Shown: positions 1 through 64,000 of the stretch, in pieces
How positions within the stretch are numbered: position 1 is the first letter of the stretch
Layout of the letters: each line of letters opens with the position of its first letter
Assembly: GCA_965214605.1 (NCBI GenBank)
Contig: OZ243961.1
Coordinates: 896,001-960,000, forward strand
Length of the DNA stretch: 64,000 nt
Direction of reading: 5' to 3'
From: an uncultured Candidatus Binatia bacterium
GTDB lineage: Bacteria; Desulfobacterota; Binatia; Bin18
The notes under the pieces: model-generated
Databases searched by the model: none
Told to the model about the DNA's origin: nothing
The model's input: only the letters and a program-made list of their open reading frames with translations
Position numbers and translations under genes: made by a program

Positions 1-2282
1 AGGCTGTTGAGGTACTGACAGCAAGGTTCGATTCCCTCTATACGGGGTCCTTCGTCCAGCTTTCTTGACCGCCATCCAAGCCCAATCCGCGATAGCGCGT
101 CATCAATCTTGGAGATCACAATCGGTTTGCCCCGCGCTTTGCGGGCAACGAAATTCCGAAATTCTCGGGCGGAGAATAGATGCATGTCGCGGGCCCACTG
201 GTCCGGGACGATCTGCTGGACGAGGGAATTAAATATCTCGGGCGAATGGTCTTCGCTGGACAATCGGCAGGTGCCTGACACGAATGCTTCGACGAGCAAG
301 CTTTCGGCCATGTTCTCGGGTACGCGAAACGAGGCTAGGAAACCGTCGTGAGCTGTGACACGTACAACGTGATCGTCGACGTTGATTTCAAGTAGTGCTT
401 TGGCCTGAGCGCGCAAGGGAATTGGTATTGCTTGGTCTGTAGGATCCCTATCTTCGAACCGACATATCCATGCAATAGGACCTTCTGGCAATGACCGAAT
501 CTTCTCCTCGATAACCCTTGCTGAGCGTTCGAGCCAGGTAGCGAGGGCGTGCCACAGTGGGAAATGAAGATCGCGATCCGTCGAGTTTGGTATTTCCACT
601 GTGATCCACCAACCGCGTGAGTTGGTTTCGCACACTGCCACGAGCCGTTGCTGGTCGAGGTCGTCGAGACTGACGTAGAGCGGAGCGTTCTCATCTTCTT
701 CGAAAAATGAGCTCTCATCCAATCGTCGAACTCTGACGGTTCGCTTGTCCCACGTCCGTGCGCGGTGGATATCGCTGCTCTTAGCGCCTTTCTTGCGGAC
801 TTCGAGCAGACTGTTCGGTTTAACAACGATCATGGACGGCTTGCCAGCTAAGTCGTCCGGCAGCTGGCCGTGAGGGATGAGATGACCTTCGAGTGATTCG
901 GACCAGGCATAGAGGTTCAGTAGGCCGTTGACATTCATGAGACGAACGCCGATCTGGGCAAGGCGGGCCTGCATATCAAGCAAGCTCCAGAGGTTCAACG
1001 GAGAAAAGCTCGATGCCCAACTCATTGAAATTAGGTCCGGCGCCGAAACTGACTCGACCCGCCAGCGTCGGTCCTCAACGCTTTCGAACTCACACATCAT
1101 CGGCCGACCCCAGGGACATAGGACGATCAACGACAATCCCGCGCGAAAGCGTGGCTTGGAAGAGTAAGCCTGCTGTATTTGAGCGATGCTAGTCTTTATC
1201 GCTCTACTGAAGCGACTAGGGTCAGGATTTAGGCCAACCACTCCAGTCAGATCGTAGTGAACGAAACTGTCGACGACAAAACAAATATGTAGCAATCGGC
1301 CTTCGTCGACCCAATCGGCTGCATTGGCGAAGAACACGCCGCCCAGCTTCTGGAATGGCAGCGGTGGCGCGAGGTCACCGCCGAGGAGAGGAACATTTCT
1401 GAAGGTCTCTGCGAATTCGTTCACGTAAACCCGATAGAGTTGCTCTTCGTATCCATTAGATAGGCAGAATTCAATGACCATCCGGCGAACCGCCATTGAG
1501 ACGGCCGCTGGAAGCGTAAGGTAGAGATCACCGCCAATCGCGAGAAGCGGACGCCGCTCGAGCGAGGAATGGCCGTAGCTCTCACGACGCAATCGATCAC
1601 GATCCTGTCTGTCCAGGATAAACGTCTCAATGTCTTCGCGTGCGATGCCCAGGCGGGCTAAATCGTTCTCGCGAAAAACAACGCGTTCTTTTGCTATCCC
1701 TCCCCGACGGACGAGACTCTTGGCCACGCTGCGAATAGGTTTCGTGTCGCCCACAGCGAACGCTGGGATTCCGGAACGTTTGATGGTTTCATCAGACAGT
1801 GTGAGAAGAGCGTACGCCGCACGCCTAAGGCCAGCAAACGGCTCCTGGGACGGCATATTGTCTAGCACATTGATGAAGCATTGTAGATAGAACGCCGAGC
1901 TTTCGTACAGCCCCTGGAATATCAGGAAGTCCCGATTGCTGGTGGACACGCGCGACACGAAGACATCCTCTGCGGGGTCTTCCATTTGGCCAGCCCAACC
2001 TTCTCCAAGTGTTTCGAGCCAAGACGTCAGCGAGCATGTGAGCGGCGTTAGCTCGCCGCGCGCGTTCGCGACGGCGAGATGTTGAAGAAGCTCGAGGCGA
2101 ACCGCACTTGCCTGAAACTCAGGCATAGTGAACAGGCCAGCGATAAAAGAGGTGAGCGACGATAGCTTGTACTTCCTTAATGAGCGCGCCAGCTTTCGAT
2201 GCGCTTTAAAGAGACGCGAATACGTGGAGCTGGCCAACGGGTCTTCTTCTGGGTGGTACAGACTTTCGATGTGTTTGGTCAC
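1..2282 (-). CDS. Large hypothetical protein (>=760 aa), partial, runs off the left edge; absent from the ORF track
   Basis: Manual translation gives a stop-free frame from GTG 2282 to base 1 (...QMEDPAEDVFVSRV...IFQGLYESSAFYLQ...SLERRPLL...NVNGLLNLYAW...). Start codon uncertain. Confidence 0.75.
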   Translation of the reverse strand, partial: MTKHIESLYHPEEDPLASSTYSRLFKAHRKLARSLRKYKLSSLTSFIAGLFTMPEFQASAVRLELLQHLAVANARGELTPLTCSLTSWLETLGEGWAGQMEDPAEDVFVSRVSTSNRDFLIFQGLYESSAFYLQCFINVLDNMPSQEPFAGLRRAAYALLTLSDETIKRSGIPAFAVGDTKPIRSVAKSLVRRGGIAKERVVFRENDLARLGIAREDIETFILDRQDRDRLRRESYGHSSLERRPLLAIGGDLYLTLPAAVSMAVRRMVIEFCLSNGYEEQLYRVYVNEFAETFRNVPLLGGDLAPPLPFQKLGGVFFANAADWVDEGRLLHICFVVDSFVHYDLTGVVGLNPDPSRFSRAIKTSIAQIQQAYSSKPRFRAGLSLIVLCPWGRPMMCEFESVEDRRWRVESVSAPDLISMSWASSFSPLNLWSLLDMQARLAQIGVRLMNVNGLLNLYAWSESLEGHLIPHGQLPDDLAGKPSMIVVKPNSLLEVRKKGAKSSDIHRARTWDKRTVRVRRLDESSFFEEDENAPLYVSLDDLDQQRLVAVCETNSRGWWITVEIPNSTDRDLHFPLWHALATWLERSARVIEEKIRSLPEGPIAWICRFEDRDPTDQAIPIPLRAQAKALLEINVDDHVVRVTAHDGFLASFRVPENMAESLLVEAFVSGTCRLSSEDHSPEIFNSLVQQIVPDQWARDMHLFSAREFRNFVARKARGKPIVISKIDDALSRIGLGWRSRKLDEGPRIEGIEPCCQYLNS

Positions 2283-3055
2283 AGCTCCCAGTATCAGCTT
2301 TAGGCGGTACAAGCAATAAAATCGCGGCTCCGGTGAGTGAGTTCCTAAATCTGAAGGACCTCCCGCAAGCGTCTCGCTGCTTTGTGTCGGCGCTCACCCA
2401 TTTCTTGAGCGTCACCGGCCTGGACCAGTGGTGACACTCGAACCAGGCCGGCAACTTGGGACCGTGTCTGCCGAACAGGACAGCCTCGCGCTGTCCGAAC
2501 GCCAGGTAGTGTGGGTAACCGCGCAGCTCGATGGCGGTGATTCCGCCTGGGTGAAGGTCAAGACCCAGCTGAATCTGCAGCACGTGGACGGCTCCGGCCC
2601 GGTCCACCGTCGCGTCGGTTCGCTTGTAGGCACTCTGACCCAACCGTTCCAGCCCAGCCGGACTGGATGTACTTATCCGCAAGCCGACGGCCGACGCCTC
2701 TGCTGCTCAGCTAGCGCAGCGTGCCGGCTGTTCGTGGCGGCCACTGCTGTAGCAATTGGTTTATTTTCGAGCTCATGCGACAACCAATCGGCGACTATCA
2801 AGCCTCAAAATGAACTAAGTGTGAAGATTTCAGTACGGAGTTCAAATAAACGCCAGATTATGCCTAAACGACGACAATCTGGCGTGGAGCCGAGCTGGCC
2901 TCGGCAGCCCCTCAAGATCGACACCCGTATGTCGGGACGCCAGGTCGATCCAGCGACGAGCCGCGCAACTTCCACGGGCAGCGCTAGGCGGCGAAGTCAC
3001 CTAGCGCGGGCGGGATGACACCAGTGTCAGGAAGTTGCTTTGAGGCGGTCGGACG

Positions 3056-3763
3056 TCAGCCACTGCGAAGGGCCCGACACCTTTTGCAGCTTCTTGAGGG
3101 TGGCGAGCGCCTGCTGTGAAAGCAGAGGCACCCAGACGGGAAATCGCGCGTGCTAGTCCAGCCATTCCTGTGGAAACGTCGTAGTCGGTCAGGCAAATGT
3201 ATTCTCCGTTGACGTACCGCGCCTCCGCTTCCCCGGACATCTCGATGACGGCGAGGCCGATCGCTGCTGTCCCGATGTGGGTCACCGTGCAGCGCATTGG
3301 CGACCACAGGTCGGTATGGTGGTGACGCTTTCCCGGATTCTCGCTTTCGTCGCCCTTCGCGCGGTGGAATTGCTCGGAGTTGGGCGTGCTGACCACACGA
3401 TGGCCGCGTTTTTCCAAGGCCAGGAAGAATTGCGTTGGCAAAGGCGAGAGCCTCGTCCAACCCTGTCTTGGTCACGGCCAGGTTACCGAGCAGTTTCTTG
3501 GCCGACTTGAGGTATCCGCCGTGCCAGGAGACGCGACCGGCTGCCGGCTTCGCCCACCAGCCATACTCCGGCCGCGGCACGTTGAGCAGCATGCAGACCC
3601 GGGCCATGTAGTTCAACGAAACGCCGAATCGGGCCGCGACCTTGAGCATGGGCTCGGAGCAGACTAGTTCGTACAGCGCTTCTCGGCCGACAGGCCTCTC
3701 GCCGTGATTAACCAGTGGTGTGGGGATCTCCGTGGTGTCCCGTTCCTCTGTCACGATGCTCAA
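3056..3763 (-). pseudogene. Degraded integrative-element-associated hypothetical protein (N-terminal HTH-like)
   Basis: REALYELVCSEPMLKVAARFGVS..YMARVC.LLNVPRPEYGWWAK motif; continuation is in another frame (3001-3441). Confidence 0.5.
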
Positions 3764-3943
3764 TCAACCCCAATCTCAAGATTCCTCCCCGAGGGGTCGC
3801 CTGACGGATTGCTCCAGCCAGACTGCTCTCTGGTTCGAAACGCCGCGGGTCCGGTCTGCCAGAGGTCGCGAGGGTGGGATGTTACGCCGATCAATGATAC
3901 AAATCCTCGGAGTATAGGATCTACACATCAAGTATTTGTATCA

Positions 3944-4561
3944 ATGGAGAAACGGCGCTCGCAGCGCGAGCTGGCACAGGCCCTTCTAAGAGAACGGGGA
4001 ATCCTACGGTTAGCCGAGTTGCGCGAGGCCGGCGTGACCGCTGCGACGACGAGTCGTATGGAGCGGGCCGGTGAGGTCGTCCGTCTGTCGCGGGGAGTCT
4101 ATCAGCTGTCCGACGTTGAGCTGGACCCGAACCACAGCTTGGCGGAAGCCGCAAAGCGGGTACCGAAGGGGGTCGTCTGCCTCGTTTCGGCCCTAGCGTT
4201 TCACGGCCTAACGGACCAACTGTCGCCCAAAGTCTGGATGGCGATCGGACCGAGGGCCTGGGCACCGCAGCGCGACGGCACGCCCATTCGCCTCGTCCGC
4301 TTCACCGATAGTCTGCTGAGAGAGAGCTTTGAGACGCATGTGATCGAAGGCGTTGCGGTCAAAATCTTCGGAGCCGCTAGAACAGTGGCGGACTGCTTCC
4401 GGCATCGCGGCAAGGTCGGTCTGTCCGTCGCAATCGAAGGACTTCGGGAGGCTCTGAGACAGCGCAAGACAACCCCCGCGGAAATCGCTCGCCAAGCCGA
4501 AAAGGGCGGGGTTTCGACGGTGCTCAGGCCGTATCTTGAGGCGCTGACCGCCAATGCCTAG
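3944..4561 (+). CDS. abiEi: Type IV TA antitoxin, AbiEi family
   Basis: N-terminal wHTH (RLSRGVY), VCLVSALAFHGLT, RTVADCFRHR; overlaps the start of the AbiEii gene; ATG at 3944. Confidence 0.85.
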   Translation: MEKRRSQRELAQALLRERGILRLAELREAGVTAATTSRMERAGEVVRLSRGVYQLSDVELDPNHSLAEAAKRVPKGVVCLVSALAFHGLTDQLSPKVWMAIGPRAWAPQRDGTPIRLVRFTDSLLRESFETHVIEGVAVKIFGAARTVADCFRHRGKVGLSVAIEGLREALRQRKTTPAEIARQAEKGGVSTVLRPYLEALTANA

Positions 4562-5369
4562 AGAGATCAGGAATATCGGCGCCTCCATACGCGCCCGCCG
4601 GCAAAATCTCTCCAGAGAAACGGGTCAGAGCTTCGAACTGATACTGACTCGCTACGCACTCGAAAGGCTCCTCCATCGCCTCAGCACGTCTGCCTATGCC
4701 GAGCGATCCGTGCTCAAGGACGCAATACCGCTCACGAGTTGGTCCGAGGCTCCACACCGTGCCACGCGCGATCTTGACCTCGCAGGCTTCTGCGATCCAA
4801 GCCCCGACGCGATGGTCGCCGTGTTCAAGGAAACCCTCGGCGGCGGACGTCGCCGACGGCGTCGAGTTCGATTTGGACGCACTTCGCGTCAACCCAGATC
4901 CGGGGGGAACTCAAGTACAGCGGACTACGGTTGCGTACGACAGCGTCGATCAGAGGTCATCGACTATCCGTCTGTGCTCGACCTTCCGAAACCGCGCCTG
5001 CGGGCCTATGTCCGAGAAACGGTGATTGCAGAGAAGTTCCAGGCTATGATTGCACTGGGACACGCAAACAGCCGAATGAAGGATTTCTACGACATTTGGC
5101 TCCTCAGCCGATCGTTCCTTTTCGACGACGATCGGCTGGCGCGCGCAATCGCCGCAACCTTTGAACGACGTGGGACGGAGATTCCAGATGCGCTCATCCC
5201 AGGATTCGCTGAAGATGAGCAGAAGCAGCGTCAGTCGAACGCCTTTCTGGAAAACGTGGTCCTCGATCCCGGCAGCCTCGCCAATGTGATTGCGACGGTT
5301 TCCGAGTTCATTATGCCGCATGCGATGTCGGCAGCAGAGTTAAAGCGGGGCAGTGAGCCTAGTGGTTAA
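4554..5369 (+). pseudogene. abiEii: AbiEii nucleotidyltransferase toxin, degraded
   Basis: YALERLLHRLS, RATRDLD, ETVIAEKFQAM, SRMKDFYD present; LKG changed to LKD, middle segment is out of frame and the DIGFGD region is missing. Confidence 0.75.
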
Positions 5370-5589
5370 CCTGAGAGCCCTGAGAACGAAGAACGATCGT
5401 TGCAGACAACGAAACCTCCCTTGATCTTCTCTATTACGAGGCTATCGCGCCCACGATAATACGCCTGATCAACGAGAAATCTGACGAACCGTTAACAGTG
5501 GGGTGTGCACGGCGTTGGGGGCCGGGAAAATCAAGCGTGCTTATGATGAATGGTGCAGGAGGCATTCGCCAGACAGGACCACGTGCTCC

Positions 5590-6330
5590 GCGTGCGTTTC
5601 AGCTGAAAGACGAGAATATGATATTTGCGGCGGAAGAGCCAGAGATTGCTCTTCCGCCGTACCCGCAAAGACGAATTACGAACTACCTGATCGAAAACAC
5701 GGCCCCTTCGAATCCGCTCGTATCACGTTGCTGAGACGTAGTGATGAGACAGAAGTCGCCAGCAACGCGGTGAGCCTCGGCAACATGAAGGCGAAGACGT
5801 ATCGCAGCGAGGGCTCGCCGAGGCGATCTGGGCCAAGGAGTGGTGATCGCCGAAGGCTTGACCGAACAGCTCAGCCTCGCAGCGGTGGCCGACAAGACGT
5901 GCTCTGCTGACGATGAGTGCTATCCGCTTGACCTCTCTCCGTGACCCTAATCTCTGCGGATGGCGACGGGAATACCTCTGAGCCGGGAGGGTTTTTCGTC
6001 GCTCTCGGGCTACCGACCTTTGCCTTCCTCGACAATAAGAAACGGCCCGCCAAAGAGGCACCAGCTTTGGCTGATGCGGGATTCAGACTTTTGTGTGAAA
6101 TCCCCTTCCCAGGGATGGAGGAACTACTCGCATCCGAGGTCCCTCTGGAACATCAATGGGAATATCTGTCTTTCCTGTACGACGAGGAGTTGGTGCCAAA
6201 GGCTGGGAGCCCCGTTGATCGCCCTGATGATGACACGGTCCGCTCGCTCACCAGAAACGTTCTCAAGGACTATACGGGGATGGGGGCGCGCCGCTGAGTT
6301 GATTGAGCTTTCAGGAGATGTCGAAAGAAA
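5590..6330 (+). pseudogene. OLD-family ATP-dependent nuclease (ABC-ATPase plus TOPRIM) fragments
   Basis: IFAAEEPEIALPPYPQRRI (Walker B region), then GVVIAEGLTEQ-like TOPRIM motif and FAFLD in shifting frames. Confidence 0.6.
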
Positions 6331-6419
6331 TCATCACCATAATGAAGACCTGCTGCGAGTCGGGCCAGTCCCAGCGCAGCCAGAGGCAATGACCGGCTGC
6401 GCCAGCACCGCGGGAAGAT

Positions 6420-7125
6420 TCTTAAGTTTGCTCCCGAGGGGCGGCGCCGGGTCAAGGAGCAGATAAAAAATGGGCTCTTTTGAATACTATCAGACCTCGT
6501 TCAGCTACCAGATCAGCGAGACCGACGAAGAAAATTTCGTCGGGGTACCCGAGCAGGGCGGCAAGGACTTGATCTCGCCCGACCCATTGGCGCCCGGAAC
6601 CATCTACAGCGCCTTGGTGAGCGGCGATGGCACAGCCGGCATGTACCGTCTAGAGATCGCTACCTCGTCTGGTAGCGGCAAGCTTAAGCTGGCCGGCGGC
6701 GTCTCTGGTGCAATGAAGGAATCAATCAACCGCACCTTCAGCTATCTGCTCGCCAACAAGGAGGCCTTTGGTGTCGCCCGCGAGGTCGACACGTTCGACT
6801 TCCATGCAGAGGTCCTCGACCTCTTTAGCAACAAGGTAGAGGCCGAGCTCGGTGTCGCCTTCTTCCTCGCCGCATACTCGGTCTCCCCGCAGCCCAGGCT
6901 TCTAGTCCTCGGCGACATGAGCGTCCAGGGCAACGTGAAGACCGTCCAGTCGCTCACCGAGCCGCTGCAGGTCGTCATGGACAACGGCGCCAAGCACGCC
7001 CTTATCCCCATTAAGAATAAACGCCGGTTCTTCGAAGTGCCCCCCGACGTCTTCGAACACGCCGACCCCATTTTTATGGCGACCTTCGTCAGGCTGCATT
7101 CAAGGCGTTGGGGTTGGCCCAACGA
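6420..7125 (+). pseudogene. brxL: 3' remnant of BREX Lon-like protease BrxL
   Basis: EGRRRVKEQIKK/MGSFEYYQTSFSY, FVGVPEQGG, VLGDMSVQGN, DNGAKHALIP; N-terminal part absent, frameshifts near both ends. Confidence 0.75.
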
Positions 7126-7152
7126 AATTGGCACAGGGAGGGACCTTGTTCG

Positions 7153-9255
7153 ATGAGGATCAACCAGCTCGCAACGAAGGAGAACCTTAAGTTGGCTTGG
7201 CGGCGAATCACGACCGGCAGCAACCGCCCATACAAATCTTTCTATCGATTGATCTATTACGCGTACGAGGTCGCGCTTGATGCGAATCTATCTGACCTTC
7301 GGCAACGCCTGATCGGTGGTGCTTTCGAACCGCGCCACCCGGAGCGCATCTACATGCCGAAGGCATCGGGCCTTCATCGGCCGCTTGCACTGCTCAACAT
7401 CGAGGATCAGATCGTCCTTCAGGCGTTCGCGAACCTCGCAGCAAAGCGAATGCACAAGAAGCGCGCTCCACTTCAGTTCGAGGTTGTGTTCAGCAATATC
7501 CTTCAGAAACCGGATAGCATCTTCTTCTTCCAGCGCTGGCAGTACACGTACGGGGCGTTTCAGCGACAGATCAAGAAACATTATGCGGACGGAATGCGAT
7601 GGGTCGGCGACTTTGACCTTGCCGCATTCTACGACACCATTTCTCACGAGCTTCTTCTCAGGACTATCTATCCACGCACGAAGCACGACGCCCTGCCTTG
7701 GATCGCGAAGTGTTTGAAGACGTGGAGCTCCGACCAGGCAGCCTCCGGACACGGGCATGGGTTGCCTCAGGGCCCGCTCGCATCCGACTTCCTTGCTGAG
7801 TGCTTTCTCCTTCCCATAGACTTCGCATTGCAGAAACGCCGGGGCTATACGAGGTACGTCGACGACGTACGGCTCTTTGGCACAACAGAGGATGAGGTTC
7901 GCGCCGATCTGATAGAGCTCGAAAATCATTGTAGAGAGCGGGGTCTCATCCCGCAGACCGGCAAGTTCGCGGTCAGGCGTGCTCACAAGGTGCAGGACGC
8001 GCTGGGGATGCTGCCTAGCATCTCTGACCCACAACATGAAGAAGCTGGGAAGGAAAAAATCAATAAGAAGCAAGCACTCGACGCCTTTCGCTCTGCAATT
8101 GGGGGGAAACCGTACCGAGTGATCGACAAGACTAGACTTCGGTTCGTTCTCTACCGTGCGGAGCCGGATACGGATTTGCTTGAGCTGGTTCTACGTCTGC
8201 TCCCGCGTCACCCCGAGCATGCAGATGCTTTCTTCGCCTACCTCGGCCAATTCGGTTACCGGAAGCCGATCGAGCGACTCTGCCTTGATCTCGTTCGGAG
8301 CAATCCGTATCCATACGTTCGCGGAGAAGCGTGGCATGTGCTGGCGAAGTACATCCGCAAATCAAGGTCAGAGGCCGCGAGCAATCTCCGAGCCCTTACA
8401 GACCGCGCGGTGAACATCGCCAAAAATAAATCCCAGGAGAGCTTCATGGAGAAGTGGGGAGGCTGTCACTTCTTGTGCGTCTCGGAAGAACTGACCGCAC
8501 GACGTCACAGTGGACGGCTGAGGAAACAAGCAGCGTTGTTGCAATCGCTATTGGCGCCTGTTCTTCCGGATAGTGCTTTTGGAAAGGGCGGGGTCGTCAG
8601 GACGTTTCTTTCGCATAGCAGCCCGGAGCCTGGACTCTCGGTTTGCTCTGCCCTGTATGAGCGCGGCCTGATGCCATCTTCGTTCGGATTGAAAGTCGCG
8701 GAACTTCCCTCCCAAGTGGCCCATACGCTCCGAGAGCTGAGGGTGATCTCGTCGCCGCCGGGCCCGAAAGTTGATCCCATTTCTGAGATTCTAAGCGCCC
8801 GATACAGGGTGCCACAAGGCAAGTCGTGGCGCACGCTGTTGGCGGCCGAGTATGTCCATGCACTCGGCCTTCTGAAGCAGGCTGAGGCGGTCTTCGACAG
8901 CGGGCGTTCGTTCTGGTTGGCATGTCAGAATTCGTTCAATCAGACCGTATTCTTGGCTTTGCAGCGTCACCTGTCCGCGACGAGGCACCCAGCGGCTTGC
9001 GAGACGGTCGATAAGAAAGGGCGGGTGGTCGATTTCGGTGTGACGCTGGTCGCCAACGGACCTTTCTCGAAGAGCTGTCCGACGATCGGTGACTGCTTCC
9101 GCGACATGAACACGCGTCGCAATCATCTACCGGTCTCGCACCCCTACGAGAAGAAGACCGCAGCTCGATCGCGTCACCTCAAGAAGCGAGAGAGGGACCA
9201 ATTTGTTGACAAATTGCGCACAGCCTACGCACATTTTGTCGCGCTAATGCCTTGA
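7153..9255 (+). CDS. Reverse transcriptase (Abi/UG defence-type) with a long helical C-terminus and HEPN-like motif, 700 aa
   Basis: PKASGLHRPL, DFDLAAFYDTISH, GLPQGPLAS, RYVDD; C-terminal RRNHLPVSH; GGGAGGG RBS upstream of ATG 7153. Confidence 0.88.
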   Translation: MRINQLATKENLKLAWRRITTGSNRPYKSFYRLIYYAYEVALDANLSDLRQRLIGGAFEPRHPERIYMPKASGLHRPLALLNIEDQIVLQAFANLAAKRMHKKRAPLQFEVVFSNILQKPDSIFFFQRWQYTYGAFQRQIKKHYADGMRWVGDFDLAAFYDTISHELLLRTIYPRTKHDALPWIAKCLKTWSSDQAASGHGHGLPQGPLASDFLAECFLLPIDFALQKRRGYTRYVDDVRLFGTTEDEVRADLIELENHCRERGLIPQTGKFAVRRAHKVQDALGMLPSISDPQHEEAGKEKINKKQALDAFRSAIGGKPYRVIDKTRLRFVLYRAEPDTDLLELVLRLLPRHPEHADAFFAYLGQFGYRKPIERLCLDLVRSNPYPYVRGEAWHVLAKYIRKSRSEAASNLRALTDRAVNIAKNKSQESFMEKWGGCHFLCVSEELTARRHSGRLRKQAALLQSLLAPVLPDSAFGKGGVVRTFLSHSSPEPGLSVCSALYERGLMPSSFGLKVAELPSQVAHTLRELRVISSPPGPKVDPISEILSARYRVPQGKSWRTLLAAEYVHALGLLKQAEAVFDSGRSFWLACQNSFNQTVFLALQRHLSATRHPAACETVDKKGRVVDFGVTLVANGPFSKSCPTIGDCFRDMNTRRNHLPVSHPYEKKTAARSRHLKKRERDQFVDKLRTAYAHFVALMP

Positions 9256-9635
9256 TGCAGGTTTCCCGTCGTGTCGTAGTTTTACCTTGCAGTTTCCGCC
9301 GACGGTGCTTGAGGCGCCGCGAAGTAAGGCCGAGCTATCGCTGGGATTGACAACGGAAAACTCAAATACCTTACTTCCATACAGAATTTGTTGATGACGA
9401 TTCGGGCACCTTCTGGAACAAGCGGCCGATTATTGGACGCCCCTTCGGTGCGGGTAGTCATCCATGTTTTGACCTGCTGTCATCCCTAAGCCGTCACCTG
9501 TGCTTCGCGACCTCGGCGGTCGCCGCCTCTGGCGCGAATTTCAAAGCTATCCCTGTTGTGACTCTCGGCCTCTATGTACCCCACTGATATACGAAGTCCA
9601 TCAGATCAGCGATTGGGGGTTTCGGAATCGCTTAC

Positions 9636-11543
9636 GTGCCGGGAGCTAGCTCTCAGGCGACGCACAATCTGACTATCTCCTTACGCTCGAACGATGAACC
9701 AGAGGCGATGTTGAAGCCCGTGATGCTGGAACACGGATTGTCCGCCAATGGTGAGCAGTCGATACAGGTCCTGGCAAACCTTCGCTCGCCGTCCGGTCAG
9801 CTAGCGTTGAAGTTGATTTCCGCAAGGACGCAACAGACAGAAGCGCTCGGCTTGGCGTTAGCGAGGCTTTATCTAGAGTATCAAGGCGCGCTGGACAACC
9901 AAGTCGTTGTTCCTTTAGATGCGCACGCCGACCTTTATCCGTCAAGCGCCGAGTCCGACGAGGTTAACGATACTATTAATCTGCAACGGACTGACTCACG
10001 CAGATTCTTAGCGAGCAGTTTATACCGAATGTGCCAAAGCTCGATACAGTGGCCTTTATCGCTCCTGAGAGAGCCCAGATCAACGTCCTGGTCAGTAGAT
10101 GAGATCTGGGATGATGAACCGGAGTCACCGGTCACCCCGACGGCAGCCTCGGCTGAGGCGGCAGAACCTGCGCCGGCACAAGAACAACCAAGTGAAAAAA
10201 GGATATCTGTCGAGCAAACATCTCCGCCGTCCAATGCTGCTGAAGGTGACAACGAGGACGAACAGGGCACCACCGCATCTTCCGGCTCGGAAGCGCCTGT
10301 TGATCCAAAGATTGAAGCACGAGAGCGCCTAGTATCCGAGCCTGCACCTCATGCCGAAGGAGGTTTCGGGCCAGAAGGTCGCCCTGGGACCTTAATCATG
10401 CTCACACGATCAGTCTCTTTGGAGTCCAAGGCGGCGGCAAGAGCTACACGCCAGGAACGGTGATTGAGATGGCATCCATGCCGCTTCAGCACATCAATAG
10501 TGCTTCCAGGCCCGCTGGCGACCGTGATATTCCACTACAGCCCGACGCAGGATTATGCGCCGGAATGTACCTCGATGATCAATGCCAACTCGGTTGAAGA
10601 GGAGGTCCGCAGTCTCCGTGAGCGTGACAAGGCAAATCCAGAGGTGTCAGAAGGATGTGTTGATCCTTGCCCCGGCAAAGAAGGTGGACGATCGCCGAGC
10701 CGAGTACTCGGATATCGAGGTTAAGCCGACTGCCTTCTCTGCCTCCGAGCTCAAGACCGCGCACCGGAAGTTTCTGATGGGAGCGATTGGCGGTCAGCAC
10801 AAGCACATGTATATGCGCCAAATCAATCTCATCATGAGGGGGCTTCGGGGCAACCTGACGTTGGATGCGCTGCGAGCAGGCATTGTGCTAACTCTGGTCT
10901 GTCCGACCACCTCAAAGAGCTGGCCCAGACGCGGCTATTGTTTGCTGGCGAATACATAGACGACCAGCAGCGGTTCAGGACCTGATTCGCCCCGGCCGCT
11001 TGATCAGCGTGGATCTGCGTTATGAGTACTATGAGTACATTGAGAAGGACGAGGCGCTTGGGCTGTTCGTGGTAATGCTGCAGATCTTTTCGGAAGCAGC
11101 CTACCAAGGGCGTGCTTTCAATGAGTTAGTGGTTTTCAATGAAGCTCACAAGTACGTCGGGAACGATGATCTCGTGGTCCGGTCTTGTTGAGGTTGTGCG
11201 CGAGATGCGCTACAAGAGGACCAGTACCATGGTGGCTTCTCAGGACCCACCATCAGTACCCGTCTCCCTCATTGAGCTGTCATCGCAGATCATCATGCAC
11301 AAGTTCAACTCGCCAGCCTGGTTGAAACACATCCATAAGGCGAATGCTGCGCTTGGTGAGCTGACCTCCGACAAGATGAGCCACCTCGGAACCAGGGGGG
11401 AAGCCTACGTGTGGTCGAGCAAGGCCTCGGATGAGGCGTTTACTCGGGGAGCGGTGAAGATCACGCGGGTCACCCAGCATGGCGGCAGCACAAAGACCGC
11501 TGTTGGCTCAGGGGCAGGCTGGGCTCAAGAACGGAGAGGGTAA
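9636..11543 (+). pseudogene. Fragmented large HerA-like ATPase, resembling MADS MAD8
   Basis: VIFHYSPTQDYAPE, LVVFNEAHKY, VREMR.K..S.MVASQDPPSVP, HKFNSPAWLKHI, RVTQHGGSTKTA spread over four or more frames. Confidence 0.55.
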
Positions 11544-11708
11544 AACCGAGCGGCACCACAACTTCCGGCCGAGGGCTGGCTCCGACCACTCTGGCGGGGA
11601 GGCAAGCGACAACAAATGGGACTCCGTTTTGCGTCCGGGATGGCGTAGATGCAGGGTCTGATGTCTTGTGCTTGGGAAGTCAGGACGGAATCTGGAGAGG
11701 AGTCTTGA

Positions 11709-13403
11709 GTGGCGAAAGCTGAGGCGACGGTTGAAGAGCTCGTTGGCATGATTGAGCGGGGGGAGTTGCGGCTTCCCGAGATGCAGCGCCGATACGTTTG
11801 GCGTTCACCCCGGGTCAGAGATTTGCTTGATTCCCTGTATCGAGGTTATCCATCGGGTGCGATCCTGCTATGGGAAACTGACGAAGATGTGCCGCTTCAG
11901 GATTTCGCGATCACACAGCAGGGAACCTCTTATCAGACAACGCGGCTGTTGCTTGATGGTCAACAGCGTCTGACTTCGCTTTCGGCCGTGATTCGAGGCG
12001 AACCGGTGACGGTTCGTGGTCGCCGTAGACCTATCGAGATCTTGTTCAACCTGGAGCACCCCGAGGATCTTGCAGTAGTCACCGAAGTGAATGAGGACTC
12101 GGATGAAGAAGAGGGGCGGAGCGAAGATGAGGTCGATTCGACAGAGAATGAGCTGCAGGCGCGTTTCAACCGGATGACTTTCGTAGTGGGTACGCGGAAG
12201 CTCGAGCAGCTGCCACACTGGGTGAAAGTCTCGGACGTATTCAAGAGTGAAAGCGATAGACCCTTTTTGAAGCGTGCAGGCATTAGTGACCTCGACGATC
12301 CGCGCGCGGAAAAATATAGTCAACGACTCGCGCGACTCCGCGGCATTCGCAGGTACGTGTACCGGATGGACATTCTCGAACGGTCATTGCCCTACGACGA
12401 GGTCACAGAAATCTTTGTCCGAGTGAATTCCCTGGGGACGAAACTGCGCGGTTCGGACCTCGCGCTAGCTCAGATCACAGCCAAATGGCGGGGTGCTCTG
12501 AGGATATTCCAAGACTTTCAGGAGGAGTGCGCGAAGTCTGGTTTCGATCTTGAGCTCGGAACTTATTTGAGGAACCTCGTTGCGTTCGCAACCGGGCAGT
12601 CGGGCTTCCTTACTGTCGGCAGTCTCTCTCTCGAACGACTGCGGACAGCGTGGACCGAGTGCGTAGAGGGCATGCAATTTGCCCTGAATTTCTTGAAAAG
12701 CAACGCATCGATTGATAGCCCAGCGTTGCTGTCCTCTCCGTTCCTGATTGTGATGCTGGGCTACTATGGGCATACAAGAAACTACGAACTGGTCCCCGAA
12801 GAAGCGGATCGGTTGCGGCACTGGGCTCTAGTGGCCAATGCCAAAGGACGCTACTCTCGGGGCTCAACCGATACCTTCCTGGACCAAGACCTGGCAACGG
12901 TTCGACAAGGCGGCGGGGCGGAAGAGATGTTGGAACGCCTACGCTTGCAGGTCGGACGACTGGATATTGCCCCCGGGGAGTTAGAGGGTCGGAATCGGAG
13001 TAGCGCCGTTTTCAAGACAATGTTTCTCGCTTTCCGTTCCGGAGGGGCGAGAGACTGGCGTTCGAACCTCCAGATCGCACTTGATCACAGGGGATCAGGG
13101 CATCGCCTGCAGTTCCACCATATCTTCCCAAAAGCGATCTTGAAGAGCAGCTACACCGCGCGAGAAGCGGATGATATCGCGAACCTGGCATTCATAGGCG
13201 GGAGGACCAACCGCCAGATCAGCGACAAGGCGCCGGAGAAATATTTTCCCGGACTCATTCAGGAATCCGGTATCGCTCCGTTTGAAGCGCAATGTATCCC
13301 GACTGATAAAACCTTGCTGGGTGCGGATGCCTACAAGAAGTTCCTGAGAGAACGGCGAAAGCTGGTGAGCCGACGGCTGAATGAATTTCTCGGGATCGAG
13401 TAG
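11709..13403 (+). CDS. DUF262 (GmrS/ParB-like) plus C-terminal HNH-like nuclease; GmrSD-type
   Basis: LPEMQRRYVW, DSLYRGYPSG, LLDGQQRLTSL, FVRVNSLG, HHIFPK...NLAFI..RTN..ISDK. Confidence 0.85.
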   Translation: MAKAEATVEELVGMIERGELRLPEMQRRYVWRSPRVRDLLDSLYRGYPSGAILLWETDEDVPLQDFAITQQGTSYQTTRLLLDGQQRLTSLSAVIRGEPVTVRGRRRPIEILFNLEHPEDLAVVTEVNEDSDEEEGRSEDEVDSTENELQARFNRMTFVVGTRKLEQLPHWVKVSDVFKSESDRPFLKRAGISDLDDPRAEKYSQRLARLRGIRRYVYRMDILERSLPYDEVTEIFVRVNSLGTKLRGSDLALAQITAKWRGALRIFQDFQEECAKSGFDLELGTYLRNLVAFATGQSGFLTVGSLSLERLRTAWTECVEGMQFALNFLKSNASIDSPALLSSPFLIVMLGYYGHTRNYELVPEEADRLRHWALVANAKGRYSRGSTDTFLDQDLATVRQGGGAEEMLERLRLQVGRLDIAPGELEGRNRSSAVFKTMFLAFRSGGARDWRSNLQIALDHRGSGHRLQFHHIFPKAILKSSYTAREADDIANLAFIGGRTNRQISDKAPEKYFPGLIQESGIAPFEAQCIPTDKTLLGADAYKKFLRERRKLVSRRLNEFLGIE

Positions 13404-13734
13404 GCGACTCGAGATCAGAGGCCAATAAGTGCAGCGATTGCTTTGTCCGCCTCGTCCCCGGGCGTCGCGTTTCGGTTCCCGAGCTTTTTCGGCTTAGGCA
13501 GCTTGCCGTCCCTCCTTAGCCGCCAAATCGTCATTTCGGAGCAGCCTCCGAGTTTCTGACGGAGCTGCTTGGCGGTGATCACTCGGAGCATCCACCGTCT
13601 CTCCTGCCATATCAGGTCTTAACGCTTGGTGATGCTACTGATGGCGCTGGAAATCGCCGCAGGAAACCAATGCAATCGGCGTCGTGGTTTTCAAGTCGCT
13701 GAGCTTCCAGAGGAAAACAGATCAGACGCTAAGC

Positions 13735-14780
13735 CCGTTGATCACCGCGCCTCCGCCGATGCCTTCGCCACAGAATTGAGGTGGTCCGCCCACCACTGCA
13801 TCATCCGGGTTCGTTCTTCGAACCGATCACTCCGGTCGTAGGTGCCCTTAACCTTGTTCTGCTCCGTGTGAGCTAGCGCCCGTTCCACGGCATCAACGGA
13901 CCATATGCGGTGCTTTTACCGTCGACCTCGGCGACAGCCTCATTGAGGAGCGTCGAAGCGAGGGCGCGGAAACCGTGGACGGTGGTGAATCCGGTACACG
14001 GCGAAGATCATCGTGTTCTAGCTCGCCGGTTTGTCCTCAAGGCGGCCGGGCATCAGCCACCGCGAATGGCCCGATACCTTGCGAAGCTCCTCAAGCGTGG
14101 CGAGCGCCTGCTGTGACAGAAAGATGCGGTGTTCGCGGCGGTTCTGCATCCGTTCCCCCGGGACCGTCCACACGCCTTCCTCACAATCGAACTCCGCCCA
14201 CCTCGCTTCGCGGACCTCGCTGATGCGCGCCAGGGTGAGGATCAGCAGCCGCAGTCCCAGCCGGGTTGCCGCATCGCCGTTGTAGGTCTCAAGTCCATGC
14301 AGGAACCTCGGTAGTTCGTCGGCGGCGAGGGCGCGGTCTGCTCGCTCTCCTTGCGTGGCTTCAGGTTATCGTGGAGCTCGCCGGCAGATTGACCTTGCGG
14401 TAGCCGAACGCGACGGCGCGGGAGAACACGGCCCACATGCGCTGCAGCACGCGCGTCGCGATCTCGCCAGCGCCGCGGTCCTCCATGCCCTCGATCAGGG
14501 CCATGATCTCGCGCGGTTGGATCTCGTCGATGGGGCGCGGGCCCAGGGTCGGCAGGATGTCAGTCTCGAAGGATCGCCATACCTAGGAAGCGTGCTTGCG
14601 GGGCGAGCCGGGCGTTTGTCGCGGGTACCACTCCTTGGCGACGGAGAAGAAGGTCGGGATCGATGAGTCGACCGCCTGTTTCTCTGCCTGCTTGGCGGCG
14701 GAGGGGTCGTCGAGCTTACGGGCATTCTACCATTTCTCGCAGGCCTCGGCCAGGGCGACTTTGGCTGAGGGGCTTCTCCC
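13735..14780 (-). pseudogene. P4-like tyrosine integrase remnants
   Basis: Minus-strand fragments LAEACE, VAKEW, PIDEIQPREIMALIE, HGFRALASTLLNE, VERALAH, YDRSDRFEERTRMMQWWAD. Confidence 0.7.
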
Positions 14781-14823
14781 ATGACGCGGGGGCCTTGCCG
14801 CGCCAGAGCTTGCCGCCAGCCGA

Positions 14824-15170
14824 GGTCACGAACACACTGTCGGCCAGCCGGAGCTTCCCCGCGTTCACGGGCACCACGAAGGTCGCACCGCGTCGGGCCA
14901 ACTCCTCAACCAATTCCATCACCAGCGCGCGATTGCTCGACCTCAACCGTCGGCACCACCGTGAGGTCACCCGAGATGTAAAATGATGAATTTCGCGAAC
15001 GGGCCCGCTTTCCCCGCCCTTGTACTCCTGATCCCCGTCTTGTCCCGAACGCTTCGGCTGAGCTCCACGATGAGACGATCGGCCTGACCGTGGTACTCCT
15101 TCCACTTGTCGGCCGGAAGGCGGAGCACGTTACTATCAAAGGAGCGAATCTGAGTGTTCGTCAGGGGCAG
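14824..15170 (-). pseudogene. CBASS-like remnant: CD-NTase N-terminus joined by deletion to an effector (SLOG-like) fragment
   Basis: PLTNTQIRSFDSNVLRLPADK.KEYH.Q.DRLI.ELSRSVRDKT...KAG.FAK resembles CD-NTase N-termini; followed by LVEELARRGATFVVPV. Family recall only. Confidence 0.5.
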
Positions 15171-15214
15171 GCTGCACCCCTGTTTATCTTCGATTCGTTC
15201 ACCAAACCGCTCTT

Positions 15215-16436
15215 TCATGTCGCTATGCCGAAGTGCCGCCGGACCTCGCCGGTGCCAACAAACTGCGACAGTAGCCGGTAGTTCTGCTTTTGGTGCCGGA
15301 CCCTGCCCGCGACAATCGCCGGATGAATCCCGAGTGCTTCTGCCAAATTCATGACGGCCATGGGCGTCGGATGTGCCTTCACGGCGTTCGCCTCCCAGAC
15401 CGCCTTTGGTATGAGAGCCTCTTCCGCCCAGTCATCCGCCTGCCTCTCTCGCAGATCTTCCCGTCCGCCTTCCACTTTGCGGAGCGTCAAGTCATCGACG
15501 AAGGCATTGCCCTTGTCGTTGTCCAGGTGCCGGCCGACATGGGCCAACTCGTGCAGTAGGCAGAACCAAAAATTGTCGATGCAGTCGTGGCGCAGGGTCA
15601 GCCTGACGACCGGCCGTTCATCACCGAGCCGCAATGCCGCTCCGTCGAGATATGTTTGTGGCAGATGGTGTACGATCACGAGCGGAATCCCGCGTCTGGC
15701 CAGAAGTTCCTTGGCCAGACGCGGCCTCTCCCCGGAGCAGCTCAGTTGTGCCACCTTCTTGAGAAAGTCCACAGTGACGGCGCCGCGCTTGTAGTTCACC
15801 TGCGGCCGCTCCTCGTTCGTCTTCGCCAGAACCTGCCAGCACCAAGCTTTCATGGGGATCCATCTTGGCGTTTGCGCGCACGTGATCGTTCTTCCGGTGG
15901 AGTACGGCGCCGGCAACCTTCGCTCCTCCCGCACGAGTGATCAGATCACGGATGATCTCATCCGCGCGCTCCACGAGATTGGGGCCGCCTGGAATCCAGT
16001 TCAGCTTCGCCATCGCCTTGACGGGAAACCGGCTCTACTCCATGTCCGCCAGCGGATCGCTGAGCTCGACCCCCGCCTCGCGCAGGAGCACGTCCGCGGG
16101 AATCCCAAGATGCTTGTGGAGCGTACGGGCCATTGGCATGGTAATCGCGCGCTTGCCGGATAGGACCTCCGAGACCTTGGCGCGACTCCCGATGCAGGGG
16201 ATCAGATCGCGCGGGCTCAGGTTCTCCTGTTCCATGCGGAACTTGATCGCAGCCACCGGGCTGGGATAGCCCATCGGCTCGTGCTTGCTCTCGTAGAGCT
16301 CGACAAGGTCGGCAAGAACGTCGAGTTCGTCGAACTCGACGGTGCTCGGCTCTGCGCTCATCAGCGCGTCGATCCGCGCAAGCGCGGCCTCGTAATCTTT
16401 CTTGGTCCGGATCGGCTTGATCTTGCTATTAGCCAT
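15215..16436 (-). pseudogene. higA: HigA antitoxin-HTH plus ImmA/IrrE metallopeptidase, split by TAG at 16035 and a further small deletion at ~15850
   Basis: KPIRTKKDYEAAL, SRAKVSEVLSGKR, TYLDGAA, DNFWFCLLHELAH. Confidence 0.8.
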
Positions 16437-16437
16437 C

Positions 16438-16731
16438 TCACACCTCCCCGACGTCTATGGCGTCATACTCGACGTGGGTGCCCACAAAACGTACGTAGAC
16501 GATACGTGCCGGATAGTGAATCATCACCACGAGCCGGTAGTCGTTGCCCTTGATGTTGAAGACCACCCGGTTGCCGCCAACGATGCTGGCACTACGGTAC
16601 TTCTCCTTCACTTTTGCTGGTCTATCCCAGTCCTCCTTCAGGACCTCGCGATACCAGGCGAGTAGCGGATCCCTGGCATTCGGATTCCGCTCCCAGAACT
16701 CCCGGAGCATCCTCTTGGCGATGATCCGCAT
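16438..16731 (-). CDS. higB: HigB family toxin
   Basis: MRIIAKRMLREFWE, RVVFNIKGNDYRLV, RFVGTHVEYD; directly upstream of higA. Confidence 0.9.
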   Translation of the reverse strand: MRIIAKRMLREFWERNPNARDPLLAWYREVLKEDWDRPAKVKEKYRSASIVGGNRVVFNIKGNDYRLVVMIHYPARIVYVRFVGTHVEYDAIDVGEV

Positions 16732-16964
16732 AGCTATACATACTTCGTTCCCATAATATTGTTAACTCTATTGATCCTAAAACAGACCATTATCGATATC
16801 CCTTACCATGAATCAGCTGTTGCTTGCCATGCCCGGTATATTCTGTCCGCGCAATTGCTGACCAATCATTACGTTTGAAGACGCGACGCTGGCAGCCGCA
16901 GCTGAAAGCGCACTTGAGAGGAGAGTGGCGCCACGATCTGGTCTCCGTCCGAAATTAGATTCCA

Positions 16965-17055
16965 TCATTACCCCTCATGGGGATCAGTAACTTTCCCCTC
17001 CGCATTGCGGAACACCGCGGGCGCCGTCTCATTACCCCTCATGGGGATCAGTAAC
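16965..17055 (-). CRISPR. CRISPR remnant: two repeats, one spacer
   Basis: Identical 27-nt TCATTACCCCTCATGGGGATCAGTAAC at 16965-16991 and 17029-17055, internal CCCC/GGGG hairpin, ~36-nt spacer; leader-like DNA and cas2 lie to the right. Strand inferred from cas2/leader. Confidence 0.7.
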
Positions 17056-17227
17056 CTTGTTTTTATCCCTTTCCCTCCCAAGAATAGCTTTTAGAGTGAG
17101 CCTGCATACTATTACAGGCCCTGGAAATTTGCGCCTGAGTCCCAGACCTAAAGAGGGTTCCGTGCTCAAGCGCACAAGGAACTCGTCAGAGAGTAGACCA
17201 GTTTTTACCATGCCACGTGTCCTCATC

Positions 17228-17460
17228 CTAACGCATCGGCCCACCGAGCGCATCCTTGCTCAGCCTCTGTACCTCCACGTTGTGACGATTCTCGCACACG
17301 AGCTTCAGCACGCGGTCTTCAGGGCTAATCTTCTCCGAGATTCTCGCTACCAGCCGGACAACCTCGGACTCCGGCAAGTCACCTATGAAAACGGACGCCT
17401 GCTCATGGATGAGAAACTCCTTCAGTATCTTCCTGTACATGTCCGTCCGCTTGGCGGACC
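17228..17460 (-). pseudogene. cas2: Cas2, 5'-truncated
   Basis: AKRTDMYRKILKEFLIHEQASVFIGDLPESE matches the Cas2 Q.SVF.G pattern; first strand with the catalytic YD is missing; adjacent to CRISPR repeats. Confidence 0.7.
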
Positions 17461-17832
17461 GGAAGTCATTAATGTGCGTTTCGTTTGAGATGTAGAATTT
17501 TTCGGAGTTGAGATCCCTGTGCAGGCGTTTTGACTACAACCGGCCAAGCCTTTGCGGGAATTCTTGGTATCAAAGTGACCGCACTTTAGCTCTCACCTGT
17601 CCAGGTACACCGCCGTGGCCTGTTGCGGCCCAACTCCCTGCTGATCGTCATGCGGGCTTCGCAATCAAGGGTCTTTTCTTCCCGCTACCAAACTCATTTC
17701 TCACCCTCCCTTTCATGAGCGTCTGGGAGGGGTCGCTGAACCTTGAAACTCTTGAAGACTCAATGTATGATACCGAAAGAGGTACGACTCGCCGCGTATT
17801 TCGCCGAGCACGACCACAGGGAGGAGCACATA

Positions 17833-18060
17833 ATGAGGGAAGAACAACAGGAGTGGACCGGACATGCGGACAAGACGCAGTCGAACCGCGCAGCTGTCCA
17901 TGCAGCAATGCTGAAGGAGGCGTTGCGGCGGCCCGGGGTGCGTGAAGCTATGGAAGTCTATCGGGACTGGCAGCGAACCGACAACGGACTCGCTTCATAC
18001 CGGGCGGCAACAAAACAACCGTCGATTACAACGACGACGGACCACGCCAACGCCCAGTGA
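17833..18060 (+). CDS. Small hypothetical protein (75 aa)
   Basis: GAGGAG RBS; ORF stays open in the diverged copy at 44364-44591. Confidence 0.55.
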   Translation: MREEQQEWTGHADKTQSNRAAVHAAMLKEALRRPGVREAMEVYRDWQRTDNGLASYRAATKQPSITTTTDHANAQ

Positions 18061-18081
18061 CAAGTTTGAGGGAATCCGACT

Positions 18082-19065
18082 TTGCCTATCTGGAGCGAGA
18101 TCCTCGCCGAACTGCACGCCGGCACCCAAGGTGGAACGCCGGATTTTGACGGTGTTCGACGCAAGTACCTGTTGGAGCTTCATACTTATACGGAGCGCAA
18201 TGTCATCCTGTATGCATCGGGCTGGCTGCAGAAAGAAGAGGGACTGCCTAGGGCTGTCTCAATCGGCGATGAGGATATCCAGGCACTCATGGAGGTTAGT
18301 CAGGGTCTGCAAGGCTCTCAACTCGACCTCATTCTACATAGCCCAGGTGGCTCTGTGGAAGCAGCCGAGGCAATCGTCTCATATCTGCGGTCTCGATTTC
18401 GGCACATTCGTGTGATTGTGCCGCAACTCGCCATGTCGGCCGCAACTATGATTTCTTGTGCTGCCGATGAGATCATCATGGGCAAGCATTCCTTCCTCGG
18501 TCCCACCGATCCTCAACTGACGTTGTCGACTTCCTTGGGCATTCGCTCCGTCCCGGCTCAGGCCATTCTTGACCAGTTCGACAGGGCACAGCGCGAATGC
18601 TCGGACCCTGCAAAGCTATCGGCTTGGCTGCCCATGTTGAGTCAGTTCGGCCCGGATCTGCTCGTGCGCTGCGAGTCGGCGCTTGCCATGTCGAAAGAGC
18701 TCGTACAGCAATGGCTGCAGCAGTATATGTTCAAGAATCTTCCCGAACGCCAGGAACGAGCGGAGGATGTTTCCACCTGGCTTGCAAGTCACCAGCAGTT
18801 CAAGAGCCACGGCCGACATTTGCCACGCGCTGAACTGATCGATCACAGGCTTGTCGTAACACCCTTGGAGACAGATGGGAAGTTGCAGGACCTGAACCTA
18901 TCCGTGTTTCACGCAACAACCCACACGTTTACTGGAACGCCGGCCGTGAAGATCGTGGAAAACCACACCGGTCGGGCGTTCATCAAGCAACAGATCGTCC
19001 ACGCTCCTCCCGGATTACCGGTCGATATGGGCGGCCAACCCCTACCGCCTGCGCCGCTTGGTTGA
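18082..19065 (+). CDS. SDH-family Clp-fold (S49-like) serine protease
   Basis: LDLILHSPGG, AMSAATMISC, SFLGPTDPQ, SHGRH. Confidence 0.85.
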   Translation: MPIWSEILAELHAGTQGGTPDFDGVRRKYLLELHTYTERNVILYASGWLQKEEGLPRAVSIGDEDIQALMEVSQGLQGSQLDLILHSPGGSVEAAEAIVSYLRSRFRHIRVIVPQLAMSAATMISCAADEIIMGKHSFLGPTDPQLTLSTSLGIRSVPAQAILDQFDRAQRECSDPAKLSAWLPMLSQFGPDLLVRCESALAMSKELVQQWLQQYMFKNLPERQERAEDVSTWLASHQQFKSHGRHLPRAELIDHRLVVTPLETDGKLQDLNLSVFHATTHTFTGTPAVKIVENHTGRAFIKQQIVHAPPGLPVDMGGQPLPPAPLG

Positions 19066-19282
19066 CCAGATCGGAGAAGCTGGGGCTGTTCTCCATTATC
19101 TCCTACAAACCATTCTTCACCAGACGGAGGCGTCAAAGAGCAAGTCGGCGCTGGTATTGCCCCCACTGTGACCGACAATCGACCCAGAGCAGCCGGACCC
19201 GATTGAAAGTGGTTCGGCACAGCGTAGCCCGGCGAATAACTCCACAGCTTCCCACCTGCCCCAATACACGGCCGTAATCTGC

Positions 19283-20114
19283 TCACGTCCGTGCCCCCAG
19301 TTCATTGTCATTCTGATCTCGTAGTCCAGCGCCTTCTCCTCGGCTGACAACCGGCCCGTTCACCTTCCCGCCGGCCGCCGATGCCGCCCATCCCATCAGT
19401 TTCTCGTAGCGCGCCTGTGCATCAACATGCCGCAAGCCGTGCAGCTTGTGCAGGCCCGCTGCCACGGTCCGGCGCTCATACAGCTTGAGCTGCTCAACAT
19501 AGCTGCGCCCATCTGGAATCATCGAGCCGCATCCGACCAGGTGGGGTGCCTAGTCCAGCACTTGCCGCTGCCGTGCCGTGAGGACGGTATTTCCCGCCCC
19601 CGTCCACCCTCACACCAGGACGCCTTGAGCACCAGCCTGTCGCCCTTGTCGGCCACGCAGGGTCGAAAGTTCAGGCATTCCTCCCGCCGCAGGCCGAAGG
19701 CCCGCTGCAATTCCAGGCCAGCACGCGGGTGCACGTCTTGTACCTTGCCCAGGTCGCCTAGGCCCAGACTCACCGCCTTCGACGCATTGGTGACGTAGCG
19801 ACGCTCGGCGATGCCGTAGGCCGCATTGCGGGGGTCGATGACCGACTGGCGCCCGCCCTTTTCCGCCCACTAGCGCAACGATGCCATGCGCGCCTTAATG
19901 GTGCCGGCGGAGGACCCTCGGCCTGCCAGTGCGCCACCAGCGCTGCGACGTGGCGGCCCTTGAGCTGATCGGGGTCCTCGAGGCGCGTGTAGCCCAGTTC
20001 GTGGAGTTGCCGGGCGCACAGATCGAACTCCCTGGCGCGGCGCGCGCAGGTGGCGAAACTGCCGTCCCGGTTGCGCTGGCAGAGTTGTTGCAGTCGACAG
20101 TTCAAGTCACGCAT
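19283..20114 (-). pseudogene. Integrase-domain protein (Integrase_1 / phage integrase N-terminal type), frameshifted
   Basis: MRDLN..LQQLCQRNRDGSFAT, LKGRHVAALVAHW, LQRAFGLRREE, HGLRH.DAQARY. Confidence 0.7.
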
Positions 20115-20263
20115 GGTCCAAATCACTCCATTCGGTAAATGTTGATGGCCTGAACCTGTAACCGCCCGGAAACGTCTACAGGTGTTTGAATAGGCCGGAA
20201 TCTGGAAACCCGTTTTCCCGTCTGGGAAGACACCCGGCGTCCCTGTTGGGCAGTATTTCCGGG

Positions 20264-20368
20264 GTTGGCTCAACCTCTTGTTGGAACATCCTGCGGGGAC
20301 GTACTTGCGAGCTTCCAAGGCCGACCGGTGTGAGTTGGCTCAACCTCTTGTTGGAACATCCTGCGGGG
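20264..20368. repeat. Two perfect 35-bp direct repeats separated by 35 bp
   Basis: GTTGGCTCAACCTCTTGTTGGAACATCCTGCGGGG at 20264-20298 and 20334-20368. Confidence 0.9.
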
Positions 20369-20769
20369 GGCAAGGTTGCAACTCCTCGGAGCGGCGCCGG
20401 ATAGCCCCGTTGTTCATCGAAAGAACCGCTGCGGCCTTGCAGGACGTGGTAATCCCGGTGTCGTCAGTACCCGCTTCGCTCGTACTGACGACGCTGAGTG
20501 CCGTAGGTGCAAGGCGTGGCAGCACGCCGCCGTCTTGCCGAGGCCGCTAGGCCGCGGCCCTGAAACCGTTGTCGGCTGCACGCCGACAAGGACGCTTTAC
20601 AGCGCCCGTAATGCCCACGCCGCCGGGTTGTCCGGCGGCGCCGTGCACGGACCGATTTTCGGGAGTTTCTTACGGAACGAGCGGGTACGGCGAACGCTTC
20701 GCGAGCTGCTCGCGCCGTAATAGAGCATTTTCGGGTCTGATTGAATGATGTGTGGACTGACGGCTTCAA

Positions 20770-20858
20770 GTAGGTCGGGTTAGCCGTAGGCGTATCCCGA
20801 AGCAGAAGCCTATGGAGCGCAGTGGAATGTCGGATTACGCTTCGCTAATCCAACCTAC
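20770..20858. repeat. REP doublet (GTAG...CTAC, REPIN-like)
   Basis: GTAGGTCGGGTTAGC...CGTATCCCGA and inverted TCGGATTACGC..GCTAATCCAACCTAC. Confidence 0.7.
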
Positions 20859-20905
20859 AGCTCAATACGGACATGCGCCAAGTGTCCCGCGCCCATATGC
20901 AGGAC

Positions 20906-21450
20906 CTACGGTTGACCGTCACCGAACAACTCGTCGACCGCGTTACGAAACTCTTGAAAGAGCGGACCATTCCGATCGTTCAGACTCTCAACCAATCCGC
21001 GATAGTACCACGCCTGTAATGCCTTCCCCTCCCGGAAGCCCTCCCACACCCTGTCGCCAATCACCCGACGCTCGGCCAGAATCGACCGCACGTTGTGTAG
21101 CTTATCGGCGCAGGTCACCATGCACACCTCCGGCGATGCGCCTCGCAGCGACTCAATGGGGTGGCGTTCCGGTCTTTCCAGGGCGGCGACTTGTCTGATT
21201 CCCAGCACGTCTTGGCGATATTGGCAACCGCGCTGCCGAAGTCCTTTTCAATGTCGTCCAGCGTCAGTTCCGTATCCTTGACCGTATCATGGAGGATGCC
21301 TGCGACCAGAACGTCCTCGGCGCAACCCGTGCGCGCCAAGATCAAACCAATGGCGCCAGGGTGGGCGATGTACGGAACGTCGGTTCCCTTGCGGACTTGA
21401 TCGCGATGCGCCTTGGCAGCCACTTCAATTGCGCGATCTACTTTGTTCAT
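20906..21450 (-). pseudogene. HD-domain hydrolase (Mesh1/SpoT-like), frameshifted
   Basis: AH..QVRKGTDVPYIAHP, AGILHDTVKDT, then ADKLHNVRS in a second frame. Confidence 0.8.
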
Positions 21451-21699
21451 GGCTCTCCAACTTTGAATCGGCTCCGCAGAAGGCTGTCGAAGAGGTCGAT
21501 TCGGGGCGACGGTCGGCGACCGTCTAACGTGGCCTCTGTTAAACCGGGGTCCGTCGATGCTATGTGTGCCGGAACAGCAGTTACCGAGGCAGCAGGCGTC
21601 CCGCGAACCGCCCTCCAGACGTATAACGACCCCTCCATCAGGTTTTTCAATCGTCCTCAGACGTATCTCTGAATAGCTGCAGCCATCATCCTAAGTGAT

Positions 21700-22370
21700 G
21701 TTGCGCAGCCTTAAGGGATTGGAGTTCATTGAAGGTATAACGCACCCCTGAGATAGAGCCGGGTTCGTAGGGCCACGTAATTGAGCCGGTCTGTCACACT
21801 GAGCCAACTCAAGCGGCGCGCGGCGTAGCTCACCGGAAAGCAGTGATTGCTCTGCGTCCGTACCGTCTTCGTAGGCGACTTGGCAAGCGACGCGTGACTC
21901 TTGAGCGTCTTGTGATACGTCTCCACTTTCCACCGCCTCTGGTAGATTGCGATGATGCCTTCTCCGTTACCATTGAGGTCGCTGCAAGCCAGATACACAA
22001 CCCCGGTGCTACCATCTTTGTTTCTAAAGGCCTGACGGACGAGAAAAACGGGAAAGTCCATTCCTCTAGCTTCATCACGCAGGGCCGCCGTACGGTTGGC
22101 TTTGAGGGCAACCACAAAATGCTTGTTCAGGCCATGGCGGATGAAGGTCGGGTTTCTTTGGCTGAAAACCAACTGTCAGCCAGCACGCAGCGATACGTCA
22201 CCTGATTGTGCAGGCAGACGGCGCAGGTGTTCGTTCTTGGAAACGGTACCCTTACGTTTCAAGCGGCCTGTGTTCTCATCGCGGTACACGAGTCGATGCC
22301 GTTCATGGCAAAACGCCGTGAAGTGACCGTGCTGCGGGTCGAGCGACGCCTGGACGATGCGGTTGCGGCC
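21700..22370 (-). mobile_element. IS701-like DDE transposase remnant
   Basis: FVVALKANR, FRNKDGSTG, YQRRWKVETYHKTLKS.ASLAKSPTKT; internal deletions. Confidence 0.7.
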
Positions 22371-22387
22371 GCTGAGGGGGGCAGGCT

Positions 22388-22960
22388 CTAGGGGGCAGGG
22401 TTGACGTGGGGTGGGGAGAGGGGCGTCCACACCTTATCCTGGGGTGACTTGCCAACCAGTGCCACCAGGGCGGCATCTACGATGCCTGCCAAGGCACTTT
22501 CGGGATCATAGTCGATCACCTGTTTGAGTTTCAGACACAAGGGCGGATTGCGGCAGTTTAATTCTGATGCCAATGGCAGCCAAATTTCCGCCCCGCGCTC
22601 TTCCGCCAATGCCACCCAGGGCGGCGTACCGTGCTTCAGCTGGTTCCCCCACAGGACGTGGTATTCCGTCAGGGCATGGGCGGCGGTCATACACTCCGAT
22701 TTCAGAAGACGGCTTTGCCAGGTTTCATCCCAATGGGGCCAGATATGCCATTCGCCAGCCTCGCCAAACAGACGGAGATCGCTGACCCGGGTCCAATCGG
22801 GTTGTACATTCGGAGGCCAGCAGATTCCGTTCGACTGTACCACGCCAAAGCCGATAAAGCCGGGTTCCTGTAACAAGATCCAAGCCGTTTTACGAGAGGT
22901 CACATCGGACAGGCGCGAACAGATCAAGGTTTCGTTGAGTTCTGTAAGCGTGTCAGGCAT
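22388..22960 (-). CDS. csx19: Type III-D CRISPR protein Csx19
   Basis: DLRLFGEAGEWHIW, HVLWG, QVIDYD pattern; position after the RAMP genes. Confidence 0.75.
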   Translation of the reverse strand: MPDTLTELNETLICSRLSDVTSRKTAWILLQEPGFIGFGVVQSNGICWPPNVQPDWTRVSDLRLFGEAGEWHIWPHWDETWQSRLLKSECMTAAHALTEYHVLWGNQLKHGTPPWVALAEERGAEIWLPLASELNCRNPPLCLKLKQVIDYDPESALAGIVDAALVALVGKSPQDKVWTPLSPPHVNPAP

Positions 22961-22973
22961 TGGTGATCCCTTC

Positions 22974-24437
22974 TTAGACGGGTCGGCGTGAGCCGACAGG
23001 CCGATTGGAATAGTCCCTGGCCTTCTTGACACAACATTCAAGGAATAAGGCATTATCCTTATCTTTGACGTCAATTCCGCCGTTCCCGCTATTCCGCAAT
23101 TCCCACTCAGGCTTTGGCAAACCGCGCTCAGGATCTATTAGCCGCAAGTACGCTTTGATGCCCTTCAGGGTGCCGCGGCCATTGCTCGTTTCTCCGCCAA
23201 GCGCGGCGTGGCCGTGCCAGAAGTCGCGCAGGGTCAAGAGCAACAAGCCGATTTCTGCGTCGTCAGGCTCCTCCAACGTCAGCGTCAGCCGGATGTGACG
23301 TTCAGGCTTTTTCGGAAAAATCGGTTCCTCGTCAAACAAGGCGCTCGGCAGGCTGCCACCGGTAAACCGATCAATGGCAACACGATGCTGCCGACGTGAT
23401 TCCACATGCTCCACCAGACGTTCCTCAATCCGTACCCGGCTTGCCCACACATCCTTTTGCCGACTTGTGGATTGTTGCTCATGGATGGGCCCGAACATTT
23501 CGCAAACCGCGTCCTTGTCCTCGTGTTTTTTGCGCCAACCGATGGTATTCGCAATCAGGGCAGCACGATGTCGGAACGCACCGGCGAAGGAAGTACCGGG
23601 AACAACGGGCTGTCCATTGGATTGCAGATGAACCATCTCCGGGTCCTTCGGTTTACCGGATGAATTGCGGATTAACAGGGAGGTGCGCAGCTCAAATTCC
23701 ACTTCAATGTGAAAATATCGCCGGCGGTCGGGCAATGGGTGTGGCTTCAGGCAGCTCTCAGGGCGGGACCAGGCATCGTCACGTAACCACGCCATGACAT
23801 CCTCTGGGTTGTTCATGCACAATTTGCGTATGTCCCAAGCTGCCACCTTGCCGCGTCCATAGCCGCGGCGGGTACGTGCGCCCAAGCGGATGTCGCCTTG
23901 CTGGAACCCGTACAAGAGAGCCAAAAACAACTTCTCCAGTTCAGCGTCGTTTTCTCCCTGACGAATAATACACTCCAGACACAACTCAAACTCGGCACCG
24001 CGTTCGACAACTTCCACATCGAATTTTGCTCCTACAGCAGCGGAACCAGACCGGGCATTCACACGCACCCCGTCGCGAATTATCGTCTTCACCGTTTTCT
24101 GCCTACAGGCAGCATCAGCCACGGTCAAGGCGCTCATGGTGTCATCTTTGCCCGCTCCACCGAAGAATTGTTTGATCTCCTGCGGTTCATTCTCCTCCTT
24201 GATGTAGTCCTCCCAAGCTAAACTCTGCCGGGCCAGAAAACTCCGTGCGACACCAACGATCGACGCGGCCGGAATAAAGGGGCGTCTATCCGCATCCTGC
24301 AAGAGGCACATATCCGCTACTCCGGTTTCGTCACCCCCAAAGTGGGCTGCACTGTGCAGTTTCCAGGTGCCACGGGCATACAGACGGCGCACAACGGCAT
24401 CGGCGGCTACTGTCATTGCGGTCAGCGTATTCACCAT
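22974..24437 (-). CDS. cas7: Cas7-Cas7 double RAMP (Csm3-like x2)
   Basis: Two RAMP units: PFIPAASIVG...LGARTRRGYG and PVVPGTSFAGAFR...VAIDRFTGG...LGGETSNGRG. Confidence 0.9.
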   Translation of the reverse strand: MVNTLTAMTVAADAVVRRLYARGTWKLHSAAHFGGDETGVADMCLLQDADRRPFIPAASIVGVARSFLARQSLAWEDYIKEENEPQEIKQFFGGAGKDDTMSALTVADAACRQKTVKTIIRDGVRVNARSGSAAVGAKFDVEVVERGAEFELCLECIIRQGENDAELEKLFLALLYGFQQGDIRLGARTRRGYGRGKVAAWDIRKLCMNNPEDVMAWLRDDAWSRPESCLKPHPLPDRRRYFHIEVEFELRTSLLIRNSSGKPKDPEMVHLQSNGQPVVPGTSFAGAFRHRAALIANTIGWRKKHEDKDAVCEMFGPIHEQQSTSRQKDVWASRVRIEERLVEHVESRRQHRVAIDRFTGGSLPSALFDEEPIFPKKPERHIRLTLTLEEPDDAEIGLLLLTLRDFWHGHAALGGETSNGRGTLKGIKAYLRLIDPERGLPKPEWELRNSGNGGIDVKDKDNALFLECCVKKARDYSNRPVGSRRPV

Positions 24438-24487
24438 GATGCCGTCCTCATCTTGTTGCTGTATTTTCCGACAGAATCACCTTCGTC

Positions 24488-26893
24488 CTAAATCCGCTGT
24501 CGCCGGTGTAATGCCGTCAGTAGATGATCAAGGAACACTGTGCACATGGTCGTGCTATCGTCTCGCACTAACTCGGCGACCATGGCTTGGCACATATCAG
24601 AGTCGTGATCCTTGACAAGCTCTTGGACACGCTCTGTAATCAATTCCTGAGTTAAGGACTCGGGGGCAGTCCAAGCCTTCTCGAACAATTGATGCAGTGT
24701 TATTTGATTCGGCAACCCCGAGAGATCACGTGTATCAATCCGATAATCCGAAAGTTGTTCCTTTGCCGGATCACGCAGTTTTTTTAAACTCTCCACGGGC
24801 GAGTCCTGTTGAAAAAACAAACGCAACCGTCCAAGGAGCGAATTGCTCGGAAAATTCTTGCTCGGTATCTGCTTGGAGATAAGCATGGCACGCTGCTGCA
24901 TCTCTGCCAAGCAACGCGTTCGCACAACGCCCCGCAGAATATCCCGGGGTATCTTCGAGTCAGGCGCCTCGGGGATATCTAGTCTTTCGGGATCGTCAAG
25001 CGGTGTTTCTTTTTTCCCCGTCAATTCGAGGCTGCCCTGACGATTGACGGCAATGCGTCCCATACCCTCTCCCTTACGCAGCCCCAGGCCATCGTGCTCC
25101 AGTAGGAAGAGTACTCCTTGTCGGGGGGCCCGTTGCATGTCGAATACAAAAACACTGCCGGCAGCAATAGCAGGCCACTGCTGCCGTGGCAGCCGCAGGT
25201 GGGTGTGATATCCGCCAACCAGTTCCGTGCGGGTATAACTGTGCGAAAGTTTTAGTTTCGTTGCAGAGGCGGTATCCAGACCAAGGGCTTCGGCCAACTC
25301 ACGCTCCGGAAAACGCGCTTCGGAGTGCCCTTGGTCATTGACAGTCAACAAGGGGGAGAGAGTGGTAATGATCAAACGATTGTCAAGAACCGGCGGCATG
25401 ATCTTGGAGGGACACTGATCAACGAATCCGTCCCACTCGCTGGGCATCTTGTTCAGGGCAAGCGGTGTCTCATCAATCCATTCAAATTTTGCCTCGCCGT
25501 ACTGTGCGCTGCGCGAGCGTCCGATCCCTATTGAGTTTACCCCCTGTAACCACGTTTGCAGAGCCTTGAGATCAATATCTGAGCCGAGTACGGCACCTTG
25601 AAACGACTGGCCAGCGCAGATGGCTTCATACATAAAGAACGCACCTCCATCTGCGACTTCTGCGCCTAGAGCACGTCCTTTGCGGCGATCACCAGCACGG
25701 GCATGGTGATAGTTGCGCTCCGTCTTAACCGCCTGTGTTTTCAAACTCCATTGCTCGATCTTGGCGTAGCGGCGATCAAGACGCTGTGTCTGTTCCTCGG
25801 TCGATTGTTCCACGAAATCTACCAAATGGTCATCGTTCTTGAGTTTGCGTATGGAGTGGGGAATGGGGATCATGCGCTGTGTCTCATCAAATACCTCGGG
25901 GTCATCCGCTTCCGGGTAGGCCGTCAGGAACCGCAAGCCCCCATCAAGAAAGGCGTGATGAAATTCCTTATCCGTTGGTGTATGGCCCGATTGACGTAGG
26001 TAGTGCCAAGCGGCAACCCCCAGTATGTGACCTCCGGGCACGTCCTGCCGGGTCATAACGGTATTCGGGTCACCATCTGCCACCGGGATAACCGCCGGTG
26101 CTGTTAAGGTCAGCCGATAGCGCAGCAAATGGGTGGGAGTTGGGCTGTTTGAACGGGGAGAGGAAACCGTCTGCTTCTTTGGCGTTTGGGATGGCTGAGC
26201 AGGGCTGTTCGCGGTTATTGATGGAAGCGCGTCGTTGCTCAGGGCCTGTCCGGTCAAGTCGCATTCTTGACCGCCCGCGTCGCGGGCAAGCAGGCGGCAA
26301 CAGACCTTTCCGAGACCGCGTGTGCGTGCCGTTCCTATGTGTTGCAGAGCGGCGGCACCCAGACTCAATGCCTTGAGCAGTGCTTCGTCAGGAGGCTCAA
26401 CAAAGCGCAAAGGAGCACGAAATACCAGGCCCGCTTGTAGGGTGCGGGTAAGGCGCAGAGTATTTTCACGCGCCGCACCGGTCTGGCGGTCAATGGCGGT
26501 TTGGGTACGTATGTCGGCAAAGTGTTGCACGATGTCGTCAGGGTGCAGTTTTTGAATTTTGTGATGTTGCAGGTAGGCCAACCAGGGCTTTAAGGATGGT
26601 GCCTCCTGCAACTCTGCATTGGCGATATATAGGCTGGCGTCCCCATCACCGGGTTTTTGCCCCGGCTCACCGAAAATTTGATCTACCGGTATTGACGACT
26701 GTCTATTCAAAGCCCACGCCTCAGCAACATCGCGATAGGCTTCTCGCCACAACCCTTTGAGACGCCTCCCCGGGAGAATGGGCAGCCCCACTTCATCAAA
26801 GGCCACGTCTCGGTCAACCAAGCCCACACGTCCTTCACCGGCAGCGGACGTGAGCGACGATTGCAGTGTGATCTGCAAAACATAATCCGTCAT
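24488..26893 (-). CDS. csx10: Cas7-Cas5(Csx10)-Cas11 fusion
   Basis: GLVDRDV..DEVGLPILPGRRLKG, IGTARTRGLG, IGRSRSAQYG, GLGLRKGEGMGR, helical tail PSNSLLGRLR. Confidence 0.85.
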   Translation of the reverse strand: MTDYVLQITLQSSLTSAAGEGRVGLVDRDVAFDEVGLPILPGRRLKGLWREAYRDVAEAWALNRQSSIPVDQIFGEPGQKPGDGDASLYIANAELQEAPSLKPWLAYLQHHKIQKLHPDDIVQHFADIRTQTAIDRQTGAARENTLRLTRTLQAGLVFRAPLRFVEPPDEALLKALSLGAAALQHIGTARTRGLGKVCCRLLARDAGGQECDLTGQALSNDALPSITANSPAQPSQTPKKQTVSSPRSNSPTPTHLLRYRLTLTAPAVIPVADGDPNTVMTRQDVPGGHILGVAAWHYLRQSGHTPTDKEFHHAFLDGGLRFLTAYPEADDPEVFDETQRMIPIPHSIRKLKNDDHLVDFVEQSTEEQTQRLDRRYAKIEQWSLKTQAVKTERNYHHARAGDRRKGRALGAEVADGGAFFMYEAICAGQSFQGAVLGSDIDLKALQTWLQGVNSIGIGRSRSAQYGEAKFEWIDETPLALNKMPSEWDGFVDQCPSKIMPPVLDNRLIITTLSPLLTVNDQGHSEARFPERELAEALGLDTASATKLKLSHSYTRTELVGGYHTHLRLPRQQWPAIAAGSVFVFDMQRAPRQGVLFLLEHDGLGLRKGEGMGRIAVNRQGSLELTGKKETPLDDPERLDIPEAPDSKIPRDILRGVVRTRCLAEMQQRAMLISKQIPSKNFPSNSLLGRLRLFFQQDSPVESLKKLRDPAKEQLSDYRIDTRDLSGLPNQITLHQLFEKAWTAPESLTQELITERVQELVKDHDSDMCQAMVAELVRDDSTTMCTVFLDHLLTALHRRQRI

Positions 26894-26896
26894 TCC

Positions 26897-28543
26897 TCAT
26901 CCCTCTTTGCCTCCATCACCGGTTGCCGGCGAGGATGTCGGCTTCGTCTCTATATAGAAATCAATTGCCTCAAGCGGATCGAAATACGGTGTCGTGCAAT
27001 CTGGAGGATCTCCACCTGTAAAGCCTGTGCCGCGCACGTCTGACGGCGGCAGCTTTATCCCACGCCATTGTGCGCCCTCGACGAAACGTTTGGTTGCAAC
27101 CGATCCCTGGGTTAGAACCTGGAGAAGCTCTTTGGCACGGCTGCGGGGCCATTGCGGCGACTGGAACGCTTTCAAAATCGCGACGAACTCACCCCATTTT
27201 TCTGGTACTTGGTAGGGTCGCTGATGTAATGTTTGTCCTTCGAGACTGCGATATTGTGTCTCTCTAAGGACGGAAATTGATCGGGTGGCACCTTCTTGGA
27301 TGATCTGAAAATCCAGCCAACTGCCGGCTCCCTCGTTCCCCGTCTGTTTTTCCTCCCGGCGGCGTTTCTTGGCCAATCCGCAGAGTTCATCGGCAAAGCC
27401 GTAAGCACGGGCAAAGGGAAATTTCGTGGGCACAATGGCCACTCCTGCACAGGCGTCAACGGATTTGTCCTCGTCCAAAACTCTGATCCTGCCCTTGGCA
27501 AATTCCTCCAGATAGAAAGCCGCTAGATCAAGCCCCAAGCGACCGTCGCAGACAAACGTCAGATCGTCACCGCCGTACACAATGGGACGCAGAGGAAAGA
27601 TTTGTTCGTCCTTCAGCGACAGGACATCTTTCAGGTACGGCAGGGCATCTTGTAGATACTTCAAGGTTTTCTCTAAGGCCAAGTGGGACAGATGCGACAC
27701 AGAGGCCGAAAACGCCCGGACGTGATGAAGAAAATCAGCATCACCCTGGTCGTTGCCTATCACCCGATTGAGCAGTTCTCCCATCCCGTTACCGTCGGCA
27801 TGCACCACGGCAATATGCGACTGTCCCTCACTGCCACCTAATTTATCAAGTTCAATAGCAAAGCGTTGTCCTTGCTTCAGAATCGATCTAAATTCCCCTG
27901 TAATGGCGTTTTGCGCAGCACCCGGCTGACGTTCAGAGCCAACTTCCTTTTGCTTGCAGGCCGCGGATCGAGATATCCACTGGTTCTCCTCGTATTGTTC
28001 TTGACTGGGCTCGCTCGCCGGGAGGCCCGTAGTGGTGCAAGTGCGAACGACGGGTAAGCCGTGTAATGCGGCCCCAAACGGCAATGCTTCTTCGCAACGG
28101 GCCAAACCCTTCAATGCGGCACGATACGCCTTGGACAATGATCCGTTGACCTCCCCATAGCCAACGGCCACGCGCAGTCCTGGGGCATTTACGAGTAATT
28201 CGCGGCTCCATGCCGAGACGGTCTTGTTGGCGGTTTCACGGTCTTTGAACAGCAGAGCAGCATTGCCCCCACCTACGTAGAGGAGATTGACATCTTTAGT
28301 CGTGTCCGCCGGCTTTTCAGGTTGAGATATTGAGGAATTTTTTTGGTACGCATCCCATGCAGTCGTGTCAATGGTGCATCCCGTTCGGCGCACAGCCCCG
28401 GTCAAGCCTTTGTCAAGCCAGTGTTTTGCCAGATAGGATGCACCGATGTTCTCTTTCAGGCGGTTGCTCTGAAAGATATACCGCTGAATACCCGCCGTGC
28501 CAAAGACCACGACACATTGACCTTTACCGATAGAAATTGACAT
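26897..28543 (-). CDS. cas10: Cas10 without HD domain
   Basis: GIQRYIF..NRLKENIGAS, YVGGGNA, VHADGNGMG, IVYGGDD; ~548 aa from ATG 28543. Confidence 0.92.
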   Translation of the reverse strand: MSISIGKGQCVVVFGTAGIQRYIFQSNRLKENIGASYLAKHWLDKGLTGAVRRTGCTIDTTAWDAYQKNSSISQPEKPADTTKDVNLLYVGGGNAALLFKDRETANKTVSAWSRELLVNAPGLRVAVGYGEVNGSLSKAYRAALKGLARCEEALPFGAALHGLPVVRTCTTTGLPASEPSQEQYEENQWISRSAACKQKEVGSERQPGAAQNAITGEFRSILKQGQRFAIELDKLGGSEGQSHIAVVHADGNGMGELLNRVIGNDQGDADFLHHVRAFSASVSHLSHLALEKTLKYLQDALPYLKDVLSLKDEQIFPLRPIVYGGDDLTFVCDGRLGLDLAAFYLEEFAKGRIRVLDEDKSVDACAGVAIVPTKFPFARAYGFADELCGLAKKRRREEKQTGNEGAGSWLDFQIIQEGATRSISVLRETQYRSLEGQTLHQRPYQVPEKWGEFVAILKAFQSPQWPRSRAKELLQVLTQGSVATKRFVEGAQWRGIKLPPSDVRGTGFTGGDPPDCTTPYFDPLEAIDFYIETKPTSSPATGDGGKEG

Positions 28544-28559
28544 AGAAGCATCCTTAATT

Positions 28560-29657
28560 TCATTTCCAATATAAGTCTCGGCGCAGGTAACGTCCAAAAT
28601 GTCGAGATAGTTGTTTCCATTTCTTCTTTCCCCAGACTTGCAAGGGCAGCTTTTCACTGCCCGTTTCATCCTGCAATTCTGCTTCGACCCGCTCTATTGC
28701 CTTAGGATCATAGTTTGCACACAGCACTATGGCACGCGCTTCATCACCGCCGAGTTGTCGCGCCCGTAGAATAGCCTCCATGCCTTTTTCTTTGATCGTG
28801 TTTTGACAAAAATCAGTGGTGCATGAAACAACAACAATTTGATACCCCAGTACTGCAACTACATCGAGTTCAAAAGGCTTAACCTCTTGATTTCCCTCTC
28901 CAGCCCGCCGGACGTACACTGTGTGGAAAAGCTCACAATTACGTCGAGATTCATTTTCTTCTGAAATTCGCTGTAGGGCTTCCTCAAAGGCAGCGTATGC
29001 ACCGTACTCAAGCCAAAGGGGATTTTTACAGCGATCCTGGAAAAGCGCTTGACGGCCCGCTGTTAATTGTGCTTGATCCGGCGTTGCGGGGCCTGGGCAC
29101 TCTTTCTTATGGGAAGCACTTCTCTGCCAATATGTGTGCTCAAATGGTCCGATCGTAAAACCGTTGAGAAGAGCAATGGTCTTAAGACGTGCATCAACTT
29201 TTTTGCGGGTATCTCCTACAAGTACCCCGTTCCGACTCCTGATTGTTGGTGCTGAAGTGCGCCCCGGATCCAGGTAGGACGCATCTATTTGGACCGCCCG
29301 ATTGTTTCGCAGCGTGGCCTCAAGGGCGGCAACGGTTTCCACGCCCATTGCTTGGGTACCACCGGTGTAGTGGATGTGCAAATTAGTGAGGGTGTTGACG
29401 GGATTAGTTGGGTCATTCGACATAGCTTCTTTAATGTCCCTCCGTATCACCTTGGGATCTCCCGCCGACGTTAGGATGGAGCTAAGAAAAGTGGCACCTT
29501 CGCAATGACGCTTCAGCCGCTCTTCTTCAGCCTCCGTGCCCGTCGTACGCACAAATCGCACCTGAACAGGCTGTGGCAATTTGTCTTTCAAATGATGCCA
29601 AGCCACCCAGACGGGCAGCGGATTGGTCCCGACCGTAAGAATAAGTTGCGTTCCCAT
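28560..29657 (-). CDS. CARF plus restriction-endonuclease-like (DUF1887; Card1/Can2-like) effector
   Basis: LTVGTNPLP, HYTGGTQAM (CARF); WLEY, FELDVVAVLGYQIVVVSCTT, RARQLGGDEAR. Confidence 0.75.
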   Translation of the reverse strand: MGTQLILTVGTNPLPVWVAWHHLKDKLPQPVQVRFVRTTGTEAEEERLKRHCEGATFLSSILTSAGDPKVIRRDIKEAMSNDPTNPVNTLTNLHIHYTGGTQAMGVETVAALEATLRNNRAVQIDASYLDPGRTSAPTIRSRNGVLVGDTRKKVDARLKTIALLNGFTIGPFEHTYWQRSASHKKECPGPATPDQAQLTAGRQALFQDRCKNPLWLEYGAYAAFEEALQRISEENESRRNCELFHTVYVRRAGEGNQEVKPFELDVVAVLGYQIVVVSCTTDFCQNTIKEKGMEAILRARQLGGDEARAIVLCANYDPKAIERVEAELQDETGSEKLPLQVWGKKKWKQLSRHFGRYLRRDLYWK

Positions 29658-29699
29658 GACGATTTTCTCCGTGTGAGTGAACGAGAAGTAAAGGCTCTT

Positions 29700-29852
29700 G
29701 GACGACGGCAACTACCCAACGGGTCAACCAGTGACGGCGCAACAAATGGAGAGTATTTCGCTCAAGCGGGATACGTTCCACGGCGACTGGAATTACAGCC
29801 CTGCACCAAGAGGAGACCTGCAAATAACCAATTTATTTTGGCGGGATGCCCA
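29700..29852 (+). mobile_element. ISAzo13-family transposase 3' scar
   Basis: YPTGQPVTAQQMESISLKRDTFHGDWNYS matches the C-terminus of this family. Confidence 0.7.
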
Positions 29853-29859
29853 ACCTGAC

Positions 29860-32415
29860 TTATGGGTTGTAAGGCAATCCTTTTTTGGCCGTCACTTCCG
29901 GGAGCGCGACCTTCTTACCCTTCTTATTTTGTGCACCTCTCTCATTATGCGTAAACCATTTAAAGTTCTCGCCTTCCGGGTTCGGGTTGGGTCGCAGACG
30001 AGGATAGTGAATGGGCCCGTCTTCCTTCGGACCTCTTAGAACTTGCTTTAACCCCTTGATGAAAGACAAGGCGTCATAAGTGTTCTCGACGCTGGACCCA
30101 GGGGAGGTGTATGCAGCTACCATGCCGGCTTTGAAGGCCTGAATATGGGTGTTTCGTCGATCGTCATCCAGCTTTGCGGGCAAAGACGCATTAAAGGCGG
30201 CATAGTACTCTTCTTTCCAGTCTTTACCGGTGCCAAGCGGCAGACACCCGTTTACGCATCGTTCCTCATCAACTTCCATCCTCACGCTGCCAAAACCCAA
30301 GGGCTTGCCATACCCCAGCCTGAAGTAATGATCTTCGGGAAGCGACAGCAGCCACAGCAATGCGCCGACCTCTTCGGGTTGCAGATTTTGCATGTACAAA
30401 GTCGCCTTGAAAACGGTAGCAGGTTTGATCCAGCCTGTGATGGATCGGTTCTGAGAATCGGTTTGCGGCTGACCATTTGCCCCATTGGGGCGGCGGTATT
30501 CCTGGTATCGACCGTTTGTCTTGCGTTGTGTTCGATCCTCAACCGACGGCTTCCAATAGTCCAGGGCCTGGATGACTTCCAATCCTTTGTGGTGCCAGTA
30601 TTGCTTGCGCCCCCGCAAGCCCTTGTCTTTGCTATAGCCGGCGTCCTGCTTGCTAATTCCGTCGTTTTGCGGATTACCCCGCTCATCCTCAGCAACGTAG
30701 AAACGGCCCTGTGCCGGTTTCGGTTGTCCCAGGATCGTCAATGGCATGGTTTGGCCATCCTCAAAGCGTTCGATGATGCTTGGGCGTGGGCCATCCTCAC
30801 AGACGACACGTATACGGCCCTTGTAGCCTCCGTCACTTCCTTGGCCTTGTAGTGTCCACCCGAACAACCGGTCCGCGGGGGACAACTCACTCAGGTTCTT
30901 GGCCGGACGAAGCGAGGGGTGAAGTAGGGCTTCTGGACTCTCCTCATACAACTCGCGGGAGATCATGATTGGAAAGAGGTCCTCAATGCCTGTGATCTTT
31001 TCTTTCTTGAATCGGCAGCGGGCATACACCATATCACCCGAGCGCAGTTCGATTGCGTCAGGTGCGTCTCTGCCCCAACGATCCTGACGTTTACCATCCT
31101 GATAGAGATGCGGCGACCACGCCGTTTTGCCGGGATCCTTGCCAAATTTCTTCCACGCTCTTACAGAACGACCTTCAGGATCTTTACGCTCAAGAATATC
31201 GCTCTCGGAGTGTGCATCCCGATAGCTCTGAATACGCATGCGCCAAGCCTCTTTGAGACTATCAGTCACGGGATACGTACATCCCATCGGGTTGAAGAAA
31301 ATCCGCTCATCATGTTTGTTACCCATGTTTTCATTGGTGATCAAAATGCGACCCTTGACGACTTTACGCAGCGGGTTGTTAGGATTAAGAGGAGCATAAT
31401 ACGATTGCCTACTGCTGGAACGAGTCGGCGGTGGGTTCGGACCCCATAGGTCTTTCCCGGTACAAGGAGGAGCATTGGGAAACTGATCATCTTTTGGCCA
31501 GATATGGATCACTTTCCAGAACACATAGTCCTTGAACCAATTTTTATCTCCCCTTCGTGACACCTGATGTTGACAGAGAACGATTTCCGCCCACACCTCG
31601 TGACCGGTTTTTGGGCTGTATCCTCCTTCACATGTTGAATTTAGACTCCTGTGATAGCGCGTCAACATCGCGGCGTACATTGCCTTTTGCTCCGGGTTCG
31701 CATGTCGCTGTTGAGTTGGCCCTCGATTCGTAGCGGTGCTGGTTCCCGTATATAGACGGGCCACTAATTCCCCCTGCCTGCTTCCATCTTCAATAATCGC
31801 GGGAATGAGTTTCAGAGCTTCCCTCGTCTCCATACGATAACCCAACCGGTCGTTGTTGCGAAAACACGCATAGCGCGAGTTTGTCACCACCTCGTAGGCA
31901 TTGCGCAACATGCCGCGCAAGGACGATTCCGGCAGGTGATCGAGCATGTCGTAAATTTGATGCGCGCTTAAGGGTCGTTCTTTGTCACCAACATCGGGCA
32001 ACAGCAAGGGCGTGACCGTGGTCAGCTTGATGGGCAGATGACCTGTCCACAAGTCCGGCTGGAGAGACGCATGATCGAGATTGTGCTCCAGCGGATCGAA
32101 ATCACCGGCAAAATCCGGGCGGTGTGAGAGGAGAGGACGCGGTGGGGAGGGGATAAAAGTATATGGATTGTGAAAGTAGTCGTGTGTCTTGGAGGTGGGT
32201 GGAGCCGCTTGCAAGTGAACATTATGCGCTTCGAATCCGTCTTTCTTCTTTGTTGAAGACTCTTTATCAAAGACAACCGCCGCTCCCTCGACCAGAGCGT
32301 CCTTGTCGAATTCTATTGCACTGATGTGAAAGAAGATGTCCGGCCCGCCGGCATCGTCCACAATAAATCCGAAGCCTTGATCACCGAACCATTTCTTGAT
32401 CTTACCTGTTGCCAT
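29860..32415 (-). CDS. cas7: Cas7-insertion RAMP (TIGR03986-like) with N-terminal cold-shock domain, 851 aa
   Basis: MATGKIKKWFGDQGFGFI...DIFFHIS (RNP1/RNP2); FHNPYTF, SSLRGMLRNAYE, SPADRLFG, LRGRKQYWH, LGYGKPLGFGSV. Confidence 0.9.
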   Translation of the reverse strand: MATGKIKKWFGDQGFGFIVDDAGGPDIFFHISAIEFDKDALVEGAAVVFDKESSTKKKDGFEAHNVHLQAAPPTSKTHDYFHNPYTFIPSPPRPLLSHRPDFAGDFDPLEHNLDHASLQPDLWTGHLPIKLTTVTPLLLPDVGDKERPLSAHQIYDMLDHLPESSLRGMLRNAYEVVTNSRYACFRNNDRLGYRMETREALKLIPAIIEDGSRQGELVARLYTGTSTATNRGPTQQRHANPEQKAMYAAMLTRYHRSLNSTCEGGYSPKTGHEVWAEIVLCQHQVSRRGDKNWFKDYVFWKVIHIWPKDDQFPNAPPCTGKDLWGPNPPPTRSSSRQSYYAPLNPNNPLRKVVKGRILITNENMGNKHDERIFFNPMGCTYPVTDSLKEAWRMRIQSYRDAHSESDILERKDPEGRSVRAWKKFGKDPGKTAWSPHLYQDGKRQDRWGRDAPDAIELRSGDMVYARCRFKKEKITGIEDLFPIMISRELYEESPEALLHPSLRPAKNLSELSPADRLFGWTLQGQGSDGGYKGRIRVVCEDGPRPSIIERFEDGQTMPLTILGQPKPAQGRFYVAEDERGNPQNDGISKQDAGYSKDKGLRGRKQYWHHKGLEVIQALDYWKPSVEDRTQRKTNGRYQEYRRPNGANGQPQTDSQNRSITGWIKPATVFKATLYMQNLQPEEVGALLWLLSLPEDHYFRLGYGKPLGFGSVRMEVDEERCVNGCLPLGTGKDWKEEYYAAFNASLPAKLDDDRRNTHIQAFKAGMVAAYTSPGSSVENTYDALSFIKGLKQVLRGPKEDGPIHYPRLRPNPNPEGENFKWFTHNERGAQNKKGKKVALPEVTAKKGLPYNP

Positions 32416-32864
32416 CCGACTACCCCCTTCGTCTGACGGAACACCCAAGGGATTTCCCTTTCTCCCCAGACCCCACCCCGCAGCCTACACGCAAACACAC
32501 CGATGGGAAACATTAGCAATGTTGCCCAGACCGAGAAATCATCCCGCTCCCCGCACCAAGGAGGGGCTGAGCAGGTTGCTGAATCCGAAGCCGGTCCGGG
32601 GTGGCGTCCTTTCGCCCGGAATGACTGGTGCAGCCAGTATCGGATAGCCTGTCCGGCAAAACGACGGGGAAGTGGGGAGAAACTTGTAGAAAGATAAAAA
32701 CCATGCTGCTATAACGTGATCGCTGCAAGTAGACTGCCTGCTTGCGCAATGGTCAGGCGAGAGGGGGAGGCCAGCGATGCCTCACCGGCCTCCATTTGTG
32801 GAAAGCCGATTGAGGGAGAGGAGCACCAGAGATAGCGACGTGCACCATCGACACCCATGAAACC

Positions 32865-33080
32865 ATGCGGCAATTCGTGGCCACCGGTATCCCTGACAAG
32901 CAGGCAGAAGTCATTGTTGCCGCCATCAGCCGCGCGGCTTCCGAGATTGTCACCAGGGCCGACCTTGCCGTTGCCGAGTTGAAAGCCGATATGCTCAAGG
33001 TGGCCATCGGGGTTGCCGTCGGTATTGTGATTGTGATTGTCAACGCCAGCCTGACGATTACCTTGATCAAATTGCTCTGA
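32865..33080 (+). CDS. DUF1640-like small coiled-coil/TM protein (native start appears mutated)
   Basis: GIPDKQAEVIV, VTRADL, LKADMLK, hydrophobic tail; paralog at 44859. Confidence 0.55.
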   Translation: MRQFVATGIPDKQAEVIVAAISRAASEIVTRADLAVAELKADMLKVAIGVAVGIVIVIVNASLTITLIKLL

Positions 33081-33115
33081 ATCATCGGGGATTTTTCACA
33101 CCAGCGGGGCTTTCC

Positions 33116-34246
33116 ATGACTACTCCCCACACGCTTCTCTGTACCGTCGGCACCTGTCTGTTCCATTCCAACCTGTCCCGCCTCACCCGTGAGCCGCGGC
33201 CGAATTCCATCCGCGCTGCCTTGGCCCAGGCCTATGCCGAACAGGATTGGCCGGAAGTCGCGGCGCAACTGCACCACCTCCCCCCCACCGAGCGGCTGTG
33301 CGGGGCGGAGATCAACTCGGTGGCCGATCTTCTGAAACAGGACTACGTCGCCAAGGGCCGCCTGCACCTGCTGTATTCCGCTACGACGGACGGCGAACAC
33401 ATCGCCGCCGTGCTCGACGCCTACTTCGCCGCGGACGGCTGGCGGGTACAGACCCACCGGGTGGACGAATTGAGCGATCAGGACCCGAAGGCGTTTCGCA
33501 CCCGAGGGCTGCGCAACCTGGCAAAACTGTTCGGCGAGCGTGTCCGAGAGGCCGGCGCCGATTATTGCGCGATCAACGCCACCGGCGGCTATAAGGCCCA
33601 GATCGCCATTGCCGTGCTCATGGGTCAGGCGCTCGGCATTCCGGTGTATTACAAGCACGAGCGCTTCGACGCCATCATCCCGTTTCCGCCCATGCCGGTG
33701 GCGCTCGATTTTGCGCTCTGGCTGCGCGCCAGCGGCATGTTCATGGCGCTCAGCAAGCCTGACGCCTGTGAGCTGTGGGAGCAGTTCCGCGAGGATTGGG
33801 ACGAACGCTTTGAGCCGCTGATCAACCGGGTGAGGATCGGCGACAGCGATTATCTGGAACTCTCGGCGACCGGCCAGATTTTCCACGAGACCTTTCGATC
33901 CCGTTTTCAGCGGCGCAAGACCACCAGCCTGCCGCGCCCGGCCACAGCGGCTGAGAAACAGCGGCCCACTCTGGGTGATCACGGCTACGGGCAGGCGCGC
34001 GACCCCATTCTGCGGTTTCTGGAAAAACTCACCGACGAACGGCCGTACGTCCGCCTGTGCCACTCGACGTACTGGAACCCGGACCTGTCTGAAGTGAACC
34101 GGTTCCGGCGGGCGGGTGGGGAAGTCCAGGGCATCTACTCGAACGGATCCTGGTGCGTCAAGTTCAGGGTGCTCACGACAGCCGGTGAGCAGGACGACCT
34201 AGGTGTTGTCATGGCCGACCTCAACGAATGGTTGGCAGAAGCATAA
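33116..34246 (+). CDS. CRISPR-associated CARF protein (APE2256/TIGR02619-like) with wHTH and unassigned C-terminal domain
   Basis: LLCTVGT, CGAEINS, SATTDG, INATGGYKAQ, VYYKHERF, LSATGQIF. Confidence 0.85.
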   Translation: MTTPHTLLCTVGTCLFHSNLSRLTREPRPNSIRAALAQAYAEQDWPEVAAQLHHLPPTERLCGAEINSVADLLKQDYVAKGRLHLLYSATTDGEHIAAVLDAYFAADGWRVQTHRVDELSDQDPKAFRTRGLRNLAKLFGERVREAGADYCAINATGGYKAQIAIAVLMGQALGIPVYYKHERFDAIIPFPPMPVALDFALWLRASGMFMALSKPDACELWEQFREDWDERFEPLINRVRIGDSDYLELSATGQIFHETFRSRFQRRKTTSLPRPATAAEKQRPTLGDHGYGQARDPILRFLEKLTDERPYVRLCHSTYWNPDLSEVNRFRRAGGEVQGIYSNGSWCVKFRVLTTAGEQDDLGVVMADLNEWLAEA

Positions 34247-34276
34247 TCGGAGTGTGGCAATGACAGGCGCGCGCGG

Positions 34277-34560
34277 TTGCCGGTGACCGTGAAAATTCCC
34301 GTAAGGCCGTCCTTGGAAAACGGCGACCGGCTGACGCGGGCGGAGTTTGAGCGACGCTACGAGGCCATGCCGGACGTGAAGAAGGCGGAACTGATCAATG
34401 GGGCGGGGTGCGTCTGGGTTCAGCCGTTCGCTTTGGGAAACACGACCAGCCCCATGTAAGGCTGCTGGTTGGGGACGTATGCCGCGTTTACCCAGGGTGT
34501 CCGCCTTGGCGACAACGCGACCGTCCGTCTGGATGCGAACACGGAACCGCAGCCATGTCC
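34277..34560 (+). pseudogene. Uma2-family endonuclease, truncated
   Basis: [30 protein letters not shown]; DNATVRLD..TEPQP in a shifted frame. Confidence 0.75.
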
Positions 34561-34569
34561 GGCTGCTGG

Positions 34570-35336
34570 CCGCCGATCAGACCGAGGGCGCAGGCCCGGA
34601 TCGCCCGTCCCATGGTCTTGGGCAAGATCGCCTCGACGGTGGGTTGCACCACAAACACCGTGCGCCGCAAAAGCAGACGCTGGCACGTCTGTTTCAGCGT
34701 CGAACACGAACCCGATCCGTTGCCTGCCGTGAAATGCCGAAGTCGGCATCGACATGGGCCTGGAGCACGTCGCCGCGCTCAGCACGGGCGCCCTCATACC
34801 CAACCCGCGTTGGCACGGGAAGGCGCAGAAACGCTTGCGCCGGGCACAACGCAAGGGGGCACGCCGCGTCAAGGGATCGAACGGACGGCGTAAGGCGGTT
34901 CAGGCACTCCAGCGTGTCCACAGCACGTCGCCAATCAGCGGGCTGATTTCGTGCATAAGGCGTCTCGCCAAATTGTTGACACCTACCAACTCCTTGCCGT
35001 CGAGAAACTGAACGTCGACGGCATGTCCAAGGGCAGGCTTGCCAAGTCGATATACGATGCGGGCTCGCGTTCCTTCCTGCAACAACTCGCAATCAAAGCG
35101 GCGGAAGCTGGGCGGCGAGTGGCGGAGGTGAACCCGGCCGGGACAAGCCAATACCGTCTAGGTTCGCAAGACGCTGTCTGTTCGTGTGCATCGTTGTCCT
35201 GAGTGCGGCCTTGTAGCGCCGCGCGACGTGGTGTCTGCACAGTTGCTCGGACGGAGCCTTGTGAGCGCCAACGTAGCCTGACGCAAGGGGATACGCTGCT
35301 CCAAAAGCCGCCTGCTCAAGCAGGCGGAGTCGTCAC
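34570..35336 (+). mobile_element. tnpB: IS200/IS605 tnpB remnant with intact-looking right end
   Basis: GIDMGL, KGSNGRRKA, LAVEKLNV, SIYDAG, VNPAGTSQ; RE hairpin CCGCCTGC-TCAA-GCAGGCGG followed by TCAC (35333-35336). Confidence 0.8.
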
Positions 35337-35480
35337 AATCTCCCATGGTCTGCGGACGGCGACGTGTAGGGAGCCCAGAGGCAGCACTCGCCATGCTCAA
35401 AGGAATCTACAAACCGATATTAGCAATATAGTCTTGCAATAATATAATTGCAAGATAACGTGATTTCCTGGAGGGTTTTT

Positions 35481-36587
35481 ATGGAAACGCAACGCATTGG
35501 GAGGCGAATCAAGGCATTGCGTGAGGAACGCCGCCTGTCACAGGGCGAACTTGCGCGCCTGTTCGGATTCAAGAACCGGCAAACCGTCTCGGCCATCGAA
35601 ACCGGCGCACGACGCGTCAAGGCAGAGGAACTTGTGCTCGCGGTGCAAAAGCTGGACGTGCCGCTGGACTATTTCACGGATCCCTTTCGTCTCGTTGGTG
35701 AAGGGCGCTTCTCATGGCGGCAAACCGGCATCGATGCCGAGCAGCTCAAGGCATATGAACGTCACGCCGGCAGTTGGTTGGCCGCCTTCTGTGTCCTGGC
35801 GCCGCAAGTGGGCCATGAAATGCCATTCCTGCGCCGGACGCTTGGCCTGACCCGCCGGTCGAGCTACGAGGACGCGATGCAGGCGGGCGAGCGGTTCGTC
35901 GCCGAGTTTGACCTCGGCAAGGCGCCTGCGGCGCGCCTGGGCGACATCATGCAGCGGGAACTCGGTGTCCTGGTGCTCATGGTAGATGCCTGCGAGGGGG
36001 TGTCGGGGGCCTCATGCCGGCTGCCCGACCTGGACGCGGTGCTGATTGCACGTCAGGAGGTTGAAGGTCGGCGTCATTTTGATCTCGCCCATGAACTGTT
36101 CCACTTGCTGACGTGGGACGCGCTGCCGCCGGCGTATGCGGAAGAGAGGCGGGAAACGGGCGGCAGTCGTGTGGAGCAACTTGCCAACAACTTTGCCGCC
36201 GCGGTGCTGATGCCGGAAAGCAGCGTGGATCAAGTCGATGATTGGCAACGTCTGAGCCGTGAAGAGCTGGTATCGTGTCTGAACACCCTGGCCGATGACT
36301 TATCCGTAACGTCTTCGGCGTTGAGATGGCGTCTGGTCGCACTCGATAAACTGAAGTCTGCGCAAGCCGGCGCGATCCCCGAAGCGGCGCTGCGCAACAA
36401 TGGACACGACACGCCGCGGGTTGATCCGCCTACCCTGTTCTCCAAACCGTTTATGGAAGTCATGGGCCTTGCCATCGACAAGGGCCATGTCTCGGTTCGG
36501 CGCCTGGCCGGCCTGCTTGATCTGACCCTTGAAGACCTCGCGGAACTGTTCGCAAGGCACAGCGTCGAGTATCCGGTCGACCTTTGA
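35481..36587 (+). CDS. XRE HTH plus ImmA/IrrE (DUF955) metallopeptidase
   Basis: LSQGELARLFG..RQTVSAIETGAR; RRHFDLAHELFH; EQLANNFAAAVLMP. Confidence 0.9.
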   Translation: METQRIGRRIKALREERRLSQGELARLFGFKNRQTVSAIETGARRVKAEELVLAVQKLDVPLDYFTDPFRLVGEGRFSWRQTGIDAEQLKAYERHAGSWLAAFCVLAPQVGHEMPFLRRTLGLTRRSSYEDAMQAGERFVAEFDLGKAPAARLGDIMQRELGVLVLMVDACEGVSGASCRLPDLDAVLIARQEVEGRRHFDLAHELFHLLTWDALPPAYAEERRETGGSRVEQLANNFAAAVLMPESSVDQVDDWQRLSREELVSCLNTLADDLSVTSSALRWRLVALDKLKSAQAGAIPEAALRNNGHDTPRVDPPTLFSKPFMEVMGLAIDKGHVSVRRLAGLLDLTLEDLAELFARHSVEYPVDL

Positions 36588-36593
36588 GACATC

Positions 36594-37107
36594 ATGGCGA
36601 AGCATCGCGGTCCCGTTTTCCTCGACACCAATGTCATTCTGGAATGTCATCGAGTGGAGGCGTGGCGTGCACTCGCAGGCGGTTATCGTCTGGAAACGGT
36701 TGCGGACTGTGTCGCCGAGACACAGTCCGGATACCAGCGCCGTCGCCCTGAGCATCAGATTGACCCATTCCGAACTGCGCGGCTCCCTCGCGGCGATTCA
36801 TTCCGTCGAAGACTGGGAGCGTGCCGAGTTGGCAGTCCTGGCGCCCGATATCGCGTTGGACAGAGGCGAGAAATCCCTTTGGGCTCACGCCCTGAACCGC
36901 AACGATCACTGGATGCTATGTGGGCCGGATAAAGCCAGCCTCCGCTTGGGTGTACGACTCGGCTTTCGCGAGCGGCTTGTGGCGTTGGAACAACTCCTCA
37001 ATGACATCGGCTATCGTCCCAGAACTTCTCTCAGAAGGAACTACACGAGAAAGTGGTTAGCGGAAACGTGTGCCGAGCTGGGTCCTTGCGGAAGGCCTGT
37101 GAACTGA
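36594..37107 (+). pseudogene. PIN-like domain protein, frameshifted at ~36765
   Basis: VFLDTNVILE then LDRGEKSLWAHA, CGPDKAS in the next frame. Confidence 0.65.
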
Positions 37108-37108
37108 G

Positions 37109-37520
37109 GTGCCCTCTGGAATATCAGGCAGCTTGGCGGCCTTAGAGGTAGGTGAGGTCGATGTCGACGAACAGCCTGGGCATGTCCCGAAGAAACAGAT
37201 TAACGGCCGTGCCACCCTTGAGCGCGAAGTCCGGCGCGCTAGCGACGGCCGGCAGACAGCGAATCAGAAGTTCGAGCTGAGCTCTGTAGGCATCGCGCGG
37301 CGCCATTTCTGTATCTAGTCTTGCACCGGGTCGGCAACGACCAAGTCATATTTGCTGTCGAGGCGCCCTCCCGCGTGGATGACCCGGCGGCCTGGCCCGA
37401 AATCGACCTTCGATAGGCCGAGCCGGCTCAACCACGGATGATTCGAGCGCTTGGCGGCGTGCATGAACAGCCGCTTGGTCTTCACCGACGTACAGTTCTC
37501 AAGCAGCTGTTGTACGACCT
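37109..37520 (-). pseudogene. Second AbiEi/AbiEii pair, fragments
   Basis: CTSVKTKRLFM...DFGPGRRVI..GGRLDSKY, then FALKGGTAVNLF..DMPRLFVDIDLTYL. Confidence 0.7.
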
Positions 37521-37687
37521 AATGTATCCCGACCGATGAAACCTTGCTGGGTGCGGAGGCATACAAGAAGTTCCTGGGAGAACGGCGAAAGCTGGTGAGC
37601 CGACGGCTGAATGAATTTCTCGGGATCGAGTAGTCGCCTCGAGATCAGAAGCCAATAAGTGCAGCGATTGTTTTGTCCGCCTCGTCC
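37521..37687 (+). repeat. Diverged copy of 13291-13457 (3' end of the DUF262 gene)
   Basis: Direct alignment by eye, scattered mismatches. Confidence 0.9.
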
Positions 37688-37941
37688 TCAGTTTCCCAGG
37701 AGCGGTAGCCCAGGCGCCCTTCGATCAACGCCGGACAGCCCTTGGTGAAATACTCGTCGGCCACTTCCGCAGGGCGACCGAAGGCGGTGAGGTCAACAAA
37801 CGTCGCCTCCTGCTTTACTTCATCGTCTTGGCGGTAGCGACGGTTGATCGCCATGCCAAAATTCGCTACGGCATGACCACTGGGTGTGTACCGCAGATCA
37901 ACGTCTTGGGTCAGAAAACCAAACAGAGCTATGCGGTTCAT
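37645..37941 (-). pseudogene. ssb: Single-stranded DNA-binding protein, C-terminally truncated
   Basis: MNRIALFGFLTQDVDLRYTPSG, LIEGRL..RSWE; no acidic DDIPF tail. Confidence 0.75.
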
Positions 37942-38039
37942 AGCTATCTCCTTGGAGACGCGCCGCGGCGCCGATTGGTTGGCCGCGGAAACCAGCCGGA
38001 GGTTGGCCCCATGCGGAGCTGAGCACGTTCTATTGTTGA

Positions 38040-38344
38040 CAGGAGAGAACCCCTTGCATTTGGTCGTCGAGATAAAGGGCCATCGGCGGGAGGACGCCAA
38101 AGAGAAGAAGAACACCATGGATGCCTACTGGGTGCCCGGCGTCAACAATCACGGCAACTACGGACGCTGGGCTTTCGCCGAGTTCGCTGACGTATGGGAT
38201 ATGAAGTCCGACTTCGAACTCAAGGTGGAAGAGCATTTCAACGAGATGATCCGGGCCAGGTTGGCCGTCGGCGAGACGCCCGGCGCCGGGCGCCTCGCCG
38301 ACGGCGGTTCCGACCCCGGTTCGACAGATATACCGAGCCTATGA
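38040..38344 (+). pseudogene. Type III restriction enzyme Res C-terminal remnant
   Basis: LHLVVEIKGHRREDAKEKKNTM..YWVPGVNN...YGRWAFAEF. Confidence 0.7.
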
Positions 38345-39495
38345 AACCCATGAAAAACCTGTCTTTCGAAATAGAGAACCTGGGTGTCATCAAAGAAGGG
38401 CGCTTTACGCAAAAGCCGCTCACCCTATTCTGCGGTCCAAACAACAGCGGCAAAACATGGGCCATGTATTCCCTATACTACAGCCACTACCTGATGATGC
38501 GTTTCCCGTCAGCAGAGAAGAAGGATCTCTCCAACTTTAACAGCTACCTTAAGCGTGAGTTGCCTGACTTGTTCAATACCACCGCTAGCATGATGGAAAA
38601 AGCCGTATTCAAGATTGCAGACCGGCATAAGGAAGAGTTCCCGATCCTAGTAAGGGAGAAAAGAGACAAGACCAGCTTCCTTATGCCTGCGGAGCGTACC
38701 GGGTTGCACCTGTTCTACCGAGAGTTGAGCACCAAGCGAACCGCGCTGTTGCATCACGCGTCCAAGGAAAATATTGACCTCCGCGATCTTTTGTGGGATG
38801 TCATTCGTTCGCGCTACGCGGTGCCTATTGCCCACTATATCGACTGGCTGAATCAACTGGCGGATATTCAGCGCACCGCATCCGGCCAATTCCACAAGAT
38901 TGCGGAGTGGATCAAGAAGCATCTGGTTGGTGGGGGCTATCAGGTCGAGAAAAGGACCGGGGATATCCGGTTCAAACCCTATCAGAGAAAACGCGACGGC
39001 AAGCCAACCAAGCTGATGGGGCTACACATGGCCTCCAGCACCGTCAAAAGCCTGTTCGGGCTTTGGTTCTACCTGGAAAATCAAGCCAGGTACGGTGACT
39101 TATTGATGATTGATGAGCCGGAGCTGAACATTCATCCGGAGAATCAACTGAAGATGGCGCGCTTGTTGACCCGGTTGGTCAACGCGGGCCTGAACGTTGT
39201 GATCAGCACCCATAGCGACTACATGGTCAGGGAATTCAACAACCTGCTGATGTTGAGCGAAGATAGCAGTGGGTGTCTGAAAAAGAAGTACAAGTATGAG
39301 GATGAAGAAACGCTGCGCCCTGATCAGATTGGGGCCTATCTTTTTGACCATCAGACCGTAGCACCGTTTGAGATGACGGCAGAAGATGGTGTCGACGCTA
39401 CTACGTTTGATGACGTGATAACACGTTTGAACGAAGTCAACGACGGCATCTACTATGCTCTCCAGGAGCAACGGCTGGAGCGCGGTGATGATTGA
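38341..39495 (+). CDS. ABC/AAA_21-type ATPase
   Basis: CGPNNSGKT, PAERTG, ASSTVKS, LMIDEPELNIHP, ISTHSDY. Confidence 0.88.
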   Translation: MKPMKNLSFEIENLGVIKEGRFTQKPLTLFCGPNNSGKTWAMYSLYYSHYLMMRFPSAEKKDLSNFNSYLKRELPDLFNTTASMMEKAVFKIADRHKEEFPILVREKRDKTSFLMPAERTGLHLFYRELSTKRTALLHHASKENIDLRDLLWDVIRSRYAVPIAHYIDWLNQLADIQRTASGQFHKIAEWIKKHLVGGGYQVEKRTGDIRFKPYQRKRDGKPTKLMGLHMASSTVKSLFGLWFYLENQARYGDLLMIDEPELNIHPENQLKMARLLTRLVNAGLNVVISTHSDYMVREFNNLLMLSEDSSGCLKKKYKYEDEETLRPDQIGAYLFDHQTVAPFEMTAEDGVDATTFDDVITRLNEVNDGIYYALQEQRLERGDD

Positions 39496-40036
39496 TACAA
39501 TCGCAAAAGCAATCGATCCGCGTTATCATCTTAAGCGAAATGGAAGACAATGGTTGGTTCAGGAGAGCTCGAAACCCGTTAGCATACGGTCACCTAACAA
39601 ATGGAGCTTTGGTTTTTCACTGGATAACGATAGCTCTCCGGCGCTGGCATTTTTCAGTTCTAACGCTCCTGAAGGCTTGGCCAAAATCTGCGATGGTATG
39701 ATTGCCGTGCTGTATAAACAAAAACTGTACCTGTTTGCTATTGAAGTTAAATCAGGGCACAGGGATAGTTCTAGTAAACAGCTCCTCAATGGTCGCCTTT
39801 TCTGGCACTGGTTGATGGATCTTTGCAAACAGCATGGCTACTTGTGCAGCTCGATTGGCGTTTGCTATATCAGCCTGCTGATATGGCGTCCAAGAGAGCG
39901 GGCGCCACGAAAGGGCACGACTGTGCATTCGGGCAAGAATGACTGGAAAAGAACAGCTATTTCTGGTTTCGATGCCAGTTTTGAAGTGAAGAACCGTGAG
40001 AATATTGCCCTCATTGACCTCATAAATCAACGCTGA
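39488..40036 (+). CDS. Hypothetical protein with PD-(D/E)XK-like motif
   Basis: ICDGMI...FAIEVKS...KQL; overlaps the ATPase stop codon. Confidence 0.65.
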   Translation: MIDTIAKAIDPRYHLKRNGRQWLVQESSKPVSIRSPNKWSFGFSLDNDSSPALAFFSSNAPEGLAKICDGMIAVLYKQKLYLFAIEVKSGHRDSSSKQLLNGRLFWHWLMDLCKQHGYLCSSIGVCYISLLIWRPRERAPRKGTTVHSGKNDWKRTAISGFDASFEVKNRENIALIDLINQR

Positions 40037-40094
40037 GGGAGGCTGAGCGGAAGTGCTGACTGCGTGCATCGCAGACAAGCCGGGTTCCTAACCG

Positions 40095-40695
40095 ATGGCG
40101 CGAAAAGGAAGCCAGACTAAGAAGAAAGTTGGGATGATTACGCATGACGATGCGAAACGTCGCAATATCCCAACGGCGGATACCAGTCGGTGATGCAGAA
40201 GGAGGAGCTGTCGCCCGTTCAGGTCGCCTACGAGCGCCGCAACCGCGATCTGGACCCGCAGCTCGTCTGGCGCAGCAAGGATCTGCAGGACTGGTCCGGC
40301 TTGGTGGTTCAGGCGCCGCCGCTCTACATTCAGGAGAAGGTTCATCCCAAGGCGTTAATCGACGATCTGGTGAGTCGCTCCCAGGCGGATGAACCGGAAA
40401 ACGAGAAGCAGGTCGATCTTTTTGCGGACTTCAACGGCCTGCCGGACGACAACGCCAGGACCGAGTTCTACCAGCATGACCAGAACTGGTCCAACCGCAT
40501 GATCCTCGGTGACTCCCTGCAGGTAATGGCGGCCCTGGCCGAGCGTGAAGGTCTGCGCGGGCAGGTGCAGTGCATCTACCTTGACCCGCCCTACTGCATC
40601 AAGTTCAACTCCAACTTCCAGTGGTCAACGACGAGCCGCAACGTGAAGGACGGCAAGGCCGAGCACATTACCCGGAAACCGGAGCAGGCGTTTGG
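40095..40695 (+). pseudogene. Type III R-M Mod methyltransferase, 5' fragment
   Basis: RNRDLDPQLVW, NRMILGDSLQVM, IYLDPPY; frameshift near 40180, truncated by the IS remnant. Confidence 0.8.
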
Positions 40696-41321
40696 TCACC
40701 ATGGCGGAGTTCTCCGTTAAGGATGTCGAGCGCCAATTTTTGAAAACGTCGTACCGAGCGGGCTATGTCTTCTTGTAACGCGGTGCCCGGTAAAGAGGCG
40801 ATAAGGCCTGTCAGAATAAGGGCTTGGGCGTAGGAGTCCTCTTGTAACGCCGTTGTCGTTAAGAAGCCTATTTTTCCAGTCTGGTCAACGATTTGCGTCA
40901 ATGAGTCATCTTGTAATGCAGCCCGGCCCCGTCGTGCATAACCGGGGGTGGCCGCCCGCCAGGCCCGCACCCGGGCCACATGCTCGGGGCCGCGGAAGTA
41001 GTTCTCCTTCTGGGGTTTGGCCAGCCGGCGCGCCTGGCGGCAGGTGGCCGCCGAACAGTACCCCTGATGCCGCAGGTTCCGGCGGGGTCCAGGCGGAACA
41101 GTTGCCCGCAGTTCAGGCACTTGCATCGTCTTCGCTTCGTCATCGGCAGGTATCCTCCAGCCGCCGATGATGCGCACGTCCACGCCGGAGGGGGACCTCG
41201 GAAGAAGACGTGCCGAAGAAGATGAAGAAGGGTTTACATCAAGCCTTTTGAAGAAGACGCCGTCGAAAAAACGGGAAGTTCAGACCGGTGGAATCAGTAC
41301 ACTTTCAGATCGGTGACGGCA
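40668..41321 (-). mobile_element. IS21-like element end with frameshifted accessory Zn-finger gene
   Basis: Terminal TGCCGTCACCGATCTGAAAGTG..CACCGGTCTGAAC repeat structure; CLNC..FR.DP / YCS...CR / YFRGPEHVARVRAWR ORF pieces. Confidence 0.5.
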
Positions 41322-41329
41322 GTGAACGG

Positions 41330-41758
41330 CAGATTCACGTTTTGTCGGTGACTGCGACGCCGAGTGCGTGGTCAGGGACATCGGCGCTAGGTGGGGCACG
41401 GTGTTAACTGCTCTTGGTCTTCATCCTCAGCTTGCGCATGAGCGGAAGTCTGAATTGTCCTTGTTCGATCAGATCCTGCCCAACTGCGCTTATGTAGGTG
41501 AGGTCGGTTTAGATGAAGCCCCGGAATTCAAGCGCCATTGGCAAGACCAGATTGATGTCTTGCGACATGTGCTGGAGGCATGCGAGCGAGTCGGAGGCGG
41601 AATCATGTCGATTCACAGTCGACGTGCAAGCACGCCTGTGCTCGAGGCATTGGAAGCACCCCCAGTGGCAGGAGTCCCAGTTCTCTACTGGTTCTCGGGA
41701 GCTCCGCGTGAACTCGATCGGGCTGCTGCGCTTGGATGTTGGTTCAGCGTTGGACCGG
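41330..41758 (+). pseudogene. TatD-family nuclease fragment (QatD-like)
   Basis: ALGLHPQLAHERKSEL, YVGEVGLD, SIHSRRA, WFSG, GCWFSVGP; cut at the duplication junction. Confidence 0.75.
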
Positions 41759-42149
41759 GGTCACGAACACACTGTCGGCCAGCCGGAGCTTCCCCGCGTT
41801 CACGGGCACCACGAAGGTCGCACCGCGTCGGGCCAACTCCTCAACCAATTCCATCACCAGCGCGCGATTGCTCGACCTCAACCGTCGGCACCACCGTGAG
41901 GTCACCCGAGATGTAAAATGATGAATTTCGCGAACGGGCCCGCTTTCCCCGCCCTTGTACTCCTGATCCCCGTCTTGTCCCGAACGCTTCGGCTGAGCTC
42001 CACGATGAGACGATCGGCCTGACCGTGGTACTCCTTCCACTTGTCGGCCGGAAGGCGGAGCACGTTACTATCAAAGGAGCGAATCTGAGTGTTCGTCAGG
42101 GGCAGGCTGCACCCCTGTTTATCTTCGATTCGTTCACCAAACCGCTCTT

Positions 42150-42953
42150 TCATGTCGCTATGCCGAAGTGCCGCCGGACCTCGCCGGTGCCAACAAACTG
42201 CGACAGTAGCCGGTAGTTCTGCTTTTGGTGCCGGACCCTGCCCGCGACAATCGCCGGATGAATCCCGAGTGCTTCTGCCAAATTCATGACGGCCATGGGC
42301 GTCGGATGTGCCTTCACGGCGTTCGCCTCCCAGACCGCCTTTGGTATGAGAGCCTCTTCCGCCCAGTCATCCGCCTGCCTCTCTCGCAGATCTTCCCGTC
42401 CGCCTTCCACTTTGCGGAGCGTCAAGTCATCGACGAAGGCATTGCCCTTGTCGTTGTCCAGGTGCCGGCCGACATGGGCCAACTCGTGCAGTAGGCAGAA
42501 CCAAAAATTGTCGATGCAGTCGTGGCGCAGGGTCAGCCCGATGACCGGTCGTCCATCGCCGAGCCGCAATGCCGCTCCGTCGAGATATGTTTGTGGCAGA
42601 TGGTGTACGATCACGAGCGGAATCCCGCGTCTGGCCAGAAGTTCCTTGGCCAGACGCGGCCCCTCCCCGGAGCAGCTCAGTTGTGCCACCTTCTTGAGAA
42701 AGTCCACAGTGACGGTGCCGCGCTTGTAGTTCACCTGCGGCCGCTCCTCGTTCGTCTTCGCCAGAACCTGCCAGCACCAAGCTTTCAGCGCATAGGGATC
42801 CATCTTGGCGGTTGCGCGCACGTGATCGTTCTTCCGGTGGAGTACGGCGCCGGCAACCTTCGCTCCTCCCGCACGAGTGATCAGATCACGGATGATCTCA
42901 TCCGCGCGCTCCACGAGATCGGGGCCGCCTGGAATCCAGTTCAGCTTCGCCAT
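42150..42953 (-). CDS. ImmA/IrrE metallopeptidase half of split HigA fusion
   Basis: HELAH motif; same frame as 42975-43376, separated by one TAG. Confidence 0.65.
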   Translation of the reverse strand: MAKLNWIPGGPDLVERADEIIRDLITRAGGAKVAGAVLHRKNDHVRATAKMDPYALKAWCWQVLAKTNEERPQVNYKRGTVTVDFLKKVAQLSCSGEGPRLAKELLARRGIPLVIVHHLPQTYLDGAALRLGDGRPVIGLTLRHDCIDNFWFCLLHELAHVGRHLDNDKGNAFVDDLTLRKVEGGREDLRERQADDWAEEALIPKAVWEANAVKAHPTPMAVMNLAEALGIHPAIVAGRVRHQKQNYRLLSQFVGTGEVRRHFGIAT

Positions 42954-42974
42954 CGCCTTGACGGGAAACCGGCT

Positions 42975-43376
42975 CTACTCCATGTCCGCCAGCGGATCGC
43001 TGAGCTCGACCCCCGCCTCGCGCAGGAGCACGTCCGCGGGAATCCCAAGATGCTTGTGGAGCGTACGGGCCATTGGCATGGTAATCGCGCGCTTGCCGGA
43101 TAGGACCTCCGAGACCTTGGCGCGACTCCCGATGCAGGGGATCAGATCGCGCGGGCTCAGGTTCTCCTGTTCCATGCGGAACTTAATCGCAGCCACCGGG
43201 CTGGGATAGTCCATCGGCCCGTGCTTGCTCTCGTAGAGCTCGACAAGGTCGGCAGGAACGTTGAGTTCGTCGAACTCGACGGTGCTCGGCTCCGCGCTCA
43301 TCAGCGCGTCGATCCGCGTAAGCGCGGCCTCGTAATCTTTCTTGGTCCGGATCGGCTTGATCTTGCTATTAGCCAT
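42975..43376 (-). CDS. higA: HigA HTH antitoxin half
   Basis: Near-identical to 16035-16436. Confidence 0.7.
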   Translation of the reverse strand: MANSKIKPIRTKKDYEAALTRIDALMSAEPSTVEFDELNVPADLVELYESKHGPMDYPSPVAAIKFRMEQENLSPRDLIPCIGSRAKVSEVLSGKRAITMPMARTLHKHLGIPADVLLREAGVELSDPLADME

Positions 43377-43803
43377 CTCACACCTCCCCGACGTCTATGG
43401 CGTCATACTCGACGTGGGTGCCGACAAAACGTACGATGATCCCCATAGCTATACATATTTCGTTCCCATAATAGTGTTAACTCTATTGATCCTAAAACAG
43501 ACCATTATCGATATCCCTTACCATGAGTCAGCTGTTGCTTGCCATGCTCGGTATATTCTGTCCGCGCAATTGCTGACCAATGATTACGTTTGAAGACGCG
43601 ACGCTAGCTGCCGCAGCTAAAAGCGTACTTGGGGGGAAAGTGACGCCACGATTGAAAGCTGGTCTCCGTCCGAAATGAGATTCCGAAGCGGGAAACCATA
43701 TTGAAGAGACGAGAGAAATGAAGAAGGCCGCTGCGTAAGCGGTCATACGTTACTTAACTATACACGGCCTTGAGGAATTGGCGTTGCGACCGGCCCCAAA
43801 GGG

Positions 43804-43867
43804 GTCATTCCTGCGAAAGCGGGAATCCACTGGCTGCCGATGGATGCCGGGTCAAGCCCGGCATGAC
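43804..43867. repeat. Palindromic REP-like element (GTCAT...ATGAC)
   Basis: GTCATTCCTGCGAAAGCGGGAATCCA...TGGATGCCGGGTCAAGCCCGGCATGAC. Confidence 0.75.
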
Positions 43868-44051
43868 GTGCAGGCGGGACCTATGCCTGTGGACGATGGC
43901 ATTCTGGCGGCAACTGCTGGAAGAGACACCTCAAGATGGGTTAGCAAGTTGCCCAGTGCGTAACATCACTTAATGATTTTTGTCGTGTACAGTGACCAGC
44001 GGCACACGTCCTGAATGCCTGTCAAGATTCCGAAGTATGTGCTGCTGGTTG

Positions 44052-44665
44052 GCAGGCGTTTTGGCTATAACTGGCCAGGCCTTTACAGGAATTCTTGGTA
44101 TCAAAGTGAATGCACTTTAGCTCTCACCCGTCCAGGTACACCGCTGTGGCCTGTTTCCTCTCAACTCTCTACTAAGCGTCATGCGGGCTTCGCAATCAAG
44201 GGCCTTTTTTTCCGTTACCAAATTCATTTCTCCTCCTCCCTTTCAAGAGCGTCTGGGAGGGGTCGCTGAACCTTGAAACCCCTGAAGACTCAACGTACGA
44301 TGCCGGAAGAGGCATGTACCGTCGTGTATTTCGCTGAGCACGGCCAGAGGGACGAGCAGATTGATGAAGGAAGAACAACAGGAGTGGACCGGACATGCGG
44401 ACAAGACGCAGTCGAACCGCGCAGCTGTCCATGCAGCAATGCTGAAGGAGGCGTTGCGGCGGCCCGGGGTGCGTGAAGCTATGGAAGTCTATCGGAACTG
44501 GCAGCGAACCGACAACGGGCTCGATTCATACCGTGCGGCAACAAAACAACCGTGGATTACAACGACGACGGACCATGCCAACGCCCGGTGACAAGTTTGA
44601 GGGAATCCGACTTTGCCCATCTGGAGTGAGCTCTTCGCCGAACTGAACGTCAGCACCCAAGGTGG
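44052..44665 (+). repeat. Diverged duplicate of 17521-18134 (upstream DNA, small ORF, first codons of the protease)
   Basis: Alignment by eye; protease copy stops after ~17 codons. Confidence 0.9.
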
Positions 44666-44858
44666 GGGGCTGTCTTAATCGGCGATTCGGTGAGATTGAG
44701 CGGGGAATTGCGCGGCGGAGGCGCCACGACCCAACGTTTTCGCGCGTGCTGGCCCCTTGGTTAGACAACGTGCTCGCGTTGTACCACACGGGGGAGGCCA
44801 GCGGTGCTTCACCGGCGTCCATTTGTGGAAAGCCGATTAGGGGAGAGGAGAACCAGAG

Positions 44859-45107
44859 ATGGTGACGTGCACCATCGACACCCATGAAACCGTGCGGCAA
44901 TTTGTGGCCATCGGTATCCCTGACAAGCAGGCAGAAGTCATTGTTGCCGCCATCAGCCGTGCAGATTCCGAGATTGTCACCAAGGCTGACCTTGCCGCTG
45001 CCGTTGCCGAGTTGAAAGCCGATATGCTCAAGGTGGCTATCGGGGGTGCCGTCGGTATTGTGATTGCCAACGCCGGCCTGACGATTACCTTGATCAAATT
45101 GCTCTGA
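44859..45107 (+). CDS. DUF1640-like protein (within duplicate 44790-45168 of 32763-33141)
   Basis: IDTHETVRQF..GIPDKQAEVIV; GAGGAG RBS. Confidence 0.65.
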   Translation: MVTCTIDTHETVRQFVAIGIPDKQAEVIVAAISRADSEIVTKADLAAAVAELKADMLKVAIGGAVGIVIANAGLTITLIKLL

Positions 45108-45659
45108 ATCATCGGGGATTTTTCACACCAGCGGGGCTTTCCATGACTACTCCCCACACGCTTCTCTGCATCGTAATGAATGGTTGGGCGTGATTGGAGG
45201 ATACGACGAGGGCAGGCGCGCATCCTGTTGCAGATCTGGTTCACCTGTTGGTGCGGTGGAATACCCATCCGCTCCCGAATCTTACGATCCGTCAGTCCGT
45301 TCGCCGACGAGCTGATCGGCCGGCACGGGATCGGCCTGTCGTCGGGCACGAGCGGGGACGGCAGCGGCGCGTTCTCACAACGGATTCCGGGTCTGACCGA
45401 CGAGGCGGGCTGGCTGCAGGTGCTTGTGGCGCTGGGCTGGAAGGGCCTCGACGCCGAGTGGCTCGCCCTCGTCTGCCTGCACAGCGGTGTCTTCCTCCGC
45501 GCGCAGTACCTCGCCTTCGTCGGGTGTCTGCATCCGGAGCGGGCCCGCCGCTTCGTCCGGCGGTACAGCGCGGCGGCGGTCGAGGAGTCGTGGAACGGCT
45601 CCCGGCTGCGCCTGTGCCGGATTGCGAACGTCCTATCCGCCGTCGCAGAAGCTAGCCAG

Positions 45660-46347
45660 GCGTGCTCGCGCCTCGAACACGCCATCATGCAAGCCGAATC
45701 CAGTGCACTACAGACCAAGCTGGACGGCAATGGAGCGCGGTCGGTGGTGCCAGGCGACCTTCTCTGCGAACCACCACGGAACGGCATCTCCGCCCCCCCA
45801 ATTCCCGTTGAGGATGCCGGTCAGGTCGGCCTGAAGACCGTGAGCGTCTCTGCCGTTGATCGCGGCTGCTTCAACCCAAAGAGTGCGACAAAGTGCGTCG
45901 GGATCGATCTCGCTATCGCGCGGCCATTCCTTGTCCGAACAGGCGACGCCTCTATCGTTCGCGGAAACGGTAATCGGAGGCGCTGCAGCCAAGCTGGATT
46001 GGCGGATGTCTCCTACGACGATCTGGTCTATCCGTTTCGGCTCATCCGGCTTCGGTTTGAGCCGAAACGGATCCTTCCAGCGTTCGCCGTGGCTCAATGA
46101 AACCCTACCTGCCGTGCATCGGGATCTCAGCGCGAGAGCCAAGTCCACCAACGGCATCTGGAAGGTCAACGGGCAGGACATTCGAGCTCACCAGCTGGTC
46201 GTTCCGAGTCTCTCGAAGCAGCGCAGGTCGCTCCGTGCCATCACTCGAATGCGGGACTTGCGCGATTTGCAACTCAAGCGGAGGCTGGATGGCCTCGCTC
46301 GGATCAGGAACGCGCTCCTGAATTCATGGGGCACGTCCGGCGAATAG
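45660..46347 (+). pseudogene. hsdS: Type I R-M specificity subunit fragment
   Basis: GDLLCEPPRNGIS, IVRGNGN, LIRLRF, then AKSTNGIWKVNGQDIR...VPSLSKQ; lies upstream of the hsdR fragment. Confidence 0.6.
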
Positions 46348-46457
46348 AAGGGGCCTCCTGACCGGCCCTTCCAGCGCCACGGTAGATCCGCAATGGGGTC
46401 GTGACGGGAGGCCGGCCGCCGCTTGACCGATGACGGGCCGTTGCGTATGCTGAACCA

Positions 46458-46685
46458 ATGGCGCACTTGGACCGGATCACGATCGAGCCCGGAAAACGCA
46501 GCGGCAAGCCCTGCATCCGTGGCCTGCGCATGACGGTCTCCGATGTGCTTGACTACCTGGCGTCCGGCATGTCCGAGGACGACCTCCTCCGAGACTTCCC
46601 GGACCTGACGCGCGAAGACATCCGCGCCTGCCTCGCGTTCGCCGCTGATCGCGAGCGGCGACTGGTTGCGATCGGCGGAAGGTGA
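46458..46685 (+). CDS. DUF433 antitoxin
   Basis: GKPCIRGLRMTV, DFPDLTREDIRACL. Confidence 0.9.
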   Translation: MAHLDRITIEPGKRSGKPCIRGLRMTVSDVLDYLASGMSEDDLLRDFPDLTREDIRACLAFAADRERRLVAIGGR

Positions 46686-47038
46686 AGCTGCTCCTCGACC
46701 AGAATCTCTCGCCGCGGCTGTGCCACCGCCTTCGCGACGTCTGGACTGAGGTCGTTCACGTTCGAGCGGTCAATCTGGCGGCCGCGGACGACTCAGCCGT
46801 CTGGGCGTACGCGAGACAACACGGTTTCACCATCGTGTCCAAGGACGGCGACTTCAGCGGTCGATCCTCCCTGTACGGCGCACCGCCGAAGATCATCTGG
46901 CTGGCGCTCGGCAACTGCTCAACCAGCGAGATTGAACGGCGTCTCCGTAGCCACCGCGATGAGATCGAAACGTTCGCCACCGAACCGGATACGACGCTGC
47001 TTGTGATCGAACCCGGCCAGGGTGTCGGCGTGTCATAG
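46682..47038 (+). CDS. DUF5615 PIN-like toxin
   Basis: MKLLLDQNLS, IVSKDGDF, PPKIIWL; overlaps the DUF433 stop. Confidence 0.88.
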   Translation: MKLLLDQNLSPRLCHRLRDVWTEVVHVRAVNLAAADDSAVWAYARQHGFTIVSKDGDFSGRSSLYGAPPKIIWLALGNCSTSEIERRLRSHRDEIETFATEPDTTLLVIEPGQGVGVS

Positions 47039-47064
47039 CGGCATCGCGATCTAAGGTTGCCAAC

Positions 47065-47740
47065 ATGACCTTCACCGAGTCGAACACGGTCGAGGCGCTC
47101 GTCCGTGACATCCTCTGCGGCGGCGTAACCCACCATACGGCGGTCGGACCCGGCCTCGCGCGGAGGCACGGCGCGCTCTCCGGCTTCGGTTGGCACTACC
47201 TCGGCCCGCAACACCTGCCGCGGTAGACGCAGAGGTCCTTGTCGAAGACCACGTGCGCGAGGCGCTGCTCCGGCTCAACCCGGAGATCGCAGCTCAGCCG
47301 GACCGGGCCGACGACGTGCTGTACCGGCTACGGGCCATCCTGATGGGCGTGCGGACGGACGGGCTGGTCAAGGCGAACGAGGAGATCGCAGCCTGGCTCG
47401 CCAGAGAGCGGTCAATGCCGTTCGGCGCGGACGGCGAGCACGTCACCGTGCGGCTCGTCGACCTTGAGGATGTCGAGCGAAACCAGTATGTCGTCAGCAT
47501 CCAGTACACGGTCCGATCGGGTGCGAACGAGCGCCGCGCGGATCTTGTGCTGCTGGTGAACGGCCTTCCGCTTGTCGTCATCGAGGCGAAGACGCCGGTA
47601 CGGTCGAGCCAGAGCTGGGTTCGACGGCGCGACGCAGATTCGCGACGACTACGAGCGCAACGTGCCTGATCTGTTCGTGCCGAACCTCTGCTCGGTCGCC
47701 ACCGAAGGGAAGGACCTACGATACGGATTGATTGGCCTGC
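47065..47740 (+). pseudogene. hsdR: Type I R-M HsdR N-terminal fragment
   Basis: FTESNTVE, EALLRLNP, RADLVLLVNGLPLVVIEAK; stop, frameshifts and truncation. Confidence 0.8.
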
Positions 47741-47995
47741 CGGCTCACCTGTCACATGCTGAAAAGGCTCGAACAGTGGTGTCTTACTGACGATCTGGTT
47801 GTACAGACGATGCTCTTCGAAGTGCTCATCAGTCATCATGGCCGTTTTATCGTCCATCTTCGTAGAGGAGAATACCTCGTTCGGATGATTGATGAGTATG
47901 AGGAGAGGCGGCCTGTTGCAATGACCATGTACAGTCCATTCGTAAAGCGTTATTTCCGGGGAGGTGGAAACCATGAAGATCATATACTCCCGTAA
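47732..47995 (+). pseudogene. DUF4258-like toxin, 5' end lost
   Basis: LT.HMLKRL motif; overlaps the DUF2283 gene. Confidence 0.45.
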
Positions 47996-48200
47996 TGCGG
48001 ACGTGCTCACCATTCAGTTGGGCGAGGGACAGCCCTCCGACTCCACTAACATCGCTGAGGGGGTCATCATGCACCTTTCCGAGAAAGGGCGGCCTTTGGA
48101 AATTGAAATCTTTGACGCCTCAACGATCCTGGACAACAAAGGGGTCAAAGTTTCTCTGGAGGCACTGTTTCCCGTAGTTCGACAGGACTCCTCGCCATGA
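47973..48200 (+). CDS. DUF2283 protein
   Basis: MKIIYSRNADVLTI, GRPLEIEIFDAS; GGAGG RBS. Confidence 0.8.
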   Translation: MKIIYSRNADVLTIQLGEGQPSDSTNIAEGVIMHLSEKGRPLEIEIFDASTILDNKGVKVSLEALFPVVRQDSSP

Positions 48201-48245
48201 GCGGCGGGAAGCATGCGCATGTCCTTGAACACCGCGAGGTTCCCC

Positions 48246-48716
48246 ATGCCCATCCCCCACACGCTTCTCTGTACCGTCGGCACCTGTCTGTTCCATTCCA
48301 ACCTGTCCCGCCTCACCCGTGAGCCGCGGCCGAATTCCATCCGCGCTGCCTTGGCCCAGGCCTATGCCGAACAGGATTGGCCGGAAGTCGCGGCGCAACT
48401 GCACCACCTCCCCCCCACCGAGCGGCTGTGCGGGGCGGAGATCAACTCGGTGGCCGATCTTCTGAAACAGGACTACGTCGCCAAGGGCCGCCTGCACCTG
48501 CTGTATTCCGCTACGACGGACGGCGAACACATCGCCGCCGTGCTCGACGCCTACTTCGCCGCGGACGGCTGGCGGGTACAGACCCACCGGGTGGACGAAT
48601 TGAGCGATCAGGACCCGAAGGCGTTTCGCACCCGAGGGCTGCGCAACCTGGCAAAACTGTTCGGCGAGCGTGTCCGAGAGGCCGGCGCCGATTATTGCGC
48701 GATTAACGCCAAATGA
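48246..48716 (+). pseudogene. Truncated copy of the CARF gene at 33116
   Basis: 48255-48711 matches 33125-33581 nearly perfectly; ends at INA, before TGGYK. Confidence 0.85.
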
Positions 48717-49072
48717 CTCAGCGCCTGAACTTCGACTTCGACGCGTTCTACAAGACCCTGAGTGCGACGGTGGCAGCGCGCAATGTGAGCTGGAAGGCGG
48801 TCAGCGAACAAACCGGGGTATCACAATCCACGCTGTCGAGAATGTCAAAGGGTCGGCAGCCGGACGCAGCCAGTCTCACGGCGCTGCCAGCATGGTCGGG
48901 GATCAACCCTGTGGAATTCAGCTTGGCGCCGAAACACGACCCCGAACCAGTGGCCATGATGTCCAGGTTGCTTCGCGCAGATCCCAACCTGGACGAGGAT
49001 GGTGCCGATGCGATTGAGGCAATAATCAAGACTGCTTATGACAGGCTCAAACGCCCGTCGTCGAATTCCTAG
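48713..49072 (+). CDS. XRE-family HTH protein
   Basis: SWKAVSEQTGVSQSTLSRMSKGRQPD. Confidence 0.8.
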   Translation: MTQRLNFDFDAFYKTLSATVAARNVSWKAVSEQTGVSQSTLSRMSKGRQPDAASLTALPAWSGINPVEFSLAPKHDPEPVAMMSRLLRADPNLDEDGADAIEAIIKTAYDRLKRPSSNS

Positions 49073-49269
49073 CCCTCCCGGTCCCTTGCCGATTGGGGCC
49101 GCTTTGCTGCGGCAATGCGCAGCTCGGCGGCGAGTTCTTCGCGGTCCTGAATGATCTCAGCGATTTCCGGGACAGCCTTCTCCATCTCTTGGCGCAGTTC
49201 ATCGAGCGCGGTTTCATCGACCTGGGCCGGCGTGCACTTTTGCAAATAGTCTTTGAGACTGTGGTTCAT
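49069..49269 (-). CDS. Small hypothetical protein (66 aa)
   Basis: GGAGG/AGAAG RBS; ATGA overlap with the upstream gene. Confidence 0.6.
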   Translation of the reverse strand: MNHSLKDYLQKCTPAQVDETALDELRQEMEKAVPEIAEIIQDREELAAELRIAAAKRPQSARDREG

Positions 49270-50782
49270 GCTTCTCCTCCCGGTTGTGAGGTGACTGCGC
49301 CCGGATTGGCGGATGCCGGTGTTTCCACAACGGGGCGCAGATTGAGCTCGATCCGCGGCAGGGGGCCGAGGCCCCCGCGATCGAGACGAATGGAGTCGAT
49401 GTTCCTCGCGGCCGAAGTCCGGTCAAAAACGTGCGCCACTTCCTCGTCATGCAACAACCATATCGGCACCGGATCCCCCGGGCTCGCTGTTGCGTCGACG
49501 ATGGCCCGCGCGGCAACGCGTCCAGTGTTCCATTGCGCGACGCTGCAATACTCGACAACCCATACAAACTGAGCCGTCTGCAGGCGCATCATCAGGCCGA
49601 CGAGGATGTCGCCCAAGTGCGTGTAGTTTGTTCTGGCGTATTCACGAAGTCTGGAGACGGTCGTGATGAAGTAGCGCTGGAACTGAAGGGGCTCGGCATC
49701 GGGTCCCCTGGAGCCGACCAACCATCTTTCGACCAGTCGGCTGAACGCTCCGATGGCATCGGCCGGGTAGTAGATCTTGTCTGGCAGGGCGACGATGAAG
49801 GCTTCGAAGGACTTCGCCGTATAGGACGGCAGCCCCGTAACGGTGGCGGTCGAATCCAGTGGAATCGTGCTATAGGGAAGCAGGTTGTCGTCGACAGCCA
49901 GGAGCGTCTCCACCTGCGTCCACACGTGCGATGACGACGGTCCTAGCCGCGCGGCCGATTGACGCCAACTGTATCCGACGATCACGACAGCATGTTTCTT
50001 GCTGGGGATCGCAACGAACAGCGGGAAGCCCGACTCGAGATAAGCGAGCAGTTGCGAGAAGAACGCCTCTTCGGAGGCAGAATTGCGTTTACCCACGAGG
50101 ACGGGAAAGCAGCCGGCCGCCTGAAACACCCGTTCGGCCCCCACGACGTTGAAGCCCAACGACGGTACAAGCCCGCCAGGGTCGAACGGCGCGGCCAGCT
50201 TCGTAATGTCGTGGACCAGATACTCTCGATGGTGGGCGAAGGTCTCGCTATAGTAGCGGAGAATTACCCAGCAGGACACGTGTGCGCAGACGGCGATGTC
50301 AACGTGCTGGGCCATGGACGGGAAGCCCCATACCGGCAGTCTATAGCCGAGTAGGTTGAGGTGGTGAACCGACTGAATTGCCCGTCCTCTTGCACCTAGA
50401 CGGATGTTGGGTGAAAGCACCGAGCGCCCCAACGTCGCGACGATGGTGGGCCTCAGTACGATGTAGCCGAAGTAGTGGTCTTGCGGGCGGCCGTCGTCGC
50501 ACACGATGTCGGTTCGTGCCTCGTTGTAGCGCACTCCTCCGTTGAAGAAGTGTAGACGCACGCAGTCGGAACGGTACTGGCGACCTTTCTTTGCATAGAA
50601 GTTATAGAACGTGCTTCGGTAGTCCTTGTCGACATACCCGTGTTCCACAAGTACGCCTTTGGCCGCATCCGTGACTTGAGACTCTCCGCAATGGTCTTCG
50701 GACCGAAAGCCGGGTCCAGCAGATTGAGCAGCTAGTCGTAACCATCGCCGTCGCTGAGGTCGAGCCAGTTGTAGGGTGCCAA
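49266..50782 (-). pseudogene. Hypothetical protein with papain/C39-like motifs; 5' end broken (460-aa ORF remains, 49266-50648)
   Basis: AQH...VCAH, YLESGFP, HAVVIVGY, VDDN; upstream TTG frame has a TAG and a frameshift. Confidence 0.6.
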
Positions 50783-50954
50783 TGTCTATGTCTTCCCTGT
50801 CATATGCCGAGTCCGCGATGAAACGTCACTTAGAGGCAACGCAATCCGCTTCCGAAATGCTTACGGGACTCCAGAGCTAAGATAGAAATTATGCAATAAC
50901 AGATAGTTATAGTGATAGGAGTCTATATGCTACATTTGTATCGAAGACAAGCAC

Positions 50955-51194
50955 TCATTCTTCCTCCTCCATGGCCCGATAGAGCGCGTCGCGGTCGGCG
51001 ATATCGATCTGGAATCCTCCGCTGCGCCACGTGGGCAACGGCGGCAATGTGCCCGACGGCGTATCAAACCGCTCGGGCTCGGCGAGCACACGTCTGAGGC
51101 CGGCTTCCACGAGCGCGGACATCGTCGTGCCGCGCCGCGCCGCCTCCCGCAACCGCTGCATCACCGAGTCGTCGATGTTGAGCGTCGTCTTCAT
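50955..51194 (-). CDS. RHH/VapB-like antitoxin (orphan)
   Basis: MKTTLNIDD, TMSALVEAGLR, DIADRDALY. Confidence 0.8.
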   Translation of the reverse strand: MKTTLNIDDSVMQRLREAARRGTTMSALVEAGLRRVLAEPERFDTPSGTLPPLPTWRSGGFQIDIADRDALYRAMEEEE

Positions 51195-51599
51195 ATGGAA
51201 AACCATATCACGGTTCCGTCCGAAAGCAACGGGAGAGGTAGGACGCAGTCGACATTGCTTTCGCCATCAGCCTGGCAGGCCGTCGACCTGGCAGGTTTGG
51301 GGGAAGCCTGCTCCAGCTAGCAACAGGTCGGTCTGCGGATTGAGCTTCAGAACCTGGGCTTCTCTCAGCACACGATTCCGGAAGGCGGGATGCAGGGAAC
51401 AGTCCGTCATGGCATCCGCTCGCCGGCCGGGCAGCTCTTGAACGTGCATCAGCGCGCCGGGCGCCAAGCCTCTCTTGCCGGCCGGTAGCGCCACCACCGG
51501 ATCGAGATCGCTGCGTTTATCCGCGTCGCACCGCGCCATCCGGAACCACACTCGCGTCATGACCGAACATCGATGTCAAGTGTCGGCTTCACATGAAGA

Positions 51600-52110
51600 A
51601 CCACATCAAATCGCCCGCACCGGCCGCCGCGAATGTCCACTTCGAAGCGGTCGCCGACGAGGTCTTCCTGCACTACGGCCGGTCCTAGAAACCGCGGACC
51701 GCCAAGGTCAATCGAGCCTACCTCCGCAACCAGATTCTGCCGTGGTTCCACGGGCGTCCGATCACGGACATTCCGCGCCAGGAAGTGCGCCGTTGGTTCA
51801 CCGCCCTCCATGCAACCCCAGCCGCCGCGAATCGCTCTCTGCCGATCCTCTCGGTCATCCTCCGCCAAGCGGAGATCTACGGTCACCAACCGGAGGGCAG
51901 CAATTCGTGCGCCGGTCTGCGGCGCTACCGGCAATTAGGACGCGAACGGTTCCTGACCGCGCAAGAGGTCCGCCGCTTGGGGGCGGCGCTCGCTTCACGG
52001 GAAGCCTCAATGCCGGTGCCTGCAGCGGCCGTCCGCCTGCTTCTGGTTACCGGTTGCCGCCAAGGCGAGATCCGGACGCTGTACTGGCGCGACTATCGAG
52101 AGGGCCATCC
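51600..52110 (+). pseudogene. Tyrosine integrase fragment
   Basis: YLRNQILPWF, AANRSL, RERFLT, LLLVTGCRQGEI; catalytic C-terminus missing. Confidence 0.75.
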
Positions 52111-52456
52111 GTTGGCCTACGCGAGATCCGAGCCGGTCTTGCGGAACAGGTCGGTGAACGTCGCCTGCGGGAGGAGCGGACCGAGTTGAAGGCCAAGGGT
52201 CTGATCGCGCCGGCCGGCCGTGGCACACGATGGACGCGATTGTAGCGGTGCTGGCCTATTTCAGCTTATTCCGGCCAATTCGCTCCAGCCCCAACCCACT
52301 CCTGCACCTCAACCCCCCGTCGCTAGCGGCTCGTGCAGCCGGCCGTCCGGGCCACGCTTGGGAGACATCGCAACAGAAAATAGGTAATAACACAGGCAAT
52401 ATCTGGTGTGTGTTCTGCATTAAGTCCATTTTTATAAATGGTTTATAAAATTAAAG

Positions 52457-52809
52457 TGGTGGAGGCGGCGGGAATCGAACCCGCGTCCGAGAGTAGTCCC
52501 CCTAAAGCATCTACATGCGTAGCTCGTATTTTGATCTCGCCTCAGTGTCTCCCACGAGCAGGATGCGCTAAGACCAGCCAGAAAAATTGTCGGGCTGACA
52601 TCTCCTGGTACGATGCCGACCGTATCCCGATTTGCGACGCCTTAGCCGGCCCTACGGGCACGGACCGGTAAGACGCTGGCCACACTAGGCAGCCAGGGCG
52701 TATTCAGAATCGTCTGCAGTTAAATTGCAGCCTGCCTGTTTTACGGGAAAGACAGAACCCCGGCACGCAGCTTTGGCTTTCCAGCCCCCGTCGAAACCAA
52801 GTCGCCCCC
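52457..52809 (-). ncRNA. ssrA: tmRNA; tag peptide ADDSEYALAA
   Basis: 5' GGGGGCGAC..GGTTTCGAC; 3' GGTTCGATTCCCGCCGCCTCCACCA; tag ORF present; follows smpB. Confidence 0.97.
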
Positions 52810-52835
52810 GTCTGGGATGTGGTCAGTGCGGCGTC

Positions 52836-53315
52836 CTAGCTAGCATCTCTGCGCATGGCTCGGGCTAGGTCGCGTTTGACCTCACGTTCACGGGCAGTGG
52901 CTCGTTTATCGTAGAGCTTCTTACCTTTGGCAAGCGCCAGTTCAACCTTGGCTTTACCATCTCTAAAGTATAAACGCAGCGGGACGAGGGTCAAGCCCTG
53001 CTCCTGGACCTTGCCCATCAGGCGCATAATTTCTTTCTTATGCAGCAGCAGTTTACGGGCTCGGGTAGGGTCGGTCTTGAAATGGTGAGCGGGTTCGTAG
53101 TGACTGATGTGGGCGTTGAGGAGAAAGGCTTCGCCACGGTTCACCCGGGCAAAGCTGTCGTTCAAATTGGCCCGCCCCTGACGGAGTGATTTGACCTCTG
53201 CACCGGTGAGGACGAGACCGGCCTCATACGTCTCTTCGATATGGTACTCAAACCGTGCCCGACGGTTGGCACAGATAAGTTTTTCACCCGGGGGAGTTTT
53301 TGCGTGTTTGGCCAT
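52836..53315 (-). CDS. smpB: SsrA-binding protein
   Basis: NRRARFEY, EAGLVLTGAEVKSLR, RKLLLHKKEI, GKKLYDKR. Confidence 0.98.
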   Translation of the reverse strand: MAKHAKTPPGEKLICANRRARFEYHIEETYEAGLVLTGAEVKSLRQGRANLNDSFARVNRGEAFLLNAHISHYEPAHHFKTDPTRARKLLLHKKEIMRLMGKVQEQGLTLVPLRLYFRDGKAKVELALAKGKKLYDKRATAREREVKRDLARAMRRDAS

Positions 53316-53350
53316 GGTAGAGCGATCAGTGCCCGGATTTTTTCCGCCCC

Positions 53351-54193
53351 TCAGCCGATCACGCGATTGTCGATCAGCCGCACGTCGCCGACCCAGGCGG
53401 CGATGGCCAACAGAGTCGGCCGGATTACTTCATCGACCTCTTCAAGCGTCTCCGGATCACACAGCGAGGCGTATTCCAGGCGCGTGTCGTCTGTAGCCGT
53501 GATCGTATCGCACACGACCCGTAGAATAGCCGCAGCCTGCCGTTCGCCCTGGCCGACCAACTCGTGGGCTTTGTTCAGTGCACTCGCAATACGCAGGCTG
53601 ATTTGTCGCTGGGCAGGACTGAGCCGTGCATTGCGAGAACTCATCGCCAATCCGTCCGACTCACGAACAGTTGGCAGGGCCACGATTTCCAGGTCAAAAT
53701 TCAGGTCCTTGACCATGCGTTTGATTACCACACACTGCTGGAAGTCTTTCTCGCCGAACAGGGCCATGTGTGGCTTGACCATGTTGAACAGCTTGGCCAC
53801 TACGGTCGTGACTCCGCGAAAATGTCCCGGTCGGTGGACACCACACAGCGGCTGACTGACCTTTTCAACCTCAACCGCGGTTTGATACCCCTCGGGGTAC
53901 ATCTCGGACGCGTCGGGGGTAAAGAGCACCTCGGTGCCAAGCTCGCTGAGCAAACGCCGATCCTGCTCATCATCGCGCGGATAGGACGCAAAATCGGACT
54001 GCTGGTTAAACTGCATAGGGTTGACAAAGATTGAGACTACGGTGGCGTCGCCCATTTTTTTGGCTTCCCGCACCAGGCTGAGGTGTCCTTCGTGCAAAAA
54101 GCCCATGGTCGGGACAAAGGCAACTTTTTTACCCGCCTGGCGCTGGGCGTCTGACCAGCGCTGCATCTCGGATACGCGGTGAATGATCTGCAT
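53351..54193 (-). CDS. panC: Pantoate-beta-alanine ligase
   Basis: VPTMGFLHEGH, RPGHFRGV, FGEKDFQQ, GLAMSSRN, RLIDN. Confidence 0.98.
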   Translation of the reverse strand: MQIIHRVSEMQRWSDAQRQAGKKVAFVPTMGFLHEGHLSLVREAKKMGDATVVSIFVNPMQFNQQSDFASYPRDDEQDRRLLSELGTEVLFTPDASEMYPEGYQTAVEVEKVSQPLCGVHRPGHFRGVTTVVAKLFNMVKPHMALFGEKDFQQCVVIKRMVKDLNFDLEIVALPTVRESDGLAMSSRNARLSPAQRQISLRIASALNKAHELVGQGERQAAAILRVVCDTITATDDTRLEYASLCDPETLEEVDEVIRPTLLAIAAWVGDVRLIDNRVIG

Positions 54194-54227
54194 AAGCTGT
54201 TCCTAATTTTGCGCCTGCTCTCCTGGC

Positions 54228-55052
54228 CTAATGGAAGGAGTGCTCGTCGAGCGGAAATGCTCCGCTCTGCACCTCTTCAATGTAGGCTCTGACGGCTTGG
54301 GCAATTATTCCCTGAAGGTCGGCGTATTGTTTCACAAATTTTGGGGAGAATTTTCCGCCGAAGCCGAGCAGATCATGGAGGACTAAAATCTGTCCGTCAC
54401 AGTAGGGACCGGCCCCAATGCCAATAGTCGGGATGGAGAGCCGCTCGGTTACCTCCTGGGCCAAATCGAGCGGTACGCCTTCGAGCACAATCGCAAAGGC
54501 CCCGGCATCCTCCACGGCTTGGGCGTCTTCTAGCAAACGCTCTCGGGCTCCGGGCCGACGCCCCGCCCTTTTCCCCTGGACCTTAAATCCCCCCATCCGG
54601 TGCACCGACTGCGGTGTCAGACCGATGTGTCCCATCACCGGGATATCAACATTGCTGATCGCCCGGATCACACGCTGTACGTTGATCCCGCCTTCGAGCT
54701 TGACCGCCTCAGCTCCCCCCTCTTTGAGTAAACGGCCGGCGTTGGCAATGGCCGCGCAGATTCCGGCCTGGTAGGTGAGAAACGGCATGTCGACCACAAC
54801 CAAAGCCCGTGGCCGGGCCCGGCTGACGAGCTTGGTGTGGTAGACCATCTCGTCCAGAGTCACCGGAAGGGTCGTATCAGCCCCCTGCACGGCAGTCCCC
54901 AGCGAATCACCAACTAGAATGAGGTCGATCCCACTCTCATCAACAATGCGGGCGAACGGATAATCGTAGGCGGTGAGAGCCGTGATCTTTTTGGCGGCCG
55001 TTTTAAGACGGTGGAGTTCGGGTACAGTGACCTTCGATGTGGCGTGTTGCAT
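54228..55052 (-). CDS. panB: 3-methyl-2-oxobutanoate hydroxymethyltransferase
   Basis: [27 protein letters not shown]; AAGGAGG before ATG 55052. Confidence 0.97.
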
Positions 55053-55165
55053 ACAGAAACCCTCCTTAATGGTCGAACCAAAGCCGGAGGGCTGGAAAGA
55101 AAACGAAGAAGAAGCCGAGGATACGGGTGCGCCACCAACAGGACTAGGGCACGACGGTCCGTACG

Positions 55166-55240
55166 CCTCCTCCTCCGTCCCCAGTATATTCCGACGGCCA
55201 TCCGTCTTGGTCCGATTGGATCCAAGCGGCCTTATGGCAT
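55166..55240 (-). promoter_or_regulatory. Putative pan RNA motif in the panB leader
   Basis: Bulged hairpin CCGCTTGGATCC-AATC-GGACCAAGACGG plus ACTGGGGACGGAGG upstream of panB. Confidence 0.55.
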
Positions 55241-55427
55241 ATCCTTGCCGCCCTCTCAGTTCTCGCCGGGTCGATGACTTCACCGCCCGTTTCTCGTCCG
55301 CCCCTCGGTCAGACTATGAGAAGGACAACAAGAGACTCAACGCGCGTGCATATAGCATATTCTTTGAGCTGTTGTCTAGAGGGCTGAGGCGCTAGGCTTG
55401 CCCGCCCGGGCCTGCTAGCCTCATGCT

Positions 55428-56531
55428 ATGGATACGTCTGAGCAGCTAGGCCAGCTTTTTATGGTCGGCATTCCTCAGCTCGACCTTGATTCTCACACCC
55501 GTCAGCTCCTGCTCAATTTGCGCCCCGGCGGCGTCATTTTGTTTCGCCGGAATTACAGCGACCCTGAGACGCTGTCCGTCCTGTGCCGGCAGCTGCGCGA
55601 TCTGAACCCGGCCAATCCGCCGCTTATTGCCATCGACCATGAGGGCGGCCGGGTGCACAGGCTAGAGGCGCCGTTTACCCACTTCCCACCGGCCCGGCAG
55701 TTGATCCAAAACGGCCCACCTCGACCGGCCGAGGTGGTCTACCGAGTCGGACAGGCCATGGGACGAGAATTGCGGGCGGTGGGGATTGACCTCAATTTTG
55801 CCCCGGTGCTCGACGTGGTGACCAACCCCGATAATACCGTTATTGGGGATCGGGCGTTTGCGACCCAGCCGCAGCAGGTGGCAGTCCTAGGAAGCGCTCT
55901 GGCCCGCGGCCTGCGCGAAGCGGGCGTTATTCCGTGCGGCAAGCATTTTCCCGGTCATGGAGCGACGCACCTTGATTCACACCAAGACTTGCCCACCGAT
56001 GAGCGGGCGGCAGGCGTGCTTGAGCAGACCGATCTCATCCCGTTCCGCCAAGCCTGTACGGAACAGATTGAGATGCTCATGACGGCCCACGTCGTGTACC
56101 CGGCTCTTGATCCAGAGCGGCCGGCGAGCCTGTCAAGGCCGATTCTCACCGACCTGCTGCGCCACCGGCTCGGCTTTACCGGAATTGTGGTCAGCGACGA
56201 TTTAGAAATGGGGGCGATTGTCCGCCACGGCAGCGTTGAGCAAGCCGCGGTTGAGGCGCTGGCCGCGGGGGCTGACCTCCTCCTGGTGTGTCAGAGCACG
56301 GAACTCGCCGTGCAGGCCCGCAACGCCTGCCTGCGCGCGCTACACACCGGGCTTCTTTCCCGGCAGCGACTGGCAGACGCGTCCGGTCGGATTGCGACTC
56401 TTAAGCAGAAACCACGACAAGAGCGGCTGGCTTCACGCGAAGTCATCGGCTGTGCCGCCCATCGGCGGCTGGCAGAAGACCTAGCCGGCGCAGACAGCAG
56501 CGAGCCGCTCAGCGATCATTTTTTTGACTGA
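55428..56531 (+). CDS. nagZ: Beta-N-acetylhexosaminidase (GH3)
   Basis: [27 protein letters not shown]. Confidence 0.92.
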
Positions 56532-57586
56532 CCATCTTTCACCACCCGCGGCAGGGATTTGGCATACGGGGCACGCACGATTCCACGCTCAGTAATAATC
56601 GCGCTGACCAGGGGATGGGGAGTGACATCAAAAGCCGGATTGGCGGCCGGTATATCGGTCGGAGCAATCTGTTGGCGAAAGATGTGGGTCACCTCACGCG
56701 CCGAGCGCTCTTCAATTGGAATATGCTCGCCGGATGGACAGGCGAGGTCGACCGAGGTGGTCGGCGCCGCAACATAGAAGGGCAGCGCATGGCGAGCGGC
56801 TAGCACCGCGTTGGTGTAGGTCCCGATTTTATTTGCCACGTCTCCGTTTGCCGCCGTCCGATCGGTTCCAACAATCACGCAGTCGATGGCGCCTTTTTGC
56901 ATAAAATGGCCGACCATGTTGTCGGTAATCAGGAGCGCTGGAATACCCTCCTTACTCAGCTCCCAGGCCGTGAGCCGAGCACCTTGTAAAAACGGACGTG
57001 TCTCGGGGACAAAGACCGAGATGTTTTTGCCCTGCTCCCAAGCAGCTCGAATCACCCCCAGCGCCGTCCCATAGCCGGCCGTGGCCAAAGCGCCGGCATT
57101 GCAGTGGGTGAGGACGGCTGCCTGGGGCGGAATCAGGTCCGCCCCGTAGCGGCCCAGGCGACGGTTGGCCTCAACATCTTCAGCATACATGGTCAAGGCT
57201 TCGTGTTCGAGCCGGTCGCATAAATGAGTCCGGCCAGCCTCATGGGTCTGAGCGTAGACGTCGCGCATCCGCTCAATCGCCCAAAACAGATTGACCGCGG
57301 TGGGGCGGGTTGCGGCAAAAATCCGGCACAGGCGATCAAACGTGGCGGGTCGGTCGCTGGTCTTGAGCTGGCGTACGCCAAGCGCCAGCCCCATGGCCGC
57401 AGCCACCCCAATAGCCGGAGCACCGCGGATAACCATGGTTCGAATGGCCCGAGCAACCCCCCGATAGTGGGTATAGGTCCGATAGATCTCGCGGGTCGGC
57501 AAAAAACGCTGATCAAGCATCATCACCGCCGCGGGTTTTCCGGCCCGCGGCGGCTGCCATGCGATGGTGAAAAAAGAGACCTTCAT
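56516..57586 (-). CDS. mtnA: Methylthioribose-1-phosphate isomerase
   Basis: [43 protein letters not shown]. Confidence 0.95.
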
Positions 57587-57587
57587 A

Positions 57588-58205
57588 CTACACATCGGTC
57601 TGGGGATCAAAAAGCTGAACCCCGGTAGCCGGCTTCCAAGCCGCCACCGTTTGCTCATCCGGCAGGCGCTGAATCACAATCTCGCGGAACGGCTCGCCCG
57701 AGGCTTGAATGCGGACATTGGAGGTTTCTTGAGAGGTGTTGAGGACGTTGAGCGCTTGACCGGTCTTCAGCCAGGTATCGACGAACAGCTGGGCCAGGGC
57801 TTTTTGTCTGCTCTCAGACAGCATTGTCCATTTCTCGGTGACCTTGACCGTCAGCGCCGTTCCGTCAAGTTTGGCCTCTATCCCGTAGTAGATATCCGCC
57901 CACAGGCCCCCGGTCATTTGCGAATCCACCCGCTGCACGCATAGCCACAGGGCCTGTTGCCCGGCCGACAGCTCGGGAGGCGGTTGTGGCTCGGTCGCGA
58001 CGCTGGCTTTGGCCGGCTCGGGCGGCTCGGTGTCCTGGAACTGCTGCGGATTACGGTAGTACAGGACCGCCAGGACCAGCCCACAGACCACTAGAACCGG
58101 CGCCTTGCGCACGGCCGTGAAAAAGATTGAGGAAGCGGAGCGGATCAGCTTCAGGAACGAGGCCAGGACACTCGGCTCGGGCGACGGGGCCGATGGGGTA
58201 GTCAT
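57588..58205 (-). CDS. Hypothetical membrane-anchored protein
   Basis: One hydrophobic segment; abuts mtnA. Confidence 0.7.
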
Positions 58206-58358
58206 GGGCCGCAGTTTAGCACAAGGCCACCCAGCGACAGAAGACCGTTCGGTTACACTGCGATTTTGCCTTGACTCGCCACCGGGCTCTGGCTATAGCT
58301 GGCCCACTATGTGACGCCCAGCCCTGACACGGCGGGCGTCTGAGAAAGGAGCACAGCG

Positions 58359-58892
58359 ATGAAACGTCTCCACCCCGGAGATCCTTTTCCCACCATCTCT
58401 GGTGCCAGCGTAGGCGAAGGGAGGGTCAATCTCCCGGTCGATATCTCTACCCCGTACGCTATCGTCTTGACCTATCGGGCTCACTGGTGACCGTTCTGTG
58501 ATCAGCAGTTGGCTGATTACCAGGCCAATCTTGATCAAGCCCGGGCCGCAGGAATCTCGGTCTACGCCATCTCGACCGATCCGCTCGACAAAGCCCAACA
58601 GACAGTCGATAAGTCGGGGCTGACGTTTCCGGTTGTGTATGGCGTCGACGGTCCGGCCACGGCCGCTGCCTTGGCCTGCTGGTATGAAGAGAAGCGCAAT
58701 ATCATCCAGCCGGCGGCGTTTATTATCGACCCCGACCGCAATCTCCTGAATGTGACCTATACCTCGGGTCCAATTGGTCGTCTGCAGATAAAAGACGCCC
58801 TGGGACTCGTGGCGTACTACGCGTCACAAAAGATCTCAGCCACAACGGTGGATCGAGAAAAAGGCTGGACGGCAAACGTAACCGGAGCCTAG
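58359..58892 (+). CDS. Peroxiredoxin-like (AhpC/TSA) selenoprotein, UxxC
   Basis: AAAGGAG RBS; MKRLHPGDPFP...YRAHW-TGA(58488)-PFC in frame with ORF 58509-58892; hairpin 58498-58520. Confidence 0.8.
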
Positions 58893-60052
58893 TCTCCCCA
58901 CAAGCGTTGGGTCGCAATTCGTGCCCCTTCGCTGCAGGCTTTCATTTTTGCCCACACGACACTGTCGGGCACGATCTCCAAGCCGGCAAAGGTACTAAAC
59001 CCGCAATCCGTGCCGGCAATGACCCGGCTGCGGTCGCCGACCGCTTCAACAACCTGACAGATGCGGTCGGCGACCCCTTCCGGGTGCTCGACATAGTTGG
59101 TCGTGGAATCGATCACTCCGGGAATCAGCAGCATGGAATCCGGGAGGGGATATTTTTTGAGGACTTTGTGTTCGTGCTGGTGGCGCGGGTTGGCCAGTTC
59201 TAGGGCCAGCGCGCCGACTTTGGCCTGATAGACGATGGGCAGGATATCTTCGAGCGGCACGTCGTAGGTATGCGGACCGTCGTAATTGCCCCAACACACG
59301 TGCAGGCGAATCCGGTCGGCCGGAATATTCTCGATCGCGAGATTCACCGCCGCAATATGGATCTCAACAATCTGCTGAAATTCCTGCAGCGACCTATCCT
59401 GAAACAAAAAAGTCCGCTCCATAGCCAGGTCTGGTGCGTCAATCTGGAGCACTAGCCCCTGAGAGTGGATGTATTCATACTCTTTCTTGAGCTGACGGGC
59501 GACGGCGAAGACGTATTGCTCATGGGAGTCGTAGTAGGCGTTGAGCATGGTCGTGGCCACAATGCCGGGAGAGGCTGCGGTCATAAAACATTCGGTGAAT
59601 GTTTGGGGCTGTTGATCAAGACAGCGGCGAAACAGCGCGCATTCTGCACGGACCGCGCTCAGATCATGATACTCGACTTCGGCAACCGCCTGCGGCGCGT
59701 TGAACATCTTGGCCCGCATCACATTCCGTTTCTGCAGCAAGGCGGCGAAATCGGGGAAGTCTTTCATATCCTGGGGGATCGGCCGTTTGCTCTCGCCACC
59801 AAAGCCCGTCATCCGTTGCGGCACATAGGTCTGAAAGCCGACCCGCGGCTGCTCACCGTCATTGGCGATATCAACCCCTGCTCCGGCCTGCTTTTGAATG
59901 ACGTGTTGGACGGCCAGCTCAGCCTGGCGATCGAGTTCGGCCAACTCCACCGGTTTGCCCTGCTCCTGGTCGATCAGCAGATCGGCCAGGGCGGCGCTGC
60001 GCGGAAGGCTACCGACGTGGGTGGTGAGCATACGAGAGTCGCTGGCACGCAT
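58889..60052 (-). CDS. Cobalamin-independent methionine synthase II family protein
   Basis: TTHVGSLPR, HVCWGNY, PGVID, GTDCGF. Confidence 0.9.
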   Translation of the reverse strand: MRASDSRMLTTHVGSLPRSAALADLLIDQEQGKPVELAELDRQAELAVQHVIQKQAGAGVDIANDGEQPRVGFQTYVPQRMTGFGGESKRPIPQDMKDFPDFAALLQKRNVMRAKMFNAPQAVAEVEYHDLSAVRAECALFRRCLDQQPQTFTECFMTAASPGIVATTMLNAYYDSHEQYVFAVARQLKKEYEYIHSQGLVLQIDAPDLAMERTFLFQDRSLQEFQQIVEIHIAAVNLAIENIPADRIRLHVCWGNYDGPHTYDVPLEDILPIVYQAKVGALALELANPRHQHEHKVLKKYPLPDSMLLIPGVIDSTTNYVEHPEGVADRICQVVEAVGDRSRVIAGTDCGFSTFAGLEIVPDSVVWAKMKACSEGARIATQRLWGD

Positions 60053-60072
60053 CGAACACCTCCGAGGCTTCT

Positions 60073-60981
60073 TTATCTCTGGTGGTACAGCGGATGGCCC
60101 CGGAACGGAGTATGAACTCTGTTCATATGCTCGCCCTCGAGATTGGCCAGATACAAGGTCTGCATATCAGGCCCACCAAACGCACAGTTTGTCGGAAAAT
60201 TGAGTCTGGTGCTGTCCGGGTCGTCAATCAGCTCGGTCCATCTCCCGTTCGTATCAACCTTGATGACTTTGTTGCGGGGCTCTAGCTTGTCCGCGGTCGG
60301 TACGCCCGGCAGGGTGATGTACAGATTGCGGTCCACGTCAAAGGCCATGCCGTCGGGCAGAGCGGGGAACCCGTCGGCGTAGATCTCGGGTTTGCCAAAC
60401 GTCCCGTCTTTTTTAATCTGAATACGAACACAGTCGTTACGCGAACTCTCCAAGACGTACACGGCGTCTTCGTTGGGATCGATGGCCGTGCCGTTGGCAA
60501 AATAAATCCCGGTGGCAACAACCTCGCCCTGTCCGTCGGGTCGAATCCGCACCACCGCTCCATTGGGCTGAGGGTTGGAAAATTCCCCAAAGACTTTGCT
60601 GCCCTCCTGCGAGCTGGAATTGGAGACGTACAGATTACCCTCGGCGTCGTAACTGGCAAAGTTGGGGATGGAGATCGGCAAGTCGCCCGCCTGGTTGGCA
60701 ATCATGGAAACCTTGCCCTCTTCGGGCGAGAGACGCATGACCGCCTTATGGCGCAGGTCGCAATACACAAAATTCCCCTCGCGATCGAGCGTCACCCCGT
60801 TCGGAATAGCCCGGTCGGGTAACTGGGCCACCTCGTGGACCACCCCGTCGGGGCTGACCTTATACACCTGGCCGCGCCGCCCGCCGCCCCAGACATTTCC
60901 CTCTTTATCAACCACCACGCCTTCGGCGCGTAACACGCCTGAGCCAAAAATTTCGATCGATTCGGTGGGAATCGTTGCCAT
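60073..60981 (-). CDS. SMP-30/gluconolactonase family protein
   Basis: AEG, PNG, FANG, PDGMAFD, PTNCAFGG. Confidence 0.9.
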   Translation of the reverse strand: MATIPTESIEIFGSGVLRAEGVVVDKEGNVWGGGRRGQVYKVSPDGVVHEVAQLPDRAIPNGVTLDREGNFVYCDLRHKAVMRLSPEEGKVSMIANQAGDLPISIPNFASYDAEGNLYVSNSSSQEGSKVFGEFSNPQPNGAVVRIRPDGQGEVVATGIYFANGTAIDPNEDAVYVLESSRNDCVRIQIKKDGTFGKPEIYADGFPALPDGMAFDVDRNLYITLPGVPTADKLEPRNKVIKVDTNGRWTELIDDPDSTRLNFPTNCAFGGPDMQTLYLANLEGEHMNRVHTPFRGHPLYHQR

Positions 60982-61029
60982 TGTCCAGCCTCCTTATTTT
61001 GCGTGCTCCGGGAGATTGTCGCACCCGGA

Positions 61030-62256
61030 CTAGGTGCCCCCTTTGTGGAGCACCCCTGCGTTTTCTAATGCGGCTATCCGGGTGGGGGAATACCCCAGCT
61101 GGTCTTGCAACACCGCCGCGTTGTGCTGGCCAAGAAGCGGCGCGTGCAGTTCGGGTAAATCCGGAAACTCCGAATACTTGAGCGGAAAGCCGGGAATTGT
61201 GAGCTCACCCAGGATGGGGTCAGACACGGTCCGAACCATGTTACGGGCCTGAAAATACTCGTGCTCGAGCGTATCCACAATCGACATCACCGGCGCGGAC
61301 GGGACGCGGTGCTCTTCCAGAACCCGCAGAACAGCCTCATCGTCGGCTATGCTCTGCATCCAGGTCTCCATGATGGCGATCAGCTCTCTCTGGTGTGTCG
61401 CCCGGTCGGGTCCGGTGGCAAAGCGCGGATCGTTAATGAGCTCAGGCCGGCCCATGGCCCGACACAGATTCTCCCACTGTCGGTCCAGCACCAAAATCAC
61501 GATCCAGCCCTGGGGGCCCTTGAACGTCCCGACCGGACACACCAGTGGATGATGGGCACCGGTTCGTTCCGGTATATAGGCTCCGCCGCTCAGGCTATGC
61601 ACCTGGAGATTGACCTCATGCATATGGTAGAGCGCGTCAATCATGGCGAGATCGATGTGCTGTCCGACCCCGGTCTTGTCGCGGTAGTACAAGGCATACC
61701 CCAGGGCGGCAAAGGCGTGCACGCCACTGCTGACATCCGCCATACCGAGCCCGACAAACTGCGGCGGCCCATCAGGCTCTCCGGTCATGTGCATAATGCC
61801 GGAAAACGCCTGGGCAATCAGATCGTAGCCAACCCGATGCGACAGCGGGCTGTGGCGGCCAAAGGCCGAGATTGAGGCCATGATGATTTTGGGATGGATC
61901 TTTTTGAGGGCGGCATAATCCAAACCACGCTTCTCAAGCACTCCGGGCCCGTAGTTTTCAACCACAACGTCAACGGTTGGAACAAGGGAGCGCAACAGAT
62001 CTAAGGCTTGAGGTTTGGCAAAGTCGAGACACAGGCTGCGTTTGCCCCGATTCTGCTGAACAAAATACCCGCTGCGGCCATCTTTGATAAACGGGAGGGC
62101 ACGGGCCGGATCACCGGTCGGCGCTTGTTCGACCTTGATAATATGGGCGCCCATTTCGGCCATCAGGCGGGTCACCGTTGGTCCGGCCAAGTATTGGGTC
62201 AGGTCGAGTACGGTGACATCGTCCAGCATGCGCGGCAACGGATTTCCATTTTCCAT
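61030..62256 (-). CDS. CaiB/BaiF family III CoA-transferase
   Basis: LAGP, GAHIIKVE, NRGKRSL, VENY.PG, GYDLIAQAFSG. Confidence 0.93.
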   Translation of the reverse strand: MENGNPLPRMLDDVTVLDLTQYLAGPTVTRLMAEMGAHIIKVEQAPTGDPARALPFIKDGRSGYFVQQNRGKRSLCLDFAKPQALDLLRSLVPTVDVVVENYGPGVLEKRGLDYAALKKIHPKIIMASISAFGRHSPLSHRVGYDLIAQAFSGIMHMTGEPDGPPQFVGLGMADVSSGVHAFAALGYALYYRDKTGVGQHIDLAMIDALYHMHEVNLQVHSLSGGAYIPERTGAHHPLVCPVGTFKGPQGWIVILVLDRQWENLCRAMGRPELINDPRFATGPDRATHQRELIAIMETWMQSIADDEAVLRVLEEHRVPSAPVMSIVDTLEHEYFQARNMVRTVSDPILGELTIPGFPLKYSEFPDLPELHAPLLGQHNAAVLQDQLGYSPTRIAALENAGVLHKGGT

Positions 62257-62522
62257 TCGAGCCCTCCCCTCTCGTTCCGTGGTGTAGCACTCGGTCGAGA
62301 AAAAAGCGAGAACCAGGCCGCTCGCCTCGAAAATTTCAGGCCGCCGGCGGACCGCACAAGAGATCAGCCGTCCGGGAGATCTTGCCCGCGTAGAGACACG
62401 CAGGGCGCACATCCAGAGAGGTCGGGACCGTCTGGGCGCGGGAGCGCCGCTCGGCACTTCAGACCCGTATCACACGTGAGGAAAGAGAGACGACCGGCAT
62501 ACCGCCCCGGCCGCAGACGTGT

Positions 62523-63380
62523 TCAGTCGCTGTCATGGGCCGACGGCACCGGCACGTCGTAGCTCCAGATCAGGGTCAGAACCGTCTCGCCCCAGGGCAG
62601 CAAGGCCACGTCCGATTCCGGGGCGGTGTCGCCGGGCAAGTCCGGATGGCGGCGACGCGCTTCCGTCGTGGCCAGAGCGATTAACTCGTCGGCACTTGGC
62701 GTCGCATCACCGTTGGCCGGTAACTCCAACTCAGAGGCCCGCAGGGTAACAGCCGTTTTGACCTGCATAGAGGTTGAGCTACGAGACGGAGGACTCGGCG
62801 GCACCTCGGGCTCGACCGGGATCTCTTCCAGCGGCTCATCAACCGGGATTTCTTCTATCACCCTATCGTCTGTCGCCGCCACCGGTGGGCTGTCCTGCTC
62901 ATCGCTCCTGTCCGCCGGGAGATCCGGCGACGGCGTCGGGCTGACGGCCGGTTCCTCGGCTGTCGAGGCTCGGCCCCGCCCACGGGTTCCGCGTCGTCGT
63001 CCGCCCCGCCCGCCACGTGGCGCGTCGTTCGCCTCCTGTTCATCGTTCTCAGCCGCCCGCTTTGAGCGACGCGCCCGCTGCTCACCCGGCATAAGGCCAT
63101 GGGAAAAATACTGGAGGTCATCGGTCGAGGCGGCGTCGAGCACCTCATCGACGAGATCGGCCGCTTTTTCCTCGGTATAGGCCTCGACATCAAAGTCGGC
63201 AAAGACGGTAAAATGGGACAGGCTTCCGGTCAGGTCAGCCGCGGCCGGAACTGTCTCATGTTCGAAATAGCGGAGCCGTCTGTGGGAGACGGACGTCAGT
63301 AGGGAAGCCGCAGTCCGGTCCGTTTCTTCCAGGGAGGACCCACGACCTTCGAAAAGCGCAACAGCATGAAAGTATGGCAT
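62523..63380 (-). CDS. Hypothetical protein with low-complexity linker
   Basis: 285-aa ORF with ordered termini. Confidence 0.65.
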   Translation of the reverse strand: MPYFHAVALFEGRGSSLEETDRTAASLLTSVSHRRLRYFEHETVPAAADLTGSLSHFTVFADFDVEAYTEEKAADLVDEVLDAASTDDLQYFSHGLMPGEQRARRSKRAAENDEQEANDAPRGGRGGRRRGTRGRGRASTAEEPAVSPTPSPDLPADRSDEQDSPPVAATDDRVIEEIPVDEPLEEIPVEPEVPPSPPSRSSTSMQVKTAVTLRASELELPANGDATPSADELIALATTEARRRHPDLPGDTAPESDVALLPWGETVLTLIWSYDVPVPSAHDSD

Positions 63381-63853
63381 AGATCAAGGCACACAATATA
63401 ACGTCGACCGATTTTACGCAAGAGTAAGAAATCCGACGTACGGGTCGGGCACAGCTAGACGCAGGGCGTGTTTCGGCGTATAGTGGCACCAAAAGCTATT
63501 CGGTCAGGTAGACACAGGCCTTAACACTTCGCTTCTTGCAATACGGCAGGATGGAGTGGACCGAGCCTCGGGCCGGTATTGGCGATCGGTTCCTGGTAGA
63601 GCGGTTTCTGGTCCCGCAGCGGGTGCGCCAAGAAAGGAGGTGGTCCAAAGATGTGTAGTTCTACGGTGATCTGTGAGGTGGTGGCCTCCTAGGCCGACGA
63701 CCCAAAATCTTTTGATGTGGAGTAGTCGCTTGGGGGGACCCAGGCACTACCGGAATCCCGACAGCCCGCGCCTCATCACCCGCGGGACAATCCTACATCG
63801 GATTATAACACTGTCGGGGTTTTTTTGGCCTCACACACGGGGCGAGGAGGCAA

Positions 63854-64000
63854 ATGGCAGATTCTGGCGCGGGAAACACGTCAATTACCCAAGCCGTGAC
63901 CGCTCTCAGCCACCGAATTTTTGACTTGGCAACCGAGACCTGGCAACAGCTGAAGGACCACGACGAGGTCAGCCGGGAATTGCTCAAGGATCCGTTTAGC
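63854..64000 (+). CDS. Hypothetical protein, partial (runs off the right edge)
   Basis: GAGGAGG RBS then MADSGAGNTSITQAV..., open to the window end. Confidence 0.6.
   Translation, partial: MADSGAGNTSITQAVTALSHRIFDLATETWQQLKDHDEVSRELLKDPFS

What the first reader, a model, noticed from the sequence alone, without database searches (positions are those of the whole stretch)
32170..32415. Cold-shock domain fused to the N-terminus of the Cas7-insertion subunit
Seen: a complete ~70-aa CSD with RNP1 (GFGFI) and RNP2 (DIFFHIS), joined in frame by a short linker to the FHNPY start of the RAMP. Known: CSDs melt RNA structure, and the Cas7-insertion subunit lies at the crRNA 3' end in III-Dv. Inference: a built-in RNA chaperone that opens structured targets or caps the crRNA. 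OB-fold fusions to RAMPs have been noted, but I know of no functional test.
Basis: partly seen in the sequence, partly recalled or inferred. Interest (0 to 1): 0.7.

Follow-up and report, generated by a model that had tools for sequence, protein, structure and literature searches.

The report
Cold-shock domain on a CRISPR subunit
A type III CRISPR complex subunit that holds the guide RNA's 3' end carries a cold-shock RNA-binding domain on a flexible tether, and close relatives carry a different RNA-binding domain (an RRM) at the same spot, which points to a built-in RNA-catching arm.

Summary
The ORF at 29860-32415 (minus strand, 851 aa) starts with a canonical cold-shock domain (Pfam CSD, residues 3-67, E 2.3e-11). 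A 12-residue linker joins it in frame to a TIGR03986 / Cas7-insertion RAMP (272 bits, cut-off 161). The gene heads a complete III-Dv-type operon.

The fusion is neither a singleton nor an assembly chimera:
- By my own HMM labels, 62 of the 120 closest protein clusters carry the CSD and 53 carry an RRM_1 in the same place.
- Seven other genome loci with the CSD and five with the RRM keep the same operon.
- A contig from a second study spans the junction.

New here:
- CSD and RRM cassettes have been exchanged many times on near-identical cores (up to 92% core identity, with the break exactly at FHNPY).
- The wider family carries an unannotated N-domain that AlphaFold and structure comparison place with cold-shock-type OB folds. 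This is the domain left unresolved in the Synechocystis III-Dv cryo-EM structure.

Most likely function (inferred, about 50%): a flexibly tethered single-stranded-RNA capture or chaperone module beside the exposed crRNA 3' seed.

Prior art: a 2006 table already listed a "CSP-like domain fused to RAMP". A deletion of the homologous Synechocystis domain exists, but its result is reported ambiguously.

Verdict: real, a new variant of a known kind, moderately interesting.

The parts
29860..32415 (-). Whole gene: CSD-linker-Cas7-insertion (TIGR03986) protein, 851 aa, stop codon included
   Evidence: ORF. Pfam and NCBIfam matches. Exact-sequence cluster P0001.
32423..32429 (-). Shine-Dalgarno-like AAGGGGG, 7 nt upstream of the ATG at 32415
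   Evidence: Read from the sequence. Homologs cover the query from residue 1, which supports this start.
32215..32409 (-). Cold-shock domain, residues 3-67
   Evidence: PF00313 E 2.3e-11, 43.8 bits, cut-off 27. PDB cold-shock proteins hit. AF2 gives five strands (E2-10, E15-20, E27-30, E46-53, E61-68) with block pLDDT 74-89.
32362..32376 (-). RNP1 motif GFGFI (residues 14-18)
   Evidence: Sequence. In 60 CSD-type homologs F15 is aromatic in 53/60, G16 is kept in 59/60, F17 is aromatic in 59/60 and I18 is kept in 58/60.
32320..32340 (-). RNP2 motif DIFFHIS (residues 26-32)
   Evidence: Sequence. F28 is aromatic in 60/60 and H30 is kept in 56/60.
32176..32211 (-). Linker QAAPPTSKTHDY (residues 69-80)
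   Evidence: AF2 block pLDDT is 42-48 for residues 71-120. Mean identity to homologs is 29.6%, against 50.7% for the CSD and 67-69% for the core. Linker length in 64 CSD-type proteins is 6-49 residues, median 20.
32161..32175 (-). FHNPY, start of the RAMP core and the breakpoint of the CSD/RRM cassette exchange in relatives
   Evidence: F81, N83, P84 and Y85 are invariant and H82 is nearly invariant in alignment A1. In the pairs P0036/P0062 and P0103/P0117 identity begins exactly here.
30034..32166 (-). TIGR03986 / Cas7-insertion body, including the large insertion domain (about residues 226-486)
   Evidence: TIGR03986 272.1 bits, cut-off 161.35. 8s9t_E (Synechocystis Cas7-insertion) matches at E 2.1e-117.
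28560..29654 (-). CARF + PD-(D/E)xK nuclease gene (probable cOA-activated effector), next gene in the operon
   Evidence: PADLOC Csx1 E 1.9e-52 and CARF4--CARF_PDDEXK E 3.5e-48. Present at this position in all 13 related operons checked.
26897..28669 (-). Cas10 (III-D type, GGDD present, no HD match reported). The true start is probably downstream of the listed ATG.
   Evidence: PADLOC Cas10d E 9.2e-118. Pfam Cas10 palm2. GGDD is in the translation. Homologs align from about residue 39.
24488..26893 (-). Cas7-Cas5(Csx10)-Cas11-type fusion subunit, 801 aa
   Evidence: RAMPs E 9.8e-18. Csx10 TIGR02674 E 4.1e-17, below its cut-off. Syntenic in relatives.
22974..24437 (-). Cas7-2x double RAMP subunit, 487 aa
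   Evidence: RAMPs E 8.5e-44 with 2 stretches. Csx7 TIGR02581 108.2 bits against a cut-off of 108.05.
22388..23074 (-). Csx19
   Evidence: TIGR03984 E 6.7e-18, 65 bits, cut-off 35.
33116..34246 (+). Divergently transcribed CARF protein (Cas_APE2256 / CARF7-DUF2103)
   Evidence: PF09651 E 3.3e-31. PADLOC CARF7--CARF_DUF2103 E 7e-118. The same family lies next to the cyanobacterial Cas7-insertion genes.

Best explanation
The gene encodes the Cas7-insertion subunit of a type III-Dv-like effector. This is the subunit that caps the crRNA 3' end and presents the 3' seed. Its N-terminus carries a canonical, functional-looking cold-shock domain on a short disordered tether.

Proposed mechanism (inferred): the CSD binds single-stranded RNA without sequence preference at the 'head' of the complex. 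There it catches transcripts, or holds the region at and 5' of the protospacer single-stranded, so that pairing with the exposed 3' seed starts faster. This would matter most on structured or scarce targets.

Shown: the domain's identity, conservation of its nucleic-acid-binding aromatic residues, the fusion's breadth, the operon, and its interchangeability with an RRM.
From the literature: the position of the subunit and of its N-terminal domain in the complex.
Inferred: RNA capture itself and its effect on targeting.
For: 1. The CSD is canonical, and its binding-face residues are kept in 60 fused homologs. W9 and F28 are aromatic in 60/60, F17 in 59/60, F15 in 53/60, and H30 is kept in 56/60. 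It is more conserved than the linker (50.7% against 29.6% mean identity).

2. The same position holds an RRM_1 with intact RNP2/RNP1 (IYVGN, KGFGFVEM) in 53 of the 120 closest clusters. CSD is found in 59 by precomputed Pfam and 62 by my HMMs.

3. The two unrelated ssRNA-binding folds have been exchanged repeatedly on closely related cores.
- 24 of 122 proteins have their nearest core neighbour in the other class. Examples: 92% core identity for P0036/P0062 against 59% to the nearest RRM-type core, and 86% for P0103/P0117.
- The identity break falls exactly at FHNPY.
- At least 20 label changes are forced by well-supported branches in a 250-row FastTree, and at least 13 in an IQ-TREE of 38 hand-picked rows.
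- Outright loss is rare. Five of the 120 lack a domain, and two of those are N-terminally truncated calls.

4. The operon is otherwise the same in 7 CSD-type and 5 RRM-type genome loci.

5. AF2 gives a confident five-stranded barrel followed by a low-confidence linker.

6. Literature passages:
- Cas7-insertion holds six exposed 3' nucleotides of the crRNA as a seed (PMC11026444).
- Its N-terminal 112 residues are flexible and unresolved (PMC11026444), and in the authors' model they form one side of the 'head' (bioRxiv 10.1101/2022.06.13.496011).

7. An analogous 3'-end subunit, Cmr1, promotes target RNA capture in III-B (abstracts of PMC5737701 and PMC4215187).
Against: - No binding or activity data exist for any CSD- or RRM-bearing member.
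- The window's CSD has net charge -4 and only a 12-residue linker, among the shortest of a 6-49 range. Its reach is therefore limited.
- The bioRxiv text gives, as the reason for deleting the N-terminal 104 residues of the Synechocystis subunit, that they were unseen and (as printed) 'necessary for cleavage'. The sentence reads as if 'not necessary' was meant. If so, the homologous domain is dispensable for cleavage of a short target in vitro. The supplement is closed.
- The full-length AF2 model is poor overall (mean pLDDT 64.5, pTM 0.43). It says nothing reliable about where the CSD sits.
- The window has no adjacent CRISPR array, only a 2-repeat remnant. Activity of this particular copy therefore rests on arrays elsewhere in the genome.
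Confidence: 0.5

Rival explanations
1. The N-terminal module handles the crRNA rather than the target. It would bind the 3' part of the pre-crRNA or intermediate during assembly and 3' trimming, or cap and protect the mature 3' end.
For: - The subunit sits at the crRNA 3' end.
- Variants that have lost the insertion domain, which holds the 3' seed in Synechocystis, still keep the CSD or RRM (L009, L098, L101). Something at the 3' end may therefore be taken over by the N-domain.
- Cmr1 binds crRNA as well as target (abstract of PMC5737701).
Against: - In the solved complex the 3' end is already held by the insertion domain while the N-domain is disordered.
- Two unrelated folds with different binding geometries would have to serve the same fixed crRNA contact.
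- The linker varies between 6 and 49 residues, which fits a loose tether better than a fixed cap.
Confidence: 0.17
2. The module is a regulatory or adaptor element. It might bind the operon's own mRNA leader for autoregulation, recruit host RNA enzymes (RNases, helicases), or be a surface contested by phage inhibitors. The last would explain the frequent cassette exchange.
For: - The exchange rate is high, the kind of turnover often seen at conflict interfaces.
- The fused RRM is 91-94% identical to a free-standing 97-aa RRM protein, so it could share that protein's partners.
- A Synechocystis III-Dv leader transcript is reported to interact with the RNA helicase CrhR (title only, search listing).
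Against: - No partner is identified.
- The nucleic-acid-binding aromatic residues are what is conserved.
- No sigma-70-like promoter or special leader feature was found upstream.
- Upstream DNA is not conserved among the loci held.
Confidence: 0.13
3. The module binds single-stranded DNA. It would bind the non-template strand of the transcription bubble and so hold the complex at the transcribing invader.
For: - Cold-shock domains bind ssDNA as well as RNA (Pfam names PF00313 a 'Cold-shock DNA-binding domain').
- That type III immunity is transcription-coupled is established knowledge, recalled and not tested here.
Against: - Classical RRM_1 domains are primarily RNA binders (recalled), yet they substitute freely.
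- This Cas10 has no HD nuclease match, so there is no DNA-cleaving activity to position.
- The operon's effectors are CARF proteins.
Confidence: 0.1
4. The domain is a neutral passenger, a fusion without selected function.
For: - Some family members have no N-terminal domain (47 of 150 representatives by my labels, several of them fragments).
- The possible reading of the delta-104 result as 'not necessary'.
Against: - Binding-face residues are conserved.
- The domain is more conserved than the linker.
- Across >=20 label changes in the clade, 115 of 120 clusters still carry a CSD or an RRM.
- The fusion is kept in 12 related operons.
Confidence: 0.05

Closest known systems
Cas7-insertion subunit of the Synechocystis sp. 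PCC 6803 type III-Dv complex (PDB 8s9t chain E; PMC11026444)
   Same: - Same family (E 2.1e-117; 36% identity over residues 81-851).
- Same partner genes: Cas10, Cas7-Cas5-Cas11, Cas7-2x, Csx19 and a Cas_APE2256 CARF neighbour.
- Both have an N-terminal domain of about 70-110 aa before FHNPY.
   Different: - The Synechocystis N-domain matches no Pfam family and has no GFGFI-type RNP motif in its translation. It belongs to the 'common' type (my HMM E 3.4e-12), modelled here as a cold-shock-like barrel.
- The window has a canonical CSD.
- The gene order differs: Cas7-insertion comes first here and last in Synechocystis.
- A CARF-PD-(D/E)xK gene is inserted after it.
- No adjacent array or cas6.
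[quoted passage not shown] 2006 (PMC1462988, table seen)
   Same: The same kind of architecture, recorded 20 years ago.
   Different: - It is only a table line, without subunit identity, distribution or function.
- I could not check whether Rrub02003211 belongs to TIGR03986.
Cmr1 of type III-B complexes
   Same: A 3'-end subunit that promotes target RNA capture and binds crRNA (abstracts of PMC5737701 and PMC4215187). This is the functional analogy for the proposed mechanism.
   Different: - Cmr1 is a separate RAMP-fold subunit, not a CSD or RRM_1 appended by a linker.
- No homology was tested or claimed.
Bacterial cold-shock proteins (CspA/CspB)
   Same: Same Pfam family, same RNP1/RNP2 aromatic residues, same five-strand barrel.
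   Different: - It is fused, not free-standing.
- The scores against equivalog models (CspE 35.3 bits against 120, CspA 32.8 against 130) are far below their cut-offs.
- It is only 53% identical over 32 residues to the genome's own 67-aa Csp.
Non-canonical cold-shock domains of Unr
   Same: They are the best structural matches of the family's 'common' N-domain model (6y6e_A Z 7.7, rmsd 2.5 A over 64 residues; 4qqb_Y Z 7.6).
   Different: - Z stays under 8, which the tool calls middling.
- No sequence relation: hhalign to the fused CSDs gives 12.6% probability.
- This concerns relatives, not the window's own canonical CSD.
Cas7.4 domain with insertion of type III-E Cas7-11 and of type III-D2 Cas7x3
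   Same: Homologous RAMP start and insertion-bearing Cas7 (NF041225 matches residues 54-200; PDB Cas7-11 chains about E 1e-14 and 9wxh_D E 6.3e-17).
   Different: There the domain is internal to a fusion protein, preceded by an interdomain linker instead of a free N-terminal RNA-binding module (passage of PMC13294483).

Membership tests
Cold-shock domain (Pfam PF00313) | Profile score above the curated gathering cut-off | tested here: met
   43.8 bits against a cut-off of 27, E 2.3e-11, residues 3-67 covering profile positions 2-64 of 66.
Cold-shock domain (Pfam PF00313) | RNP1 and RNP2 motifs with their aromatic and histidine residues | tested here: met
   GFGFI at 14-18 and DIFFHIS at 26-32, conserved in 53-60 of 60 fused homologs. 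The motif names are recalled from the cold-shock literature.
Cold-shock domain (Pfam PF00313) | Five-stranded beta-barrel (OB) fold | tested here: met
   The AF2 model has strands E2-10, E15-20, E27-30, E46-53 and E61-68, with block pLDDT 74-89. This is a prediction, not a solved structure.
Cold-shock domain (Pfam PF00313) | Binds single-stranded RNA/DNA | not testable with these tools
   Needs EMSA or anisotropy with the purified domain.
TIGR03986 / Cas7-insertion subunit | NCBIfam equivalog score above its cut-off | tested here: met
   272.1 bits against 161.35, covering model positions 1-567 of 568.
TIGR03986 / Cas7-insertion subunit | Homology to the structurally defined Cas7-insertion, including the insertion domain | tested here: met
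   8s9t_E E 2.1e-117 in two stretches: query 74-257 and 353-850. Residues 258-352 were not aligned.
Type III-Dv effector module | Gene set cas10 + cas7-cas5-cas11 fusion + cas7-2x + csx19 + cas7-insertion | tested here: met
   All five are present on one strand at 22388-32415. The fusion subunit's Csx10 and Cas11 parts rest on sub-threshold or absent family hits plus synteny.
Type III-Dv effector module | Gene order as in Synechocystis (cas7-insertion last) and an adjacent cas6, adaptation genes and CRISPR array | tested here: not met
   - Cas7-insertion is first here and an extra CARF-nuclease gene follows it.
- Only a 2-repeat remnant lies at 20264-20368.
- Arrays with cas1 lie about 0.76 and 3.0 Mb away.
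- No PF01881 Cas6 hit in the genome. Other Cas6 families were not searched.
- Relatives L003 and L004 do have adjacent arrays.
Type III-Dv effector module | crRNA-guided RNA cleavage with a fixed-length crRNA and a 3' seed | not testable with these tools
   Known only for the Synechocystis complex.

The most novel reading that the evidence does not exclude
The N-terminus of Cas7-insertion is a hot-swappable RNA-binding cassette site. Across the family it holds a cold-shock-like barrel, a canonical CSD, an RRM_1 or a basic tail. In one clade, CSD and RRM alleles are exchanged by recombination at the FHNPY boundary so often that they behave like a maintained polymorphism.

The driver would be conflict or niche: phage inhibitors or decoy RNAs aimed at the capture arm, or different target-RNA structure or temperature regimes. 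The cassette would then set the sensitivity of type III immunity to structured or rare transcripts. The RRM cassettes may be drawn repeatedly from housekeeping rbp genes.
Probability: 0.2. Interest if true: 0.8.

Novelty: new variant of a known kind. Interest (0 to 1): 0.6.

Why it matters
- The III-Dv structure left 112 N-terminal residues of Cas7-insertion unexplained. This locus and its relatives say what that position is for: in hundreds of natural variants it holds a recognisable single-stranded-RNA binder, and evolution treats CSD and RRM as equivalent there.
- This gives a concrete, testable hypothesis for how a fixed-stoichiometry type III complex finds its seed match on folded or scarce transcripts.
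- It offers natural, pre-validated fusion points (the FHNPY boundary) and modules for engineering RNA-targeting III-Dv and III-E tools.
- It is also a clean case of repeated domain-cassette exchange inside a defence gene.

Tried and rejected
- Tandem Repeats Finder on the window: 0 rows. The repeat finder gave only a 2-copy 35-nt repeat. It occurs nowhere else in the genome, so I do not call it a working array.
- hhalign of the 'common' N-domain against the fused CSDs: probability 12.6%, E 0.0023 over 53 columns. Against RRM: 0.3%. Too weak to claim sequence homology.
- Foldseek of the common N-domain model against PDB: 0 matches at E <= 0.001. The weak top rows were mostly OB folds. Only the VIA-align wide search gave usable ranks, and its Z values stay under 8.
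- Metagenome scan with the RRM-type protein P0062: all 19 loci matched only residues 1-86, that is RRM proteins. The one I inspected (L059) is a free-standing 97-aa ORF. No RRM-type operon was found this way. RRM-type operons came from the genome search instead.
- Upstream 400 nt of 13 loci: no DNA similarity between CSD- and RRM-type loci beyond one 68-nt 72% match. None of those loci is a close CSD/RRM pair, so the recombination flank question stays open.
- Promoter scan of 32300-33200: 0 sigma-70-like sites.
- Sequencing runs: no RNA holder listed, so nothing can be said on expression. X6 and X7 gave only short pieces that do not cover the CSD.
- Pfam on all 150 representatives at once was over the size limit. 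I scanned 10 chosen ones instead.
- Complex prediction was not used. I claim no protein-protein contact, and it takes no RNA.
- Rejected readings: assembly chimera, gene-calling fusion of two ORFs (open frames are continuous in the window and in 12 loci), and singleton.
Full report
**Observation.** The window holds one uninterrupted minus-strand ORF, 29860..32448.
- From the ATG at 32415 it encodes 851 aa. An AAGGGGG run precedes the ATG by 7 nt.
- Residues 3-67 match Pfam CSD (PF00313, E 2.3e-11, 43.8 bits, cut-off 27). They also match solved cold-shock proteins (3cam_A E 2.7e-8, CspA 1mjc_A E 6.2e-7).
- A 12-residue linker (QAAPPTSKTHDY) leads to FHNPY at residue 81.
- Residues 84-794 match the equivalog TIGR03986 (272.1 bits, cut-off 161.35).
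- The best solved relative is chain E of 8s9t, the Cas7-insertion subunit of the Synechocystis III-Dv complex (E 2.1e-117).

**Surroundings.** The gene is the first of a six-gene minus-strand operon:

| Order | Gene | Window coordinates | Evidence |
|---|---|---|---|
| 1 | CSD-Cas7-insertion | 29860-32415 | |
| 2 | CARF + PD-(D/E)xK nuclease | 28560-29654 | PADLOC Csx1 E 1.9e-52, CARF_PDDEXK E 3.5e-48; |
| 3 | Cas10 of the III-D kind, with GGDD and no HD match | 26897-28669 | PADLOC Cas10d E 9.2e-118; |
| 4 | 801-aa RAMP/Csx10-type fusion | 24488-26893 | |
| 5 | Double Cas7 (Cas7-2x) | 22974-24437 | |
| 6 | Csx19 | 22388-23074 | |

- A CARF protein of the Cas_APE2256 / CARF7-DUF2103 kind is transcribed divergently at 33116-34246.
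- The gene set is that of type III-Dv. The order is not: in Synechocystis and Nostoc plasmids Cas7-insertion is last.
- No array adjoins the operon. There is only a two-copy 35-nt repeat at 20264-20368.
- The genome has four arrays elsewhere. Two have 37-nt repeats ending ..ATTGAAAC, like the arrays next to the homologous operons in L003 and L004, and each has a cas1 beside it.

**Not a singleton, not a chimera.**
- A search with the whole protein found 394 relatives at E <= 0.001. Of the 120 best clusters listed, 59 carry precomputed PF00313, 53 carry PF00076 (RRM_1) and 8 carry neither (my count of the table).
- With HMMs that I built from the N-termini the split is 62 CSD, 53 RRM, 5 none. 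Two of the five (P0025, P0088) start inside a CSD or an RRM, that is they are truncated calls. The full-length query favours CSD-bearing hits, so these shares are not family-wide frequencies.
- The same operon, in the same order, was found in 13 related loci.
  - Seven carry a CSD-type first gene: L003, L004, L005, L006, L008, L009, L099.
  - One (L007) has its N-terminus cut by the contig end.
  - Five carry an RRM-type first gene: L095, L096, L097, L098, L101.
  - Where the tool gave a record title, the loci come from Latescibacterota and Poribacteria assemblies (L003-L009).
  - L100 and L083 repeat L006 and L005 and are not counted.
- A 584-nt contig of run X5, a different study from X1, lies on 31906-32489 without a differing letter and bridges the junction.

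**Is the domain kept functional?**
- In 60 aligned CSD-type proteins (A1) the residues of the nucleic-acid-binding face are held:

| Residue | Conservation |
|---|---|
| W9 | aromatic 60/60 |
| F15 | aromatic 53/60 |
| G16 | 59/60 |
| F17 | aromatic 59/60 |
| I18 | 58/60 |
| F28 | aromatic 60/60 |
| H30 | 56/60 |

- Mean identity to the window protein is 50.7% in the CSD, 29.6% in the linker, 57.8% in the insertion domain and 67-69% in the RAMP core.
- AlphaFold2 on A1 gave a weak model overall (mean pLDDT 64.5, pTM 0.43). It has a confident five-stranded barrel for residues 1-70 (block pLDDT 74-89) and low confidence for residues 71-120 (42-48).
- So the model shows a folded module on a tether. 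It does not tell where the module sits.

**The unexpected part: CSD and RRM are exchanged.**
- The RRM-type N-termini are classical RRM_1 domains (MNIYVGNVPY...KGFGFVEM...).
- They are 91-94% identical over 83-87 residues to a free-standing 97-aa RRM protein on a metagenome contig. The median over 59 modules is 78%.
- In a FastTree of 250 core sequences, all CSD and RRM rows fall in one clade of 123 rows (61 CSD, 54 RRM, 8 none; support 98). N-domain and linker were removed, and 17 rows with cores under 620 or over 900 aa were dropped.
- Within that clade the labels are interleaved. CSD needs 23 changes and RRM 21, and at least 20 of each are forced by branches with support of 95 or more.
- Independently of any tree, 24 of 122 proteins have their most similar core in the other class:

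| Pair | Core identity across classes | Best core identity within own class |
|---|---|---|
| P0062 (RRM) / P0036 (CSD) | 92% | 59% |
| P0103 / P0117 | 86% | 62% (P0103), 64% (P0117) |
| P0048 / P0081 | 81% | 61% |
| P0034 / P0050 | 80% | 61% (P0034), 64% (P0050) |
| P0032 / P0028 | 81% | 67% (P0032), 78% (P0028) |

- In the two pairs aligned residue by residue, similarity starts exactly at FHNPYTFVP. Everything upstream, domain plus linker, is unrelated.
- An IQ-TREE of 38 rows, which I picked to include such pairs and so is not a random sample, gives ten CSD/RRM sister pairs with SH-aLRT of 95 or more. At least 13 changes are forced.
- The five related genomes checked mostly hold one full-length copy of this clade, and the window's genome holds one. 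So the two types are alternatives, not paralogues kept side by side, as far as this small sample shows.

**The wider family.**
- A core-only search of 1.84 billion representatives gave 3646 hits at E <= 0.001 and 765 at E <= 1e-30.
- Of the best 150, my labels are 92 'common' N-domain, 7 RRM, 4 CSD and 47 none. Several of the 47 are fragments, and some carry basic low-complexity tails. The 'common' HMM was built from these same rows, so that count is partly circular.
- The common domain matches no Pfam family in 6 of 6 proteins scanned: P0132, P0136, P0168, P0200, Synechocystis and Nostoc.
- The Synechocystis N-terminus belongs to it (E 3.4e-12; Nostoc E 3.9e-21).
- AlphaFold2 of one member was confident for residues 1-70 (pLDDT 91-94). 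This was L034 residues 1-113, with 70 aligned relatives. Its strand order (E3-10, E16-21, E27-30, short helix, E52-58, E61-67) mirrors the window's CSD.
- Foldseek found nothing at E <= 0.001.
- The wide VIA-align search ranked cold-shock domains of Unr first (6y6e_A Z 7.7, rmsd 2.5 A, 64 residues; 4qqb_Y Z 7.6). Below them came EF-P, NusA S1, Lin28, RNase R and M. tuberculosis CspB (Z 5.3).
- The tool warns that Z under 8 is middling. So I call the domain cold-shock-like/OB by prediction, not proven.

**Mechanism.**
- From passages of PMC11026444: Cas7-insertion caps the crRNA 3' end. Its insertion domain exposes six 3' nucleotides as a seed that must pair first. The N-terminal 112 residues were invisible, 'likely due to flexibility'.
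- The earlier preprint places this small domain on one side of the 'head', opposite the insertion domain.
- My reading puts three things together: a canonical ssRNA binder, a disordered tether, and free substitution by an unrelated ssRNA binder.
- The best reading is a non-specific RNA-capture or chaperone arm next to the seed. It is analogous in role to Cmr1 of III-B (abstracts). This step is inferred.
- Rivals are crRNA 3'-end handling, a regulatory or conflict interface, ssDNA binding, and a neutral passenger.
- The crRNA-handling rival gains from the insertion-less variants L009, L098 and L101, which keep the cassette.

**Against my reading.**
- There is no biochemistry for any member.
- This copy has a short linker and an acidic CSD (net charge -4).
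[quoted passage not shown] The sentence makes sense only if 'not necessary' was meant. In that case the homologous domain is dispensable for in-vitro cleavage of a short target. Supplementary Fig. 13 could not be read.

**Prior art and novelty.**
- Makarova et al. 2006 list 'CSP-like ... fused to RAMP domain' (Rrub02003211) and an S1-RAMP fusion in a table. I could not test whether that protein is a TIGR03986 member.
- Full-text searches gave the following:

| Search terms | Papers found |
|---|---|
| 'cold shock domain' + 'type III' + Cas7 + CRISPR | 0 |
| 'cold shock' + 'type III-D' | 2, both unrelated |
| TIGR03986 | 1 |
| 'Cas7-insertion' | 3 |
| 'III-Dv' | 23 |
| all1473 | 3 |

- The main III-Dv paper contains no 'cold', 'RRM' or 'OB-fold'.
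- The bare fusion is therefore known.
- I found three things in none of these searches: its assignment to the Cas7-insertion subunit, the CSD/RRM cassette exchange, and the cold-shock-like nature of the unresolved N-domain.
- Subscription papers and supplements were not searchable.

**Distribution.**
- In the window's own phylum 25 of 401 sampled genomes (G000 included) have a TIGR03986 match at E <= 1e-20, and the one same-family genome has none.
- Of the six phylum loci my script could parse, two had the common domain and four had none.
- In the phylum of G003, 13 of 176 genomes match the RRM-type protein at E <= 1e-50. Both cassette types occur there.
- The patchy spread, together with integrase and transposase-like remnants beside the operon, fits a mobile defence island.

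Noticed in passing
window 28560-29654 (-): A CARF + PD-(D/E)xK nuclease gene (Can2/Card1-like by PADLOC names) sits between cas7-insertion and cas10. It holds this position in all 13 related operons. The cyanobacterial III-Dv operons lack it there.
   Followed up: partly
L009:10001-11602; L098:8606-10351; L101:8383-10215: Variants of the subunit lack the large insertion domain (about residues 226-486 of the window protein) but keep the N-terminal CSD (L009) or RRM (L098, L101). In Synechocystis that insertion domain holds the crRNA 3' seed.
   Followed up: partly
L059:5962-6294 (+): A free-standing 97-aa RRM protein is 91-94% identical over 83-87 residues to the RRM cassettes fused to Cas7-insertion. 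This suggests capture from, or exchange with, housekeeping rbp genes.
   Followed up: partly
window 20264-20368 (+): Two exact copies of a 35-nt repeat 70 nt apart, found nowhere else in the genome. This may be a remnant of an array downstream of csx19. Transposase-like and integrase-N fragments lie around it.
   Followed up: partly
G000:C1 about 1,687,759-1,691,264 and 3,919,518-3,929,875: Two CRISPR arrays (25 and 77 repeat copies counted) have 37-nt repeats ending ..ATTGAAAC, each with a cas1 beside it. They are candidate crRNA sources for the window's array-less effector. An I-E-like array (96 copies) lies at about 2.302-2.308 Mb and a fourth array (17 copies) at about 0.529 Mb.
   Followed up: partly
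window 26897-28669 (-): The listed Cas10 ORF overlaps the upstream gene by about 110 nt. Homologs align only from about residue 39, so the real start is probably an internal Met. No HD-domain match was reported.
   Followed up: no
L012 (G000:C1:2146697-2146879) and L014 (G000:C1:3496614-3496769): Two more CSD matches in the same genome lie inside long open frames (289 and 416 aa). These are further CSD fusions of unknown kind.
   Followed up: no
window 35448-36587 (+) and 36594-36932 (+): An HTH + M78 (ImmA/IrrE-like) peptidase gene is followed by a small ORF whose start (VFLDTNVILE) looks PIN-like by eye. This may be a regulator/toxin pair next to the defence operon.
   Followed up: no
P0251, P0164, P0194 (family representatives): Some Cas7-insertion proteins have, in place of a folded N-domain, arginine/glycine/glutamine-rich basic tails of 38-56 residues before FHNPY. 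Tail-only N-termini have a median of 18% K+R.
   Followed up: partly
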